Source of the DNA: PVC group bacterium
Lineage (GTDB): Bacteria; Auribacterota; Erginobacteria; Erginobacterales; Erginobacteraceae
Assembly: GCA_043804695.1 (NCBI GenBank)
Contig: JAZDIV010000152.1
Span: 1-32,562, forward strand
Length of the DNA: 32,562 nt
Direction of reading: 5' to 3'
Every line of letters starts with the position of its first letter. The first letter of the stretch is position 1. The notes beneath the pieces were generated by a model. It made no database searches. It saw only the letters and a program-made list of their open reading frames with translations, and had not been told where the DNA came from. Shown here piece by piece: positions 1 to 32,562 of this stretch. The position numbers were made by a program, and so were the translations under genes.

Positions 1-1755
1 GGTCTGCTCCACCGGCGACCCGTAGGGGAGGACCGCTGTCACCATGGCATAATCCGACTCCACCCGGGGCATCAGCTCGGTCCCGATCCGTTTCCCCGCC
101 ACGTAGCCCAGGACCAGGACCAGGAGCGCCGCCGCCCCGGCCACGACCAGGTAGCGGTACTGGAGCATCCGGTCCAGGAAAGGGGAGTACTGGGACCGGA
201 CCAGGCGGTAGAACCAGGCACTGAAGACCCGCTGTCGCCGGGTTATCCCTTTCAAAATGAATTCGAGGAAACGGCCGTGCGAGAGATGAGAGGGAAGAAC
301 GAGGAGGCATTCAACCAGGGAGATACTGAAGACGGAGATGACCACGACCGGGATCACCTTCCAGATCTTCCCCATCACCCCGGGCACAAAAAGCAGGGGG
401 CAGAAGGACACGATGTTGGTGAGAACGCTGAAGATGACCGGGACCTTCACCTCCCGGGCCCCGGTGATCGCCGCCTGGATCGGGCTCATCCCCCGCTGGC
501 GGTGCTCGTAGATGTTCTCCGCCACCACGATGGCGTCGTCAACCACGATCCCCAGGGCGATGATGAAGGCGAACATCGACATCATGTTGATCGAGACATC
601 CACTCGGGGGAGAAAGAGAAAGGCTCCCAGGAAGGAGATGGGGATCCCCATCATCACCCAGAAGGCCACCCGGGGCTGGAGAAAGAGCCCGAGGAGAAGC
701 AGAACCAGAAGGAGCCCCCAGAAGCCGTTGGTGAGGAGAAGGGAACCCCGCTGCCGGTAGGACTCCGAGCTGTCGTTGCGAACGTCGATCTTCACGCCGG
801 GGGGATAGCCGGCGTTGAGCGTGTCCATCACCTCCCGGGCCGCCGCCGCGACCCGGGTCGGGGTCTGATCGCCGACCCGGTAGACTTCGAGTTGGATGCA
901 GGGATCCCCGTCATAGGTGGCGAAACGCTCGCTGTCCTCGAACCCGTCGGTGATCTCGGCGATCTCCCCGAGAAGAACCTGTCCCCCGTCCCCGGTCCCG
1001 ATCACGGGGAGAGAGGCGAACTCCTTTCCGAAGTCACGGCGGTCGCTGATCCGGACCAGGATCTCGCCTCCCTCGGTCTTGATCCCGCCTCCCGCCGTCT
1101 CCAGCGCCGACTTCCTGACCAGGTCGGCCACCTCCGGTATGGTCAGGCCGTACTCCCGGAGCCGGTCCCGGTCGATCGAGATCCCGATCTCGTAGTCCCG
1201 GGCCCCCCCCAGCTCGACCTGGGTGATCTCCGGGTTCTGAAGGAGCCGGTCCCGGGCTTGCTCGGCCAGTTCCCGCAAGACGGGCTCGGGCAGGTTGCCG
1301 TGGAGGGCCAGGTCGATGACCTGATGCTGGTGCGTGACCAGGACCACGCTCGGCTCCTCGGCTTCCTCGGGGAAGGTGGTGATCCGGTCCACCTCCTGCT
1401 GGATCTCCTGGTAGACCTTCTGGTTGTCGGCGGCGGCCAAAAGTTCGACGCTGACCGTCCCTCCGCCCTCGCGGGCCACCGAGCTCACCTCGTCCACCCC
1501 CTCCAGCCCCCGGACCGCCTCTTCGATCGAGAGGATGATCCCCTGCTCGATCTCCTCGGGGCTGGCCCCCCGGTAGGTAACGCTGATCCTGACGACATCG
1601 AGGTCGAAGTCGGGGAAGATCTCCTGCTTGATCGAGAAGGCGCTCAAAAGGCCGCCGCAGAGGAGAGTGAGCATCAGCAAGTTGGAGGCGACCGGGTGCC
1701 CGATCATCCAGGCGATCGGTCCCTTCTGATCCTGCGTGTTGGTGGCGCCGATCAC
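1..1755 (-). CDS. AcrB/AcrD/AcrF-family RND efflux permease (5' part; continues past the left edge)
   Basis: Manual translation from GTG at 1755 (GTGA overlap with the MFP stop): MIGATNTQDQKGPIAWMIGHPVASNLLMLTLL...IKQEIFPDFDLDVVRISVTYRGASPEEIE; ALGIVVDDAIVVAENIY motif near 510-560. Absent from the ORF track because there is no stop in the window. Confidence 0.92.
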   Translation of the reverse strand, partial: MIGATNTQDQKGPIAWMIGHPVASNLLMLTLLCGGLLSAFSIKQEIFPDFDLDVVRISVTYRGASPEEIEQGIILSIEEAVRGLEGVDEVSSVAREGGGTVSVELLAAADNQKVYQEIQQEVDRITTFPEEAEEPSVVLVTHQHQVIDLALHGNLPEPVLRELAEQARDRLLQNPEITQVELGGARDYEIGISIDRDRLREYGLTIPEVADLVRKSALETAGGGIKTEGGEILVRISDRRDFGKEFASLPVIGTGDGGQVLLGEIAEITDGFEDSERFATYDGDPCIQLEVYRVGDQTPTRVAAAAREVMDTLNAGYPPGVKIDVRNDSSESYRQRGSLLLTNGFWGLLLVLLLLGLFLQPRVAFWVMMGIPISFLGAFLFLPRVDVSINMMSMFAFIIALGIVVDDAIVVAENIYEHRQRGMSPIQAAITGAREVKVPVIFSVLTNIVSFCPLLFVPGVMGKIWKVIPVVVISVFSISLVECLLVLPSHLSHGRFLEFILKGITRRQRVFSAWFYRLVRSQYSPFLDRMLQYRYLVVAGAAALLVLVLGYVAGKRIGTELMPRVESDYAMVTAVLPYGSPVEQT

Positions 1756-2951
1756 TGCTCATCCTCCCCGGGACGATCGACAACCCTGAGCAGCATCCCC
1801 TCGACCGGGGCGGCGAGGTCGCTCACCACCAGGAGCCGCCCCGGCTCCAGGCCGTCTCGGACCAGGACCCGGTCTTTTCCGCCCCAGGCGATCTCGACCG
1901 GCCTGATCTCGAGGCGGCTGTCCTCGCTGATCAGCCATACTTTCCCCGCGCCCCGCAGCGCCCTGCGGGGTATCGGGAACACTTTCTCCATCTTTCTGCC
2001 CCGGATCTGAGCGCTCACGTACATCCCCAGGAGCAGGTAACGGTCGGGATCCGCGAGCGGGCCTGGCACCGAGACGATGGCCCGGGCCAGGCGTCCCTTC
2101 TCCTCAAGGTCGGCCTGCTTCCTGATCACGCGCCCGTCCCACTCCATCCCCTCTTTCTGTCGTCCGGCCGGATTCAGTTTTACCGCGGCTCCTTCTTCGC
2201 CCGTCCCGGCCGAGAACATGGCCAACCCGGCGACCGGGAGCGTCAGGCTGACCCAGAACTCGTCGGTTCCGGCCAGGGTGCCGAGCACGGTCGAGGAAGA
2301 GACCTGGGTCCCGACCTCCACGTCCTTCGTGAGCACGACCGCGTTAAAAGGGGCCGGGACCGATGTCCGCGCCAGATCCAGCTCGGCCTGCTGAAGAGCC
2401 GCCCGGGCGGAGGAGAGGGCGGCCTCGGCCTGCTGGAGCTGCGGCAGCCGCAGCGCCAGTTCACTGTCGAGTTCGGCTGTTTCCACCCGGTCGCTCAGAA
2501 GCGACCATTCGTGACGGGCGATGTCCTGCCGTCCCATCTCGATCCGGTATTCCTGTTCAGCCTGTACCACCTGCGCCTTCTGACGTTCCACCGCCAGGCG
2601 GTAGTCTTCCGGGTCTATCCGGAGCACCTCTTCCCCGGCCGCCAGCCGTCCCCCGGGGACGAACGAGGGGTTCATCCGGACAATCTGCCCGGAGACCCGG
2701 GACTGGAGACTGACCTGGTGGGCCGGGACGACCGTGCCCGTGGCCTCGATGATTACTTCCCCGTCTCCCCTGACCAGGGGTGCCGCCTCGACCAGGGCGG
2801 CCCTCTCCTGGGGAGGCCGGACGGCGGGGCGGGGGGCGGTCCTGATCAGACGCCAGGCGACTCCGATGGCGACGAGAAGGATCAGGAGGGAGAGAAGAAA
2901 TACCCGGATCCGGGATGGGGACCGGGCCTTACTCTTGGTGTGATTATTCAT
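1752..2951 (-). CDS. RND efflux periplasmic adaptor (membrane fusion protein)
   Basis: N-terminal TM helix, lipoyl-like halves (VSGQIV / APFNAVV), coiled-coil hairpin; sits directly upstream of the RND permease. Confidence 0.92.
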   Translation of the reverse strand: MNNHTKSKARSPSRIRVFLLSLLILLVAIGVAWRLIRTAPRPAVRPPQERAALVEAAPLVRGDGEVIIEATGTVVPAHQVSLQSRVSGQIVRMNPSFVPGGRLAAGEEVLRIDPEDYRLAVERQKAQVVQAEQEYRIEMGRQDIARHEWSLLSDRVETAELDSELALRLPQLQQAEAALSSARAALQQAELDLARTSVPAPFNAVVLTKDVEVGTQVSSSTVLGTLAGTDEFWVSLTLPVAGLAMFSAGTGEEGAAVKLNPAGRQKEGMEWDGRVIRKQADLEEKGRLARAIVSVPGPLADPDRYLLLGMYVSAQIRGRKMEKVFPIPRRALRGAGKVWLISEDSRLEIRPVEIAWGGKDRVLVRDGLEPGRLLVVSDLAAPVEGMLLRVVDRPGEDEQ

Positions 2952-3041
2952 GGTATGATTCCTTATCCCGTGAGTTATTCCCCCGCCGCGCCCCCGTTAT
3001 TAACAGACGATTGAATGTGATTGGATATGATTGACCACGAC

Positions 3042-3083
3042 GTTGAACGTTGAGCGTTGAGCGTTGAGCGTTGAAAGTTGAAC
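3042..3083. repeat. Tandem heptamer (GTTGARC) x6
   Basis: gttgaac gttgagc gttgagc gttgagc gttgaaa gttgaac. Confidence 0.85.
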
Positions 3084-3102
3084 GTTCATTTTTTCAACGT
3101 CC

Positions 3103-3128
3103 GGGCGAACACGGGGGTTCGCCCCTAC
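3103..3128 (-). repeat. GTAG-type REP palindrome
   Basis: Minus strand GTAGGGGCGAACCCCCGTGTTCGCCC: GTAG tetranucleotide followed by a GGGCGAAC/GTTCGCCC stem. Confidence 0.7.
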
Positions 3129-3185
3129 AATTTGTTCGATATTCGGTATTCGATATTCTGCGGTTCGTTATTCGCTTTTCCTTCG

Positions 3186-4646
3186 TTATTCGGATTTCGT
3201 CATTTTTTCGTCATTCGTCATTTGGAATTCGTCCTTGTTTTCTCCCTCCTCTTCCCATCCTCCCCCCAGTGCGCGGTAGAGGCCGACCCGATAGAGAACA
3301 AGGTCGCGCTGCGCGGCCAGCATTTCCCGCTCCAGGGTCTGAACCGAGGTGAGGGAGGCGAGGACGTCGAGGTATTCGCTGTCCCCCTTGCGGTAACGGA
3401 GGAGGGCTTCCGCGAGCGCGTTCCTGGCGGCGGTCAGCTCCCTTCCCAGGGAGCCGATGTACTCACCCTGTTTCCGCTCCCGGACCAGCGCGTCCTCCAC
3501 CTCCCGAAAGGCGTTGAGGACCGTCTCCCGGTAGGAGGCCAGCCATTCGTCGGAGACGGCGAGGGCCCGGTCGGCTTCGGCGGAGCGCCGTCCGCCGTCG
3601 ATCAGGGGCGCCAGGAGGCCGGCCGCGAACCCGGCAAACCAGCTATTGAAGAGCTCGTTGAAATCATCGGAACGGTAGCTGGCCGACCCGGTCAGGGTCA
3701 GGGCCGGGAGACGGTTGGCCCGGGCCGCCGAGACCGCCCAGTCCGCCGATTCCAGGCGGAAAAAGGCGGCGCGGATGTCCGGCCGGTTCTCCAGGAGCAT
3801 GGCCGGGAGACCGATCCGGGGCAGCGGCGTCAGTTCCGGCAGGCTATCGGCCGCAAGTTCCAGGTTGGCCCGGGGGGGTCTCCCCAGGAGAACGGCCAGT
3901 TCATATCGGGTTACGGACAGTTCAGCCTCGAGGAGGGGGACCAGGGATTCGGTCCCGGAGACGATCTGCTCCTGCTGGAAAACGGCGAGCGCGGTCGCCA
4001 GCCCCTTGCGCTGGCGGAGCAGGAGGAGCCGGAGGTAGGTCCGGTTGGTCTCGAGCTGATGCCCGACCAGTTCCAGCCGGGAGTGTAATTCCACCGCCCG
4101 CAGCCAGCGCTCGGTCACCTCTCCGGCCAGGGATATCCGGGCGGCGTCCAGGTCTCCGGCCGAGGCGGAAACCAGGGCTCCGGCCTGGCTTGCCGTCGAT
4201 CGCACCCTTCCCCAGAGATCGATCTCGTAACTCGCGGCCAGCCCCAGTGAATAGTTTTCCGTGGTGGCGGTGGTCCGGTTCCCCGAACTGCCGCTTCGGG
4301 CCCGAATGGCCCCGCCGGCCGCGTTCAGGTCGAGTTCGGGGTAGAGCCCGGCACCGGCGATGACGGCATCGGCCCGGGCCTGGCGCAGCCGCGCCTCGAT
4401 CCGGCGGAGGTCGAAGTTGCCGGCAAAAGCCCCCTCCATCAGCCGGTCGAGTTCGGGGCTTCCGAAGTCTTTCCACCAGTCGACGGAGAAATCGCCCGCC
4501 CCTCCCTCTTCGCTGAATTGCCCGGGAACTTCCGGCTCGAGCGGCTCCTCCCGCTCCGGGAGGAAGGAGCAGGAAAGGGGGAGCACCGCCGCCAGCAGCA
4601 GCGCAAACAAACAAAGTGATCGGGGGCTGTCGATGATCCTTCTCAT
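3186..4646 (-). CDS. Outer-membrane efflux lipoprotein (NodT/OprM/TolC family)
   Basis: Start at ATG 4646 (ATGA overlap with the TetR stop); lipobox-like LSC; motifs WWKDFGSPELDRL, ASYEIDLWG, RPDIRAA, AFREVEDAL, LYRALGGGW. Confidence 0.92.
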   Translation of the reverse strand: MRRIIDSPRSLCLFALLLAAVLPLSCSFLPEREEPLEPEVPGQFSEEGGAGDFSVDWWKDFGSPELDRLMEGAFAGNFDLRRIEARLRQARADAVIAGAGLYPELDLNAAGGAIRARSGSSGNRTTATTENYSLGLAASYEIDLWGRVRSTASQAGALVSASAGDLDAARISLAGEVTERWLRAVELHSRLELVGHQLETNRTYLRLLLLRQRKGLATALAVFQQEQIVSGTESLVPLLEAELSVTRYELAVLLGRPPRANLELAADSLPELTPLPRIGLPAMLLENRPDIRAAFFRLESADWAVSAARANRLPALTLTGSASYRSDDFNELFNSWFAGFAAGLLAPLIDGGRRSAEADRALAVSDEWLASYRETVLNAFREVEDALVRERKQGEYIGSLGRELTAARNALAEALLRYRKGDSEYLDVLASLTSVQTLEREMLAAQRDLVLYRVGLYRALGGGWEEEGENKDEFQMTNDEKMTKSE

Positions 4647-5305
4647 CTGTTGTGACCCGGTTTCCCCGGCCCCCCCCCTGCTCCGGCTTTCTTCAGGGTG
4701 TTCGCGATCCTTCTGATCCCTCCTTCCGCGAACTCCTGCAGGCTCCTGATCAGCAGTTCCACTTTCGCGCTGTCCGGAGTTTTCCCGGCGAAAATTCGCT
4801 GGCGGGCCCTGCTGCCGATATTGAGGAATACGCACATGCTGTGAATGTGGCTGGCTGCCCGGTGGACCTCGATACTGTCCAGGGGGAGACCGAGGATGGC
4901 GCTCACCGCCGCCTCCAGCCGCCGGATCCGGGGGAGAATGAAGCGGGTGAACAGCCGCTCGATTAATTCTCCCTCCATGTTGATGTCTTTCCGCACCAGC
5001 CGGGGAAAACAGCCGCCGGGGCCCTCGTCGAATATCATCAGGACGATCCGGCGGATGTGCTCCCGGAGATACTGCGCCGGGCTTGCCCCGGGATCGATGA
5101 TCCCGTATTTTTCGTTGGCCGCCGCCTCCGCGTGCTCCCAGGCGGCCTCGTAGAGATGCTCCTTGTTGCCGAAGTAATAATTCACCGCCGCGATGTTCGC
5201 TTCCGCGGCCCGGCAGATGCCGGCGATGGTGGTATTCCGGTACCCGCCGGCGGCAAAAAGCCGGCAGGCGGCCTCCAGTATCCTTCTCCTGGTGTTTGTC
5301 TTCAT
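4643..5305 (-). CDS. TetR-family regulator (CecR/CerR-like C-terminus)
   Basis: TRRRILEAACRLFAAGGY...TTIAGICRAAEANIAAVNYYFGNKEHLY is a TetR HTH; first gene of the efflux operon. Confidence 0.92.
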   Translation of the reverse strand: MKTNTRRRILEAACRLFAAGGYRNTTIAGICRAAEANIAAVNYYFGNKEHLYEAAWEHAEAAANEKYGIIDPGASPAQYLREHIRRIVLMIFDEGPGGCFPRLVRKDINMEGELIERLFTRFILPRIRRLEAAVSAILGLPLDSIEVHRAASHIHSMCVFLNIGSRARQRIFAGKTPDSAKVELLIRSLQEFAEGGIRRIANTLKKAGAGGGPGKPGHNR

Positions 5306-5343
5306 GTCATGGACATATCCTGCACGCCCTATGAAACGAAAAA

Positions 5344-5361
5344 TTCAAACATAAGTTTGAA
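5344..5361. promoter_or_regulatory. Candidate TetR operator
   Basis: TTCAAAC-ataa-GTTTGAA perfect 7-bp inverted repeat about 40 bp upstream of the tetR start. Confidence 0.5.
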
Positions 5362-5811
5362 ATAGATATTTTATTCTTTCCCTGAAGTCAAGTATTTTTT
5401 TATATTCTATTTTGTAATCATTTCCGGCCCGCGAACGACAAGTAAAAATATGTTGTAGCCGCATAAATAAAGTAACGAGCTGCGCTCGCTGCTTTATAAT
5501 GGACCCGACTTCGTCGGGTCTGTTGGTTAACGATACTATTATCATAGAGGCAACACTTCTAATAAGGCCTTATAACCTCAGCCAACGTTTTACCTCTAAA
5601 GCATGGGTTATCTGTAGACTGAAATCTGCATAGCTATTATTGAAATTCCGAAGCAGCAAGGTTACTATTTGCAATATGTTGAACGATAAGTATCATCCAG
5701 GATAACTGCTATAATGCTTTGATTGAGTGTCAGAGAGAGAAGGGTGATGACCCCGGAAAGGAAAAATACCATGTGCAGTCTGGAAACAATCCGGGTCGAA
5801 GGGAGGGCGGC

Positions 5812-7110
5812 ATGATCTTTATCCAGGGAATGCGCCGGCTGCTTCCGCTTTTCCTGCTGGCTGCCTGCCCGGTCTTCCTGTCCGCGGAGGAGGCGGAAGT
5901 TCCGCTCACCTGGGAGGAGTGCGTGGCGTCGGCCCGGCAGCACAACCCCGGCCTGAAAGCGGCGGAAGCGGCGGTGGAACAGGCCTCCGCGACCAAGGGC
6001 AAGACGAGGAGCAGTCTCCTCCCCTCGGTCAGCTTCGGTCTCGACGCCGACCGGTCCAAAACGTCCGGCGATGATCCGGGGGATTCCTACGGATATTCCC
6101 TGAGCGCCCGGCAGCTTCTTTTCGACGGTTTAAAAAGCTGGTATGATCTTGATCAGTCTGACCGGGACTTTATCTCGTCACTGTACAGCTACGATGTGAC
6201 CTCGTCGACGATCCGCCTGAATCTGGCCACCGCCTTTATCGAATTGCTGAGGTCCCAGGGGTGGCTGGAGATCTCCCGCGACATTATCCGCCGCCGGAGC
6301 CAGCAGCTGGAGATGGTCAAGCTCCGCTATGAGGCCGGCCGGGAGCACAAGGGGGCGTTGATGACGTCCCGGGCCAATTACGCCCAGGCCGAGTTTGATC
6401 TCACCCAGGCGCGGCGGGACATCCTCCTGGCCCGGCAGCAGCTGGTAAAAGAGATGGGGCTGACCGATGTTCTACCGTACCGGGCGGAGGGCGATCTGGC
6501 GGTCGCCGTCGGCGTCGCGGGCGATCAGGATCCGACCCGGCTCGCCGCCTCTCATCCCGCGGTCCTGATGATGACCGCCCGGAAAGAGGCCGCCGAATAC
6601 GCGGTGAAGTCTGCCTGGTCCCAATTCTTCCCCGAGGTTTACGGCACCGCCCGGATCGGCCGGAGCGATTCGGAGTGGCCGCCCGCCTCGGAGTCCTGGG
6701 CGCTGGGGATCAGTCTCTCGCTTCCCCTCTTCGAAGGGGGCGGGAGGATCGAGGAGAAGATCCGCGCCTCGGCCGCCCTCCGGGGGGCAGCCGAGGAGGA
6801 GAGGAGCGAGCTGGACGGCGTTCTCTACACCCTCCGGGAGCGATGGAAGGATCTGAACGACGCGGTTGACCGCCTGACGGTCCAGAAGATGTACCTGGAC
6901 GCGGATCAGGAGCGGTCCCGGATCGCCGAGGCCCAGTACGGAAACGGGTTGCTCACGTTCGACAACTGGATCATCATCGAGGACAACCTGGTCAGGACCA
7001 AGAAAACCTATCTGGAAGCTCAGGCCGCCGCCCTGGCGGCGCAGGCCCGGTGGCTGAACGCGCAGGGGGTGCCTCTCGTTCCGGGGGGCGTTTTCGAGGG
7101 GAGCCGATAA
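5812..7110 (+). CDS. TolC-family outer membrane efflux protein
   Basis: GGAGG RBS before ATG 5812; signal peptide; motifs ARQHNPGLKAA, RQLLFDG, SLPLFEGG. Confidence 0.88.
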   Translation: MIFIQGMRRLLPLFLLAACPVFLSAEEAEVPLTWEECVASARQHNPGLKAAEAAVEQASATKGKTRSSLLPSVSFGLDADRSKTSGDDPGDSYGYSLSARQLLFDGLKSWYDLDQSDRDFISSLYSYDVTSSTIRLNLATAFIELLRSQGWLEISRDIIRRRSQQLEMVKLRYEAGREHKGALMTSRANYAQAEFDLTQARRDILLARQQLVKEMGLTDVLPYRAEGDLAVAVGVAGDQDPTRLAASHPAVLMMTARKEAAEYAVKSAWSQFFPEVYGTARIGRSDSEWPPASESWALGISLSLPLFEGGGRIEEKIRASAALRGAAEEERSELDGVLYTLRERWKDLNDAVDRLTVQKMYLDADQERSRIAEAQYGNGLLTFDNWIIIEDNLVRTKKTYLEAQAAALAAQARWLNAQGVPLVPGGVFEGSR

Positions 7111-7126
7111 AGGAGATGGGGAAGTT

Positions 7127-8095
7127 ATGACAAAAAAGAAGATGTTCGTGCTGCTGGCCGCCGCGGCGGCGGCCGCCGTTTTCGCGATCATTGTCCTTTG
7201 GCAGCTCTCTTCCGGCGTCGGCCCGGAAGAATCGGTCGTGGAAGTCCCGGCGACCAGGGGAGACATCGTGGTCTCCATCTCCACCACGGGGGTGGTTGAG
7301 CCCCAGAATCGCCTGGAGATCAAGCCGACGGTGGCGGGCCGGATCGAGAAGATCATGGTCGTTGAAGGCGACCGGGTGAGCGCCGGGCAGGAGCTGGCCC
7401 TGCTCAGCTCGACCGATCGGGCGACCCTGCTCGATGCCGCCCGGAAGCAGGGAGCGGAAGCCCTTGCTTACTGGGAGGAGGTGTACAAGGCCAGCCCTCT
7501 GATCGCCCCCATCGCCGGCGAGGTCATCGTCCGGGCGGCGGAGCCCGGTCAGACGGTCGCCGCCTCCGACCCGGTCCTGGTTCTCTCCGACCGGCTGATC
7601 GTCACCGCCCAGGTCGACGAGACCGATATCGGGGGGGTGAAGGTGGGCCAGCCCGCGTTCGTCAGCCTGGACGCCTACCCGGAGACCAGGATCAGGAGCG
7701 TGGTGGATCACATCGCCTATGAATCGGAGGTGGTGAACAACGTCACCATCTACCAGGTCGATATTCTCCCCGAGTCGATTCCGGATATCTTCCGTTCCGG
7801 GATGAGCGCCAATGTCGAAATCCTGAAGGAGGAGAAAAGGAACGTGCTGACTCTCCCCGAGACGGCCGTCCGCCGGGGCCGGGGGAGCAGTTCCGTCCTT
7901 GTCCGCCGGTCGGCGGGGGCGGCGCCGGAATCGCGGGAGGTGGAAACCGGGGTCTCCGACGGGGAGAATGTGGAGATCATCTCCGGCCTGGAAGAAGGGG
8001 AGACGGCCCTGATCGTTCCCCGGAAGCAGGCGTCGGCCGAACGGCCGGCCTCCGGAACAAATCCCTTCCTGCCCGCCCGCGGCCGCCGCCACTGA
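7127..8095 (+). CDS. MacA-like efflux periplasmic adaptor
   Basis: N-terminal TM; motifs GDIVVSISTTGVVEP, APIAGEV, VDETDIG, GMSANVEI, VETGVSDG. Confidence 0.88.
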   Translation: MTKKKMFVLLAAAAAAAVFAIIVLWQLSSGVGPEESVVEVPATRGDIVVSISTTGVVEPQNRLEIKPTVAGRIEKIMVVEGDRVSAGQELALLSSTDRATLLDAARKQGAEALAYWEEVYKASPLIAPIAGEVIVRAAEPGQTVAASDPVLVLSDRLIVTAQVDETDIGGVKVGQPAFVSLDAYPETRIRSVVDHIAYESEVVNNVTIYQVDILPESIPDIFRSGMSANVEILKEEKRNVLTLPETAVRRGRGSSSVLVRRSAGAAPESREVETGVSDGENVEIISGLEEGETALIVPRKQASAERPASGTNPFLPARGRRH

Positions 8096-8222
8096 GGCAT
8101 TCGAGAGCCGGGATTCATTCCTCGTTCGCCAGGCAACATGGAAACCACCGGCTCGGGCCGGACGCGCCCCCGACGTGCGTTATCCAAATACGGTGGATTT
8201 CATTGTTGTGCCATGGCATTGT

Positions 8223-8441
8223 TTACGCGTATACCAGTCGGCCCTTCGGTTGCGGAACGGGCCGACCAAGCTCCTTGGCCGTTTTAATCCACTCCTGAAT
8301 GATTTGCTCCGCGTTCGCGAGAGCCTCATGGTATGTCTTGCCGTCTGCCATGCAACCCGGGAGTTCCGGCACCTCGGCGACGAACGCGTCATCTTCCTCA
8401 CTCCAGAAAATAATGATCTCGTATCTTGAATCCATGATCAT
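8223..8441 (-). CDS. hicB: HicB-family antitoxin
   Basis: YEIIIFWSEEDDAFVAEVPELPGCMADGKTYHEALANA is the canonical short HicB signature. Confidence 0.92.
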   Translation of the reverse strand: MIMDSRYEIIIFWSEEDDAFVAEVPELPGCMADGKTYHEALANAEQIIQEWIKTAKELGRPVPQPKGRLVYA

Positions 8442-8692
8442 TCCCCCAATCTCAGATTGTATTGCAAAATTACGCCACGCACCTGCTTGACTTGGTACGC
8501 TTTTCCTTTGCCGTTTTTGGGATGCAGGTTCAGGATCTCTTCTACTCCGGTCATTGTGAAGATGTGGTGGTCTCCTCTGATGCGTTCATCAAACCCGATC
8601 TGCCTGAGAAGTGCACACAAACCGTCAAAGGGCACATTGGCGTCCGATCGGCGCATCAGAATATGCCGGTATAGTTTCTCGTGCTTTCCCAT
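8438..8692 (-). CDS. hicA: HicA-family toxin
   Basis: GFDERIRGDHHIF...ILNLHPKNGKGKAYQVKQV; overlaps the hicB start. Confidence 0.9.
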   Translation of the reverse strand: MGKHEKLYRHILMRRSDANVPFDGLCALLRQIGFDERIRGDHHIFTMTGVEEILNLHPKNGKGKAYQVKQVRGVILQYNLRLGE

Positions 8693-8850
8693 GGCGATAC
8701 GAAAGTAACTGTTGACCTTTATAGGCTATTTCATTCTCTGGCCCAACATTATATTATTCACCGCTCCTCATGATTATTTTTGCATATCGGAAAAATAATT
8801 ACAGCAAAAATACGATCAATACATCGATGCCATCCCTCCGTTCGCCGGAC

Positions 8851-8922
8851 GGCGAACGACAAAGCTCACTGGAAGGGATGGAGCGCAGCGGAATTGCCAA
8901 CCAGTAAAGCGCCTTGTTATAT
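8851..8922 (-). mobile_element. Integron attC recombination site
   Basis: Minus strand: R'' ATATAAC, 5-bp spacer, L'' GCTTTACT(GG), central loop, (CC)AGTGAGC L', 6-bp spacer, R' GTTCGCC; the L arms pair with one extrahelical base. Confidence 0.8.
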
Positions 8923-8974
8923 GCCTGCCTAATGCGCTATCCTTCTCGTGTATTTGAATAATCTTGCCATTTCT

Positions 8975-11900
8975 TCAAGTGGCATTTGCGGCTTTGGCCT
9001 CCTCCCGGATCTTCTCGTAGACCTCCTTGAGGAGGTGTTGGCTGACGGCCGCGCGGAACTGGTCCTCGTTCATGAACTTGGCCGTGATCTCCTCGTTCTG
9101 ATCCATTCGATCGATAAAGAGCCCCTCCAGGGCCTTGCGGAAGACATAGCCGAAGTTTTCCATCGTATTGGCGAGCGCGGCTTGACGAAGACTGCTGTCG
9201 GCTACGGCATCCTCTCGTATCGACTCGAAAAAGAGCTGATCGCCAGGCTTGAACTCCGTCCCAAATCGCTCGTTGAGAATGTCGATCAGTTTGGACAGCT
9301 CGATCTCATCACCTCGGGTGACACCGGTTCCCACTGACGTGGGCCCCGACACCTCATAGCGCGCGCCCGGTTCCATGACGATGGAACCCTCGCCGATCTT
9401 CTGCAATCGGTAAAACTTGAGCGCCACGTCATCGTCAAAGTTATAGATCGGACCCCGGTCGCCCCGGGGAAGTTTGGTAAGCAGAAACCGGATGTATGAG
9501 TACAGCTTCTCCAGGTCGGAGTCCTGGAAGGGAATCACCTGCGACATGAACGAATAGAGGTTTCTGAAAGCGACCAGTGTCTTGCGGAACTTCTCGCGGA
9601 CTTCTTCATCAAGATCATTGTATCTGCTTACCGCCGGATCGATGCAGGCGTTCATCCGGGCGTGGTCAGCGGGTGTTTGATTCCGTTTTGGTCTATAGAA
9701 GACCTTGCAGAATTCCTCGACCTCGGTCTGGTAGTAGACCTGATATCCGTCCAATTTGGCTTGAAGTTCATAAAGCTGTTTCGGCTCTGCCCGCTCGCCG
9801 ATGATCGTCTGCTCGTAGTAGGGCTGGAAGGCCTCTAATATCTCTTCGGGTTCATTGACGAAGTCGAGAACAAAGGTGTCTTCCTTGCCCTGATGGGTGC
9901 GGTTGAGCCTGGAGAGGGTTTGAACCGCCTGAAGTCCCGCCAGCCGCTTGTCCACGTACATGGTATGCAAAAGCGGCTGATCAAATCCGGTCTGGTATTT
10001 CTCCGCCACAAGAAGCACCTGGTACTCTTCCGTTCCATAGCGTTCGGGAAGCTCCTTCTCGCGGATGCCGTGGTTCATGCCGACTTCCGTGTATTCCACG
10101 CCGGGTGCGTCCGGATCGATCACCGTGCCGGAAAAAGCGACCAGCGTCTTGATCCCCGTGTACCCTTTCTTGGCGATGTACTTATCGAAAGACTGCTTGT
10201 ATCTGACCGCGTGGAGACGGCTGGAGGTGACCACCATCGCCTTGGCCTTTCCGCCGATCTTGTGCATGGTGAAGTGGCGGAAATGCTCGACCATGACCTC
10301 GGTCTTCTGGGCGATGTTGTGCGGGTGGAGACTCATGAAGCGGGCGAGCGCGCGGGCGGCTTTGCGCTTGTCCACCCGGGGATCGTCTTCGATGGACTTG
10401 ATCAGCCGATAGTAGGTCTTGTACGTGGTGTAATTTTGGAGAACGTCGAGGATGAAGCCCTCGTCAATGGCCTGCCGCATGGTGTAGAGATGGAAAGGCT
10501 GGGGCTTGCCGTCCCTGTCTGCCGTGCCGGCACAGGCAGGCGCTCCCGGAGTGCCGAAAACCTCCAGTGTCTTGTATTTGGGTGTCGCGGTGAAGGCGAA
10601 GAAACTGATGTTGGGCTGATGGCCGCGCTTGGCCATGGCCTTGAGGATTTCCTCTTCGTAGTCGGGCAGTCCTTCTTCCTCGGCTTTCGCCCGGGCCTCT
10701 TCCTTGATGGCGGCGCCGGCGAGCACGCCCTTCAGTTCGGTGGCCGTTTCGCCGCCCTGGGAACTGTGAGCCTCGTCAACCACCACCGCGTACCTGCGCA
10801 TGGGCAGATCGCTTATTTTCTCGGTAACGAAGGGGAACTTCTGGAGAGTCGTGATCACGATCGGCACGCCGGACCCGAGGGCTTCGGCCAACTGGGTCGA
10901 GTTGATATCGATTTTCCGGACCACGCCCTGCTTGTGCTCGAACTGGTAAATCGTGTTCTGGAGCTGCTGATCGAGTACCACCCGGTCCGTGACCACGATG
11001 ATCGAGTCGAAGATCTTCTCGTCATTGTCATTGTAAAGACTGGCGAGCCGATGGGCCAGCCAGGCGATGGAGTTGGACTTGCCGCTGCCGGCGGAATGTT
11101 GGACGAGGTAATTGGTTCCGGTTCCGCGTTCGCGAGCGTCGGCCACGAGTTTCCGCACGCAATCCAACTGGTGGTAGCGCGGAAAGATCATCGTCTCCCG
11201 CTTCACCTTCCTGCCGCCTGCCTGCGCCGTGCCTTGCGCGGCAGGCAGGCGGAACTGTTTCTCCTCGACTTGCAGATGGATGAACCTCGCCAGGATGTCG
11301 AGGAAGCTGTGCCGCTCCAGAACCTTTTCCCAAAGGTAAGCGGTCTTGTAGCCGTCGGGATTCTCCGGGTTGCCCGCCCCTGTCTGCGTGCCACGCACAG
11401 GCAGGCCGCCTCCGCGGCCCATGTTGAAGGGAAGAAAACAGGTGCCGCGGCCGGAAAGCCGTGTGGTCATATAGGCCTCGTCGGTGTCCACGGCGAAATG
11501 GATCAATGTACGCTTTTTGAACTGAAAGATCGGGTCCGCCGGGTCGCGGTCATTTTTGTATTGCGTGATCGCATGCCGCCAGGTCTGGGCGGTCATGGGG
11601 TTTTTGAGCTCCAGCGTGGATACGGGGATACCGTTCAGGGCCAGGGTCACATCGAGGGTATTGCCGCCTGCCTGTCGCGACGCGGCCGATAGTCGTCCCG
11701 CCGCGTATTCCCGCTTGAGCCATTGACGACCGAAACCGGTTTTCAGTTCGTCTTCCCGCTTGACGGCACTCTCGCGGGACTCGAATGCCTCCCAATGAAT
11801 GGGTTCCACAGGTAAGCGAGAAGCAGTCCATGTTACCTGCTTGGCGTGATGCTCACCAAGACGCCTTGGAAAGTTATCGGTTTGGCCAATGTAAAAGGAA

Positions 11901-12370
11901 TCATCTATACACTTCAAAACATAGATGCAGAACTCTCCTGCCTTTGGTCGCGGCGCAGGCAGGTGCTTGGCCGAGTAGCGGAGCTGGCGAATGATAGTGA
12001 GGCGATTGGCCGTGTAGAGCTTTTGGGTGTCCGGGTTCATTCCGCTCGCCGGTGCGAAGTAGGCCACGCGGAAGAGCTTGCCGAAGCATTTGAACCCATG
12101 CCGAAGGACGGTGAGGCATCCCTCGTGTTCGGAATTGAGCGCCCGGCAGAGGTCGTCCAGGAGTGTGGCCTCGGCCTTGTCCTTCTGGATGCCCGCAAGG
12201 TATTCCCATTCCCCGGGCTGGGTTGTCTGGATGAAAGAAATCACATCCCGCGGGAAGAGGCCGCGTTGCGGGTCGTAAGTGTCCCGGTCGCCCTTTTCGT
12301 AACCGCCTGCCGTGATCAGGTGGTGTTCGATGGCGGTCTCGAATGCGTGTTCGGTATGTTGGCCCGGCAT
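8975..12370 (-). CDS. hsdR: Type I restriction enzyme R subunit with in-frame insertions, including a GIY-YIG domain
   Basis: Nuclease motif LDVTLALNGIPVSTLELKN; Walker A QHSAGSGKS; VDEAHSSQ; FTATPK; QTGFDQP; QTLSRLNR. Start ATG 12370 (MPGQHTE) after GGAGG. Confidence 0.95.
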   Translation of the reverse strand: MPGQHTEHAFETAIEHHLITAGGYEKGDRDTYDPQRGLFPRDVISFIQTTQPGEWEYLAGIQKDKAEATLLDDLCRALNSEHEGCLTVLRHGFKCFGKLFRVAYFAPASGMNPDTQKLYTANRLTIIRQLRYSAKHLPAPRPKAGEFCIYVLKCIDDSFYIGQTDNFPRRLGEHHAKQVTWTASRLPVEPIHWEAFESRESAVKREDELKTGFGRQWLKREYAAGRLSAASRQAGGNTLDVTLALNGIPVSTLELKNPMTAQTWRHAITQYKNDRDPADPIFQFKKRTLIHFAVDTDEAYMTTRLSGRGTCFLPFNMGRGGGLPVRGTQTGAGNPENPDGYKTAYLWEKVLERHSFLDILARFIHLQVEEKQFRLPAAQGTAQAGGRKVKRETMIFPRYHQLDCVRKLVADARERGTGTNYLVQHSAGSGKSNSIAWLAHRLASLYNDNDEKIFDSIIVVTDRVVLDQQLQNTIYQFEHKQGVVRKIDINSTQLAEALGSGVPIVITTLQKFPFVTEKISDLPMRRYAVVVDEAHSSQGGETATELKGVLAGAAIKEEARAKAEEEGLPDYEEEILKAMAKRGHQPNISFFAFTATPKYKTLEVFGTPGAPACAGTADRDGKPQPFHLYTMRQAIDEGFILDVLQNYTTYKTYYRLIKSIEDDPRVDKRKAARALARFMSLHPHNIAQKTEVMVEHFRHFTMHKIGGKAKAMVVTSSRLHAVRYKQSFDKYIAKKGYTGIKTLVAFSGTVIDPDAPGVEYTEVGMNHGIREKELPERYGTEEYQVLLVAEKYQTGFDQPLLHTMYVDKRLAGLQAVQTLSRLNRTHQGKEDTFVLDFVNEPEEILEAFQPYYEQTIIGERAEPKQLYELQAKLDGYQVYYQTEVEEFCKVFYRPKRNQTPADHARMNACIDPAVSRYNDLDEEVREKFRKTLVAFRNLYSFMSQVIPFQDSDLEKLYSYIRFLLTKLPRGDRGPIYNFDDDVALKFYRLQKIGEGSIVMEPGARYEVSGPTSVGTGVTRGDEIELSKLIDILNERFGTEFKPGDQLFFESIREDAVADSSLRQAALANTMENFGYVFRKALEGLFIDRMDQNEEITAKFMNEDQFRAAVSQHLLKEVYEKIREEAKAANAT
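10514..10540. repeat. 27-bp in-frame palindromic element in hsdR (PACAGTADR)
   Basis: cctgtctg-ccgtgccggca-caggcagg. Confidence 0.9.
11217..11249. repeat. 33-bp in-frame palindromic element in hsdR (LPAAQGTAQAG)
   Basis: cctgcctg-cgccgtgccttgcgcgg-caggcagg. Confidence 0.9.
11379..11405. repeat. 27-bp in-frame palindromic element in hsdR (LPVRGTQTG)
   Basis: cctgtctg-cgtgccacgca-caggcagg. Confidence 0.9.
11667..11963 (-). mobile_element. 297-bp in-frame insertion in hsdR: GIY-YIG nuclease domain bracketed by two 27-bp palindromic elements
   Basis: Flanking units 11667-11693 (cctgcctg-N11-ccgatagt) and 11937-11963 (cctgcctt-N11-caggcagg). Core CIYVLKCIDDSFYIGQTDNFPRRLGEH...AVKREDELKTGFGRQWLK. 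Confidence 0.88.
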
Positions 12371-12461
12371 CAGGCATCCTCCGTTACAAGTCGTGTCGCC
12401 AGTTTGTCGCGAACTATGTCGCAATCCGTCGCGATTCTCTGTCGCGATATGTCGCGATAGT

Positions 12462-13556
12462 TCATAAGCCTTTACCTTTCAGTATATAAAGCGATTGCCT
12501 TGCCGCTCCCTTCCGCCCGACGAGACCCAGGTTTTCCATCTGCTGCAAATCCCGCTGGAGGGTTCGCCTGTTCATGCCAGGGCACAGGACCTCCATGTCC
12601 CGGATATGCATTTCGGCGTGGTCGAGAAGGAAACGCAGGGCCTTTGTCTGCCGCTCGTTCAACTTGTGTTGCCTGGCGATCAAGTCGGCCTTCATCGCCT
12701 TCTTGACGCATTCGGACACCTCGCCGAGCTGCGTGGCCAACCCATCGACGAAGTATTCGAGCCAGCCGGTCATGTCCATGCCGCGATCGCGCACGCCCTG
12801 GATCGCCGCATAGAACGCCGACCGGTCGCGGTCGTAATATTCGCTGATCGTGAACAGCCGCTTGAAATCGTACCCCGCCCGATACAGGCACAGCATCGAC
12901 AGCAGACGCGACGTCCGCCCGTTGCCGTCCAGGAACGGGTGGATGTGGACAAGCTGGAACTGTGCCACGCCGCTGACCAGGACCGGATGCACCCCTGCCT
13001 GCGCCGCGTCCCGCGCCGCGGCAGGCAGGTGGCCCGACCCGTTGAGCCAGGCCACCAGCTCCTTCATCAGCACCGGCACGTCATGGGCGGGCGGCGGGGT
13101 GTAGACCGTCTGGCCCGTGGCTGAGTTGACCACGTAGTTCTGCACCGTGCGGTATTGACCCGGGGCGCCCTTGCCGCCGCGCGCTCCCTCGACCAGCCGC
13201 TTGTGAATCTCGCGGACCAGTCCCTCGGTGATGGGTGCGCCGCTGTCGAGGTATTCAGAGACGAACTTGAACGCCCGGCGATAGTTCAGCAGCTCCCGCG
13301 CATCATCCGGGTCGGCCTCGGGCACCGGCTCGCCGGCCAGCAACCGCTCGGCCTGGTCCAGCGTCAGGTGCGTGCCCTCGATGTGCGTCGTGTGGTGGGC
13401 TTCGAGCACCAGCGCCCGCTCGCCCATCGCCCGCACCCAGTCTTCCGACAGCTTTGCCGCCTCCAGAAACCCCCGGGCGCGTTCGATCCGCGTCAACGCC
13501 GCCGTGATAACGTTGGTGATGGTGAACTTGGGCTGCAAGCCGCGCTTGGCCATCAT
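12462..13556 (-). CDS. Fic-family protein with C-terminal wHTH
   Basis: [12 protein letters not shown]ic motif; TTHIEG; C-terminal [15 protein letters not shown]. Confidence 0.93.
12994..13029. repeat. 36-bp in-frame palindromic element in fic ([12 protein letters not shown])
   Basis: cctgcctg-cgccgcgtcccgcgccgcgg-caggcagg. Confidence 0.9.
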
Positions 13557-14884
13557 GCCACCTCCCCGCGAACATCGATCTTGCCCGTCACCGCCGCAGA
13601 GATGAGGGCGGTGCGATATTCTCGCAGCGTTTCGATGGAATGATTGATCATCTCATCCAAGGCATCGATCCGCGCCGTCTCGCGGTCGAGGAATGCGGCG
13701 ATGGCTCGCTGCTCTTCTATGGAAGGCAGCGCAATGGGGATGTTCTCGATAACGTTCATGCCAATGTTCTGCTGGGTTCCGAAACTCCATCCGAGTTCAA
13801 TGGACTGGAAAAAATTCTTCGATTTCATGAAGAAAAATACAAACGGTGTAATGGCCTTCTTGGGGTCTGGTCTGATTGCAGCGAGCGGCGACCAGATGTT
13901 GAACTCATCATCGGTATCTACAAACGCCACGTTACCAGTGGTAGCTCCGGATTTGATCAAGTAGATGTCACCTTTAAGAGGCTTGTATTTCTTTGAGAAC
14001 CGAGCGTGATCTTCTGGCGAAATAAACCCTCGCATCTTTGCAAAATCAATCCTGTCATTCTTGATCGCTTCCGCAGAAATAAACGGGATACCCTCATCCA
14101 GTAGCTCGGGCGTTTCATGCGGGCCATCAGTTACTGGAACGATTGTAATCCTCTTTATGGCAATGACCTCCCAATGCTTCGGCACATCCCCCAGCCATTC
14201 GATGCCGGAGTCTTTCATCTTGGCATTGGGGTCGAGGCCTTTGGTGACGGCGTGGCTGATGAGAGCGGATCGCTTCTCCTGGAGGAGTTCTATCTGCCGC
14301 TGTTTCTTTTCGATCAGCCCATCAATCCGCGCCGTCTCGCGGTCCAGAAACGCTGCTATGGCACGTTGCTCATCGAGTGGAGGTGAAACCAAGTAGGTTG
14401 AGGTCAAGCAATCTCGGCTTAGTTCTGTGAATGTTGAGCCTTGCCCCAAAGATTGAAGTTTGGGACGTGCAGCGAAAAGCTGGTAGAAGAAGAAACGCCT
14501 GTCATCATCACCACGAAACACAAGGCTGCGACACCCCTGGTTCGTACACAAGCGGACACCCGCAATTACTAAATGCCCAATCGGTGCACGTGTAGACAGA
14601 ACAAGACTGCCCTCAGCAGCAAGAGTCACTCCACAACTTGCATAACCTTCCTGGGTAATCATCCGGCTCGTGACATCTAATGTTGATCCACGCAGATTGC
14701 CAAGATCATCTGGCGTTGCCCACGGAATGTCGCCATCCCAATATTCCGGATTACCACTTTTAGGCGTCGCGCCGTTGAGGGTTGTGAATGTTCGCTTCAG
14801 TGCCTTGATCTCCCACTGCTCGGGCACATCCCCCAGCCATTCCACGCACGATGGCCTATAATGCGGATATGCGCGGCGGCTCAT
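13553..14884 (-). CDS. hsdS: Type I restriction-modification specificity subunit
   Basis: Two TRDs; repeated conserved segments EWLGDVPxxW and [20 protein letters not shown]-terminal [14 protein letters not shown]. Confidence 0.95.
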
Positions 14885-16065
14885 GACTTGCCCCCTTTGG
14901 CAGGCCCTTTTTTCCTGCTCCTCGGTTTGGCGAGCTTCTTCCGGGCGTCCTCCGGGCGAACCGTCAAGTTTTTCTTGACGGTTGCCTTTGTGGTTGCCTC
15001 GCCTGCGTCATCGCCCCGATTCTCGATAGCCAATCGGGAACGCTCAATGGCCTCATGCAGTTTGCGTTTCAGAACATCCTTAGGAGGTAATACAGTCAAG
15101 TACTCGGCGACGTGGATGCCGGAACGGCCCAGTTCGAGCAGTTCAATCTGTTCGGCATTCTTGCCCGCGCAGAGGATAATGCCCAAGGGTGAATCTTCGC
15201 CCGGCTTGCGCTCGTGTCTGTCGAGCCAGCGCAGGTAAAGCTCCATCTGTCCCTTGTGATCGGGCCGGAACTTGTCGAGTTTGAGTTCCACAACCACCAG
15301 ACGCCTCAGATCGCGATGGAAAAAGAGCAGGTCCAGGTAAAAATCGTCATGATCCACGGTGATGCGTTTTTGCCGGGCGACAAAGGTGAATCCGATGCCC
15401 AACTCCATGATGAATGCTTCCAACTCGCGCAGGATGGCCGCTTCCAGATCTTTTTCCTGAAATGCTCCTTTGAGTCCGAGAAAGTCGAGCAAATAGGGAT
15501 CGCGGAACACCAGATCGGGAGTCATCCGATCTTCTTTCCGCAAGGCTTGCAGTTCCAGTTTCGCCAACTCGGCCGGTTTCTTGGAAAGGGCGGTGCGCTC
15601 GTACAGCATGGAACCGATCTTCTGCCGTAAGGTGCGGACGCTCCATCGTTCGACTCGACACATTTCTGCGTAGAAGTCGCGCTGTAAGGGGTCCTTGAGG
15701 GGGATCAGAGCGATGAAATGGGTCCAGCTCAATTCTCGTATCAGCGATACGACAATTCGCTCGTCGGGGAATACCTCGGCGAATTGAACCATGCGGCGGA
15801 GGTTTTTCTCTGCAAAGCTGCCACCATATTCGTGCGTCAATTCTTGTGACAGTGTGGCAAGAATCTGTTTCCCGTAATCGCCGCGCTTCCCCTTCAATAC
15901 GTCCTGATTGATCCTGCTGCCGATCCGCCAATGCAGCATGGTCAACCCGGCATTCACCGTGGCAGCCACGGCAGCCCGGGTTTCCTCGATCATTTGCCGG
16001 ATGTCGCCAAGCAATTGATTGGGGATTGCGGCCAAATCGGAAGGCTTTACCGGCTGTTCGTTCAT
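14881..16065 (-). CDS. YhcG/DUF1016 PD-(D/E)XK nuclease-domain protein
   Basis: Motifs LSWTHF, RDPYLLDFLGL, GFTFVARQKR, DLLFFHRDLRRLVVVELK, GQMELYL; start ATG 16065 (ATGA overlap). Confidence 0.92.
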   Translation of the reverse strand: MNEQPVKPSDLAAIPNQLLGDIRQMIEETRAAVAATVNAGLTMLHWRIGSRINQDVLKGKRGDYGKQILATLSQELTHEYGGSFAEKNLRRMVQFAEVFPDERIVVSLIRELSWTHFIALIPLKDPLQRDFYAEMCRVERWSVRTLRQKIGSMLYERTALSKKPAELAKLELQALRKEDRMTPDLVFRDPYLLDFLGLKGAFQEKDLEAAILRELEAFIMELGIGFTFVARQKRITVDHDDFYLDLLFFHRDLRRLVVVELKLDKFRPDHKGQMELYLRWLDRHERKPGEDSPLGIILCAGKNAEQIELLELGRSGIHVAEYLTVLPPKDVLKRKLHEAIERSRLAIENRGDDAGEATTKATVKKNLTVRPEDARKKLAKPRSRKKGPAKGGKS

Positions 16066-16274
16066 TCCGTGACCCCTGCTTGCCGCGCTTTGCTCGGCGC
16101 AGGCAAGTCCGCGAGCATGTCGGCGAGTTCCTGCTCGGTCTTCTTTAGATCGGTGCTGTATCTCAGGCGGCGAACCTCCCAATGAGTTGGTATATCACCC
16201 AGCCACTCGACTCCCGACGGCTTGTACGCCGGGTAGGTTGCTCGTTTGCTTGCTTTTGCGGCGGGGCGGCTCAC
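16062..16274 (-). pseudogene. Chimeric remnant: hsdS N-terminus fused to a duplicate of the hsdM C-terminus
   Basis: YPAYKPSGVEWLGDIPTHWEV (HsdS start) joined to TDLKKTEQELADMLADLPAPSKARQAGVTE (HsdM end); 16062-16154 matches 16828-16920. Confidence 0.85.
16075..16107. repeat. 33-bp palindromic element (duplicate of 16841-16873)
   Basis: cctgcttg-ccgcgctttgctcggcg-caggcaag. Confidence 0.85.
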
Positions 16275-16831
16275 GATTTGCCCCCTTTGCCGGACCTCTT
16301 TTCCCCGCCATTATTTCGGCTTTTGGGCGACTTCTTTTTCTTCGTCGGCTGTTTCTTGCCTGCCTGTGCGGCGCACGCAGACAGGCGCCGCGTCTCCAGC
16401 ATCTTTGCCGAAGTCCGCAGGTCTTCTATGTACCGCGCCTCGGCCTGGGCTTCCGCTTTCAGCCGCCGCCGTTCCGCGAAGGCGTCGTATTGTTCCTGCG
16501 CCCATTCGCAAGCATCGTCGCGTCTGACCGTGCCGGGGCCGGAAAGCACCGGCAATTCGGTGTCGCGCAGCCGCTGTACCGTGCGTGTCCCCTCCGGTCG
16601 AACTGACAAGAATTCCTTGTGAGTTGCCTCGGGAAGAAGTTCTTTTTCTTCGTATATGTTTTGGATGTGAAGACTTATGTTCTGCTGGGTCGTCTGGTAG
16701 AGCCCGGCCATGAGATTCTGCGTCAGCCAGACGGACTCATCCTGAAGCCGAACCTCAAGCCGGGTCTCGCCGGAATCGGATTGATAAATCAATATCCTGG
16801 TATCATCCGGTGCGGGTAAGTTCTTGCTCAT
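16271..16831 (-). pseudogene. RhuM-family protein with internal in-frame deletion
   Basis: RhuM N-terminus (ILIYQSDSGETRLEVRLQDESVWLTQ...NISLHIQNIYEEKEL) jumps at EGTRTVQR to a C-terminal-like segment; only 186 aa. Confidence 0.75.
16359..16385. repeat. 27-bp in-frame palindromic element in rhuM (LSACAAQAG)
   Basis: cctgcctg-tgcggcgcacg-cagacagg. Confidence 0.9.
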
Positions 16832-18966
16832 TCCGTCACCCCTGATTGCCGCGCTTTGCTCGGCGCAGGCAGGTCCGCGAGCATGTCGGCGATTTTCTGC
16901 TCGATCTTCTTGAGATCGGTCTCGATCTCCTCCAGCGGTCTTGGCGGGGTGTATTTGTAGAAGTAGCGGTTGAAGTTTACTTCGTAGCCGATTTTGGTCT
17001 TGGACTCGTCCACCCAGGCACTCGGAACGTGGGGTAAGACTTCCCTCTCCATATACTTGTCCACGTCTTCTTTGAGTGGAACGTTCTCGTAGTCGCGCAG
17101 TTCGGAATCGGGCTCTGGATTTCCATTAGCGTCGGTGCAGATCACGGCCGTTTCGTCTCGCTCAGCCAGGGCCAAAAGAATGGCCTTGAAGAGCGCGGCG
17201 GGAACAGTGATCCTGGTCTTTTTGAATGCGACCTTCATCTGTTTTGAGAACTCGTCGCGGTCTTTTACAATGTCAAGCGGCGTGAGGGTTTTCAGGGCGG
17301 CCAGGATTTCCTCTTGCTGCTGGCGGCCCGCTTCGATCTCAGATTGTGCGGCCCTGGTATCCTTTTGTTTCTTGCTGGCGGCCAGATTCGCAAAAGCCTT
17401 CGTCTCTTCAAGTCGCGCGATACGTTCGTTATCTACAGCAAAGTTGAGTCTGAGCGGCCGCTCGACCGTGATGCGGCGGTAGCCGAAATCCTCGTTATCA
17501 AAAACACGAATGTGCTCTGAATCCTTGAGATTCCCATAGAGCCTGGTGATCTCGTCGCGCTGATCGTCGCAAACTTCATTTCGCTTGTTGCCGAGGGATT
17601 TGCGCATCTTTTTGTAGAAGGTTGTTCCGTCCACCAGTTGAATCTTGCCCCTGCGCCCCGGTTCCTTGCGGTTGGTGATGATCCAGAGGTAGGTGTAGAT
17701 GCCCGTGTTATAGAAGAGTTGATCCGGCAGGGCGACAATGGCCTCCAGCCAATCGTTCTCGATGATCCAGCGGCGGATTTCACTCTCTCCCGACCCGGCC
17801 GCACCGGTAAAGAGCGGCGAGCCGTTGAAGACGATCCCAAGGCGGGTGCCTGCCTGCGCCGACCTGCCTGTCGCGTTTGCGACGCAGACAGGAGCTTCGG
17901 CAGGCAGGCCGCCTTCTTTTGGGCCCCTGCCTGCGCCGTGCTCGTCGCGGCAGGCAAGTTTCATCTTGCTGATCATGTGCTGGAGAAAAAGGAGCGAGCC
18001 GTCGTTGATTCGGGGCAGTCCCGCACCGAAACGTCCTCCGAAGCCCTGTTCCTCGTGTTCGCGCGTAATAAAGTCGGCTTCCGGTTTCCACTCCACACCG
18101 AAGGGCGGATTGGCCAGCATATAATCGAATTTGTGGCTGGGGAACCGGTCGTCGGTAAAACTGTCGCTAAAAGCAATATGATCAATGTCCTGGCCCTTGA
18201 TCATCATGTCCGAGCCGCAGATGGCGTAGGCTTGAGCGTTATAGTCCTGGCCGAAGACTTCCAGACGGGCGTCGGGGTTGAGTTCGCGCACGTAGTCCTC
18301 AGCCACGGACAACATGCCGCCCGTTCCGCAGGCCGGATCATAAAGGGTCCTTATGATTCCTTTGGTAGTAAGGATATCGCCGTCCGGCATAAAGAGGAGG
18401 TTCACCATCAGACGAATAACCTCGCGGGGAGTGAAGTGATCGCCGGCCTCCTCGTTCGATGCCTCGTTGAACCTCCGAATGAGTTCTTCGAAAATGTAGC
18501 CCATCTCAATGTTCGAGACGGCGTCCGGGTGCAAGTCGATATCACAGAACTTGGACACGACCAGATAGAGCCGGTCGGCCTTGTCCATTTTTGCGATGTG
18601 TTCCTCGAAGCCGAAGTTCTCGATGATCTCGCGGGCGCGTGTGGAGAAACCCTTGATGTAGTTGGTCAGATTGGCGGCGATGTTGTTCGGGTCGCCCTTG
18701 AGCTTTTCGAAGGTGAAGCGGCTGGTGTTATAGAAAGGCATACCCGTGACCCGGCAGAGAATGGGATCAATGTTCTTTACTTTGCCGCCCGAGAGCTTCC
18801 TCTGTTGTTCGAGGACCTTGTCCTTGGTGGGTTCCAGAACGCAGTCGAGCCGCCGCAGAACGGTCATGGGAAGCATGATGTCTTTGTACTGGTTTGGCCG
18901 GTAGGGTCCGCGAATAAGGTCGGCAACCGACCAAATGAAGCTAACTTTTTCGCCGAAGTTGTTCAT
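16828..18966 (-). CDS. hsdM: Type I restriction-modification N6-adenine methyltransferase with in-frame insertions
   Basis: AGDHFTPREV; motif I YDPACGTGG; motif IV LANPPFG; FNGSPLF; LFYNTGI. Confidence 0.96.
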   Translation of the reverse strand: MNNFGEKVSFIWSVADLIRGPYRPNQYKDIMLPMTVLRRLDCVLEPTKDKVLEQQRKLSGGKVKNIDPILCRVTGMPFYNTSRFTFEKLKGDPNNIAANLTNYIKGFSTRAREIIENFGFEEHIAKMDKADRLYLVVSKFCDIDLHPDAVSNIEMGYIFEELIRRFNEASNEEAGDHFTPREVIRLMVNLLFMPDGDILTTKGIIRTLYDPACGTGGMLSVAEDYVRELNPDARLEVFGQDYNAQAYAICGSDMMIKGQDIDHIAFSDSFTDDRFPSHKFDYMLANPPFGVEWKPEADFITREHEEQGFGGRFGAGLPRINDGSLLFLQHMISKMKLACRDEHGAGRGPKEGGLPAEAPVCVANATGRSAQAGTRLGIVFNGSPLFTGAAGSGESEIRRWIIENDWLEAIVALPDQLFYNTGIYTYLWIITNRKEPGRRGKIQLVDGTTFYKKMRKSLGNKRNEVCDDQRDEITRLYGNLKDSEHIRVFDNEDFGYRRITVERPLRLNFAVDNERIARLEETKAFANLAASKKQKDTRAAQSEIEAGRQQQEEILAALKTLTPLDIVKDRDEFSKQMKVAFKKTRITVPAALFKAILLALAERDETAVICTDANGNPEPDSELRDYENVPLKEDVDKYMEREVLPHVPSAWVDESKTKIGYEVNFNRYFYKYTPPRPLEEIETDLKKIEQKIADMLADLPAPSKARQSGVTE
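16841..16873. repeat. 33-bp in-frame palindromic element at the hsdM C-terminus (LPAPSKARQSG)
   Basis: cctgattg-ccgcgctttgctcggcg-caggcagg. Confidence 0.85.
17849..17908. repeat. Nested pair of 30-bp palindromic elements in hsdM
   Basis: Outer cctgcctg-cgccga^agcttcgg-caggcagg; inner (17863-17892) cctgcctg-tcgcgtttgcgacg-cagacagg. Confidence 0.9.
17926..17958. repeat. 33-bp in-frame palindromic element in hsdM (LACRDEHGAGR)
   Basis: cctgcctg-cgccgtgctcgtcgcgg-caggcaag. Confidence 0.88.
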
Positions 18967-19026
18967 GAATCCTCAATGCCAGATCATAATCAGCATCCGC
19001 GTTTGGTGTCCAAGCCGGTTCAGGGC

Positions 19027-19086
19027 ATATAACGAATAGTGTTTTATCCAATCGTGCGGAGCATGATGGAAAAAACACGGTTGAAC
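19027..19086 (-). mobile_element. Degenerate attC-like site upstream of hsdM
   Basis: Minus strand GTTCAAC (RYYYAAC), imperfect hairpin GTGTTTTTTCCATCATGC/GCACGATTGGATAAAACAC, then GTTATAT core. The left spacer is atypically short. Confidence 0.55.
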
Positions 19087-19225
19087 TGAGCCGCGCAAAC
19101 AAACGCAAAAAAAAGATTACCCGGCTATGGGTATTCTATTGGAAGTGGTGATGGCGGGCAAGAGCGAAGACGGCTTCCGGGCATTTGCTGGAAGGGGTGA
19201 AGAAGGCTCAGAATGAGCCCGAAAC

Positions 19226-19267
19226 GGATTAGACATTTTGTTTCGATCGAAACAAAATGTCTAATCC
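19226..19267. repeat. 42-bp perfect palindrome
   Basis: GGATTAGACATTTTGTTTCGA|TCGAAACAAAATGTCTAATCC. Confidence 0.9.
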
Positions 19268-19281
19268 AATATTCAGCTCTT

Positions 19282-19404
19282 TGTAACACTTTAGCACTTT
19301 GAAAGTGACGGCCATCTATCTCGTTACCACGCTCCGCGTGGGAACGCTTAATTTATCGTTCCCACGCGGAGCGTGGGAACGAGGGAAAGGGCTAAAGTGT
19401 TACA
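19282..19404. mobile_element. MITE-like element with 14-bp TIRs containing an inverted REP doublet
   Basis: TIRs TGTAACACTTTAGC (19282-19295) / GCTAAAGTGTTACA (19391-19404); internal inverted 27-mers CTCGTTMCCACGCTCCGCGTGGGAACG at 19320-19346 and 19357-19383. Confidence 0.6.
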
Positions 19405-19551
19405 GTTCTTTGGACATGCTTTAAGGCATACGCGCCGAAGCCGCCGCCCGGACGTTCGGCTACGGGATGAAAATCAGTCCCATCTCCGGGATTGCGGAGG
19501 GCGGGTTGACGTGATATAATATTTATGCGTGGCTGGTACAAGGAGGCTCCG

Positions 19552-21627
19552 ATGAAAACATCCGCGGTTCGACAGCTGGTCTGTTCTCCTTCCTTCATCC
19601 TGCTTCTCGCGGCGGCAGCTCTCTGCTCCACCCTGTTCCCGGCCGAGAACGCATTTGCCGGGCGCATCTATCCCTTGGATCTCGAGTACCGGGGCGCGTT
19701 CCGGCTGCCGGGGCCGGACGGGGAGGCCGGCTGGGCCTGGGGAGGCCACGCGCTGGCCTACTACCCGGGGGGCGACCCGAATGGCTCCGCCGACGGCTAC
19801 CCCGGCTCCCTCTTCGGGACCGGGCACGATTGGTACCAGCGCGTCTCCGAGATCAGCATCCCGGTGCCGGTCATCTCCCCGGACAAAGACCTCAGCGACC
19901 TGAACACGGCGGTCACGCTTCAGCCGTTCACGGATATCCGGTCCCTCCTGTTCGGGGAGTTCGAGATCCCCTACTGCGGCCTGGAATACCTCCCGGCGGG
20001 TGGCGGCCGCCTGAGAGAGAGGCTTTACTTTGGCTGGCATCAGCATCTCCAGATATCTCCCCACTGGCCGACTCACGGCTGGTGCGAACTCGATCTCTCA
20101 CAGCCTTTGGCGGCGGGCCCCTGGTATATCGGTAATTACGATACCTACAGCACCACCGACTATCTTTTTTCCATCCCCCAGAGCTGGGCGGATGCGTATG
20201 TCGGCGGAAAATGTCTGGCCACGGGCAGGATGAGAGATGGGGGGCAGGGAGGACAGGGCCCCTGCATTTATGTCATCGCGCCCTGGCAGGCCGGGAACCC
20301 GCCCGCGCCCGGCGCGGTTCTCGCGGCCGCTCCCCTCCTGCAGTACTCCACTGCCTACTGGGACGACCCCCAGGGGGGGGCGTACGCGATGGACCGATAC
20401 CACCACTCGGACCTGTGGCCGGGGGCGGCGTGGCTGACGGCGGGAGGGAACTTGGCGGTCATCTTCGCGGGGACGAAAGGGCGCGGCGACTGCTGGTACG
20501 GAAATCAGGACGGACCCTGTCTGGAGTGCGACAACCGGGGATGGTGGTCGACCTTCTTCGACGGGGAGATTATCTTCTACGACCCGGCGGACTTGGCGGC
20601 GGTGGCGGCGGGGACGATGGAGCCCTACGAGCCGCAGCCATACGCGGTGATGAACATCGACGATCTGCTCTATCACGTGAGCGGAGCCCAGCAGAAGTCC
20701 CACGTCGCCGCCGCCGCCGTCGACCGGGAGCACGGTTATCTCTACGTCTTCGAGCCGCTGGTTGACGATGACAAGCCAATCGTCCACGTCTGGAAGGTCC
20801 AAGACAACGGCGGCCTTCCCACCCCGCCTCCGGTTCCGACCCGGCCCCCGGGCCCGACCCCCACGCCGGTCCCGCTGCCGGAGAATCTGGTTCTCCGGTC
20901 CGGTGACTATGACGGGGATGGGATCCCGGATATCGCCATCTACCGGCCGGAAACTGGTCTCTGGGCCATACGGGGAAAAGAGCGGTTTTATTTCGGAGCT
21001 CCGGGGGACGTTCCCGCCTCGGGCGACTATGACGATGACGGCACCACCGATCTCGCCCTCTTCCGGCCCTCGCCGGGGCTGTGGATTGTCCGGGGGATCA
21101 CCCGTTTTTACATCGGAACGGCCTCCGACCGTCCGGTCCCGGCCGACTACAACGGCGACGGCTTCTGCGACCCGGCCCTCTTCCGGCCGGTCTCCGGCCT
21201 CTGGGCGGTCCCCGGCGTGACCCGGACCTACTACGGGGGCGAGGGCGACCTCCCGGTACCGGGTGATTATGACGGCGACGGGACGGATGATATCGGGATC
21301 TTCCGGGACGAGACCGGGCTCTGGGCCCTGCGGGGGGCAGGCCGGATTTATTTCGGAAAGGGGGGGGACCGCCCGGTTCCGGGTGACTATAACGGTGACG
21401 GGGTCTGGTCCCCCGCTGTCTTCCGGCCCGGAACCGGACTCTGGGCGGTCCGGGGCTTGACCCGGATCTACTTCGGGGCGTCATTGGACAGAGCGGTCCC
21501 GGCCGACTACAATGGAGACGCCTCCGATGATGCGGGGATCTGGCGGGGTTCGTCCGGGCTCTGGGCGATCAGGGGTATAAGCCGGGTTTATTACGGTTCC
21601 AGCAATGATATGCCGGTAACGAGATAA
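19552..21627 (+). CDS. Secreted protein: unknown N-terminal domain, Pro/Thr linker, C-terminal FG-GAP/VCBS-like repeats
   Basis: AGGAGG RBS; signal peptide ending AFA; PTPPPVPTRPPGPTPTP linker; six GDYDGDG..D..FRP..GLW..RG repeats. Confidence 0.85.
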   Translation: MKTSAVRQLVCSPSFILLLAAAALCSTLFPAENAFAGRIYPLDLEYRGAFRLPGPDGEAGWAWGGHALAYYPGGDPNGSADGYPGSLFGTGHDWYQRVSEISIPVPVISPDKDLSDLNTAVTLQPFTDIRSLLFGEFEIPYCGLEYLPAGGGRLRERLYFGWHQHLQISPHWPTHGWCELDLSQPLAAGPWYIGNYDTYSTTDYLFSIPQSWADAYVGGKCLATGRMRDGGQGGQGPCIYVIAPWQAGNPPAPGAVLAAAPLLQYSTAYWDDPQGGAYAMDRYHHSDLWPGAAWLTAGGNLAVIFAGTKGRGDCWYGNQDGPCLECDNRGWWSTFFDGEIIFYDPADLAAVAAGTMEPYEPQPYAVMNIDDLLYHVSGAQQKSHVAAAAVDREHGYLYVFEPLVDDDKPIVHVWKVQDNGGLPTPPPVPTRPPGPTPTPVPLPENLVLRSGDYDGDGIPDIAIYRPETGLWAIRGKERFYFGAPGDVPASGDYDDDGTTDLALFRPSPGLWIVRGITRFYIGTASDRPVPADYNGDGFCDPALFRPVSGLWAVPGVTRTYYGGEGDLPVPGDYDGDGTDDIGIFRDETGLWALRGAGRIYFGKGGDRPVPGDYNGDGVWSPAVFRPGTGLWAVRGLTRIYFGASLDRAVPADYNGDASDDAGIWRGSSGLWAIRGISRVYYGSSNDMPVTR

Positions 21628-21697
21628 TCGGGTCCCCGTACCGGATACCGCTTACTGATTACCGATTACCATCCTTCATCCGGGCCGGGGGAATCTC

Positions 21698-22240
21698 TCA
21701 CACGATGAAGGCGGCGGCGGCGACGGTGGTCGTCCAGAGGCCGGACTTCTGGCCCTCGGCCGACTGGCAGATGTTGGTGGTGGTGATGATCTTGCCGGAG
21801 GCCTGGTAGATTTGCTTTCGCTCGTCCCAGGCGGTTTCCGGGTCGAACTCGATCCCCAGGGTGGTGGCCAGCATGGTGGCGGCCAGGTCCTCGGCGTAAT
21901 CCCCCGATTTCCGGGCCGTCTCTCCGAAGGCGTGATGCTCGGAGAGGTATCCGTAGCCCTCTTTGAAAGCCGGTTTGGCGACACCGATGGCTGCCGAGAC
22001 CAGACGATTCGGCTCGTTGGTTTCGTTCCGGGCCATGACCACGAAGACGATCTGGCCCGGCCGGAGGCGTTTCTTCCCCTCCCGGCTGGAGATTCTCTCG
22101 CAGCCCGGGGGGAGAATGCTGGAGACGTTGACCAGGTTGCATTTTTCGATCCCCGCCTTTCGCAGGGCCATCTCAAAAGAAGCCAGCTTGTCTTTATGAA
22201 CGCCGGCCCCTTTGGTCAGGAAGAACATTTTCGGGATCAT
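21698..22240 (-). CDS. pdaD: Pyruvoyl-dependent arginine decarboxylase
   Basis: [13 protein letters not shown]...[11 protein letters not shown] (Ser-Ser self-cleavage site); [23 protein letters not shown]. Confidence 0.92.
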
Positions 22241-23268
22241 GGCTGTTTCTCCTCCAGAAGATCGGCGTATGCTTTCGGTTCCCGTCCCTTCCAGTTTCCC
22301 CGGTGATAGACGTAACCGGCCAGGAGGGGGAAGGCGATGGTCGCTTCCGAGAAGACCATCTGTTCGAAGGCGTCATCCACCTTGCCCCAGGAGTGGGCTT
22401 CCCGGAGCGTGGAACCGGAGAGGCCGCCGTCCCGCTCATCCGCCACCGTGATCTGGATCGCGTAGCGGTGCATGGTCGGGTTCTCCTGCAGGATGTCCGC
22501 CGCGACCACGATGTCCTGGGCGAAGTTCTTGGGGACGCCGCCGCCGATCATCACCAGTCCCGTCTCCCTGGCGGCGATCTTGATCCGGGTCAGGTCGAGG
22601 AAATCGCGGGCGCTGTCGATCGTGACCTTCGCCTGCTCTCCCCGCTGATGCTGGTGTTGGATGAGGCCGAAACCGGCGGAGCAGTCGGAAAAAGCCGGGA
22701 CGAAAATGGGGACGGCTTTCCGGCAGCACTCGAGGATTACCGATCCGCTGTCGTTTCCCCTCTCCTCGAGGTATCTCCCCATTTCCCGGATGAACTCCCG
22801 GGAGGAGTAGGGACGGGGAGGGAGGGAGTCCGCGATCCCGGCCACGGTCAGATCGCAGATCCGCAGTTCCTCCTCGTCGATGAAGGTGTCGTAGATGCGG
22901 TCGATCATCTGCCGGCGGAGCATCTCGTCATCGATCCGGGGGGTGCCCCGGTAATGCCGGAAGCCCAGGGCCTCGAAGAAATCCTGGTCAACGATGATCG
23001 CCCCCGTGGAAACGATCGCGTCGACCATGTTGTACCTGACCAGGTCGCGGACGACGGTCTTCAGGCCGGCGCTGAAAAGGGAACCGGCCAGGCAGAGGAT
23101 GATGGAACACTCCCGGTCGGCGATCATCCGGTCGTAGATCCGGGCTGCCCCGGCCAGGTTTCTGGCCTGGAACGCGGTCTCTCCAAAAGCCTCGATGATG
23201 GGGACCGGGTCGAAAGAGGTGATGTCGATCTGCCTCACTTCATCCCGCAAAAGGTTTTTGTCCGGCAT
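22237..23268 (-). CDS. Deoxyhypusine synthase-like protein (probable homospermidine synthase)
   Basis: [61 protein letters not shown]; start ATG 23268. Confidence 0.9.
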
Positions 23269-23497
23269 GGCGCTCCCTTTCCGGATACCCCGGCTGCCTT
23301 GGTGGTCGACGTAAAAAGACCTCATTTGTGTATAATGATTGCGGCGAAAAAGCAATCACAATTATCCGCCAAAAGGCCGGCAGCCGGAGAAACGGCGCCC
23401 CCGGCCCTTCCCCGGAGAACGGAAAATTTTTTGTTGCATTTTATCGAATTAGGCATATAACAAGGCCTTAAACGTAGAATCAGTTTCTCGAAATGTC

Positions 23498-23686
23498 ATG
23501 ATGAATCCGGATTACCTCGATCAGGAGGATCTCGATCTGGAGGAGGGCGGGCTGGAGATTTCGCCCGAAGAGCGGGGAAAAAACCGTTCTCGTTCCCGCG
23601 GCGATGACGAGCCGCGAGGCCGGAAGGACCGGAGCGGCGCCCGCGAACGGATTAGAAGATTGAGAAAATCTCACACGAGGTATTAA
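23498..23686 (+). CDS. Small acidic/Arg-rich ORF upstream of, and in the same frame as, agmatinase
   Basis: 62 aa; preceded by a TTGCAT-N16-TATAAC promoter-like sequence (23434-23461). Function unknown. Confidence 0.45.
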   Translation: MMNPDYLDQEDLDLEEGGLEISPEERGKNRSRSRGDDEPRGRKDRSGARERIRRLRKSHTRY

Positions 23687-24568
23687 ATCATCCCCCCGTA
23701 CGCTCCTCAATTTCTGGATGATGGGACCGATCCGGCCCCCTTCGTCCCGCTGGCGGCAGCCCGGGTCGTCCTTCTGCCCGTTCCCCTGGAGAAGACTGTC
23801 TCCTACCTCTCCGGCACTGCCGCCGGGCCGGGCCGGATCCTGGCGGCCTCCCGCCAGGTCGAACTCTACGATCCGGAACTGGCCGCCAGCCCGTACCGGG
23901 CCGGCATCCACACCTGTCCTCCTGTTGACTGTGCGGGCGGACTTGAAGACTGTCTGGAGGCGGTCCGGGAGACGGTCTACTCTGTCGCCGGGACCGGCAA
24001 GATGCCCGTGTGCCTGGGTGGGGAGCACTCGCTCACCCTGGGCGCCGTCCGGGCGCTGAAGGAAATCAACCCCGGATTCAGCGTTCTCCACCTCGATGCC
24101 CACGCCGATCTCCGGGACCGCTACGGGGGAACTCCTCTCTCCCACGCCTGCGTGATGCGGCGGGTGTGCGAACTCGGGCTGCCCCTGGTCTCGGTCGGGG
24201 TCCGAAGCCTCTCGGAAGAAGAGGCCGATTACAGCGCGGCGGCCGGGGTGCGGCTGTACCCGGGCTGGGAACACATCGATCGCGAATACCCCTGGCCGGA
24301 GATCGCCGGAGCTCTGGCGGACCGCGTGTACATTTCGGTGGACATGGACGTCTTCGATCCCGCCGAAGTGCCCGGAGTCGGCACGCCGGAGCCGGGGGGC
24401 CTGCGCTGGGACCAGGCGCTGGAACTTTTTCGCGCTCTTGCTGACGCCGGGAAATCGGTGGTGGGCATCGACCTGGTTGAACTGTGCCCGCAGAAAGATT
24501 CAATCATCTCCGACTTTTTTACTGCCCGGCTCCTCTATAAAATGATAGGATACTTCTCCGCTGCTTGA
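23687..24568 (+). CDS. speB: Agmatinase (ureohydrolase); start codon non-canonical or lost
   Basis: Open frame from 23687: PQFL...VVLLPVPLEKTVSYLSGTAAGP..ASRQVELYD; GGEHS; LHLDAHADLRD; SHACVM; VDMDVFDP..PGVGTPEPGG. No ATG/GTG/TTG in frame before 24002. Confidence 0.88.
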   Translation: MIPPYAPQFLDDGTDPAPFVPLAAARVVLLPVPLEKTVSYLSGTAAGPGRILAASRQVELYDPELAASPYRAGIHTCPPVDCAGGLEDCLEAVRETVYSVAGTGKMPVCLGGEHSLTLGAVRALKEINPGFSVLHLDAHADLRDRYGGTPLSHACVMRRVCELGLPLVSVGVRSLSEEEADYSAAAGVRLYPGWEHIDREYPWPEIAGALADRVYISVDMDVFDPAEVPGVGTPEPGGLRWDQALELFRALADAGKSVVGIDLVELCPQKDSIISDFFTARLLYKMIGYFSAA

Positions 24569-24579
24569 AGGGGAAGACC

Positions 24580-25980
24580 ATGATGTTTTATCGACCGCTC
24601 AATGTCAGGCGAACTGTTTGTCTGCTGCTGTTCCTGGCCGGCATGTCATCCATTCCGTCGTCCGCCCCATCCGCGGATGACGGCGTCCCCGTCTCGGCGC
24701 GGAGCAGCTTCCCCACTTCGCCGTCGACCCCGACCGGGACGGTGCCGCCCCGAGAGTACCCACCGGCGGAGGGGAGTAGCGCCCGGGAAAAGGCCGAACA
24801 GGCCAGGCTGGAAGCCGACTCAGCCCTGAAGGAGGCCGAACTCCAGGAAAAGACGGTCGTGGTTGAAAAGAAGAAAGCCGCGGTGGAATTAAAGGAAGCG
24901 GAACTGGCCAGAGAAGAAGCCGAGGTCATACAGAAAGGTAATGCCAGCGAGGAGAAAATAAATGAGGCGATCGCCCGGGCCGAAAAAGAAATAGCGGAAG
25001 CCCGGATTGCCCGTGAAAAGGCCCGGATCGCTGAAGAAAAAATGGTCGCCGCCCAGGAGCAGGCAGAGCTGGCGGCGGGTGAACTGGAGCTGGCGCAAGA
25101 GCGGGCGGCCCTGGCGGAAGAGGAGAGCCGCGGCCAACAGAGCGCCCTCTATAGCAAGCTGATCAGGACCGGCCTGGTCCTGCTGATCGGGTATCTCCTG
25201 ATCTTCGCCCTGATCAAGATTATCAACACACATATCAAGGTTCTCCGGACGCAGCACCTGATCAGGAAGAACGTTATTTATTTTCTCAACCTCCTGATCA
25301 TCCTCCTGATTATCTTCATCTGGCTCCAGCACATCAGCTCCATCACCATCTTCATCAGCGCTGTCGGCGCCGGGGTGGCCCTGGCCCTCCAGGAGGTCAT
25401 CCTCTGCACGGCCGGCTGGCTGGTTATCCTGATGCGCCGCCCTTTCGAGGTGGGGGACCGGATCGAGTTCGGAGATGTCAAGGGAGATGTCATAGACATT
25501 CAAATCCTGCAGACTTCTCTCCTGGAGCTCGGCAACTGGGTGAATGCCGACCAGAGCACGGGGAGGATCGTCAACGTTCCCAACAGCGCCATCTTCAAGA
25601 AACCCACCTTCAACTACAGCCGGGGTTTTGAGTATATCTGGAACGAACTCAGGGTCCTGGTCACTTTCGAGAGCGACTGGAAACGGGCGGAGGAGATCAT
25701 GCTCCGTCACGCTGTTGCCCGGGCGGAGGGCATGGAGGAGATCGTCAAGAGAAAGATTAAAAGGATGTCCCGCAGGTACATGATCCATTACGGGAAGCTG
25801 ACGCCGATTGTCTATGTGAATATCAAGGACAGCGGGGTCGAACTCACGTTGAGATATCTGACCGACGCCAGGAAAAGGCGCTCCACCGAAGACGAATTCT
25901 CACGGAGAATCCTGGAGGACTTCGAGAAAGAGGAAAAGGTCAATTTCGCCTATCCGACGTACCGGATAGTGAAGGAATAA
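24580..25980 (+). CDS. MscS-family mechanosensitive channel with N-terminal coiled coil
   Basis: GAGVALALQE, RPFEVGDRIE, GDVIDI, QSTGRIVNVPNS, FAYPT. Confidence 0.9.
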   Translation: MMFYRPLNVRRTVCLLLFLAGMSSIPSSAPSADDGVPVSARSSFPTSPSTPTGTVPPREYPPAEGSSAREKAEQARLEADSALKEAELQEKTVVVEKKKAAVELKEAELAREEAEVIQKGNASEEKINEAIARAEKEIAEARIAREKARIAEEKMVAAQEQAELAAGELELAQERAALAEEESRGQQSALYSKLIRTGLVLLIGYLLIFALIKIINTHIKVLRTQHLIRKNVIYFLNLLIILLIIFIWLQHISSITIFISAVGAGVALALQEVILCTAGWLVILMRRPFEVGDRIEFGDVKGDVIDIQILQTSLLELGNWVNADQSTGRIVNVPNSAIFKKPTFNYSRGFEYIWNELRVLVTFESDWKRAEEIMLRHAVARAEGMEEIVKRKIKRMSRRYMIHYGKLTPIVYVNIKDSGVELTLRYLTDARKRRSTEDEFSRRILEDFEKEEKVNFAYPTYRIVKE

Positions 25981-26026
25981 TTGAATCGGGTTTTCACTGC
26001 GGTTCGAATACCTGAAAGGCAAGCGG

Positions 26027-27097
26027 ATGCCCGGGTTGAAGAGAAAAACAAGGAGAGTAAAGCAGGCCGGCCTTCCTCCCGGAACCCTGGTCTACGTCGG
26101 GGATAAGCAGGAAGAAGCGCCCCGGATCACCGTCATCGATTACGATGAATCGAAGTACCGGGAGGAAGAAGTCGCCGCCGTCGAGGACTGTTTCCCCTTT
26201 AAAGACCGGCCGACGGTAACCTGGATAAATATCGACGGACTGCGCCGGGTCTCGGTCATCGAACAGATAGGAAAGCACTTCGGTCTCCATCCCCTGGTCC
26301 TGGAGGATATCGTTAATACCTACCAGCGTCCGAAGATGGAGGACTTCGGCCAGTACATCTTCCTGGTGCTGAAGATGCTTTCCTATAACGATAAGGAAAA
26401 GGAAATAGTCATCGAGCAGGTCAGCCTGATCCTCGGCGCCGGCTTTGTTATCTCGTTCCAGGAGCAAGTCGGGGACGTATTCGATCCCATCAGGAAAAGG
26501 CTGAGGGAACAGAAAGGCCGGCTCAGGAAAGCGGGCGCCGACTACCTGGTCTATTCCCTGATCGACATGATCGTCGACAACTACTTCACTATACTGGAAA
26601 AACTGGGTGATCGCATAGAAGACCTGGAAGACGTACTGATCTCCCGGACCGGACCGAGATCCCTGCAGTTCATCCAGGGGTTAAAGAGAGAGCTGCTCCT
26701 GCTGAAGAAATCGGTCTGGCCGCTGAGAGAGGTGATCAGCGGCCTGGAAAGAGGCGAATCCCCGCTCATCTCCGACTCGACGGGAATCTACTTCCGGGAT
26801 GTGTACGACCACACCATCCAGGTCATCGACACCGTTGAGACCTACCGGGACATGGCCTCCGGGATGGTCGATACCTACCTCTCCGGCCTCAGCAATCGGA
26901 TGAACGAGGTGATGAAGGTGCTGACCATCATCGCCACCATCTTCATCCCCCTTACCTTCATTGCCGGCGTTTACGGAATGAACTTCCAGTACATGCCCGA
27001 ACTCAGGTGGCGCTGGGGATACCCGGCGGTTCTGAGCCTGATGCTCCTGGTCGTTCTCGGCATGCTCTCCTATTTCCGGCGGAAAAAGTGGCTTTAA
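26027..27097 (+). CDS. corA: Magnesium/cobalt transporter CorA
   Basis: GLPPGTLVYVG, LHPLVLEDI, QRPKME, YFRDVYDH, GVYGMNF.MPEL signature. Confidence 0.96.
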   Translation: MPGLKRKTRRVKQAGLPPGTLVYVGDKQEEAPRITVIDYDESKYREEEVAAVEDCFPFKDRPTVTWINIDGLRRVSVIEQIGKHFGLHPLVLEDIVNTYQRPKMEDFGQYIFLVLKMLSYNDKEKEIVIEQVSLILGAGFVISFQEQVGDVFDPIRKRLREQKGRLRKAGADYLVYSLIDMIVDNYFTILEKLGDRIEDLEDVLISRTGPRSLQFIQGLKRELLLLKKSVWPLREVISGLERGESPLISDSTGIYFRDVYDHTIQVIDTVETYRDMASGMVDTYLSGLSNRMNEVMKVLTIIATIFIPLTFIAGVYGMNFQYMPELRWRWGYPAVLSLMLLVVLGMLSYFRRKKWL

Positions 27098-27138
27098 CCT
27101 GATTTATGCCTGCCTGCCAGCAGGCATAAATCAGGTTA
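27095..27138. terminator. Perfect 19-bp-stem hairpin at the corA stop (terminator or REP-like)
   Basis: TAACCTGATTTATGCCTGC-ctgcca-GCAGGCATAAATCAGGTTA. Confidence 0.6.
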
Positions 27139-27201
27139 GCTTTGAACAATGACAACAAAGTGAGCTAAATAACGGCATTCTCCAATCGGAAGGAGAAATC
27201 T

Positions 27202-28347
27202 ATGCTGACGAAGAAATACAACGCTTTCCGGCGGGAAGTGAAGAAGAGCCTCAACGGCATCACGAAGAAAAAGAAGAAGATAACCGAGCCCGCGTTCGAG
27301 TGGTTCATTAAAAGCCTCCTCTCTAAAACCGGCCTCTTCCTGAAAGACACGGTTTACTGCCGGGACGGGTTTGTTTGCGTCAACGAGCTGGACTCACACA
27401 CCTTTCAGCTGCTCTGTTTCCAGATCAACTCCTTCGGGGAGGGCATCTTCGGTCCGAAGATAAAAAAGCTCTGCACGCCGATCCTGATGACCGTTCGGGT
27501 TCACGGCAGCCACCATTTTCTCGATCACAGTCTGCGGGACTCCTGCATCTCGATCGAGGATTTCTACCTGGGCCGGCAGTTCACCGGGAGCAAGGGTCCT
27601 CTCTGCGATCGGGACGATTTCAATAAACATGCCCGTATGCTCTTTCTCTCCGGGGGCGGAATCTATTCCTTCAATCACCACATCATCTACCAGTTGATGA
27701 ACGCCAATTACCTCTGTCACCACATCGCCGAGGTGGTGGGCTACGCCTTCGGGGCGCTGGATATTTTCTGGTCGAAAAAACAGAAACTCTTCTTTCTCTC
27801 TTCGGGTTCCCGGTTCAGCCCCGAACGGGACAAGCTCTATATAGACATCATCGATGATTTTTCGGGTGAAAAAATGCGGGGATACTTCCAGGTCCCCCAT
27901 TACGCAACATTGATGGGAAATATCGAGAAGTTCAAGGAAGAGTTCGATATCATGATTTGGGAGGTGACCTACAGGAATGAGATCGAAACGTTCCTGCTGC
28001 CGGTGGGCTACCAGAAGGTGCAGAAGAGGATGTTTCACAAGAACGTCAACGTCGTCACCACCCAGCACAGCATCGAGCATGTCCTGGTTGAGTACTACCG
28101 GCGTAAAAACGCCTTTGTCGTCGCCGGTACCTTTCAGATCCTCGAGTACCTTTCCCGGGCGATGATAGCCAAGATAAAAGGCCGGGACACGGAAGGGATG
28201 GCGTTCCTGAAGAGTGCCTCACTCTGCCTGGGGCATTACCCGGAGCGTGATTTCAACGAGTTCTACCGGAAGCGGGAAGATAGATATTCCGCTTTCCGGA
28301 GCGAGTGTTCCCACACCATGTTCTTCCGCCCCCCGGTCCTGCTGTAG
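27202..28347 (+). CDS. Hypothetical protein (381 aa)
   Basis: AAGGAG RBS; long ORF with GC3-rich codon usage; no motif recognised. Confidence 0.75.
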   Translation: MLTKKYNAFRREVKKSLNGITKKKKKITEPAFEWFIKSLLSKTGLFLKDTVYCRDGFVCVNELDSHTFQLLCFQINSFGEGIFGPKIKKLCTPILMTVRVHGSHHFLDHSLRDSCISIEDFYLGRQFTGSKGPLCDRDDFNKHARMLFLSGGGIYSFNHHIIYQLMNANYLCHHIAEVVGYAFGALDIFWSKKQKLFFLSSGSRFSPERDKLYIDIIDDFSGEKMRGYFQVPHYATLMGNIEKFKEEFDIMIWEVTYRNEIETFLLPVGYQKVQKRMFHKNVNVVTTQHSIEHVLVEYYRRKNAFVVAGTFQILEYLSRAMIAKIKGRDTEGMAFLKSASLCLGHYPERDFNEFYRKREDRYSAFRSECSHTMFFRPPVLL

Positions 28348-28355
28348 ATCGACGC

Positions 28356-28690
28356 ACCTGATTGTCGCCTTGCGCGGCAAGTGAATCAATTAATCAGCTA
28401 GAGCCGGTCCTCCCCCTACATAAAGACCCCCGTCACCTTGTGTGACGGGTGAATGAGTTTGTCAGCTAATACCAGCGCCAGAAAAGTCCAGAGACCCCTG
28501 CCGCCTTGTGCGGCAGGTGAATGAGTTCATTAGCTATGTACTTTTATCGATCCCGGATTGGGGGGCGGATCCAGCGGCTAGCTTTTGAACTTCCTCCCCT
28601 GCTACACAAGGTGGCAGGGGCCGTTTTTTGTTTTAAACTCTGATGTAGCTATTGAACTTATACTCCGGCGAGATAAACTCGCCGGGGGTA
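28356..28690. repeat. Array of five ~45-bp hairpin repeats (3 direct, then 2 inverted)
   Basis: Plus-strand units 28356-28400, 28424-28468, 28492-28536; minus-strand units 28579-28623, 28646-28690. Each has a 7-8-bp stem, a 5-nt loop and a tail ending AGCTA. Confidence 0.8.
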
Positions 28691-28799
28691 TTTGTCAAAT
28701 TCATTCTTATGACATAACAGCTATTGTGCATAATTCCCTAATCTCAGAAGGTATCCGTGACTCCTGCCGCGAGATTGCGAGCCATTTTTCGGGATTATG

Positions 28800-30050
28800 T
28801 CATGGGTGGATAAGCTCAGCGGCGCCATCCGGTTGAACCACTCTTCCCAGAAAGAGGATACAGCCGGTCCGGTTATGGCGGATCAGAAAGAGAAAAGGAT
28901 GGTCGGCTTTGAAGATCTTCGGCGCTTCCGGGTCGAAGGCAGCGCCGGCCATGGCGACGGCAGTGGCGGCGGCGGCCTCGGTCCCCTCCTCGTCCACCGA
29001 AACAAAGGCCTGGTGGAGGACGGCGGAAATGGCCAGCCCCGCCTCGCTGGAGATGCCGGAGAAGTCGGCCTTCTCCGGGTCAAAGGCGTCAACCATGCCC
29101 AGCTTTTCGAGCGTGTCGGCCATCCCGAACTCCGAGGTGAACTTGAACCGGGGGAGACTGAGATCGACTTTGGTCCGGGTGATCCCGCCGAGCCATCCAT
29201 CGACCCGGTCTTTCGTGAGCATCCCTTCCAGTTTTGTCAGGCCGTCTCTCTCTCTGGGGAGGAGTATAACCATCGAGAGGTCATATCCGGTATAGGGCAG
29301 CTCGACGGCTAAAAGGTCTCCGGTCTCCAGGTAGCCGAAACTGTGGACCTGGCGCATCATCGGGACCGTGACAGTTTTATTCCCGCCCGGATAGAAGGGC
29401 GCGTCTTTGGTCGCGTTCTTAAAGAACGGTTCCGCCCAGTTGCTTTTGAAATAGACGGCATTGGTCAGCACCAGTCTGGTCAGGGCGGTTATCGCTCCCG
29501 GGGGAACAAGATTTTTAATCTTATCGTGCGTCTTTCCGGCAACCCAGGTATTGATGATTTTGCGGGCATCTTCACTCTCTTTGAAGTCAACCTCGTTGAG
29601 TCCAGCCATGAAAGATGTCCCCAGTATCCGGATGAAATCCTCCCGGAAGGGATATCCTCTCTGTCCCCAGAGAGCGTTGGCGATGATCATCTGGTAAGCC
29701 GGCTGGTCATTCAATCGCCGGGGATTGTTAATCGTTTCGAGCAGCATTTTAAATCCGGTCGGTGCGCGGTCTTCACTCGCCAGACCGAGGATGCTGTTCA
29801 TCTGTTTCGCCGTCTCACCTTTAGCCCCGGTTGCGGTCATGGCCAGGGCGGTCTCCAGGCTGGCCGGGGAAAAGAAGATGTTTCCCTCCTTCCCGGCGAG
29901 TTCCCGGTAAAGCGAGAAGGCGAAGCCGTTCATCCCGCTCACCACCGCGGAGATCGCCTCTTCACCCGCGGCCGGGGAAACGGGTGCCCCGGATTCCGGT
30001 GAAGCCCCGGCCGCCAGCGCCAGAAGTAAAATGGTGACTGATATATTCAT
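28800..30050 (-). CDS. Serpin (serine protease inhibitor), secreted
   Basis: GNIFFSPAS, INTWVAGKTHDKI, LVLTNAVYFKSNW, hinge VDEEGTEAAAATAV, FKADHPFLFLI; signal peptide from ATG 30050. Confidence 0.95.
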   Translation of the reverse strand: MNISVTILLLALAAGASPESGAPVSPAAGEEAISAVVSGMNGFAFSLYRELAGKEGNIFFSPASLETALAMTATGAKGETAKQMNSILGLASEDRAPTGFKMLLETINNPRRLNDQPAYQMIIANALWGQRGYPFREDFIRILGTSFMAGLNEVDFKESEDARKIINTWVAGKTHDKIKNLVPPGAITALTRLVLTNAVYFKSNWAEPFFKNATKDAPFYPGGNKTVTVPMMRQVHSFGYLETGDLLAVELPYTGYDLSMVILLPRERDGLTKLEGMLTKDRVDGWLGGITRTKVDLSLPRFKFTSEFGMADTLEKLGMVDAFDPEKADFSGISSEAGLAISAVLHQAFVSVDEEGTEAAAATAVAMAGAAFDPEAPKIFKADHPFLFLIRHNRTGCILFLGRVVQPDGAAELIHP

Positions 30051-30261
30051 CGATAGCCCCCTCCTCCGTTTCGTCAGGCGACAGGTGATCATTTGGACGG
30101 CAATCGGATGCTTTAATTCATATTTTCAGCTCAGCGTCTCTTCCCGGTTTAGGCCGGTAAAAATTTACCATGAAAAGCTCTCCCGGGAAAGACGGGATCG
30201 GTTGTTGAATTCATTTCAAAATCCCGCGTAGTTTAGTATGATATCCCAGGAAAGGGTCCGC

Positions 30262-30744
30262 ATGAAAGAAAACAAGATACATTTAAAAAGATGGTTCATC
30301 CCGGCAGCGGCAGTCGGGGGCGTCATCCTCCTTGCCGTCTGGCAGATCCCCCGGATGCGCGAAAAAGTTCGCGCCGACGACCTGAGGATGTACGACTACC
30401 GGGATACCCGGCGGCTGGTCACCCTGACCGCCCGGGCGGCTGATTTGGTCGAGGAGAGAGGGGAAGAAGCATTTAAGGAGTTCAATCAAGAGCCGGAGAG
30501 GTGGTCGCTCGATGGCAACTCCTACCTCTCCAGCCTCAGCAATCGGATGAACGAGGTGATGAAGGTGTTGACCATCATCGCCACCATCTTCATCCCCCTC
30601 ACCTTTATTGCCGGCATTTACGGCATGAACTTCCAGTACATGCCCGAGCTCAGGTGGCGCTGGGGATACCCGGCGGTCTTATTCCTGATGCTTTTAATCG
30701 TGCTCGGCATGCTCTCCTATTTCCGGCGGAAGAAGTGGCTCTGA
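30262..30744 (+). pseudogene. Chimera: membrane-anchored Cache-like sensor N-terminus fused to a duplicate CorA C-terminus
   Basis: TM helix + AADLVEERGEEAFKEF..SYL, then a 224-bp copy (30521-30744) of corA 26874-27097. Confidence 0.8.
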
Positions 30745-30909
30745 ACTAATCTGCCCATTGCTCTCCGAAATTATCTTGCCGCCGGCATCAAAGCGGGGCA
30801 AAAAATTTGTCTGTGTTCATGCCGCCAGGAAGGGAAAAATGAATTTGCCCCGGATGATATGTTTTTTCGAAAATTTCGGGGATATACTGAATATAATTTT
30901 TGAATTTAT

Positions 30910-31838
30910 CTAAGCCCAAGAGTGTCTGGAAACCCGCCAGTGGAGTTTTGCGACGGTTGAAACGGAAAACAAATTCATCGAGGTAGCATTGAAGGTATTT
31001 GGGATCAACGCCATGGTGGGTGCCATTCAACCACGTTTTCAGATTGACGAACGCGCGGTGAATATGATGGACCTGCGTATCGAAGGGATAAAGCTCATGT
31101 CGGTAGAGCGCCAAAGCCGTTTCGGAGTAGCCCTTCCATCCATCGGTATAAACCTCGGTTCCTGGTTCTGCGTTTTCCCCCAAAAAACGACGAATCGAGG
31201 AAGCATCGGCTCGCTGCGTCAGCGCCAGGCGAAGACGCCCCGCTTTTTCCAGGTAGGCTCCATACTTGTCGGTATAGGCGATGACTTCGACCGCACCGAA
31301 AACCAAGGTACTATGCTCTGCCTTGGTTACTCCGCGACCTCTTTTCCATCTGACGGGGCCGCCGACAATGGTTTCATCGGTCTCCACGCGACCCTTCAAA
31401 AGAGATCGCTTGTCGTTAAGCATGCCCCACCGCAGACGGTGCAACACGAACCAAGCCGTCTCGTAACTGCATCCCAATTGACGCTGTAGTTACTTGGCAC
31501 TCATGCCGGGGGTGTGGGTTGCAACTAAATAGGCCGCCCAAAACCAATCTTGTATGGGAAGATGGCTACGATGAAGAATCATCCCTGCAGAGACTGACGC
31601 CTGATGCCCGCATTACTGACATTCGTGGGCATGCCGGCTTGGAAGCTACCAATTCCGCGAACAAATCACACTTCGGACAGCGAAACCCTTCGGGCCAACG
31701 GCTCTGCGAAAGATACTCCCAGCAGGCAGCATCATTTAAAAACCTCTGCCGGAACTCACGCAAGCCGGTCGGAAATGTTGGTCTTGTCATCGGCATAAGC
31801 ATGCCAAAATGTCTCAACCTGCATCAAGTGGATAAGCA
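30910..31838 (-). mobile_element. Decayed IS1595-family element (transposase pseudogene)
   Basis: Zn ribbon RWPEGFRCPKC; VETDET, YTDGWKGY, LKTWLNGTHHGV..YLQCYLDEFVFRFNRR; frameshift and internal TAG/TAA stops near 31490-31660; probable left end TGCTTATCCACTTGA at 31838. Right end not found, so the left coordinate is approximate. Confidence 0.88.
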
Positions 31839-32207
31839 TCTGGGCATTAAATGGGTAAAAAATTGGGTTGCTAATAGTTCACGATTTTTATACTATTTTG
31901 CTATATCTACCCGAGAGAGAGTAGTACCAGGGGTAGCGGTAGCGTAACCCTAAAAAATCGCCAAGGAACTCCACCTCAAGATTGTTAAAATTATAACTCG
32001 ATTGTTTCCTTATGCTGTCTCACTGACAACTCAATAAGGGGGTCTGAATCAAGATCGGGCCCGAAAAGGAGGATGCCATGAAAAGATTGGCGCTGTTCTT
32101 TGTAGTTTTCTTCAATAAGTGTTCACATCAGTCAGCTTAAGTGTGCATTTTCACCGGGATATGAAGATAATTGCTATTCTGCAAATGCCGTAAAAGGAGA
32201 AAAATAG

Positions 32208-32381
32208 ATGAAAATAATAGCGAAGATGAGTTTTTTACTTTGTTTTATTAGTGGAAGCGTCAACGCCATGAATGGAGATATGACCCAGGTTTGTGGCGGT
32301 TATTATATAATCGAGGATTGCTACGATTTGCAAGCCATTCCAGATTATGGATTGGATAAGAACTATCGATTAGCTAATGAC
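32208..32381 (+). pseudogene. 5' fragment of a secreted GLUG/MBG-type surface protein interrupted by IS256
   Basis: AAGGAG RBS; signal peptide; YYIIEDCYDLQAI...LDKNYRLAND resembles the N-terminal motif of such proteins; frame runs into the IS end. Confidence 0.55.
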
Positions 32382-32562
32382 GAGATATTGTCAAATGTTG
32401 TGGATGAGAATCTGTTGAGCGCTTCCTTCCGGTCTTACCTTACGCCACCTGTTCTATAATCCCATCAATGAACTTAACGCCTTGTATGACCAGGATGATA
32501 AGTTCCGATTTGTTCAATCGCCTCCAGTGTTTCTCGGCCTGCTCGGCCAGCTTGTAAACCAT
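32382..32562 (-). mobile_element. IS256-family element, right end with transposase C-terminus (32440->32562)
   Basis: MVYKLAEQAEKHWRRLNKSELIILVIQGVKFIDGIIEQVA*, followed by terminal ...ATCCACAACATTTGACAATATCTC. Confidence 0.85.

Follow-up and report, generated by a model that had tools for sequence, protein, structure and literature searches.

A type I restriction-modification operon as a possible giant integron-type cassette in a PVC group bacterium

Gene content of the locus and of its surroundings

The stretch of DNA analysed here (the window, 32,562 nucleotides in its whole length), from an uncultured bacterium, carries a type I restriction-modification (RM) system, with HsdM, HsdS and HsdR encoded together according to Pfam and PADLOC. 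Three further ORFs are embedded among the hsd genes. As claimed in an earlier note on this DNA, all six ORFs of the locus lie on the minus strand:

16828..18966, minus strand: hsdM, 712 aa (Pfam HsdM_N and N6_Mtase; PADLOC MTase_I, 971 bits)
16271..16831, minus strand: ORF186, PDC-S05-like fragment (PADLOC PDC-S05, residues 1-87 only)
14881..16182, minus strand: DUF1016/YhcG PD-(D/E)xK nuclease gene, PDC-S02 (Pfam; PADLOC, 430 bits)
13553..14884, minus strand: hsdS (Pfam Methylase_S; PADLOC Specificity_I)
12462..13556, minus strand: Fic/DOC gene, SoFic-like (Pfam Fic and Fic_N; PADLOC SoFic, 217 bits)
8975..12424, minus strand: hsdR, 1149 aa (Pfam; PADLOC REase_I)

Several of these genes carry insertions. 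Three in-frame palindromic insertions are found in hsdM (17958-17926, 17910-17851 and 16869-16837), while hsdR contains a 99-aa GIY-YIG domain (nt 11962-11666) and three in-frame palindromes of 9-11 aa each, these insertions having been mapped against four homologues. ORF186, which gave no match in Pfam or NCBIfam, lies within a 766-nt segment that is missing from homologous operons and is flanked by 93-nt direct repeats (16062-16154 and 16828-16920, 92% identical). The earlier note had attributed the confinement of the palindromes to this locus to integron recombination. They are instead in-frame insertions of hsdM and hsdR, common to a homologue from a Desulfobacterales metagenome-assembled genome (MAG), and appear to have arrived with the operon rather than as integron products.

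MAGs bearing the labels of several phyla contain DNA homologues of the operon (65-87% identity), and the operon is foreign to this genome. Homology to other RM operons spans nearly the whole of the unit discussed below (from 18993/19040 to 8945), so that ~20 nt and the attC-like site are specific to the putative cassette. This attC-like site is absent from 160 homologous RM loci of other genomes, homology ending at 8945-8965. The earlier note had named two observations that would count against its reading, namely a miss by the attC model at this site and homologous RM loci with unrelated boundaries; the models do match, and the boundaries of the 160 loci are indeed unrelated. Two homologues were set aside as comparisons: the hsdM homologue of G003:C16, whose upstream flank is unrelated, and the closest RM relative (L045), in which the operon is degraded and the boundaries are unusable.

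Downstream of the RM operon, a toxin-antitoxin pair (8223..8692, minus strand) completes an island whose extent was given by comparison with a relative of the same genus (G001):

8692-8438, minus strand: hicA-like gene (HicA_toxin, E 4.7e-4, below cut-off)
8435-8223, minus strand: hicB (HicB_lk_antitox, 40.6 bits, over cut-off)
8099..19220: whole 11.1-kb island, missing at the syntenic site of G001

At this site of G001 (contig C19), the stop codon of an HlyD-family gene is followed by ~93 bp and then by a 42-nt palindrome, which is found at 19226-19267 in the window. The earlier note had advised looking for empty-site alleles, and G001 is empty for the region as a whole. It also lacks hicAB and the hairpin element described below, the whole of 8099-19220 being missing. 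Hence, the boundaries 19032/8857 cannot be read from its empty site. Evidence of mobility was not obtained: no second copy of the cassette was present among 40 relatives and 160 RM loci, and neither a circle nor a precise empty site was found.

The attC-like site and the upstream hairpin

About 50 nt past the last stop codon of the operon lies an attC-like site, in a window that gave no matches in Rfam and tRNA scans. Its parts, all on the minus strand, are as follows:

8850..8925, minus strand: attC-like site (clade covariance models; R''-L''-L'-R' layout)
8925-8916, minus strand: R'', GGCATATAAC
8915-8911, minus strand: spacer
8910-8901, minus strand: L'', GCTTTACTGG
8900-8873, minus strand: unpaired centre, 28 nt
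8872-8864, minus strand: L', CCAGTGAGC
8863-8858, minus strand: spacer
8857, minus strand: G of R', the TTCGCC from 8856 on being the next unit

Two covariance models, R1 and R2, were built only from genuine attC sites of G001. In the window, both models scored highest at 8923->8850 (minus strand), a position and strand already given in the earlier note. The match reached 14.7 bits with R1 (E 0.014 in the window; next-best match 10.5 bits) and 14.6 bits with R2 (E 0.05 in the window; next-best match 8.7 bits), the E-values from these models being rough. A filters-off control over 89,935 bases gave no match above 9.0 bits. A control with default filters (80 genome loci with one match of 14.9 bits, 80 metagenome loci with none) was discarded because, at that search size, the filters lose the match of the window too. 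Genuine sites score 29-81 bits. The window site, with 14.6-14.7 bits, has an E of ~4 at genome scale, and this genome (G000) has six other model matches between 14.6 and 20.3 bits. Its score thus lies in the twilight zone of the model.

The likeness to the attC family of the clade extends to the details of the boxes. The L box (GCTT[T]ACTGG x CCAGTGAGC) forms nine standard pairs, one of them G-U, and the L'' arm bears one unpaired T at the position of the unpaired base in the clade family. Invariant pairs of the family are retained and others are altered on both sides, i.e., by compensatory changes. The clade motifs AAC-N5-CGCT and AGCT...CGTT are also retained, and the R'' and R' boxes contain TATAAC (8921->8916) and GTT (8857->8855), the predicted crossover falling between G and TT.

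The "well-formed attC" of the earlier note (8851-8922) did not withstand this analysis. Apart from the twilight model score, 28 central nucleotides are unpaired and the contiguous fold (8925->8851) reaches only -5.7 kcal/mol (z +1.15), 178 of 200 shuffles folding at least as well. The bottom strand goes from -6.8 kcal/mol (z +0.6) when contiguous to -12.8 kcal/mol (z -2.7) as a circle junction, as against -19.8 to -30.4 kcal/mol for genuine sites of G001 (n = 7), and thus shows no stable structure with a paired central stem. Two other arrangements were considered and rejected. The pairing of CCATCCCTTCC (8881->8871) with GGAGGGATGG (8839->8830) around the hairpin GTTCGCCG-TC-CGGCGAAC gives the region its most stable fold, yet its z is -1.2 (25/200 shuffles) and it spans the attC boundary. 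A plus-strand attC ending a hicBA cassette from 8124 is less likely, as the matches of both models are confined to the minus strand and the wrong arm would carry the unpaired base.

At the other end of the operon, a repeat element with a hairpin precedes the predicted cassette start:

19033..19206, minus strand: repeat element, ~120 nt plus hairpin (stem 19078->19035), ending in CACTATTC-G at 19033
19024..19032, minus strand: predicted cassette 5' start TTATATGCC, which with the preceding G is a 10/10 reverse complement of R'' (8925->8916)
G000:C18:1036-1207: copy of the repeat element (85%)
G000:C81:1370-1418: copy of the repeat element
G003:C417:111-246: copy of the repeat element

The hairpin adjoining 19033 folds at -9.2 kcal/mol on the minus strand (z -3.4; 2/200 shuffles as good) and at -11.6 kcal/mol on the plus strand (z -3.7; 1/200), and neither R1 nor R2 matches it (19086->19033). 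The earlier note was therefore right in seeing a hairpin here, but the clade models do not recognise it as attC, and of the two sites that were to be searched with attC covariance models, only 8923->8850 was matched. Three of the four copies of the element (window, C18 and G003) are alike as far as CGTTA and differ from there on. The homology breakpoint of the repeat family thus coincides with the predicted 5' junction, G|TTA at 19033, and the cassette would have joined into this element or directly behind it. Genes of a BrnT toxin-antitoxin system follow two of the three other copies, and hicAB is probably the unit that the hairpin element of the window originally preceded. No complement of R'' was found downstream of the other three copies, whose contigs end 1.0-1.5 kb past the element. 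The first 66 nt of the cassette, TTATATGCC included, are ~80% like the leader of a metagenomic RM operon (L150), which has TTATACGCT. Because of this resemblance, the cassette start may be operon-native sequence.

Integron machinery of the clade and origin of the unit

Of 13 same-order relatives, 7 have an intact intI, with matches to the integron integrase family TIGR02249 that exceed its curated cut-off. These include G001, in which at least 19 textbook attC sites adjoin intI (contig C7). An alignment of 32 attC sites of the clade is 84.9% paired, and 16 of 23 pairs show changes on both sides, neither value being reached in 500 shuffles. Intervals in the G001 array are mostly of ~0.2-1 kb (16/18), the remaining two being of 2.2 and 6.4 kb, and mini-cassettes of 217-218 bp are present. 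The genome of the window possesses 14 genuine attC sites at 29-81 bits, including a five-site array (C106:62693-64844). As stated in the earlier note, no integron-integrase match is found on the contig; a search elsewhere in the genome, which it had advised, led to an intI with its middle third deleted on C32 and to no intact gene. With no match over the TIGR02249 cut-off, a cognate integron integrase is lacking in this assembly, which is 88% complete. On the strength of these genes and sites, the genome has integron machinery in decayed form.

The proposed unit (19032->8857, minus strand) has the length of 10,176 bp that had been announced, and the exact reverse-complement 10-mers reported at the two ends of the locus were recovered, GTTATATGCC at 8916-8925 and GGCATATAAC at 19024-19033 of the plus strand. 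The six ORFs and the model match are all on the minus strand, the genes being co-oriented with the attC top strand as in cassettes. Inverted 10-mers at both ends (8916-8925, 19024-19033), one of which is a homology breakpoint, might also be read as the terminal inverted repeats, of 10 bp, of a mobile element unrelated to integrons. Such an element is extremely improbable: the six ORFs include no transposase or recombinase gene, there is no target-site duplication (flanks GCCTT vs GAATA), and the attC family motifs just outside the repeats would be left unexplained.

Tested naively, the match between the 10-mers is not beyond chance. An inverted exact match of at least 10 nt between both intergenic regions was obtained in 294 of 2000 dinucleotide shuffles, and random pairs of genome segments gave one in 763 of 3000 cases. 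These figures speak for a fortuitous resemblance, in which the RM island would have come by another route (e.g., transformation followed by illegitimate or homologous recombination) and the motifs would have arisen by chance in AT-rich promoter/terminator DNA. The genome-scale E of the attC match, a contiguous fold worse than shuffles, the operon-native leader suggested by L150 and the recurrence of GGCATATAAC at 23452, in a promoter-like stretch conserved in G001, point in the same direction. However, the position of R'' is fixed independently by the attC model and, once conditioned on this position, the match is beyond chance. Among AAC-ending 10-mers, a reverse complement occurs within a ~630-nt stretch ~10 kb upstream in 39 of 29,594 cases (0.0013) and anywhere from 0.3 to 15 kb upstream in 715 of 29,594 (0.024).

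The partners of this complementarity are also those expected of a cassette. In the window, the reverse complement of R'' matches its own cassette start over 10 nt and the contiguous R' over 3 nt. For 13 of the 18 cassettes in the G001 array, the prefix that matches the preceding R', i.e., the cassette start, is 7-10 nt long, while in 17 of 18 the match to the contiguous R' extends over at most 5 nt. Such an asymmetry, 10 with the start and 3 with the neighbour, is by comparison with this array a signature of genuine cassettes. The rule is looser in the small array of the present genome (C106), where the prefixes are 3, 4, 8 and 5. Following the rule as calibrated on the genuine array, TTATATGCC would be the portion of R' that travels with the cassette. 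A chance origin is distinctly unlikely, since it needs three largely independent coincidences at the same two nucleotide positions: a model match with E 0.014-0.05, a complement expected at 0.0013-0.024, and a repeat breakpoint at most 3 nt away in a 558-nt spacer.

The hairpin element and hicAB could alternatively be parts of an array remnant without integrase (CALIN), the hairpin being a divergent attC of a stub, the RM operon the second cassette and hicAB the third, with a truncated attC. The RM locus would then remain a cassette, but one that came as part of an array. Toxin-antitoxin cassettes are typical of chromosomal integrons. The hairpin element ends with a spacer and GTTA (TATTC-GTTA) like the 3' ends of clade attC sites, bears an R''-like GTTCAAC 60 nt upstream, and is preceded by ~120 nt that are conserved among copies in the manner of a cassette tail. 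Moreover, the start of the hicAB unit, GTTCGCC (8857->8851), is complemented over 7 nt by GGCGAAC (8130->8124) past hicB, and R1 gives a weak match right after hicB (8212->8130; 9.6 bits, E 1.2). Against this, neither R1 nor R2 matches the hairpin, and its unpaired base occupies the 3' arm of the top strand, the reverse of the arrangement in the clade family. R2 is also silent at 8212->8130, where R'' mismatches the unit start, and DNA common to G001 begins ~25 nt past GGCGAAC. With this evidence too weak, hicAB was not retained as a second full cassette. A CALIN comprises at least two neighbouring attC sites with model support on the same strand, and a single site of the window has an E below 1, so that the locus falls outside the usual definition. 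An array remnant is accordingly rather unlikely here.

Another scenario separates the attC-like site from the operon: a small old cassette would have been invaded later by the 10-kb RM operon, which would never have moved as a cassette itself. The mini-cassettes of the G001 array provide a precedent for its size, and the homology of RM operons leaves only the ~20 nt and the attC as cassette-specific. The 5' end is nevertheless homologous to the L150 leader up to the joint, with no old cassette sequence there, and neither a remnant ORF nor a duplication points to a second insertion. This scenario is highly unlikely.

The RM locus is probably a real, now fixed, giant integron-type cassette, with joints at G|TT 19033/19032 and G|TT 8857/8856. 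This reading is supported because the attC-model match, the complementarity between R'' and the cassette start and the position of the junction at a repeat breakpoint all favour it. The proposal of the earlier note that the whole RM locus is one integron cassette is borne out on these three points, and is weakened by the poor attC and by an upstream hairpin that the models do not recognise. In the excised circle, both ends of the unit would form a 10-bp R box. Through its attC, the circular cassette would have been joined by an IntI-type integrase of the clade to a G|TT that lies at the base of the hairpin repeat, which then preceded the hicAB pair. The target would be a secondary site rather than an attC, and the insertion an "attG"-like event outside the main array. 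Later, the attC centre would have decayed and the intI of the genome would have lost its middle. As a consequence, the cassette would now be fixed, as an ordinary chromosomal defence locus. That integron recombination, which would then not be limited to small cassettes, moved this 10-kb, six-gene RM island as one cassette in this clade and placed it outside arrays at a G|TT beside a hairpin is plausible, and is put forward tentatively.

Comparison with known integrons and defence islands

The window unit shares many features with the arrays of G001:C7 and G000:C106, namely G|TT joints, the R''-N5-L''...L'-N5/6-R' layout, CGCT/AGCT motifs, an unpaired base in the L'' arm, complementarity of R'' with the cassette start and genes co-oriented with the attC top strand. 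It differs in size (10,176 bp and six ORFs, compared with intervals mostly of ~0.2-1 kb in G001), in the unpaired centre and the 14.6 bits of its attC (29-81 bits in genuine arrays), and in its position outside an array and without an adjoining integrase.

CALIN and SALIN, in the terms of Cury et al. 2016 and IntegronFinder 2, are reportedly attC sites without an integron integrase. The usual clustering distance of attC sites is 4 kb. As in these elements, an attC-type site is found here far from an intact integrase. In contrast, a single site is model-supported, and the joint that would be its partner lies at a distance of 10 kb, i.e., beyond 4 kb, and is a non-canonical hairpin.

Cassettes are also said, in work by Loot et al. 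2024, to insert at non-classical genomic sites called "attG". The term attG also appears in PMC12901181. The route proposed here, between attC and a G|TT outside attI and attC, would likewise leave one attC and a hybrid R'. The candidate target differs in its position at the base of a repeated hairpin that may be a relative of attC in its own right.

Anti-phage defence cassettes of sedentary and mobile integrons (Darracq, Littner et al.; Kieffer et al. 2025; as summarised in PMC12409362 and in the preprint 10.1101/2024.07.02.601719) are reported to be streamlined, with one or two genes, and to include reduced type II/IV restriction genes. According to a review, integrons lack defence systems that have more than two genes. 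Defence in cassette format is common to those cassettes and to the present locus. Here, however, a full three-subunit type I system and three embedded candidate defence genes form one unit. In the limited literature collection searched, no paper presented a type I RM system in the form of an integron cassette. Size counts against the mobility of a 10-kb cassette, given the limit that it sets on integron recombination according to a preprint, where a 4-kb cassette was not recovered at all and recovery fell as cassette size rose. If our reading is true, the present type I RM operon, with its three embedded defence genes, would fall outside both the size limit and the two-gene limit. It would also bear on the birth of cassettes, as the same operon exists without attC in many other phyla. 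Integrons could then seed ordinary-looking defence islands, with a worn attC as the sole scar, and some "orphan" defence islands would be former cassettes.

The gene content itself recalls another type of locus. Some type I RM loci harbour embedded defence genes, an example being TgvAB, which is type I-embedded in VPI-2 of Vibrio cholerae (PMC12409362). Likewise, PDC-S02/DUF1016, SoFic and the PDC-S05 fragment are nested here among hsd genes. Those loci lie in islands linked to integrases or tRNAs, whereas the operon of the window lies between integron-type joints.

The RM locus and its in-frame insertions

The source genome (2.97 Mb, 155 contigs, 88% complete) carries the locus on the 32.6-kb contig C152, which the window covers entirely. 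The genes concerned are the following:

18966-16828, minus strand: hsdM
minus strand: 186-aa ORF (ORF186), residues 1-87 of which match PADLOC PDC-S05
minus strand: DUF1016/YhcG nuclease gene (PDC-S02)
minus strand: hsdS
minus strand: Fic gene (SoFic-like)
12424-8975, minus strand: hsdR
8692-8223, minus strand: hicA-like/hicB pair, after hsdR

Direct repeats of 93 nt, 92% identical (16062-16154 and 16828-16920), bracket a 766-nt segment (window 16062-16920) that is missing from homologous operons. This segment holds ORF186 and a duplicate of the junction between the end of the DUF1016 gene and the start of hsdS.

Compared with four homologues, HsdR has window-only in-frame insertions of 9, 11 and 9 aa, and HsdM has three of this kind, of 11, 20 and 11 aa. 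HsdR also contains, in frame and likewise only in the window, a 99-aa GIY-YIG domain with the same palindrome halves at its two ends. The underlying palindromes (CCTGCCTGCGCC...GGCGCAGGCAGG) are G+C-rich and of 27-33 nt, with one of 60 nt:

10514-10540, 11219-11251, 11396-11422: palindromes in hsdR
11666-11962: GIY-YIG segment in hsdR
16837-16869, 17851-17910, 17926-17958: palindromes in hsdM

The GIY-YIG segment is unique within the source genome. A homologous operon from a Desulfobacterales MAG (L045) has two of the palindromes in common with the window and a solo palindrome at the position of the GIY-YIG segment. Hence, the palindromes arrived with the operon and are not products of integron recombination, by which the earlier note had sought to explain their confinement to the locus. 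They look like a small mobile element residing within genes while leaving the reading frame intact.

Integrons of the clade

A search of the source genome with the integron-integrase profile TIGR02249 gave seven matches, none of them over the cut-off of 265 (best, 99.6 bits). This cut-off was passed in 7 of 13 relatives of the same order, including a same-genus relative (G001) with two full copies. On contig C7 of the latter, at least 19 attC sites, which fall into three length classes, form a textbook array beside intI. Genuine attC sites are also found in the source genome, many of them at contig ends; the end of C106 alone has five in 2.2 kb. On contig C32 (~240-1139), an IntI-like protein matches the first 110 and last 68 positions of TIGR02249, the middle being absent, and its C-terminus is 56% identical to the IntI of G001. 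This gene is an internally deleted intI, the central third of which is gone, and no cassette mobilisation is possible in the source genome now, unless another intI copy lies in the unassembled 12%.

The array of G001 (G001:C7:233000-252999, 15429-19796) also displays GAT for GTT in R' of 5 of its 19 attC sites and ATC for AAC in R'' of five sites. In a 217-218-bp mini-cassette present four times, the two changes go together, which makes a covarying non-canonical crossover triplet. One pair of neighbouring attC sites in the array is 6,437 bp apart.

The two ends of the proposed cassette

Covariance models were built from genuine attC sites of the clade, R1 from 8 sites of G001 contig C7 and R2 from 32 sites of six genomes. 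The 32-site alignment was 84.9% paired with both-side changes in 16 of 23 pairs, which was matched by none of 500 shuffles. The top window match of both models was 8923->8850 on the minus strand, the place and strand given in the earlier note, with E-values that are only rough (R1, 14.7 bits, E 0.014 in the window, runner-up 10.5 bits; R2, 14.6 bits, E 0.05 in the window, runner-up 8.7 bits). With filters off, no model match above 9.0 bits was obtained in 89,935 further bases. Starting ~50 nt past the hsdR stop codon, the site retains the clade motifs AAC-N5-CGCT... and ...AGCT-N5/6-GTT. Its nine L-box pairs are all preserved as well, including two that have changed on both sides, and the L'' arm has one unpaired base. 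Its score is weak compared with the genuine attC sites of the source genome (29-81 bits, 14 sites); six other matches there reach 14.6-20.3 bits, and the genome-scale E of the window site is ~4.

The site had been described as a well-formed attC, which its contiguous fold contradicts: at -5.7 kcal/mol (z +1.15), it is poorer than expected from shuffled sequence, 178 of 200 shuffles being at least as stable. The fold of the bottom strand passed from -6.8 kcal/mol (z +0.6) when contiguous to -12.8 kcal/mol (z -2.7) as the junction of an excised circle. This value is still far from those of genuine sites (-19.8 to -30.4 kcal/mol, n=7) because 28 central nt remain unpaired.

As first reported, the 10-mers GTTATATGCC (plus strand, 8916-8925) and GGCATATAAC (19024-19033) are exact reverse complements, and the unit 19032->8857 measures 10,176 bp. 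Because inverted matches of at least 10 nt between the two intergenic regions are frequent (294/2000 shuffles, 763/3000 random genome pairs), this first check counted against the cassette. With R'' fixed by the model, its complement was found by chance within that upstream spacer in 39 of 29,594 cases (0.0013), and anywhere at 0.3-15 kb in 715 of 29,594 (0.024).

In cassette arrays, the TT... following the G of an attC site is part of the next cassette. Therefore, R'' should pair with the start of its own cassette and not with the adjacent R'. In the G001 array, 13 of 18 cassettes have an R'' whose reverse complement agrees with the preceding R' in its first 7-10 nt, the five others being four mini-cassette copies (9/10 identities; first copy 217 bp) and one with a prefix of 1, while the match of R'' to the contiguous R' is at most 5 nt in 17 of 18. 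The window R'' matches the start at 19033 over 10/10 nt and the contiguous GTTCGCC over 3, and this complementarity to the distant start accounts for the poor contiguous fold. The rule is looser in the five-site array of the source genome (prefixes 3, 4, 8 and 5).

A 16-mer, AGGCATATAACAAGGC (R'' plus spacer, minus strand, 8912-8927), is repeated on the plus strand at 23451-23466, within a promoter-like TTGCAT-N16-TATAAC that is conserved in G001 with changes. This second copy could be a chance extension, or R'' could double as a -10 box.

At the 5' joint, the hairpin noted upstream of 19033 was recovered (fold z -3.4 and -3.7), and neither R1 nor R2 recognised it as attC in searches of the window. 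A repeat spanning 19206->19030 consists of ~120 nt plus the hairpin and has copies on contigs C18 and C81 of the source genome and C417 of another relative (G003). The window, C18 and G003 copies agree through ...CACTATyC-GTTA and differ from the very next base, a divergence point coinciding with the predicted G|TT crossover. This break may also come from the hairpin element ending there as a module. BrnT toxin-antitoxin genes lie downstream of two of the three other copies, and removal of the cassette from the window sequence places the hairpin element directly before hicAB. Owing to this likeness, we infer a single insertion at G|TT beside the hairpin, in preference to a decayed array.

The sequence GGCGAAC (minus strand) occurs on both sides of the hicAB segment (8124-8130; 8840-8857 region), and a mini-hairpin, GTTCGCCG-TC-CGGCGAAC, lies immediately past the cassette joint (window 8840-8857). 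R1 alone gave an attC-like match of 9.6 bits at 8212->8130, directly 3' of hicB.

Relatives, homologous operons and known cassettes

G001 is syntenic on both flanks, its site consisting of ~93 bp from the stop codon of an HlyD-family gene to a 42-nt palindrome. As the hairpin element and hicAB also belong to the missing stretch (~8099-19220), the G001 site does not represent a precise empty site of the cassette. The perfect 42-nt palindrome (19226-19267, at the island edge) is conserved in G001 at the corresponding empty site, and contigs C46, C85 and C43 of the source genome have the repeat too. A MITE-like element of ~122 nt (19283-19404), with 14-nt inverted ends (TGTAACACTTTAGC) and two internal hairpins, is matched wholly or partly on ~18 other contigs of the source genome and is absent from the syntenic spacer of G001.

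DNA homologues of the RM operon, 65-87% identical and in the same gene order, were found in MAGs labelled Firmicutes, Zixibacteria, Spirochaetales, Desulfobacterales and others, as well as on many metagenome contigs. Their 3' homology ends at 8945-8965, never as far as R'', and the RM operon thus exists elsewhere without this attC. Their 5' homology ends at the start codon, with the sole exception of contig L150, whose leader is ~80% identical up to ~19040, with TTATACGCT in place of TTATATGCC of the window. The cassette start may be native to the operon; alternatively, the cassette form may be ancestral to L150.

The locus is probably a true integron-type cassette, exceptionally large and no longer mobile. 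This falls short of proof because the attC is weak, the upstream site is unrecognised and no second context was found for the cassette. Our literature search brought up no paper on a type I RM system carried as a cassette. According to a 2026 preprint (10.64898/2026.03.17.712381), larger cassettes are recovered less often, and one whose attC sites lay 4 kb from each other gave no recovery. A review (PMC12409362, section 16) sums up the work of Darracq, Littner et al. as showing that integrons carry small, streamlined defence systems and none with more than two genes.

Follow-up and report, generated by a model that had tools for sequence, protein, structure and literature searches.

The analysed window, the whole 32,562-nt stretch of contig JAZDIV010000152.1 from a PVC group bacterium, carries a type I restriction-modification operon in which short palindromes and one longer element are embedded within genes. 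The features, with the basis for each call, were as follows.

8975-12424, minus strand: hsdR, type I restriction subunit (Pfam HSDR_N, SWI2_SNF2, ResIII and T1R_D3-like), hosting one full-length element and three miniatures
10514-10540, minus strand: 27-bp B-type miniature, PACAGTADR into HsdR (motif and homolog comparison)
11217-11249, minus strand: 33-bp A-type miniature, RLPAAQGTAQA into HsdR (motif and homolog comparison)
11379-11405, minus strand: 27-bp B-type miniature, GLPVRGTQT into HsdR (motif and homolog comparison)
11667-11963, minus strand: full-length in-frame element, 297 bp or 99 codons (Pfam GIY-YIG, 8.6e-12)
12462-13556, minus strand: Fic-family gene (Pfam Fic and Fic_N), host of one miniature
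12994-13029, minus strand: 36-bp A-type miniature, 12 aa directly before the HPV... segment of Fic (12-aa gap in homolog)
16075-16107, minus strand: decayed 33-bp copy in a duplicate of the hsdM 3′ end (alignment with 16806-16916)
16359-16385, minus strand: 27-bp B-type miniature, RLSACAAQAG-type residues, in a rhuM-like ORF at 16271-16831 (motif)
16828-18966, minus strand: hsdM, type I methylase (Pfam N6_Mtase and HsdM_N), four miniatures at three sites
16841-16873, minus strand: forward-oriented 33-bp A-type miniature whose right end, CAATCAGG, has decayed (DNA against five empty loci)
17849-17908, minus strand: nested pair, an outer 30-bp A-type miniature (17849-17862 plus 17893-17908) with an inner 30-bp B-type miniature (17863-17892) sitting centrally
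17926-17958, minus strand: 33-bp A-type miniature, LACRDEHGAGR into HsdM, after K336 and ahead of the DPKEGG loop (homologs and DNA)

The motif CCTGYCTG-N(4-30)-CAGRCAGG had seven strict matches in the window and none in 100 dinucleotide-preserving shuffles. A previous sequence-only reading had listed twelve palindromic insertions. The motif or a decayed form of it was present at all 12 places, but they represent only nine independent miniature insertions, one of them nested inside another, and one full-length element. The places at 11667 and 11937 were rejected as two short copies, being the two ends of the 297-bp element. The copy at 16075 was also rejected as an independent insertion. It is part of a duplicate of about 85 bp of the hsdM 3′ end (16063-16150 versus 16829-16916), near identical to 16806-16916 over the common part, and is therefore a copied copy. 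It lies in the upstream extension of the yhcG ORF, ahead of the likely yhcG start, which qualifies the claim that yhcG is free of copies. All nine miniatures have lengths divisible by three (27, 30, 33 or 36 bp), as had been claimed. The rhuM-like ORF had no Pfam or NCBIfam match. Miniatures of the 27-36 bp types were absent elsewhere in the 2.97-Mb genome, and all nine window copies lie within the operon that holds its only embedded nuclease.

The full-length element in hsdR encodes a GIY-YIG domain (HsdR residues 165-231, Pfam PF01541) of the UPF0213/Slx1-like kind. The profile of alignment A2 matched the UPF0213 structures 1ywl (1.6e-15) and 1zg2 (1e-14), followed by Slx1. The element reads LPAPRPKAG-[GIY-YIG]-AGRLSAASRQAG; its coding strand begins with CCTGCCTGCGCCGCGA and finishes with CGCGACAGGCAGG. 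It splits a His codon of HsdR between bases 2 and 3, four residues ahead of the HsdR nuclease-motif Asp. Every position that is invariant in alignment A2 keeps its residue, and by this measure the small hsdR-borne nuclease is intact. Because it lacks its own start codon, stop codon and promoter, the element would be expressed solely as an insert (LPAPRPG...RQAG) read in frame within its host protein. A tblastn search found it as a single copy in the genome, which also has a free-standing GIY-YIG ORF bracketed by its own repeats.

The putative autonomous form spans about 280-300 bp, with imperfect terminal inverted repeats of about 13 nt (CCTGCCTGCGCCGCG ... CGCGGCAGGCAGG) directly adjoining a domain of about 80 residues, and the miniatures carry these repeats. 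A-type miniatures (30-39 bp) consist of both element ends joined by 4-13 nt. The copy at 11217, for instance, reads on the plus strand as the left repeat CCTGCCTGCGCCG, 7 nt and the right repeat CGCGGCAGGCAGG. B-type miniatures (27-30 bp) have the form CCTGTCTGCGTGC-N-GCACGCACAGGCAGG, a consensus of their own, unlike the ends of the full element. As single-stranded DNA the copies are predicted to fold into hairpins of -6 to -16 kcal/mol (-13.7 kcal/mol at 11217). A full-length match was recovered in 62 of 80 genome loci, from many phyla, and among these the start CCTGCCTGC was found in 53 and the end CAGGCAGG in 57. Because the ends are kept also in loci of 26-40% GC, the constraint on them acts at the DNA level and goes beyond the encoded peptide. 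Target preference was weak, roughly GR/YG at 30 B-type sites and none clear at 23 A-type sites.

HsdM, HsdR and Fic homologs at 84-92% identity lacked every insertion found in these three proteins, in agreement with the suggestion that excision restores native sequence. HsdM has 712 aa here and 670 aa in most homologs, the excess being +11, +20 and +11. HsdR has 1131 aa compared with about 1000-1003 aa, and all four of its inserts were missing from homologs 90-92% identical. Fic has 364 aa compared with 351-352 aa, and an 86%-identical homolog showed a 12-aa gap. The SKMK-DPKEGG-TRL site was empty in 63 of 63 readable metagenome HsdM loci. Run X1, which consisted of relatives' contigs only and not of the window's own sample, had contigs that skipped four inserts; one omitted 10487-10554, around the 10514 miniature, and one had 9 letters in place of 12993-13039, around the Fic miniature. 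At two sites the junction could be read in DNA. Compared with five empty loci, GCG GA/G GTG (slash, insertion point) had received exactly 33 nt at 16841, splitting the GAG codon of the terminal ...LAEVTE without duplication or loss. Similarly, GGC GG/C ACC had received exactly 30(+30) nt with neither. These alignments show the palindromes in hsdM, hsdR and fic to be true insertions that, at the two junctions read, entered without target duplication or loss, and there the reported lack of a target-site duplication was borne out. An assembly or sequencing artefact at GC-rich hairpins might be suspected in a source assembly of 155 contigs, but it is extremely unlikely, as the same ends and 3n lengths recur in independent NCBI, JGI, ENA and Logan assemblies and in a cultured isolate genome.

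Some of the insertions are shared with HsdM or HsdR homologs of other organisms and are therefore old. The PACAGTADR peptide was identical at the 10514 HsdR site in P0281, other homologs being empty there; P0021 had a related insert at the 16841 HsdM site; and P0002 and P0003 had the 17926 HsdM insert in common with the window (PACRDxHGAGR). Such sharing among diverged homologs, the stable hairpins, and the fact that the inserts are in frame, stop-free and tolerated could be taken to indicate functional host features, namely flexible surface loops, a second nuclease domain tuning the restriction enzyme, or mRNA hairpins regulating the operon. This is highly improbable. Most close homologs lack the inserts, the ends are decayed in several window copies yet conserved as DNA in AT-rich genomes, and the inserts had no Rfam family match. 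Moreover, the same sequences occur in unrelated proteins, the full form in ArgRS, TrmD, QueC, trigger factor and ribonucleotide reductase.

Copies of 3n length made up 56 of 62 in open frames of at least 200 codons but only 8 of 28 in frames of fewer than 100 codons. This agrees with the proposed retention at 3n length, but it is not a clean test of selection because the size classes also differ (coding 27-39 bp, non-coding 19-21 bp). In all six frames, 86 of 98 copies were stop-free, and nearly all copies in coding DNA are 3n and stop-free. In the structure model, the three HsdM copies fell in one coil that separates helix 176-185 from strand 228-234 and has pLDDT<50; the model is otherwise confident (mean pLDDT 78). 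The model thus shows them in a single, putatively permissive loop, as the earlier proposal of loop positions would predict. The same hairpin form was on the coding strand in 30 of 35 orientable miniatures, a bias consistent with a one-strand mechanism. It was not seen locally, since the window's four B-type copies comprise two sense and two antisense. The restriction to two insertion phases that had been reported is true of the window, but all three phases were found in other genomes.

These orientations and phases bear on whether the miniatures move. Each could instead be an immobile scar, formed when a deletion between the two ends of a full nuclease element removed the interior. The A-type structure of two ends and a few bases would fit, the 16841 copy is oriented and phased as a full element would be, and the HsdR homolog P0308 has the miniature LPAPQSGAKRQAG exactly where the window has its full element, so some miniatures may arise by internal deletion in place. 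As a general explanation it is unlikely. Of the 15 A-type copies that could be oriented, 13 were reversed with respect to the host frame, an orientation that would prevent read-through of a full element; copies also occur in phases that do not match the nuclease frame. B-type miniatures, with their own consensus, are found again and again across unrelated genomes, at many sites, and some of them are identical to copies in the window. The 27-mer at 11379 was identical at G001:C1:30358, inside an HsdM gene of an unrelated genome. The outer nested copy was identical to G002:C80:12415-12444, the inner one was 1 nt off G002:C31:771-800, and the 17926 miniature was 2 nt off G001:C134:5522. One 30-mer was repeated at three or more places in G001 and was also present in L021. 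Nesting was seen here and in L040. Such matches show that miniatures recur identically at different sites and in distant genomes and can nest, supporting the view that a short mobile palindrome adds 9-12 residues to proteins.

When the 100-aa segment was searched against 1.84 billion representatives, 3503 matches had E<=1e-3. Nearly all of the best 150 were internal to longer proteins, and LP[AGSV]...Q[AST]G with a spacing of 80-115 aa was seen in 91, including one chance match. Hosts were mostly restriction or defence genes; by these matches the family has a strong association with such genes and extends across many phyla. Neither this spread, nor the tie to restriction and defence, nor the putative autonomous GIY-YIG partner in hsdR of the same operon had been remarked upon in the sequence-only reading. 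Genome searches found 67 copies in G001 and 29 in G002, with none for a reversed-pattern control. Nuclease-element loci contained 33 miniatures in 710,619 bases, from 17 of 80 loci, whereas 80 HsdM loci in which tblastn found no GIY-YIG contained none in 895,029 bases, the former set coming from species genomes and the latter from metagenome contigs; shuffles gave 0-1. Within this comparison, the miniatures are shown to co-occur with the nuclease element. The suggestion that they accumulated in a previous host is plausible, given the old insertions shared with other organisms and the lack of 27-36 bp types in the rest of this genome. However, the data are equally compatible with local spread out of the nuclease in hsdR; 20 of the 67 copies in G001 were on two contigs (about 2% of the genome) with embedded nuclease elements.

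The palindromes could owe their movement to a different enzyme, for example an IS200/RAYT-type protein or a free-standing GIY-YIG of the Ssn-like kind, with the nuclease domain as cargo that landed in the loop of a miniature. Insertion into a palindrome centre is known here from the nested copy at 17863, about 35 AT-rich hairpins in the genome have a GC palindrome in their loop, and the free-standing GIY-YIG ORF with its flanking repeats offers a candidate. In addition, hairpins of 19-20 bp that share the 8-nt ends were present in 12 of the 14 genomes from the order to which the host belongs; the GIY-YIG genes found there were free-standing, apart from one embedded copy. These short intergenic hairpins could simply be ordinary repeats, or a different enzyme could act on them. 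For the miniatures themselves the explanation is doubtful, considering the empty element-free loci, the concentration of miniatures on nuclease-bearing contigs, and the fact that the ends directly adjoin the nuclease frame and show conservation together with it in different phyla.

A close parallel in design is provided by Ssn proteins, 94-aa single-domain GIY-YIG nucleases flanked by hairpin repeats (NTS/SRM), whose strand-specific cutting takes place adjacent to the repeat and is confined to single-stranded DNA (Chenal et al. 2025, PMC11893778). Their repeats are also dispersed in the genome, and the authors remarked on the IS-like layout. The element described here is similarly a single-domain nuclease of about 90 aa bracketed by hairpin-forming, dispersed repeats. 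Ssn genes, as portrayed there, are free-standing with intergenic repeats; here the nuclease is read within a host protein without its own start or stop, the repeats adjoin its frame, and dispersed copies lie in frame inside genes. The words "in-frame", "fusion" and "inserted" are absent from the main text of that paper (PMC11893778). The window domain is closest to UPF0213 structures and is likened to Ssn (cd10448) by analogy.

Rickettsial RPEs are also in-frame palindromes in unrelated protein-coding genes, adding peptides thought to be fold-compatible (PMC10969869). As far as described, they measure about 100-150 bp and are limited to Rickettsia and relatives, whereas the window type measures 27-39 bp and occurs in many phyla. 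The window-type palindromes also favour restriction and defence genes and share their ends with a nuclease-coding form, unlike RPEs. To our knowledge, no enzyme has been identified for RPEs. A GIY-YIG domain resembling Slx1 was reported inside the type I R subunit MCA0838 and, missing from an 80% identical homolog, was judged a recent insertion (Dunin-Horkawicz et al. 2006, PMC1564403). Compared by description, this is a single case of domain insertion, and the relevant account mentions no terminal repeats, other hosts, miniatures or mobility. The "ShiLan domain" is a stop-free, in-frame, homing-nuclease-linked insert in a phage DNA methylase, neither intein nor intron (PMC11855218). Its nuclease is an HNH enzyme in a frame different from that of the host, with its own start and stop, in contrast to the GIY-YIG in host frame seen here; the abstract describes no terminal palindromes or miniature copies (PMC11855218).

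REP/REPIN repeats with RAYT, and IS200/IS605, resemble the present family in having short hairpin repeats whose multiplication depends on an enzyme present in single copy. RAYT and IS200/IS605 act on single-stranded hairpins without target duplication, and theirs is an HUH tyrosine transposase able to rejoin DNA. As generally described, REP/REPIN repeats are extragenic and served by that HUH enzyme, whereas here the repeats are intragenic and the enzyme would be a GIY-YIG hydrolase. Classical MITEs likewise share terminal inverted repeats with a longer coding element and have many short copies, but the present miniatures are far smaller and have neither a target-site duplication nor a DDE transposase.

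With a probability of roughly 70%, we interpret the palindromes as non-autonomous miniature derivatives of an in-frame, promoter-less GIY-YIG element, the link to the nuclease being correlational. The miniatures would keep just the two ends and a few loop bases of the full element. By analogy with Ssn nucleases and their hairpin repeats, the nuclease may recognise the hairpin formed by the ends on single-stranded DNA and mobilise full and miniature forms, preferentially nearby. A hydrolytic GIY-YIG enzyme cannot by itself rejoin DNA, so the integration step is without precedent known to us, and the joints would be sealed by host repair. Copies that break frame or fold would then be lost by selection, and the elements may pass between phyla by horizontal transfer of restriction-modification loci. 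We found no published description of such an in-frame palindrome and nuclease family in the literature. The ends held in common with the 297-base nuclease element point to an undescribed family of intraprotein miniature mobile DNA.

The type I restriction-modification cluster occupied positions 8975-18966 of contig C152, the whole of which is the window and which belongs to an assembly of 155 contigs (2.97 Mb, 57.8% GC). Every gene in the cluster was on the minus strand:

16828-18966, minus strand, hsdM
16271-16831, minus strand, rhuM-like ORF without a family
14881-16182 as listed, minus strand, yhcG-type PDDEXK gene (translation probably begins at an ATG near 16065)
13553-14884, minus strand, hsdS
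12462-13556, minus strand, Fic gene
8975-12424, minus strand, hsdR

Ordinary chromosomal genes flanked the cluster (efflux OEP/HlyD, deoxyhypusine synthase, MscS and CorA), and its GC content was 52-61% against 62-69% in the nearest flanks. No tRNA was found in the window, and NCBIfam returned no family for the rhuM-like ORF. The 3′ end of hsdM was duplicated upstream of yhcG (window 16063-16290, with 16829-16916 and 14770-14900), followed by a degenerate stretch resembling the 5′ end of hsdS. The rhuM-like and yhcG ORFs ended in a common tail, ...GKGGKS. Additional genes seem to have entered between hsdM and hsdS via repeated junction sequences.

A sequence-only reading had reported 12 frame-preserving palindromes in this locus as an active short element. 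The finding is real and exceeds what that reading saw, and it is best read as a set of in-frame mobile palindromes (miniatures) with an identifiable nuclease partner. The strict pattern matched seven times in the window and never in any of 100 shuffles. The sequence and its translations held a motif-bearing palindrome at each of the 12 places, several with decayed ends, but these were not 12 separate copies. The pair at 11667 and 11937 marked the two ends of a single hsdR insert of 297 bp, or 99 codons (11667-11963). The palindrome at 16075 lay within a duplicate of about 85 bp of the hsdM 3′ end, and was thus copied together with its surroundings. Nor were the insertions limited to two reading phases, since copies in other genomes used all three.

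Homologs of HsdM, HsdR and Fic supplied the empty alleles. Most of the best 120 HsdM homologs had 670 aa, compared with 712 aa here, and the extra 11, 20 and 11 residues fell exactly at palindromes in the alignment. The empty HsdM loop, SKMK-DPKEGG-TRL, was present in all 63 readable metagenome loci. HsdR homologs with 90-92% identity were about 1000-1003 aa long and lacked all four inserts, and a Fic homolog with 86% identity lacked the 12 inserted residues. Among close homologs of both HsdM and HsdR, single sites were polymorphic for presence and absence. Two sites could be rebuilt to base level (GCG GAG GTG to GCG GA-[33 nt]-G GTG, and GGC GGC ACC to GGC GG-[30 nt enclosing another 30 nt]-C ACC), with zero bases duplicated and zero lost, in agreement with the reported lack of a target-site duplication. 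Only one public DNA run, and no RNA run, shared words with the locus (share 0.08); at 85% likeness it contained only relatives and not the window's organism, and contigs of these relatives skipped four of the inserts. We therefore regard it as highly probable that the palindromes are insertions. Further short in-frame inserts were seen at other sites of HsdM homologs (P0006, P0026 and P0045; P0021 and P0074). These ‘MMNAECGMM’-type peptides and ‘TRLPDGQ’, known here from protein alone, may be other coding-repeat families.

The 297-bp insert encoded a GIY-YIG domain (Pfam PF01541, 8.6e-12; 45.6 bits, cut-off 22.6) and was missing from close HsdR homologs; NCBIfam returned no family for its peptide. 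It sat inside the 1149-aa HsdR frame without a start or stop of its own. The element profile matched the UPF0213 structures 1ywl (1.6e-15) and 1zg2 (1e-14), followed by Slx1 chains. The core residues of GIY-YIG nucleases are the Tyr of both half-motifs, an Arg, a His or Tyr and a Glu. Y14, Y24, G26, R34, H38, E58 and E70 were invariant in all 11 aligned elements, the window's copy included. The insertion point (window 11963, HsdR residues ~150-260) was four residues ahead of the Asp in the PD-(D/E)xK motif of HsdR (GNTLD...ELK), so this HsdR bears a second nuclease fold beside its own active site.

The ends of the element were conserved as DNA. Among 62 loci with a match over the whole element, 53 began with CCTGCCTGC(GCCGCG) and 57 ended with (CGCGG)CAGGCAGG, the two forming an imperfect inverted repeat of about 13 nt. 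This conservation persisted in loci of 26-40% GC, which argues that the ends are constrained as nucleotides. Free-standing relatives matched only profile positions ~7-85, and the terminal peptides LPAP... and ...RQAG are thus translated repeats outside the fold. The element had no conserved Met and no stop, and is expressible only as part of a host protein. That the miniatures and the nuclease element have common ends is held with high confidence.

When the 100-residue segment was searched against 1.84 billion protein representatives, 3503 matched at E<=1e-3, 269 of them at E<=1e-10. Nearly all of the top 150 were internal to longer proteins, and in 91 of the 150 (one by chance, elsewhere in the protein) LP[AGSV] and Q[AST]G lay 80-115 residues apart. 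Host families were assigned with Pfam for 87 of the first 113 matches, the 26 short ones being left out.

Hosts of the nuclease element (proteins; Pfam families)
HsdS: 49; Methylase_S
Other restriction, defence or DNA enzymes: 13; HsdR, type III Mod, Eco57I, DUF1156, DUF559, NOV_C, PDDEXK_1, SNF2, Fic
Housekeeping or other: 8; RluA-type pseudouridine synthase (two), trigger factor, QueC, TrmD, ArgRS, ribonucleotide reductase, DUF899
GIY-YIG only: 17; no further family

The HsdM homolog P0074 carried the element at yet another site. With one genome scanned for each species, 142 loci were confirmed and 80 kept. These came from Nitrospirota, Thermodesulfobacteriota, Verrucomicrobiota, Planctomycetota, Bacteroidota, candidate-phyla-radiation groups, Omnitrophota, Acidobacteriota, Clostridia, Actinomycetes and Proteobacteria, and one record was labelled as an archaeon. 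They included a cultured isolate, Pleomorphovibrio marinus SW125, in which the host was HsdR. PLSDB plasmids and INPHARED phages gave no match to the element peptide at E<=1e-10, and IMG/VR gave only six distant GIY-YIG relatives, all without the element's ends. A phage or plasmid vehicle is thus without support.

The miniatures, read as derivatives of the nuclease element, fell into two classes. A-type copies (11217, 12994, 16841, 17849 outer and 17926) joined the element's left end to its right end through a loop of 4-13 bases. B-type copies (10514, 11379, 16359 and 17863) had the form CCTGTCTGCGTGC-N-GCACGCACAGGCAGG or near variants, which recurred in many other loci. Target-site logos of B-type copies leaned weakly towards GR|YG and those of A-type copies showed no clear preference, signals too weak for a target rule to be drawn.

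Miniatures accompanied the nuclease. The 80 loci picked for the nuclease element (710,619 bases) contained 33 miniatures in 17 loci, 29 of them with a length of 3n, while 20 shuffles of the same loci gave 0-1 each. In 80 metagenome loci picked for HsdM alone (895,029 bases) the same pattern found none, a looser one found two doubtful cases, and tblastn found no GIY-YIG. Whole genomes of five carriers held 67 (G001), 29 (G002), 3, 8 and 4 copies, against 0 in the reversed control, together with 1-2 embedded nuclease elements each. Some copies recurred between genomes: 11379 was identical to G001:C1:30358 and the outer copy at 17849 to G002:C80:12415, whereas the inner copy at 17863 differed by 1 nt from G002:C31:771 and 17926 by 2 nt from G001:C134:5522. 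Of 15 miniature-host ORFs of at least 100 aa in G001 and G002, 12 were scanned. Nine of these had Pfam families (HsdS, HsdM twice, N6_N4 methylase twice, TaqI_C, PLD+SNF2 helicase twice and UvrD) and three had none.

Copies were also clustered. All nine in the window lay within the operon of the nuclease gene, and 20 of the 67 in G001 lay on two contigs making up about 2% of that genome. A 12-kb stretch of the Deltaproteobacteria genome G001 (locus L040 on contig C8; see also contig C1) was denser than the window: an embedded nuclease element there was surrounded by 13 miniatures, some of which were nested. Elsewhere in G001 (L175-L180), a 20-bp CCTGCCTGCCGGCAGGCAGG was centred in another repeated sequence of about 90 bp (...ctttacgctcagtta|...|tgctcgagtttgag...), which suggests that the 20-bp form rides in, or entered, a larger repeat family.

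Selection for frame-preserving lengths had been proposed, and we examined 98 distinct copies pooled from the window's own genome and the loci of other genomes. Lengths of 3n were found in 56 of 62 copies whose longest open frame was at least 200 codons, 3 of 8 with 100-199 codons and 8 of 28 with fewer than 100. Size class also differed by context (27-39 against 19-21 bp), which makes the comparison weaker as a pure selection test. The six non-3n copies in long frames included partial matches of nested pairs. No stop occurred in any frame of 86 of the 98 copies. The expected placement in loops was borne out for HsdM: all three central inserts fell in one predicted coil between helix 176-185 and strand 228-234 (AlphaFold model residues 186-227, pLDDT<50 for 193-222). 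The model covered a 312-residue piece (148-459; 72 rows, mean pLDDT 78.3, pTM 0.81); a whole-HsdM run (19 near-identical rows, mean pLDDT 40) was discarded.

The host genome carried other repeats. About 250 AT-rich hairpins had the form AACCCGATTTAT-loop-ATAAATCGGGTT, often followed by GTTTTGAACAATG; one lay in the window at 27096-27140, directly past the CorA stop codon. In some 35 of them the loop contained a GC palindrome of 14-24 bp (GCCTGCC...GGCAGGC) whose 8-nt ends were those of the miniatures. A free-standing GIY-YIG ORF of about 90 aa (25974-26195) was found outside the window, on contig C27 of the same genome (25800-26500). It was bracketed by several units GTCATTGCGA-[GC hairpin]-GAAGCAATC, with about 239 copies in the genome, an arrangement resembling the NTS-ssnA-NTS one described for Ssn nucleases. 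The genome also had a 19-20 bp form, which occurred in 12 of 14 genomes from the host's order. These three repeat features show a lineage familiar with such systems, but they do not prove a local origin of the 27-36 bp coding copies, which in this genome were confined to the restriction locus. The 19-20 bp intergenic hairpins were rejected as proof of a native element: the 8-nt ends are the same, but size class and context differ.

Several known systems resemble this one. Chenal et al. 2025 (PMC11893778) describe 94-residue single-domain GIY-YIG proteins bracketed by hairpin repeats, with an insertion-sequence-like gene layout; the repeat is bound only as single-stranded DNA and cut alongside, on one strand only. 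These Ssn/SRM systems share with ours a small GIY-YIG protein bracketed by repeats (inverted ends in 53-57 of 62 elements here) and dispersed copies (here 9 in the window, 67 in G001 and 29 in G002). However, the Ssn gene is free-standing (~94 aa) and the nuclease here is embedded in HsdR, with UPF0213 proteins as its nearest solved relatives. Rickettsia palindromic elements, as reviewed in 2024 (PMC10969869), likewise insert in frame in unrelated coding genes, but are set apart by size (~100-150 bp, against 27-39 bp here); the miniatures had no match in Rfam or among other known repeats. Like classical MITEs, the miniatures share terminal inverted repeats with a candidate autonomous element, but MITEs have a target-site duplication, in contrast to the exact insertion at two sites here. 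The partner in REP/RAYT systems is an HUH tyrosine transposase, the candidate partner here being a GIY-YIG domain. Inteins and self-splicing introns that carry a homing endonuclease likewise show presence or absence at one site among close homologs, but the Pfam matches of HsdR included no intein/Hint domain and no Rfam family reached its gathering score within 8900-19100. Other near precedents are one GIY-YIG domain within an HsdR (2006; PMC1564403) and an HNH insert lying in frame within the methylase of a phage (PMC11855218). Neither an in-frame GIY-YIG element bearing inverted ends nor its miniatures turned up in the full-text literature, a scope outside which most subscription journals and supplements fall.

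By analogy with Ssn, the two ends of an element, whether full-length or miniature, would pair on single-stranded DNA to give the recognised structure, and the nuclease would cut at the hairpin base. As single-stranded DNA, the miniatures had predicted folds of -6 to -16 kcal/mol. The same hairpin form, with a 2-nt bulge in the 3′ arm, lay on the coding strand in 30 of 35 orientable miniatures, an indirect hint of one-strand cutting of single-stranded DNA. The coding strand is exposed in transcription, and it is the lagging-strand template for co-oriented genes. The clustering near the nuclease gene fits the proposed mechanism. Our confidence that the nuclease mobilises the miniatures is moderate, and for the single-strand mechanism, drawn from the analogy, it is low to moderate.

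The broadest reading, to which we give slightly less than an even chance (about 0.45), is a new, minimal type of selfish element, or ‘domain parasite’, made up of inverted ends of ~13 nt, a GIY-YIG nuclease of ~80 residues and no other part. Such an element would be expressed only after landing in frame in a host gene and would spawn coding miniatures of 27-39 bp. It would act on single-stranded hairpins and favour DNA near its own gene. It would have colonised genes of restriction-modification and other defence, with housekeeping genes as occasional hosts, across many bacterial phyla and at least one contig labelled archaeal, and would have reshaped the host proteins.

If this is true, in-frame coding palindromes, familiar from Rickettsia for 25 years but not known to have an enzyme, would gain a candidate mobilising enzyme and a testable mechanism, and P. 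marinus SW125 is a cultured carrier open to experiment. Ssn-type hairpin-specific nucleases would extend from free-standing genes to elements within proteins, and the nuclease, if hairpin- and strand-specific, would be a potentially useful reagent. The ‘fusions’ of HsdS, HsdM and HsdR with GIY-YIG would be parasites rather than designed architectures, and their strong association with restriction and defence genes prompts one to ask if the elements modulate or sabotage defence systems. They would also offer a route by which proteins acquire loops and entire domains, which bears on protein evolution and genome annotation.

Follow-up and report, generated by a model that had tools for sequence, protein, structure and literature searches.

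A GIY-YIG nuclease element with hairpin ends, translated in frame within a type I restriction subunit, and its relatives in other host genes

Homing endonuclease genes (I-TevI, Seg) are found in introns or inteins or are free-standing, and intein splicing requires particular residues at the junctions. IS200/IS605 elements have hairpin ends, make no target duplication, and prefer a short sequence beside the left end, and MITEs are short derivatives of DNA transposons that combine both ends of a longer, coding element. Rickettsia palindromic elements are palindromic repeats translated in frame, and PARCELs are reportedly in-frame palindromic repeats in protein-coding genes. The earlier description found in the literature concerns one GIY-YIG domain inside one HsdR, MCA0838 of Methylococcus capsulatus, an insertion judged to be recent in the accessible part of that account (Dunin-Horkawicz, Feder and Bujnicki, 2006; PMC1564403). 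That single case, compared here by its description, lies at another position (about residue 800), and the same part of the account says nothing of further host genes, of a mobile family, of ends forming inverted repeats, or of mini-palindromes in frame (PMC1564403).

The window—that is, the whole 32,562-nt stretch of PVC group bacterium DNA analyzed here (GCA_043804695.1 JAZDIV010000152.1:1-32562)—contains a type I restriction-modification (R-M) operon, the hsdR gene of which carries an in-frame insert, as follows:

8975..12424, minus strand: hsdR, type I restriction subunit R, the host gene; ORF intact across the element and three mini-palindromes (minis)
11667..11963, minus strand: putative mobile element, GIY-YIG-coding, 297 bp = 99 codons; in frame, LPAPRP...RQAG within HsdR
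11702..11932, minus strand: GIY-YIG catalytic core, spanning roughly residues 11-87 of the insert; conserved Tyr, Tyr-x-Gly, Arg, His, and Glu
11947..11963, minus strand: 5′ arm (coding direction) of the terminal hairpin, starting CCTGCCTGCGCCGCG; encodes LPAPR
11667..11681, minus strand: 3′ arm of the terminal hairpin, ending CAGGCAGG; encodes SRQAG
11603..11653, minus strand: HsdR PD-(D/E)xK motif, with D258 at 11651-11653 and E272 and K274 at 11603-11611
12462..18966, minus strand: remainder of the R-M operon, mini-bearing
12462-13556, minus strand: fic
13553-14884, minus strand: hsdS
14881-16182, minus strand: DUF1016/YhcG
16271-16831, minus strand: unnamed ORF, 186 aa
16828-18966, minus strand: hsdM

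The likely true start of hsdR is the ATG at 12370 (M19), and the encoded protein contains an HSDR_N nuclease domain, an SF2 ATPase domain, and T1R_D3, with hsdM and hsdS in the same operon. D258, E272, and K274 align with the D..ExK of EcoR124I HsdR (at what we take to be the residue numbers of that motif), and these columns are invariant in HsdR alignment A1. A sequence-only reading of this DNA had described a block with palindrome-type termini in frame in hsdR, about 4 residues before the Asp of the PD-(D/E)xK motif, and this description holds: the block starts with CCTGCCTG and ends with CAGGCAGG, which form an 8-nt inverted repeat, and it lies 4 codons upstream of the catalytic D258. The CCTGCCTG/CAGGCAGG 8-mer occurs 15 times in the window (1.5 expected; maximum of 6 in 100 shuffles), and the paired 8-mer pattern 7 times (0.00 expected).

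Excision of the element in silico restores the normal HsdR segment that had been anticipated, RQLRYSAKH-GNTLDV, which reads identically in 7 of 9 aligned close homologs (87-92% identical), and nothing is present at or beside the site in 115 of 121 HsdR family sequences. The empty site was also found at the DNA level, in a metagenome contig (run X4) that runs from 11665 straight on to 11963, 297 nt being skipped and the junction being ambiguous by 1 nt. As had likewise been noted, the window element shows no target-site duplication; its flanks rejoin exactly, with the boundary ambiguous by one C only (codon-aligned form, 11666-11962). Occupied and empty alleles of one site thus coexist among close homologs, as for homing endonuclease genes, which the element also resembles as a seemingly selfish nuclease at conserved sites of shared genes; inteins resemble it in being in frame with the host protein. 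Unlike homing genes, however, the element involves no intron or intein and no separate DNA-binding domain, it remains in the protein, and it has inverted-repeat ends and many different sites. An intein was considered and rejected, there being no Hint domain in the insert, for which Pfam gives GIY-YIG alone, and the sequence running from LPAP to RQAG and then G, A, or E across the family. A search of Rfam over the operon (8900-19100) gave no matches at E <= 0.1, so an intron is not indicated.

The proposal that the insert is a UPF0213/YhbQ-like GIY-YIG nuclease with its catalytic residues is in line with the match to Pfam PF01541 (50.6 bits against a curated cut-off of 22.6, E 2.4e-13). The closest solved relatives are the UPF0213 proteins 1ywl (E 1.8e-17) and 1zg2 (E 9.3e-17), followed by Slx1 (E 4e-4), and the 1ywl, 1zg2, and SLX1 chains rank first in profile search and Foldseek alike; the AlphaFold model of the core has a pLDDT of 89.6. 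By fold, the nearest characterized enzyme is Slx1, a processor of branched DNA. In protein alignment A2, Y14, Y24, G26, H38, and E70 do not vary and R34 hardly does; 65-66 of 66 DNA copies retain catalytic Y, Y, G, R, H, and E, and 65 of the 66 non-redundant copies are free of stop codons. Since the catalytic residues are kept despite saturated synonymous sites, the comparison demonstrates purifying selection on the nuclease as a protein. The UPF0213/YhbQ-type proteins and Slx1 are closest in both sequence and fold and have these residues in common with the element, but these are stand-alone genes that begin with a start codon of their own, whereas the element has neither a start nor a stop codon of its own and is read through in frame. 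Additions of the embedded clade are the LPAP and RQAG linkers and a helix, LKTGFGRKWLKRE, that is conserved. Linkers at both junctions vary in length among members. None of 11 stand-alone GIY-YIG relatives in kin genomes (25-45% identical) has such hairpin ends.

The ends were analyzed in the same 66 non-redundant copies. Fourfold-site entropy is 1.65-1.98 bits (saturated) in the interior versus 0-0.43 bits in the terminal codons, and the third codon positions of the 5′ arm are near-invariant (CCT 66/66, GCG 66/66, CCG 63/66). Forty-five of the 66 members are identical over the first 15 nt, and 58 over the last 13 nt of the consensus; in the 3′ arm of the window copy, a single A replaces the G of the family. 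The arms pair over 8 bp, a 2-nt bulge, and 7 bp, with 94% of cells paired versus 27-60% in slid controls, and one arm position covaries (CG 17, AU 15, UG 11, UA 4, other 19). Because terminal synonymous positions are near-fixed while the interior is saturated, the ends act as DNA sites. Terminal inverted repeats conserved as DNA, together with short derivatives built from both ends, are as found for TIR elements and MITEs.

The sequence-only reading had divided the block into a 27-bp element, an 81-codon core, and a second 27-bp element, and this division did not survive comparison: a complete mini at an end is found in 0 of the 66 members. A one-mismatch inner 8-mer occurs at the 5′ end of the window copy and of one other (L057) only, and at the 3′ end of none; the resemblance of the window copy to a bracketing mini is due to K-A-G codons that are not conserved in its relatives. 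The element is instead an ORF between the two arms of one hairpin.

On genome contigs, 8 of 8 relatives lie in frame inside hsdM or hsdS (L008 has a decayed, frame-shifted 5′ end). In the metagenome set, comprising 80 relatives kept from 289 found, 79 are open through the element and lie inside larger ORFs. As the sequence-only reading had anticipated, palindromic ends accompany this GIY-YIG clade, with the exact 5′ 8-mer in 58 of the 80 loci, the exact 3′ 8-mer in 75, both in 54, and most others one base off; length is a multiple of three in 53 of the 54 with both. At least 20 host residues flank the domain on each side in 119 of the best 150 cluster representatives. About 26 distinct insertion sites across at least 12 host families were counted, in tallies that rest on loci picked by one peptide pattern and are not independent, many of the sites being homologous. 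The hosts are mainly defense genes (hsdM, hsdS, hsdR, DUF1156, PglZ, type IIG/III, SNF2), and the same cassette occurs in pseudouridine synthase, trigger factor, QueC, SelR, and HGD-D. In the tree, elements group by host site: the hsdR copy of the window pairs as sister with one from hsdM (support 96/84) within an hsdM-site group, a pseudouridine-synthase copy is nested in an hsdR clade, and the SNF2, DUF1156, and NOV copies form one clade (99/95). With so many relatives likewise in frame in defense genes, the element appears to represent a kind of mobile element, so far little described, whose translation product forms part of its host protein. Sequence comparison demonstrates the family itself, together with its ends, their selection as DNA, the in-frame state, and the empty sites.

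Hosts that are overwhelmingly DNA-binding defense proteins, with ORFs intact in 79 of 80 loci, would also be expected were the GIY-YIG a functional extra nuclease domain of restriction, BREX, and DISARM-type proteins that is no longer, or never was, mobile. One DUF1156 lineage, in which the first 8-mer is synonymously altered (CTTGCCTG), the form is shorter (279 nt), and the domain is retained, fits such domestication. However, adaptive fusion is very unlikely, given the nucleotide conservation of the termini beyond coding need, the presence of the cassette in the non-defense hosts, and the close HsdR homologs, which are without the domain rather than bearing it without palindromic ends. Furthermore, in the accessible part of their account, the authors of the 2006 study regarded the insertion in their own HsdR as recent and as probably of no importance to the nuclease hosting it (PMC1564403).

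The minis in the window are as follows:

10514..10540: 27-nt mini in hsdR, phase 0, PACAGTADR; common to homologs P0012 and P0013
11217..11249: 33-nt mini in hsdR, phase 2, LPAAQGTAQAG; absent from 9/9 aligned homologs
11379..11405: 27-nt mini in hsdR, phase 2, LPVRGTQTG; absent from 9/9 aligned homologs
12994..13029: 36-nt mini in fic, phase 2; falls in one subfamily with the GIY-YIG element's arms
16359..16385: 27-nt mini in the unnamed 186-aa ORF, phase 2, LSACAAQAG
16841..16873, minus strand: decayed 33-nt mini at the hsdM C-terminus, D|LPAPSKARQSG; 5′ arm intact, two mismatches in the 3′ 8-mer
17849..17908: nested mini pair in hsdM, 60 nt in total, in frame
17926..17958: 33-nt mini in hsdM, phase 0, LACRDEHGAGR; one mismatch in the first 8-mer

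The nested pair consists of a 30-nt mini (17863-17892) inside the loop of a second 30-nt mini, and in this mini region the window HsdM has about 47 residues, against 3-8 in HsdM relatives. As DNA, the nested pair folds at -22.7 kcal/mol (z -5.5) and the Fic mini at -18.4 kcal/mol (z -4.4); for the 27-nt minis, many shuffled sequences fold just as well (z -0.65 to -1.7). In this operon HVPS|AW, the canonical site at which the full element inserts into hsdM, is empty. Across 328 kb flanking elements, 25 distinct minis were found, with lengths that are multiples of three in 25 of 25. All three phases and both orientations are represented among minis; the 36-nt minis of three loci (L093, L098, L101) read PACRDEERGAGR, comparable to the LACRDEHGAGR mini.

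The first 16 and last 17 nt of the window element are, one base excepted, the halves of a 33-nt mini that occurs elsewhere, in unrelated contexts; this mini, present on viral contigs and also in L078, matches exactly the joined first 16 and last 17 nt in 9 of the 66 elements. At the level of their sequences, the arms of the element and the minis are demonstrably identical. Mini-only alleles also occupy the hsdR site of the window in the HsdR homologs P0047 (LPAPRASRQAG) and P0040 (LPAPQSGAKRQAG). Thus, the idea of an autonomous member with small derivatives is fair as anatomy, arms being halves of the 33-nt mini and mini-only alleles lying at the same site, although the two bracketing minis of that idea are not found. 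Like MITEs, the minis are short and made from two ends; minis and element differ from MITEs in having no target-site duplication, no DDE transposase, and translated copies. They also resemble Rickettsia palindromic elements and PARCELs, palindromes in frame in genes and translated as peptide insertions, but those are 100-150 bp or longer, lineage-restricted, and without a known autonomous partner, whereas the minis are 21-39 nt long, occur across phyla, and have ends in common with a nuclease-coding element.

The same alleles allow the reverse order of events, in which a homing GIY-YIG gene invaded the loop of a pre-existing mini, the minis being moved otherwise, and now homes by cutting GIY-less minis or empty alleles; as in introns and inteins, the gene would have settled in a spot already tolerated. 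The minis are more diverse than the full elements, the arms of which belong to one mini subfamily only, and for the most frequent mini subfamily (27-30 nt, CCTGCCTGTGCG...) the 3.4 Mb examined contain no full-length counterpart. Invasion would also suit the mini lying within another's loop (17849-17908), the grouping of elements by host site, and the occurrence of minis in many genomes without an embedded GIY-YIG. Nevertheless, it would require an earlier mini of the right subfamily at each of the approximately 26 sites, no alternative mini enzyme is linked to these loci, and the variable junction linkers suit internal deletion equally; homing invasion is thus considered unlikely.

With respect to distribution among genomes, the abundance that the REP/RAYT analogy of the sequence-only reading would imply is not seen: five element-bearing genomes have 0-5 hairpin matches each, and in the window's genome the coding-type minis are almost confined to this R-M operon. 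Among 301 genomes of one phylum, 2 have an embedded copy. Hairpin matches are found in 9 of 22 genomes with a GIY-YIG match (E <= 1e-20) versus 58 of 279 without, a weak association in a comparison that ignores kinship. Some genomes, among them G068, G272, G052, and G338, have 5-20 hairpin matches and no GIY-YIG match at E <= 1e-20. The single embedded-copy genome rich in matches (G185) has 23, of which 15 come from a roughly 225-nt non-coding repeat bearing the hairpin and are not independent insertions.

In that repeat the CCTGCCTG-cored hairpin lies at the center, as it does in a 44-nt intergenic palindrome present in about 12 copies in the window's genome. Such non-coding repeats fit a reading in which the hairpins are moved by another enzyme (a Y1/RAYT-type transposase, or a host or phage factor recognizing CCTGYCTG hairpins), with the GIY-YIG as passenger or cargo. 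Indeed, six Y1_Tnp (Y1-transposase) matches, able in principle to act on hairpins, occur in the window's genome on contigs other than the window, and the element shares with REP/RAYT and IS200/IS605 systems short hairpins flanking a dedicated nuclease gene, the absence of target duplication, and a preference for a short sequence 5′ of the left end. However, the enzyme is GIY-YIG rather than the HUH Y1 of those systems, and element and mini copies are intragenic, translated, and low in copy number, unlike extragenic, high-copy REPs. A mere passenger would hardly remain intact in 65 of 66 copies under saturated synonymous change, no Y1 gene was found in the R-M operon or in the loci surveyed by Pfam, and the element crosses between phyla together with the operon that hosts it. 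Movement by another enzyme appears distinctly unlikely.

The reading we prefer, and hold to be somewhat probable, is that the block belongs, as one copy, to a widespread family of small mobile elements that has gone largely undescribed, with the minis as relatives. The elements are 279-303 bp long, always a multiple of three, code for a minimal Slx1/UPF0213-type GIY-YIG nuclease, and are bounded by the arms of a 15-bp hairpin, starting CCTGCCTGCGCCGCG and ending CGCGGCAGGCAGG. They insert without target duplication, preferably at 5′-GA|YG, between codon bases two and three, so that the host ribosome reads through them, adding the domain LPAPRP...RQAG; the nuclease can be produced solely as a passenger of the host protein. 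Persistence would be mostly at fixed gene sites, by inheritance or by homing into empty alleles of much-exchanged defense operons, with an occasional jump to a new site, often in a neighboring gene, as here from the hsdM type to hsdR. The minis (21-39 nt, stop-free, multiples of three, same outer 8-mers) would be the arms alone, taken as non-autonomous relatives. We infer that the element is moved by its own GIY-YIG domain, which also mobilizes the minis in trans, the likely mode being a structure-specific cut at the base of the arm hairpin or cruciform, completed by host repair or ligation. GIY-YIG nucleases are hydrolases for which we know of no strand-transfer chemistry, so integration would need a further partner. 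Also counting against this reading are the weak association across genomes, the hairpin matches that stem from a non-coding repeat, the mini subfamily with no full-length counterpart, the folding of the 27-nt minis, and the Y1_Tnp matches.

More tentatively, and with some doubt, the element may be a prokaryotic DNA transposon of a new class, for which 'in-frame hairpin transposon' would be a fitting name. Its nuclease, made solely as a passenger of a DNA-binding defense protein and tethered close to its own gene by coupled transcription and translation, would cut the cruciform of its own ends and so move the element and its arms-only, translated minis preferentially into neighboring defense genes. 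If so, in-frame palindromic elements of the Rickettsia type would gain the autonomous partner that they have lacked, and the family would provide a route of transposition without a DDE, HUH, serine, or tyrosine enzyme.

The type I restriction-modification operon of the window, delineated by Pfam and ORF analysis, has the gene order hsdM, 186-aa ORF, DUF1016/YhcG nuclease gene, hsdS, Fic gene and hsdR, and the hsdR reading frame of 1149 codons is open throughout. The operon, the inserted block and other features of the window are as follows.

8438-8692: HicA-like toxin ORF, adjoining hsdR
8975-18966, minus strand: type I restriction-modification operon
11667-11963, minus strand: GIY-YIG block of 297 bp, in frame inside hsdR (Pfam GIY-YIG, E 2.4e-13)
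12462-13556: Fic/DOC gene, between hsdM, hsdS and hsdR, with overlapping stop/start codons
14881-16182: DUF1016/YhcG PD-(D/E)xK nuclease gene, likewise between hsdM, hsdS and hsdR, with overlapping stop/start codons
26027-27097: full CorA gene
30238-30744: second ORF, with a match to the C-terminal third of CorA only
30788-31477: IS1595-family transposase gene

In the coding direction the block starts with CCTGCCTG and finishes with CAGGCAGG. The sequence-only reading of an in-frame GIY-YIG nuclease with palindrome-type ends and its catalytic residues intact is confirmed. Both the terminal 8-mer (15 occurrences in the window, 1.5 expected) and the paired pattern CCTGYCTG..CAGRCAGG (7 occurrences, 0.00 expected) greatly exceed chance. 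The site is empty in most relatives: PF01541 is recorded in none of the best 120 HsdR relatives listed (993-1047 residues, 79-90% identical), RYSAKHGNTLDV runs uninterrupted through the site in 7 of 9 aligned relatives, and 115 of 121 HsdR sequences have nothing at or beside the position. Furthermore, a contig from sequencing run X4 carries a related gene in which base 11665 is joined straight to 11963, with 297 nt skipped and one base fitting either side, and a second contig, from run X2, skips 298 nt, with one other letter. Removal of the block thus rejoins a normal HsdR segment, as had been proposed, and no target duplication is present at this insertion, its boundary being uncertain by one C only. 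The insertion lies, as first read, 4 residues before the Asp of the HsdR nuclease motif (D258); D258, E272 and K274 are invariant in the HsdR family and align to the D..ExK of the solved EcoR124I HsdR, in which the counterparts are presumably D151, E165 and K167. A different short insertion (e.g. IFRPYNTSGKIAAHPSG, AIRPYG) was found one residue off the GIY-YIG site in the HsdR homologues P0019, P0053 and P0062, and the loop looks like an insertion hot spot for unrelated sequences as well. An Rfam-type RNA family search across the operon gave 0 matches, and the base composition of the operon (57.1%) does not set it apart from the genome (57.8%).

Among genomes sampled at one per species, eight relatives of the insert were found, 52-77% identical and each within a larger frame: five occupy the hsdM site ..HVPD|AW.., two the hsdS C-terminus (..DPND|EPAS..), and one, decayed and frame-shifted, the start of an hsdS. 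A protein library of 1.84 billion cluster representatives yielded 3511 matches at E <= 1e-3, 269 of them at E <= 1e-10; among the 150 best, host sequence of 20 residues or more flanks the match on each side in 119, while 111 have an LPAP-like start and 94 a RQAG-like end, these being the peptides of the element ends. A metagenome scan with the clade alignment gave 289 relatives, and the best 80 were kept. The expectation that homologues of this clade would be flanked by the same termini was borne out, with the exact 5' 8-mer in 58 of these 80, the exact 3' 8-mer in 75 and both in 54, and with most of the remainder one base off. The reading frame is open through the element in 79 of the 80, and 53 of the 54 elements with both ends have lengths that are multiples of three (279-303 nt; modes 297, n=23, and 285, n=13); the exception carries an extra mini-palindrome nested at its end. 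At locus L049 (2000-2312), a 27-nt mini-palindrome lies just within the 3' arm of an element, with 313 nt between the outer 8-mers. The HsdS-like protein P0122 (655 aa) contains two GIY-YIG inserts in two matched stretches, each with LPA.. and RQAG-type ends. A tblastn search of the window's own genome found this one copy and no second, kin genomes hold only stand-alone small GIY-YIG genes (25-45% identical, without the ends), and a single-protein query found no GIY-YIG relative in viral contigs. Overall, the family is a widespread, largely unrecognised kind of element.

Host genes were typed with Pfam on 62 host frames of metagenome loci and on the first 75 of 150 cluster representatives.

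Hosts of the GIY-YIG insert by Pfam type. Counts are not independent, the loci having been picked by one conserved peptide and many sites being homologous.
Metagenome, HsdM-type: 14/62
Metagenome, DUF1156 methylase-type: 14/62
Metagenome, HsdR: 8/62
Metagenome, SNF2-type helicases: 3/62
Metagenome, PglZ: 2/62
Metagenome, Eco57I-type: 2/62
Metagenome, Type III Mod / N6_N4: 2/62
Metagenome, Type ISP: 1/62
Metagenome, fused M-S: 1/62
Metagenome, outside defence (pseudouridine synthase, PAPS reductase-like, HGD-D, SelR): 4/62
Metagenome, no other domain: 11/62
Cluster representatives, HsdS (Methylase_S): 30/75
Cluster representatives, other named: 16/75
Cluster representatives, GIY-YIG only: 29/75

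HsdR parts, type III Mod, DUF1156, NOV_C, Fic, PDDEXK_1 and SNF2 are represented among the 16 other named hosts, along with two pseudouridine synthases, trigger factor, QueC and DUF899. Our reading of the flanks distinguished about 26 insertion sites. The junction always falls between the second and third codon base, which places the element ORF in phase; of the 26 sites, 16 have GA directly before the element, and YG is the commonest pair of bases directly after it.

The block had been described as two 27-bp mini-palindromes around an 81-codon core, an anatomy that had to be abandoned: none of 66 non-redundant relatives has a complete mini-palindrome at either end, and a one-mismatch inner 8-mer at the 5' end occurs only in the window copy and one other. 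The ends are the two arms of a single hairpin (8 bp, a 2-nt bulge on the 5' side, 7 bp), with 94% of 990 cells paired versus 27-60% when the partner columns were slid. One arm position covaries with its partner (CG 17, AU 15, UG 11, UA 4, other 19), a signal that kinship could inflate. Joining the first 16 nt of an element to its last 17 gives, for 9 of the 66, the exact sequence of a 33-nt mini-palindrome present in several viral contigs and at locus L078; for the window copy the result differs from it in one base. Precisely where the window's hsdR has the insert, the HsdR homologues P0047 (LPAPRASRQAG) and P0040 (LPAPQSGAKRQAG) have a mini-only peptide, that of P0047 being the translation of the 33-mer in the element's phase. 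By alignment, then, the arms of the element are identical to one class of mini-palindromes, so that the coding element would be a mini-palindrome with an ORF between its arms, or the mini-palindrome an element minus its ORF. The reading towards which we lean, with some reserve, is that the block is an autonomous member of an in-frame, hairpin-ended family, whose nuclease would mobilise itself and the arms-only mini-palindromes. The mini-only alleles would also suit a homing gene that invaded a pre-existing mini-palindrome, an alternative that we hold to be unlikely. Homing endonuclease genes and inteins are alike in lifestyle, but here there is no intron, no intein domain and no free-standing gene.

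Selection was assessed on a DNA alignment of the 66 copies. At conserved codons of the interior, third positions have entropies of 1.65-1.98 bits (fourfold) and about 0.9-1.0 bits (twofold), both saturated. The terminal codons, by comparison, are nearly fixed (CTG in 52/57 copies, CCT in 66/66, GCG in 66/66, CCG in 63/66, CGG in 63/65, CAG in 66/66 and GCA in 66/66), which shows selection on the nucleotides and not on the peptide; the ends act as DNA sites. Despite the saturated synonymous sites, 65-66 of the 66 copies retain the catalytic Tyr, Tyr-x-Gly, Arg, His and Glu and 65 are free of stops, so that the encoded GIY-YIG protein is under purifying selection. Lacking its own start codon, the element can yield its product only as part of the host protein. 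The confident structure model of the insert (pLDDT 89.6) has as its nearest solved relatives two UPF0213 proteins and then Slx1, a nuclease of branched DNA, and the nuclease belongs to the UPF0213/Slx1-like branch of the GIY-YIG superfamily. In a DUF1156 lineage (loci L088, L093, L094, L098, L099, L101 and L105) the element is 279 nt long, sits at a single site (MTG|..|PKN) and has its first 8-mer changed synonymously to CTTGCCTG, TTTGCCTG or CCCGCCTG; this copy may be domesticated and immobile. The proposal that the GIY-YIG is a recruited domain, no longer moving, is likely to be true of this lineage; for the block itself, set beside the near-fixed end codons and the family's hosts outside defence, it is very unlikely.

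The short mini-palindromes that share outer 8-mers with the element ends are confined, in the window, to the restriction-modification operon. There hsdR has three, fic and the 186-aa ORF have one each, and hsdM has a nested pair, a one-mismatch 33-mer and, at its C-terminus, a decayed copy. Each has a length divisible by three and is read through. In 328 kb around 88 relatives, 25 distinct mini-palindromes were found at 15 loci, 25/25 being multiples of three (21-39 nt). These and the window's lie inside long frames, in both orientations and in all phases (phase 2, n=15; phase 0, n=11; phase 1, n=5). The occurrence of both orientations, together with the required 3n length, argues that the insertions are translated, not removed or bypassed at the RNA level. 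At least two subfamilies exist, one of the GIY-YIG-arm type and one of 27-30 nt with one CCTGCCTG end and one CAGACAGG end. Hairpins of the latter are not unusually stable (z -0.65 to -1.7), and no long element with its ends was found in the 3.4 Mb of DNA searched, the matches being pairs of separate mini-palindromes. Contigs from other metagenomes contain the window's mini-palindromes in unrelated flanks, and variants with loops 3 nt longer. A pattern scan of viral contigs gave 10 loci with 30-33-nt mini-palindromes, and for only one of them could a named gene be assigned: at L022 (3-1958, minus strand), the 33-nt mini-palindrome at 1501-1533 lies in frame in a prohead protease/capsid ORF and reads LPAATLAAQAG; phage genomes thus carry these insertions too.

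The earlier suggestion that the GIY-YIG spreads the palindromes was upheld in part. The identity of the arms with the 33-nt mini-palindrome and the mini-only alleles favour it; the few matches per genome, a weak correlation and extragenic hairpins count against it. Five genomes with the element have only 0-5 hairpin-pattern matches each. Among 301 genomes of one phylum, an embedded copy occurs in 2 and stand-alone relatives (E <= 1e-20) in 20 more, and hairpin matches were found in 9/22 genomes with a GIY-YIG relative versus 58/279 others, a weak excess that is uncorrected for kinship, underpowered with two embedded copies and based on a loose pattern that also matches unrelated repeats. The proposed genome-wide count of mini-palindromes against the clade thus gives a weak association. 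G185, which holds one of the two embedded copies, shows 23 hairpin matches, but their interpretation as a burst of mini-palindromes beside the embedded copy was rejected, as 15 identical ones sit in a dispersed, non-coding repeat of about 225 nt (loci L112-L129, e.g. L112:1471-1500; 10 copies aligned); close to the 3' end of this repeat lies a 30-nt hairpin that belongs to the 27-30-nt subfamily. A second repeat in the same genome, with other shared flanks, contains three 29-nt variants.

A perfect intergenic palindrome of 44 nt, with core CCTGCCTGCCGGCAGGCAGG, also occurs about 12 times in the window's genome (contig:position C13:14, C36:11155, C40:34294, C43:11667, C48:63801, C87:20569, C88:23630, C120:9499 and others). 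Its core of 19-23 nt is a CCTGCCTG..CAGGCAGG hairpin between ACCCGATTTAT and its complement. The copies lie outside long frames and their lengths are not multiples of three; outside genes, hairpins with the CCTGCCTGCCGGCAGGCAGG core likewise occur at lengths of 19-29 nt not divisible by three. These extragenic hairpins may be substrates of another enzyme, and six Y1_Tnp matches (IS200/IS605 or RAYT-type) lie on other contigs of this genome. GIY-YIG enzymes are hydrolases, which counts against a plain scheme in which the nuclease spreads palindromes. The extragenic hairpins and the Y1_Tnp matches are what could be expected if the GIY-YIG were a passenger of hairpins moved by another enzyme; beside the retained catalytic residues of the embedded copies, we regard this as quite unlikely.

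In a tree of the 66 copies, grouping is mostly by host site, which fits long residence or homing into empty alleles. The tree also contains well-supported switches of host: the window's hsdR copy is sister to an hsdM copy (support 96/84) inside an hsdM-site group, a pseudouridine-synthase copy is nested among hsdR copies, and copies in SNF2, DUF1156 and NOV_C proteins form one clade (99/95). The canonical site in the window's own hsdM is empty (HVPS|AW). HsdR relatives at 79-90% identity (P0002-P0121) have record names from at least six phyla, with Dehalococcoidia, Nitrospirota, Nitrospinae, Bacillota, WOR-3 and Sedimentisphaerales among the names on relatives 80-90% identical, and the host operon is, to judge from these records, unusually promiscuous. 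Comparative sequence analysis thus establishes a family with conserved cis ends, obligate in-frame expression, empty sites and switches of host gene.

For an autonomous element of this kind, the embedded nuclease would be its own mobility enzyme and, as its kinship with Slx1 suggests, would probably recognise the stem or cruciform formed by the arms; it could also act on the arms-only mini-palindromes. Residence in DNA-binding defence proteins may aid access to DNA, or may merely be tolerated. TIR transposons with MITEs are similar, but the present element has neither a target duplication nor a known transposase. REP/RAYT and IS200/IS605 systems are alike in their hairpins and absent duplication, whereas here the enzyme is of another type than HUH and the few copies lie within genes. 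Rickettsia, too, has translated palindromic insertions, for which, to our knowledge, there is no autonomous partner. A 2006 survey describes one HsdR in which an Slx1-like GIY-YIG is inserted around residue 800, together with a homologue, 80% identical, that lacks the insert, and judges the insertion recent (PMC1564403). In the open full-text literature searched, the ends, the mini-palindromes and the family are otherwise undescribed.

If correct, this reading would add a kind of mobile element absent from all classifications, concealed inside reading frames and not between genes, requiring no splicing, and relying on its host for a promoter, a ribosome-binding site and perhaps a surface for DNA binding. 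Experiments could then address the origin and movement of translated palindromic insertions in genes, whether a minimal Slx1-type GIY-YIG nuclease can drive transposition or homing by recognising hairpins, what makes restriction, BREX and DISARM-type genes the preferred homes, and whether the insertions cripple, spare or enhance defence. The inserts also inflate and confuse defence-gene annotation through spurious "fusion" architectures, and the stop-free 3n hairpin cassettes flag positions tolerating domain insertion in many enzymes.
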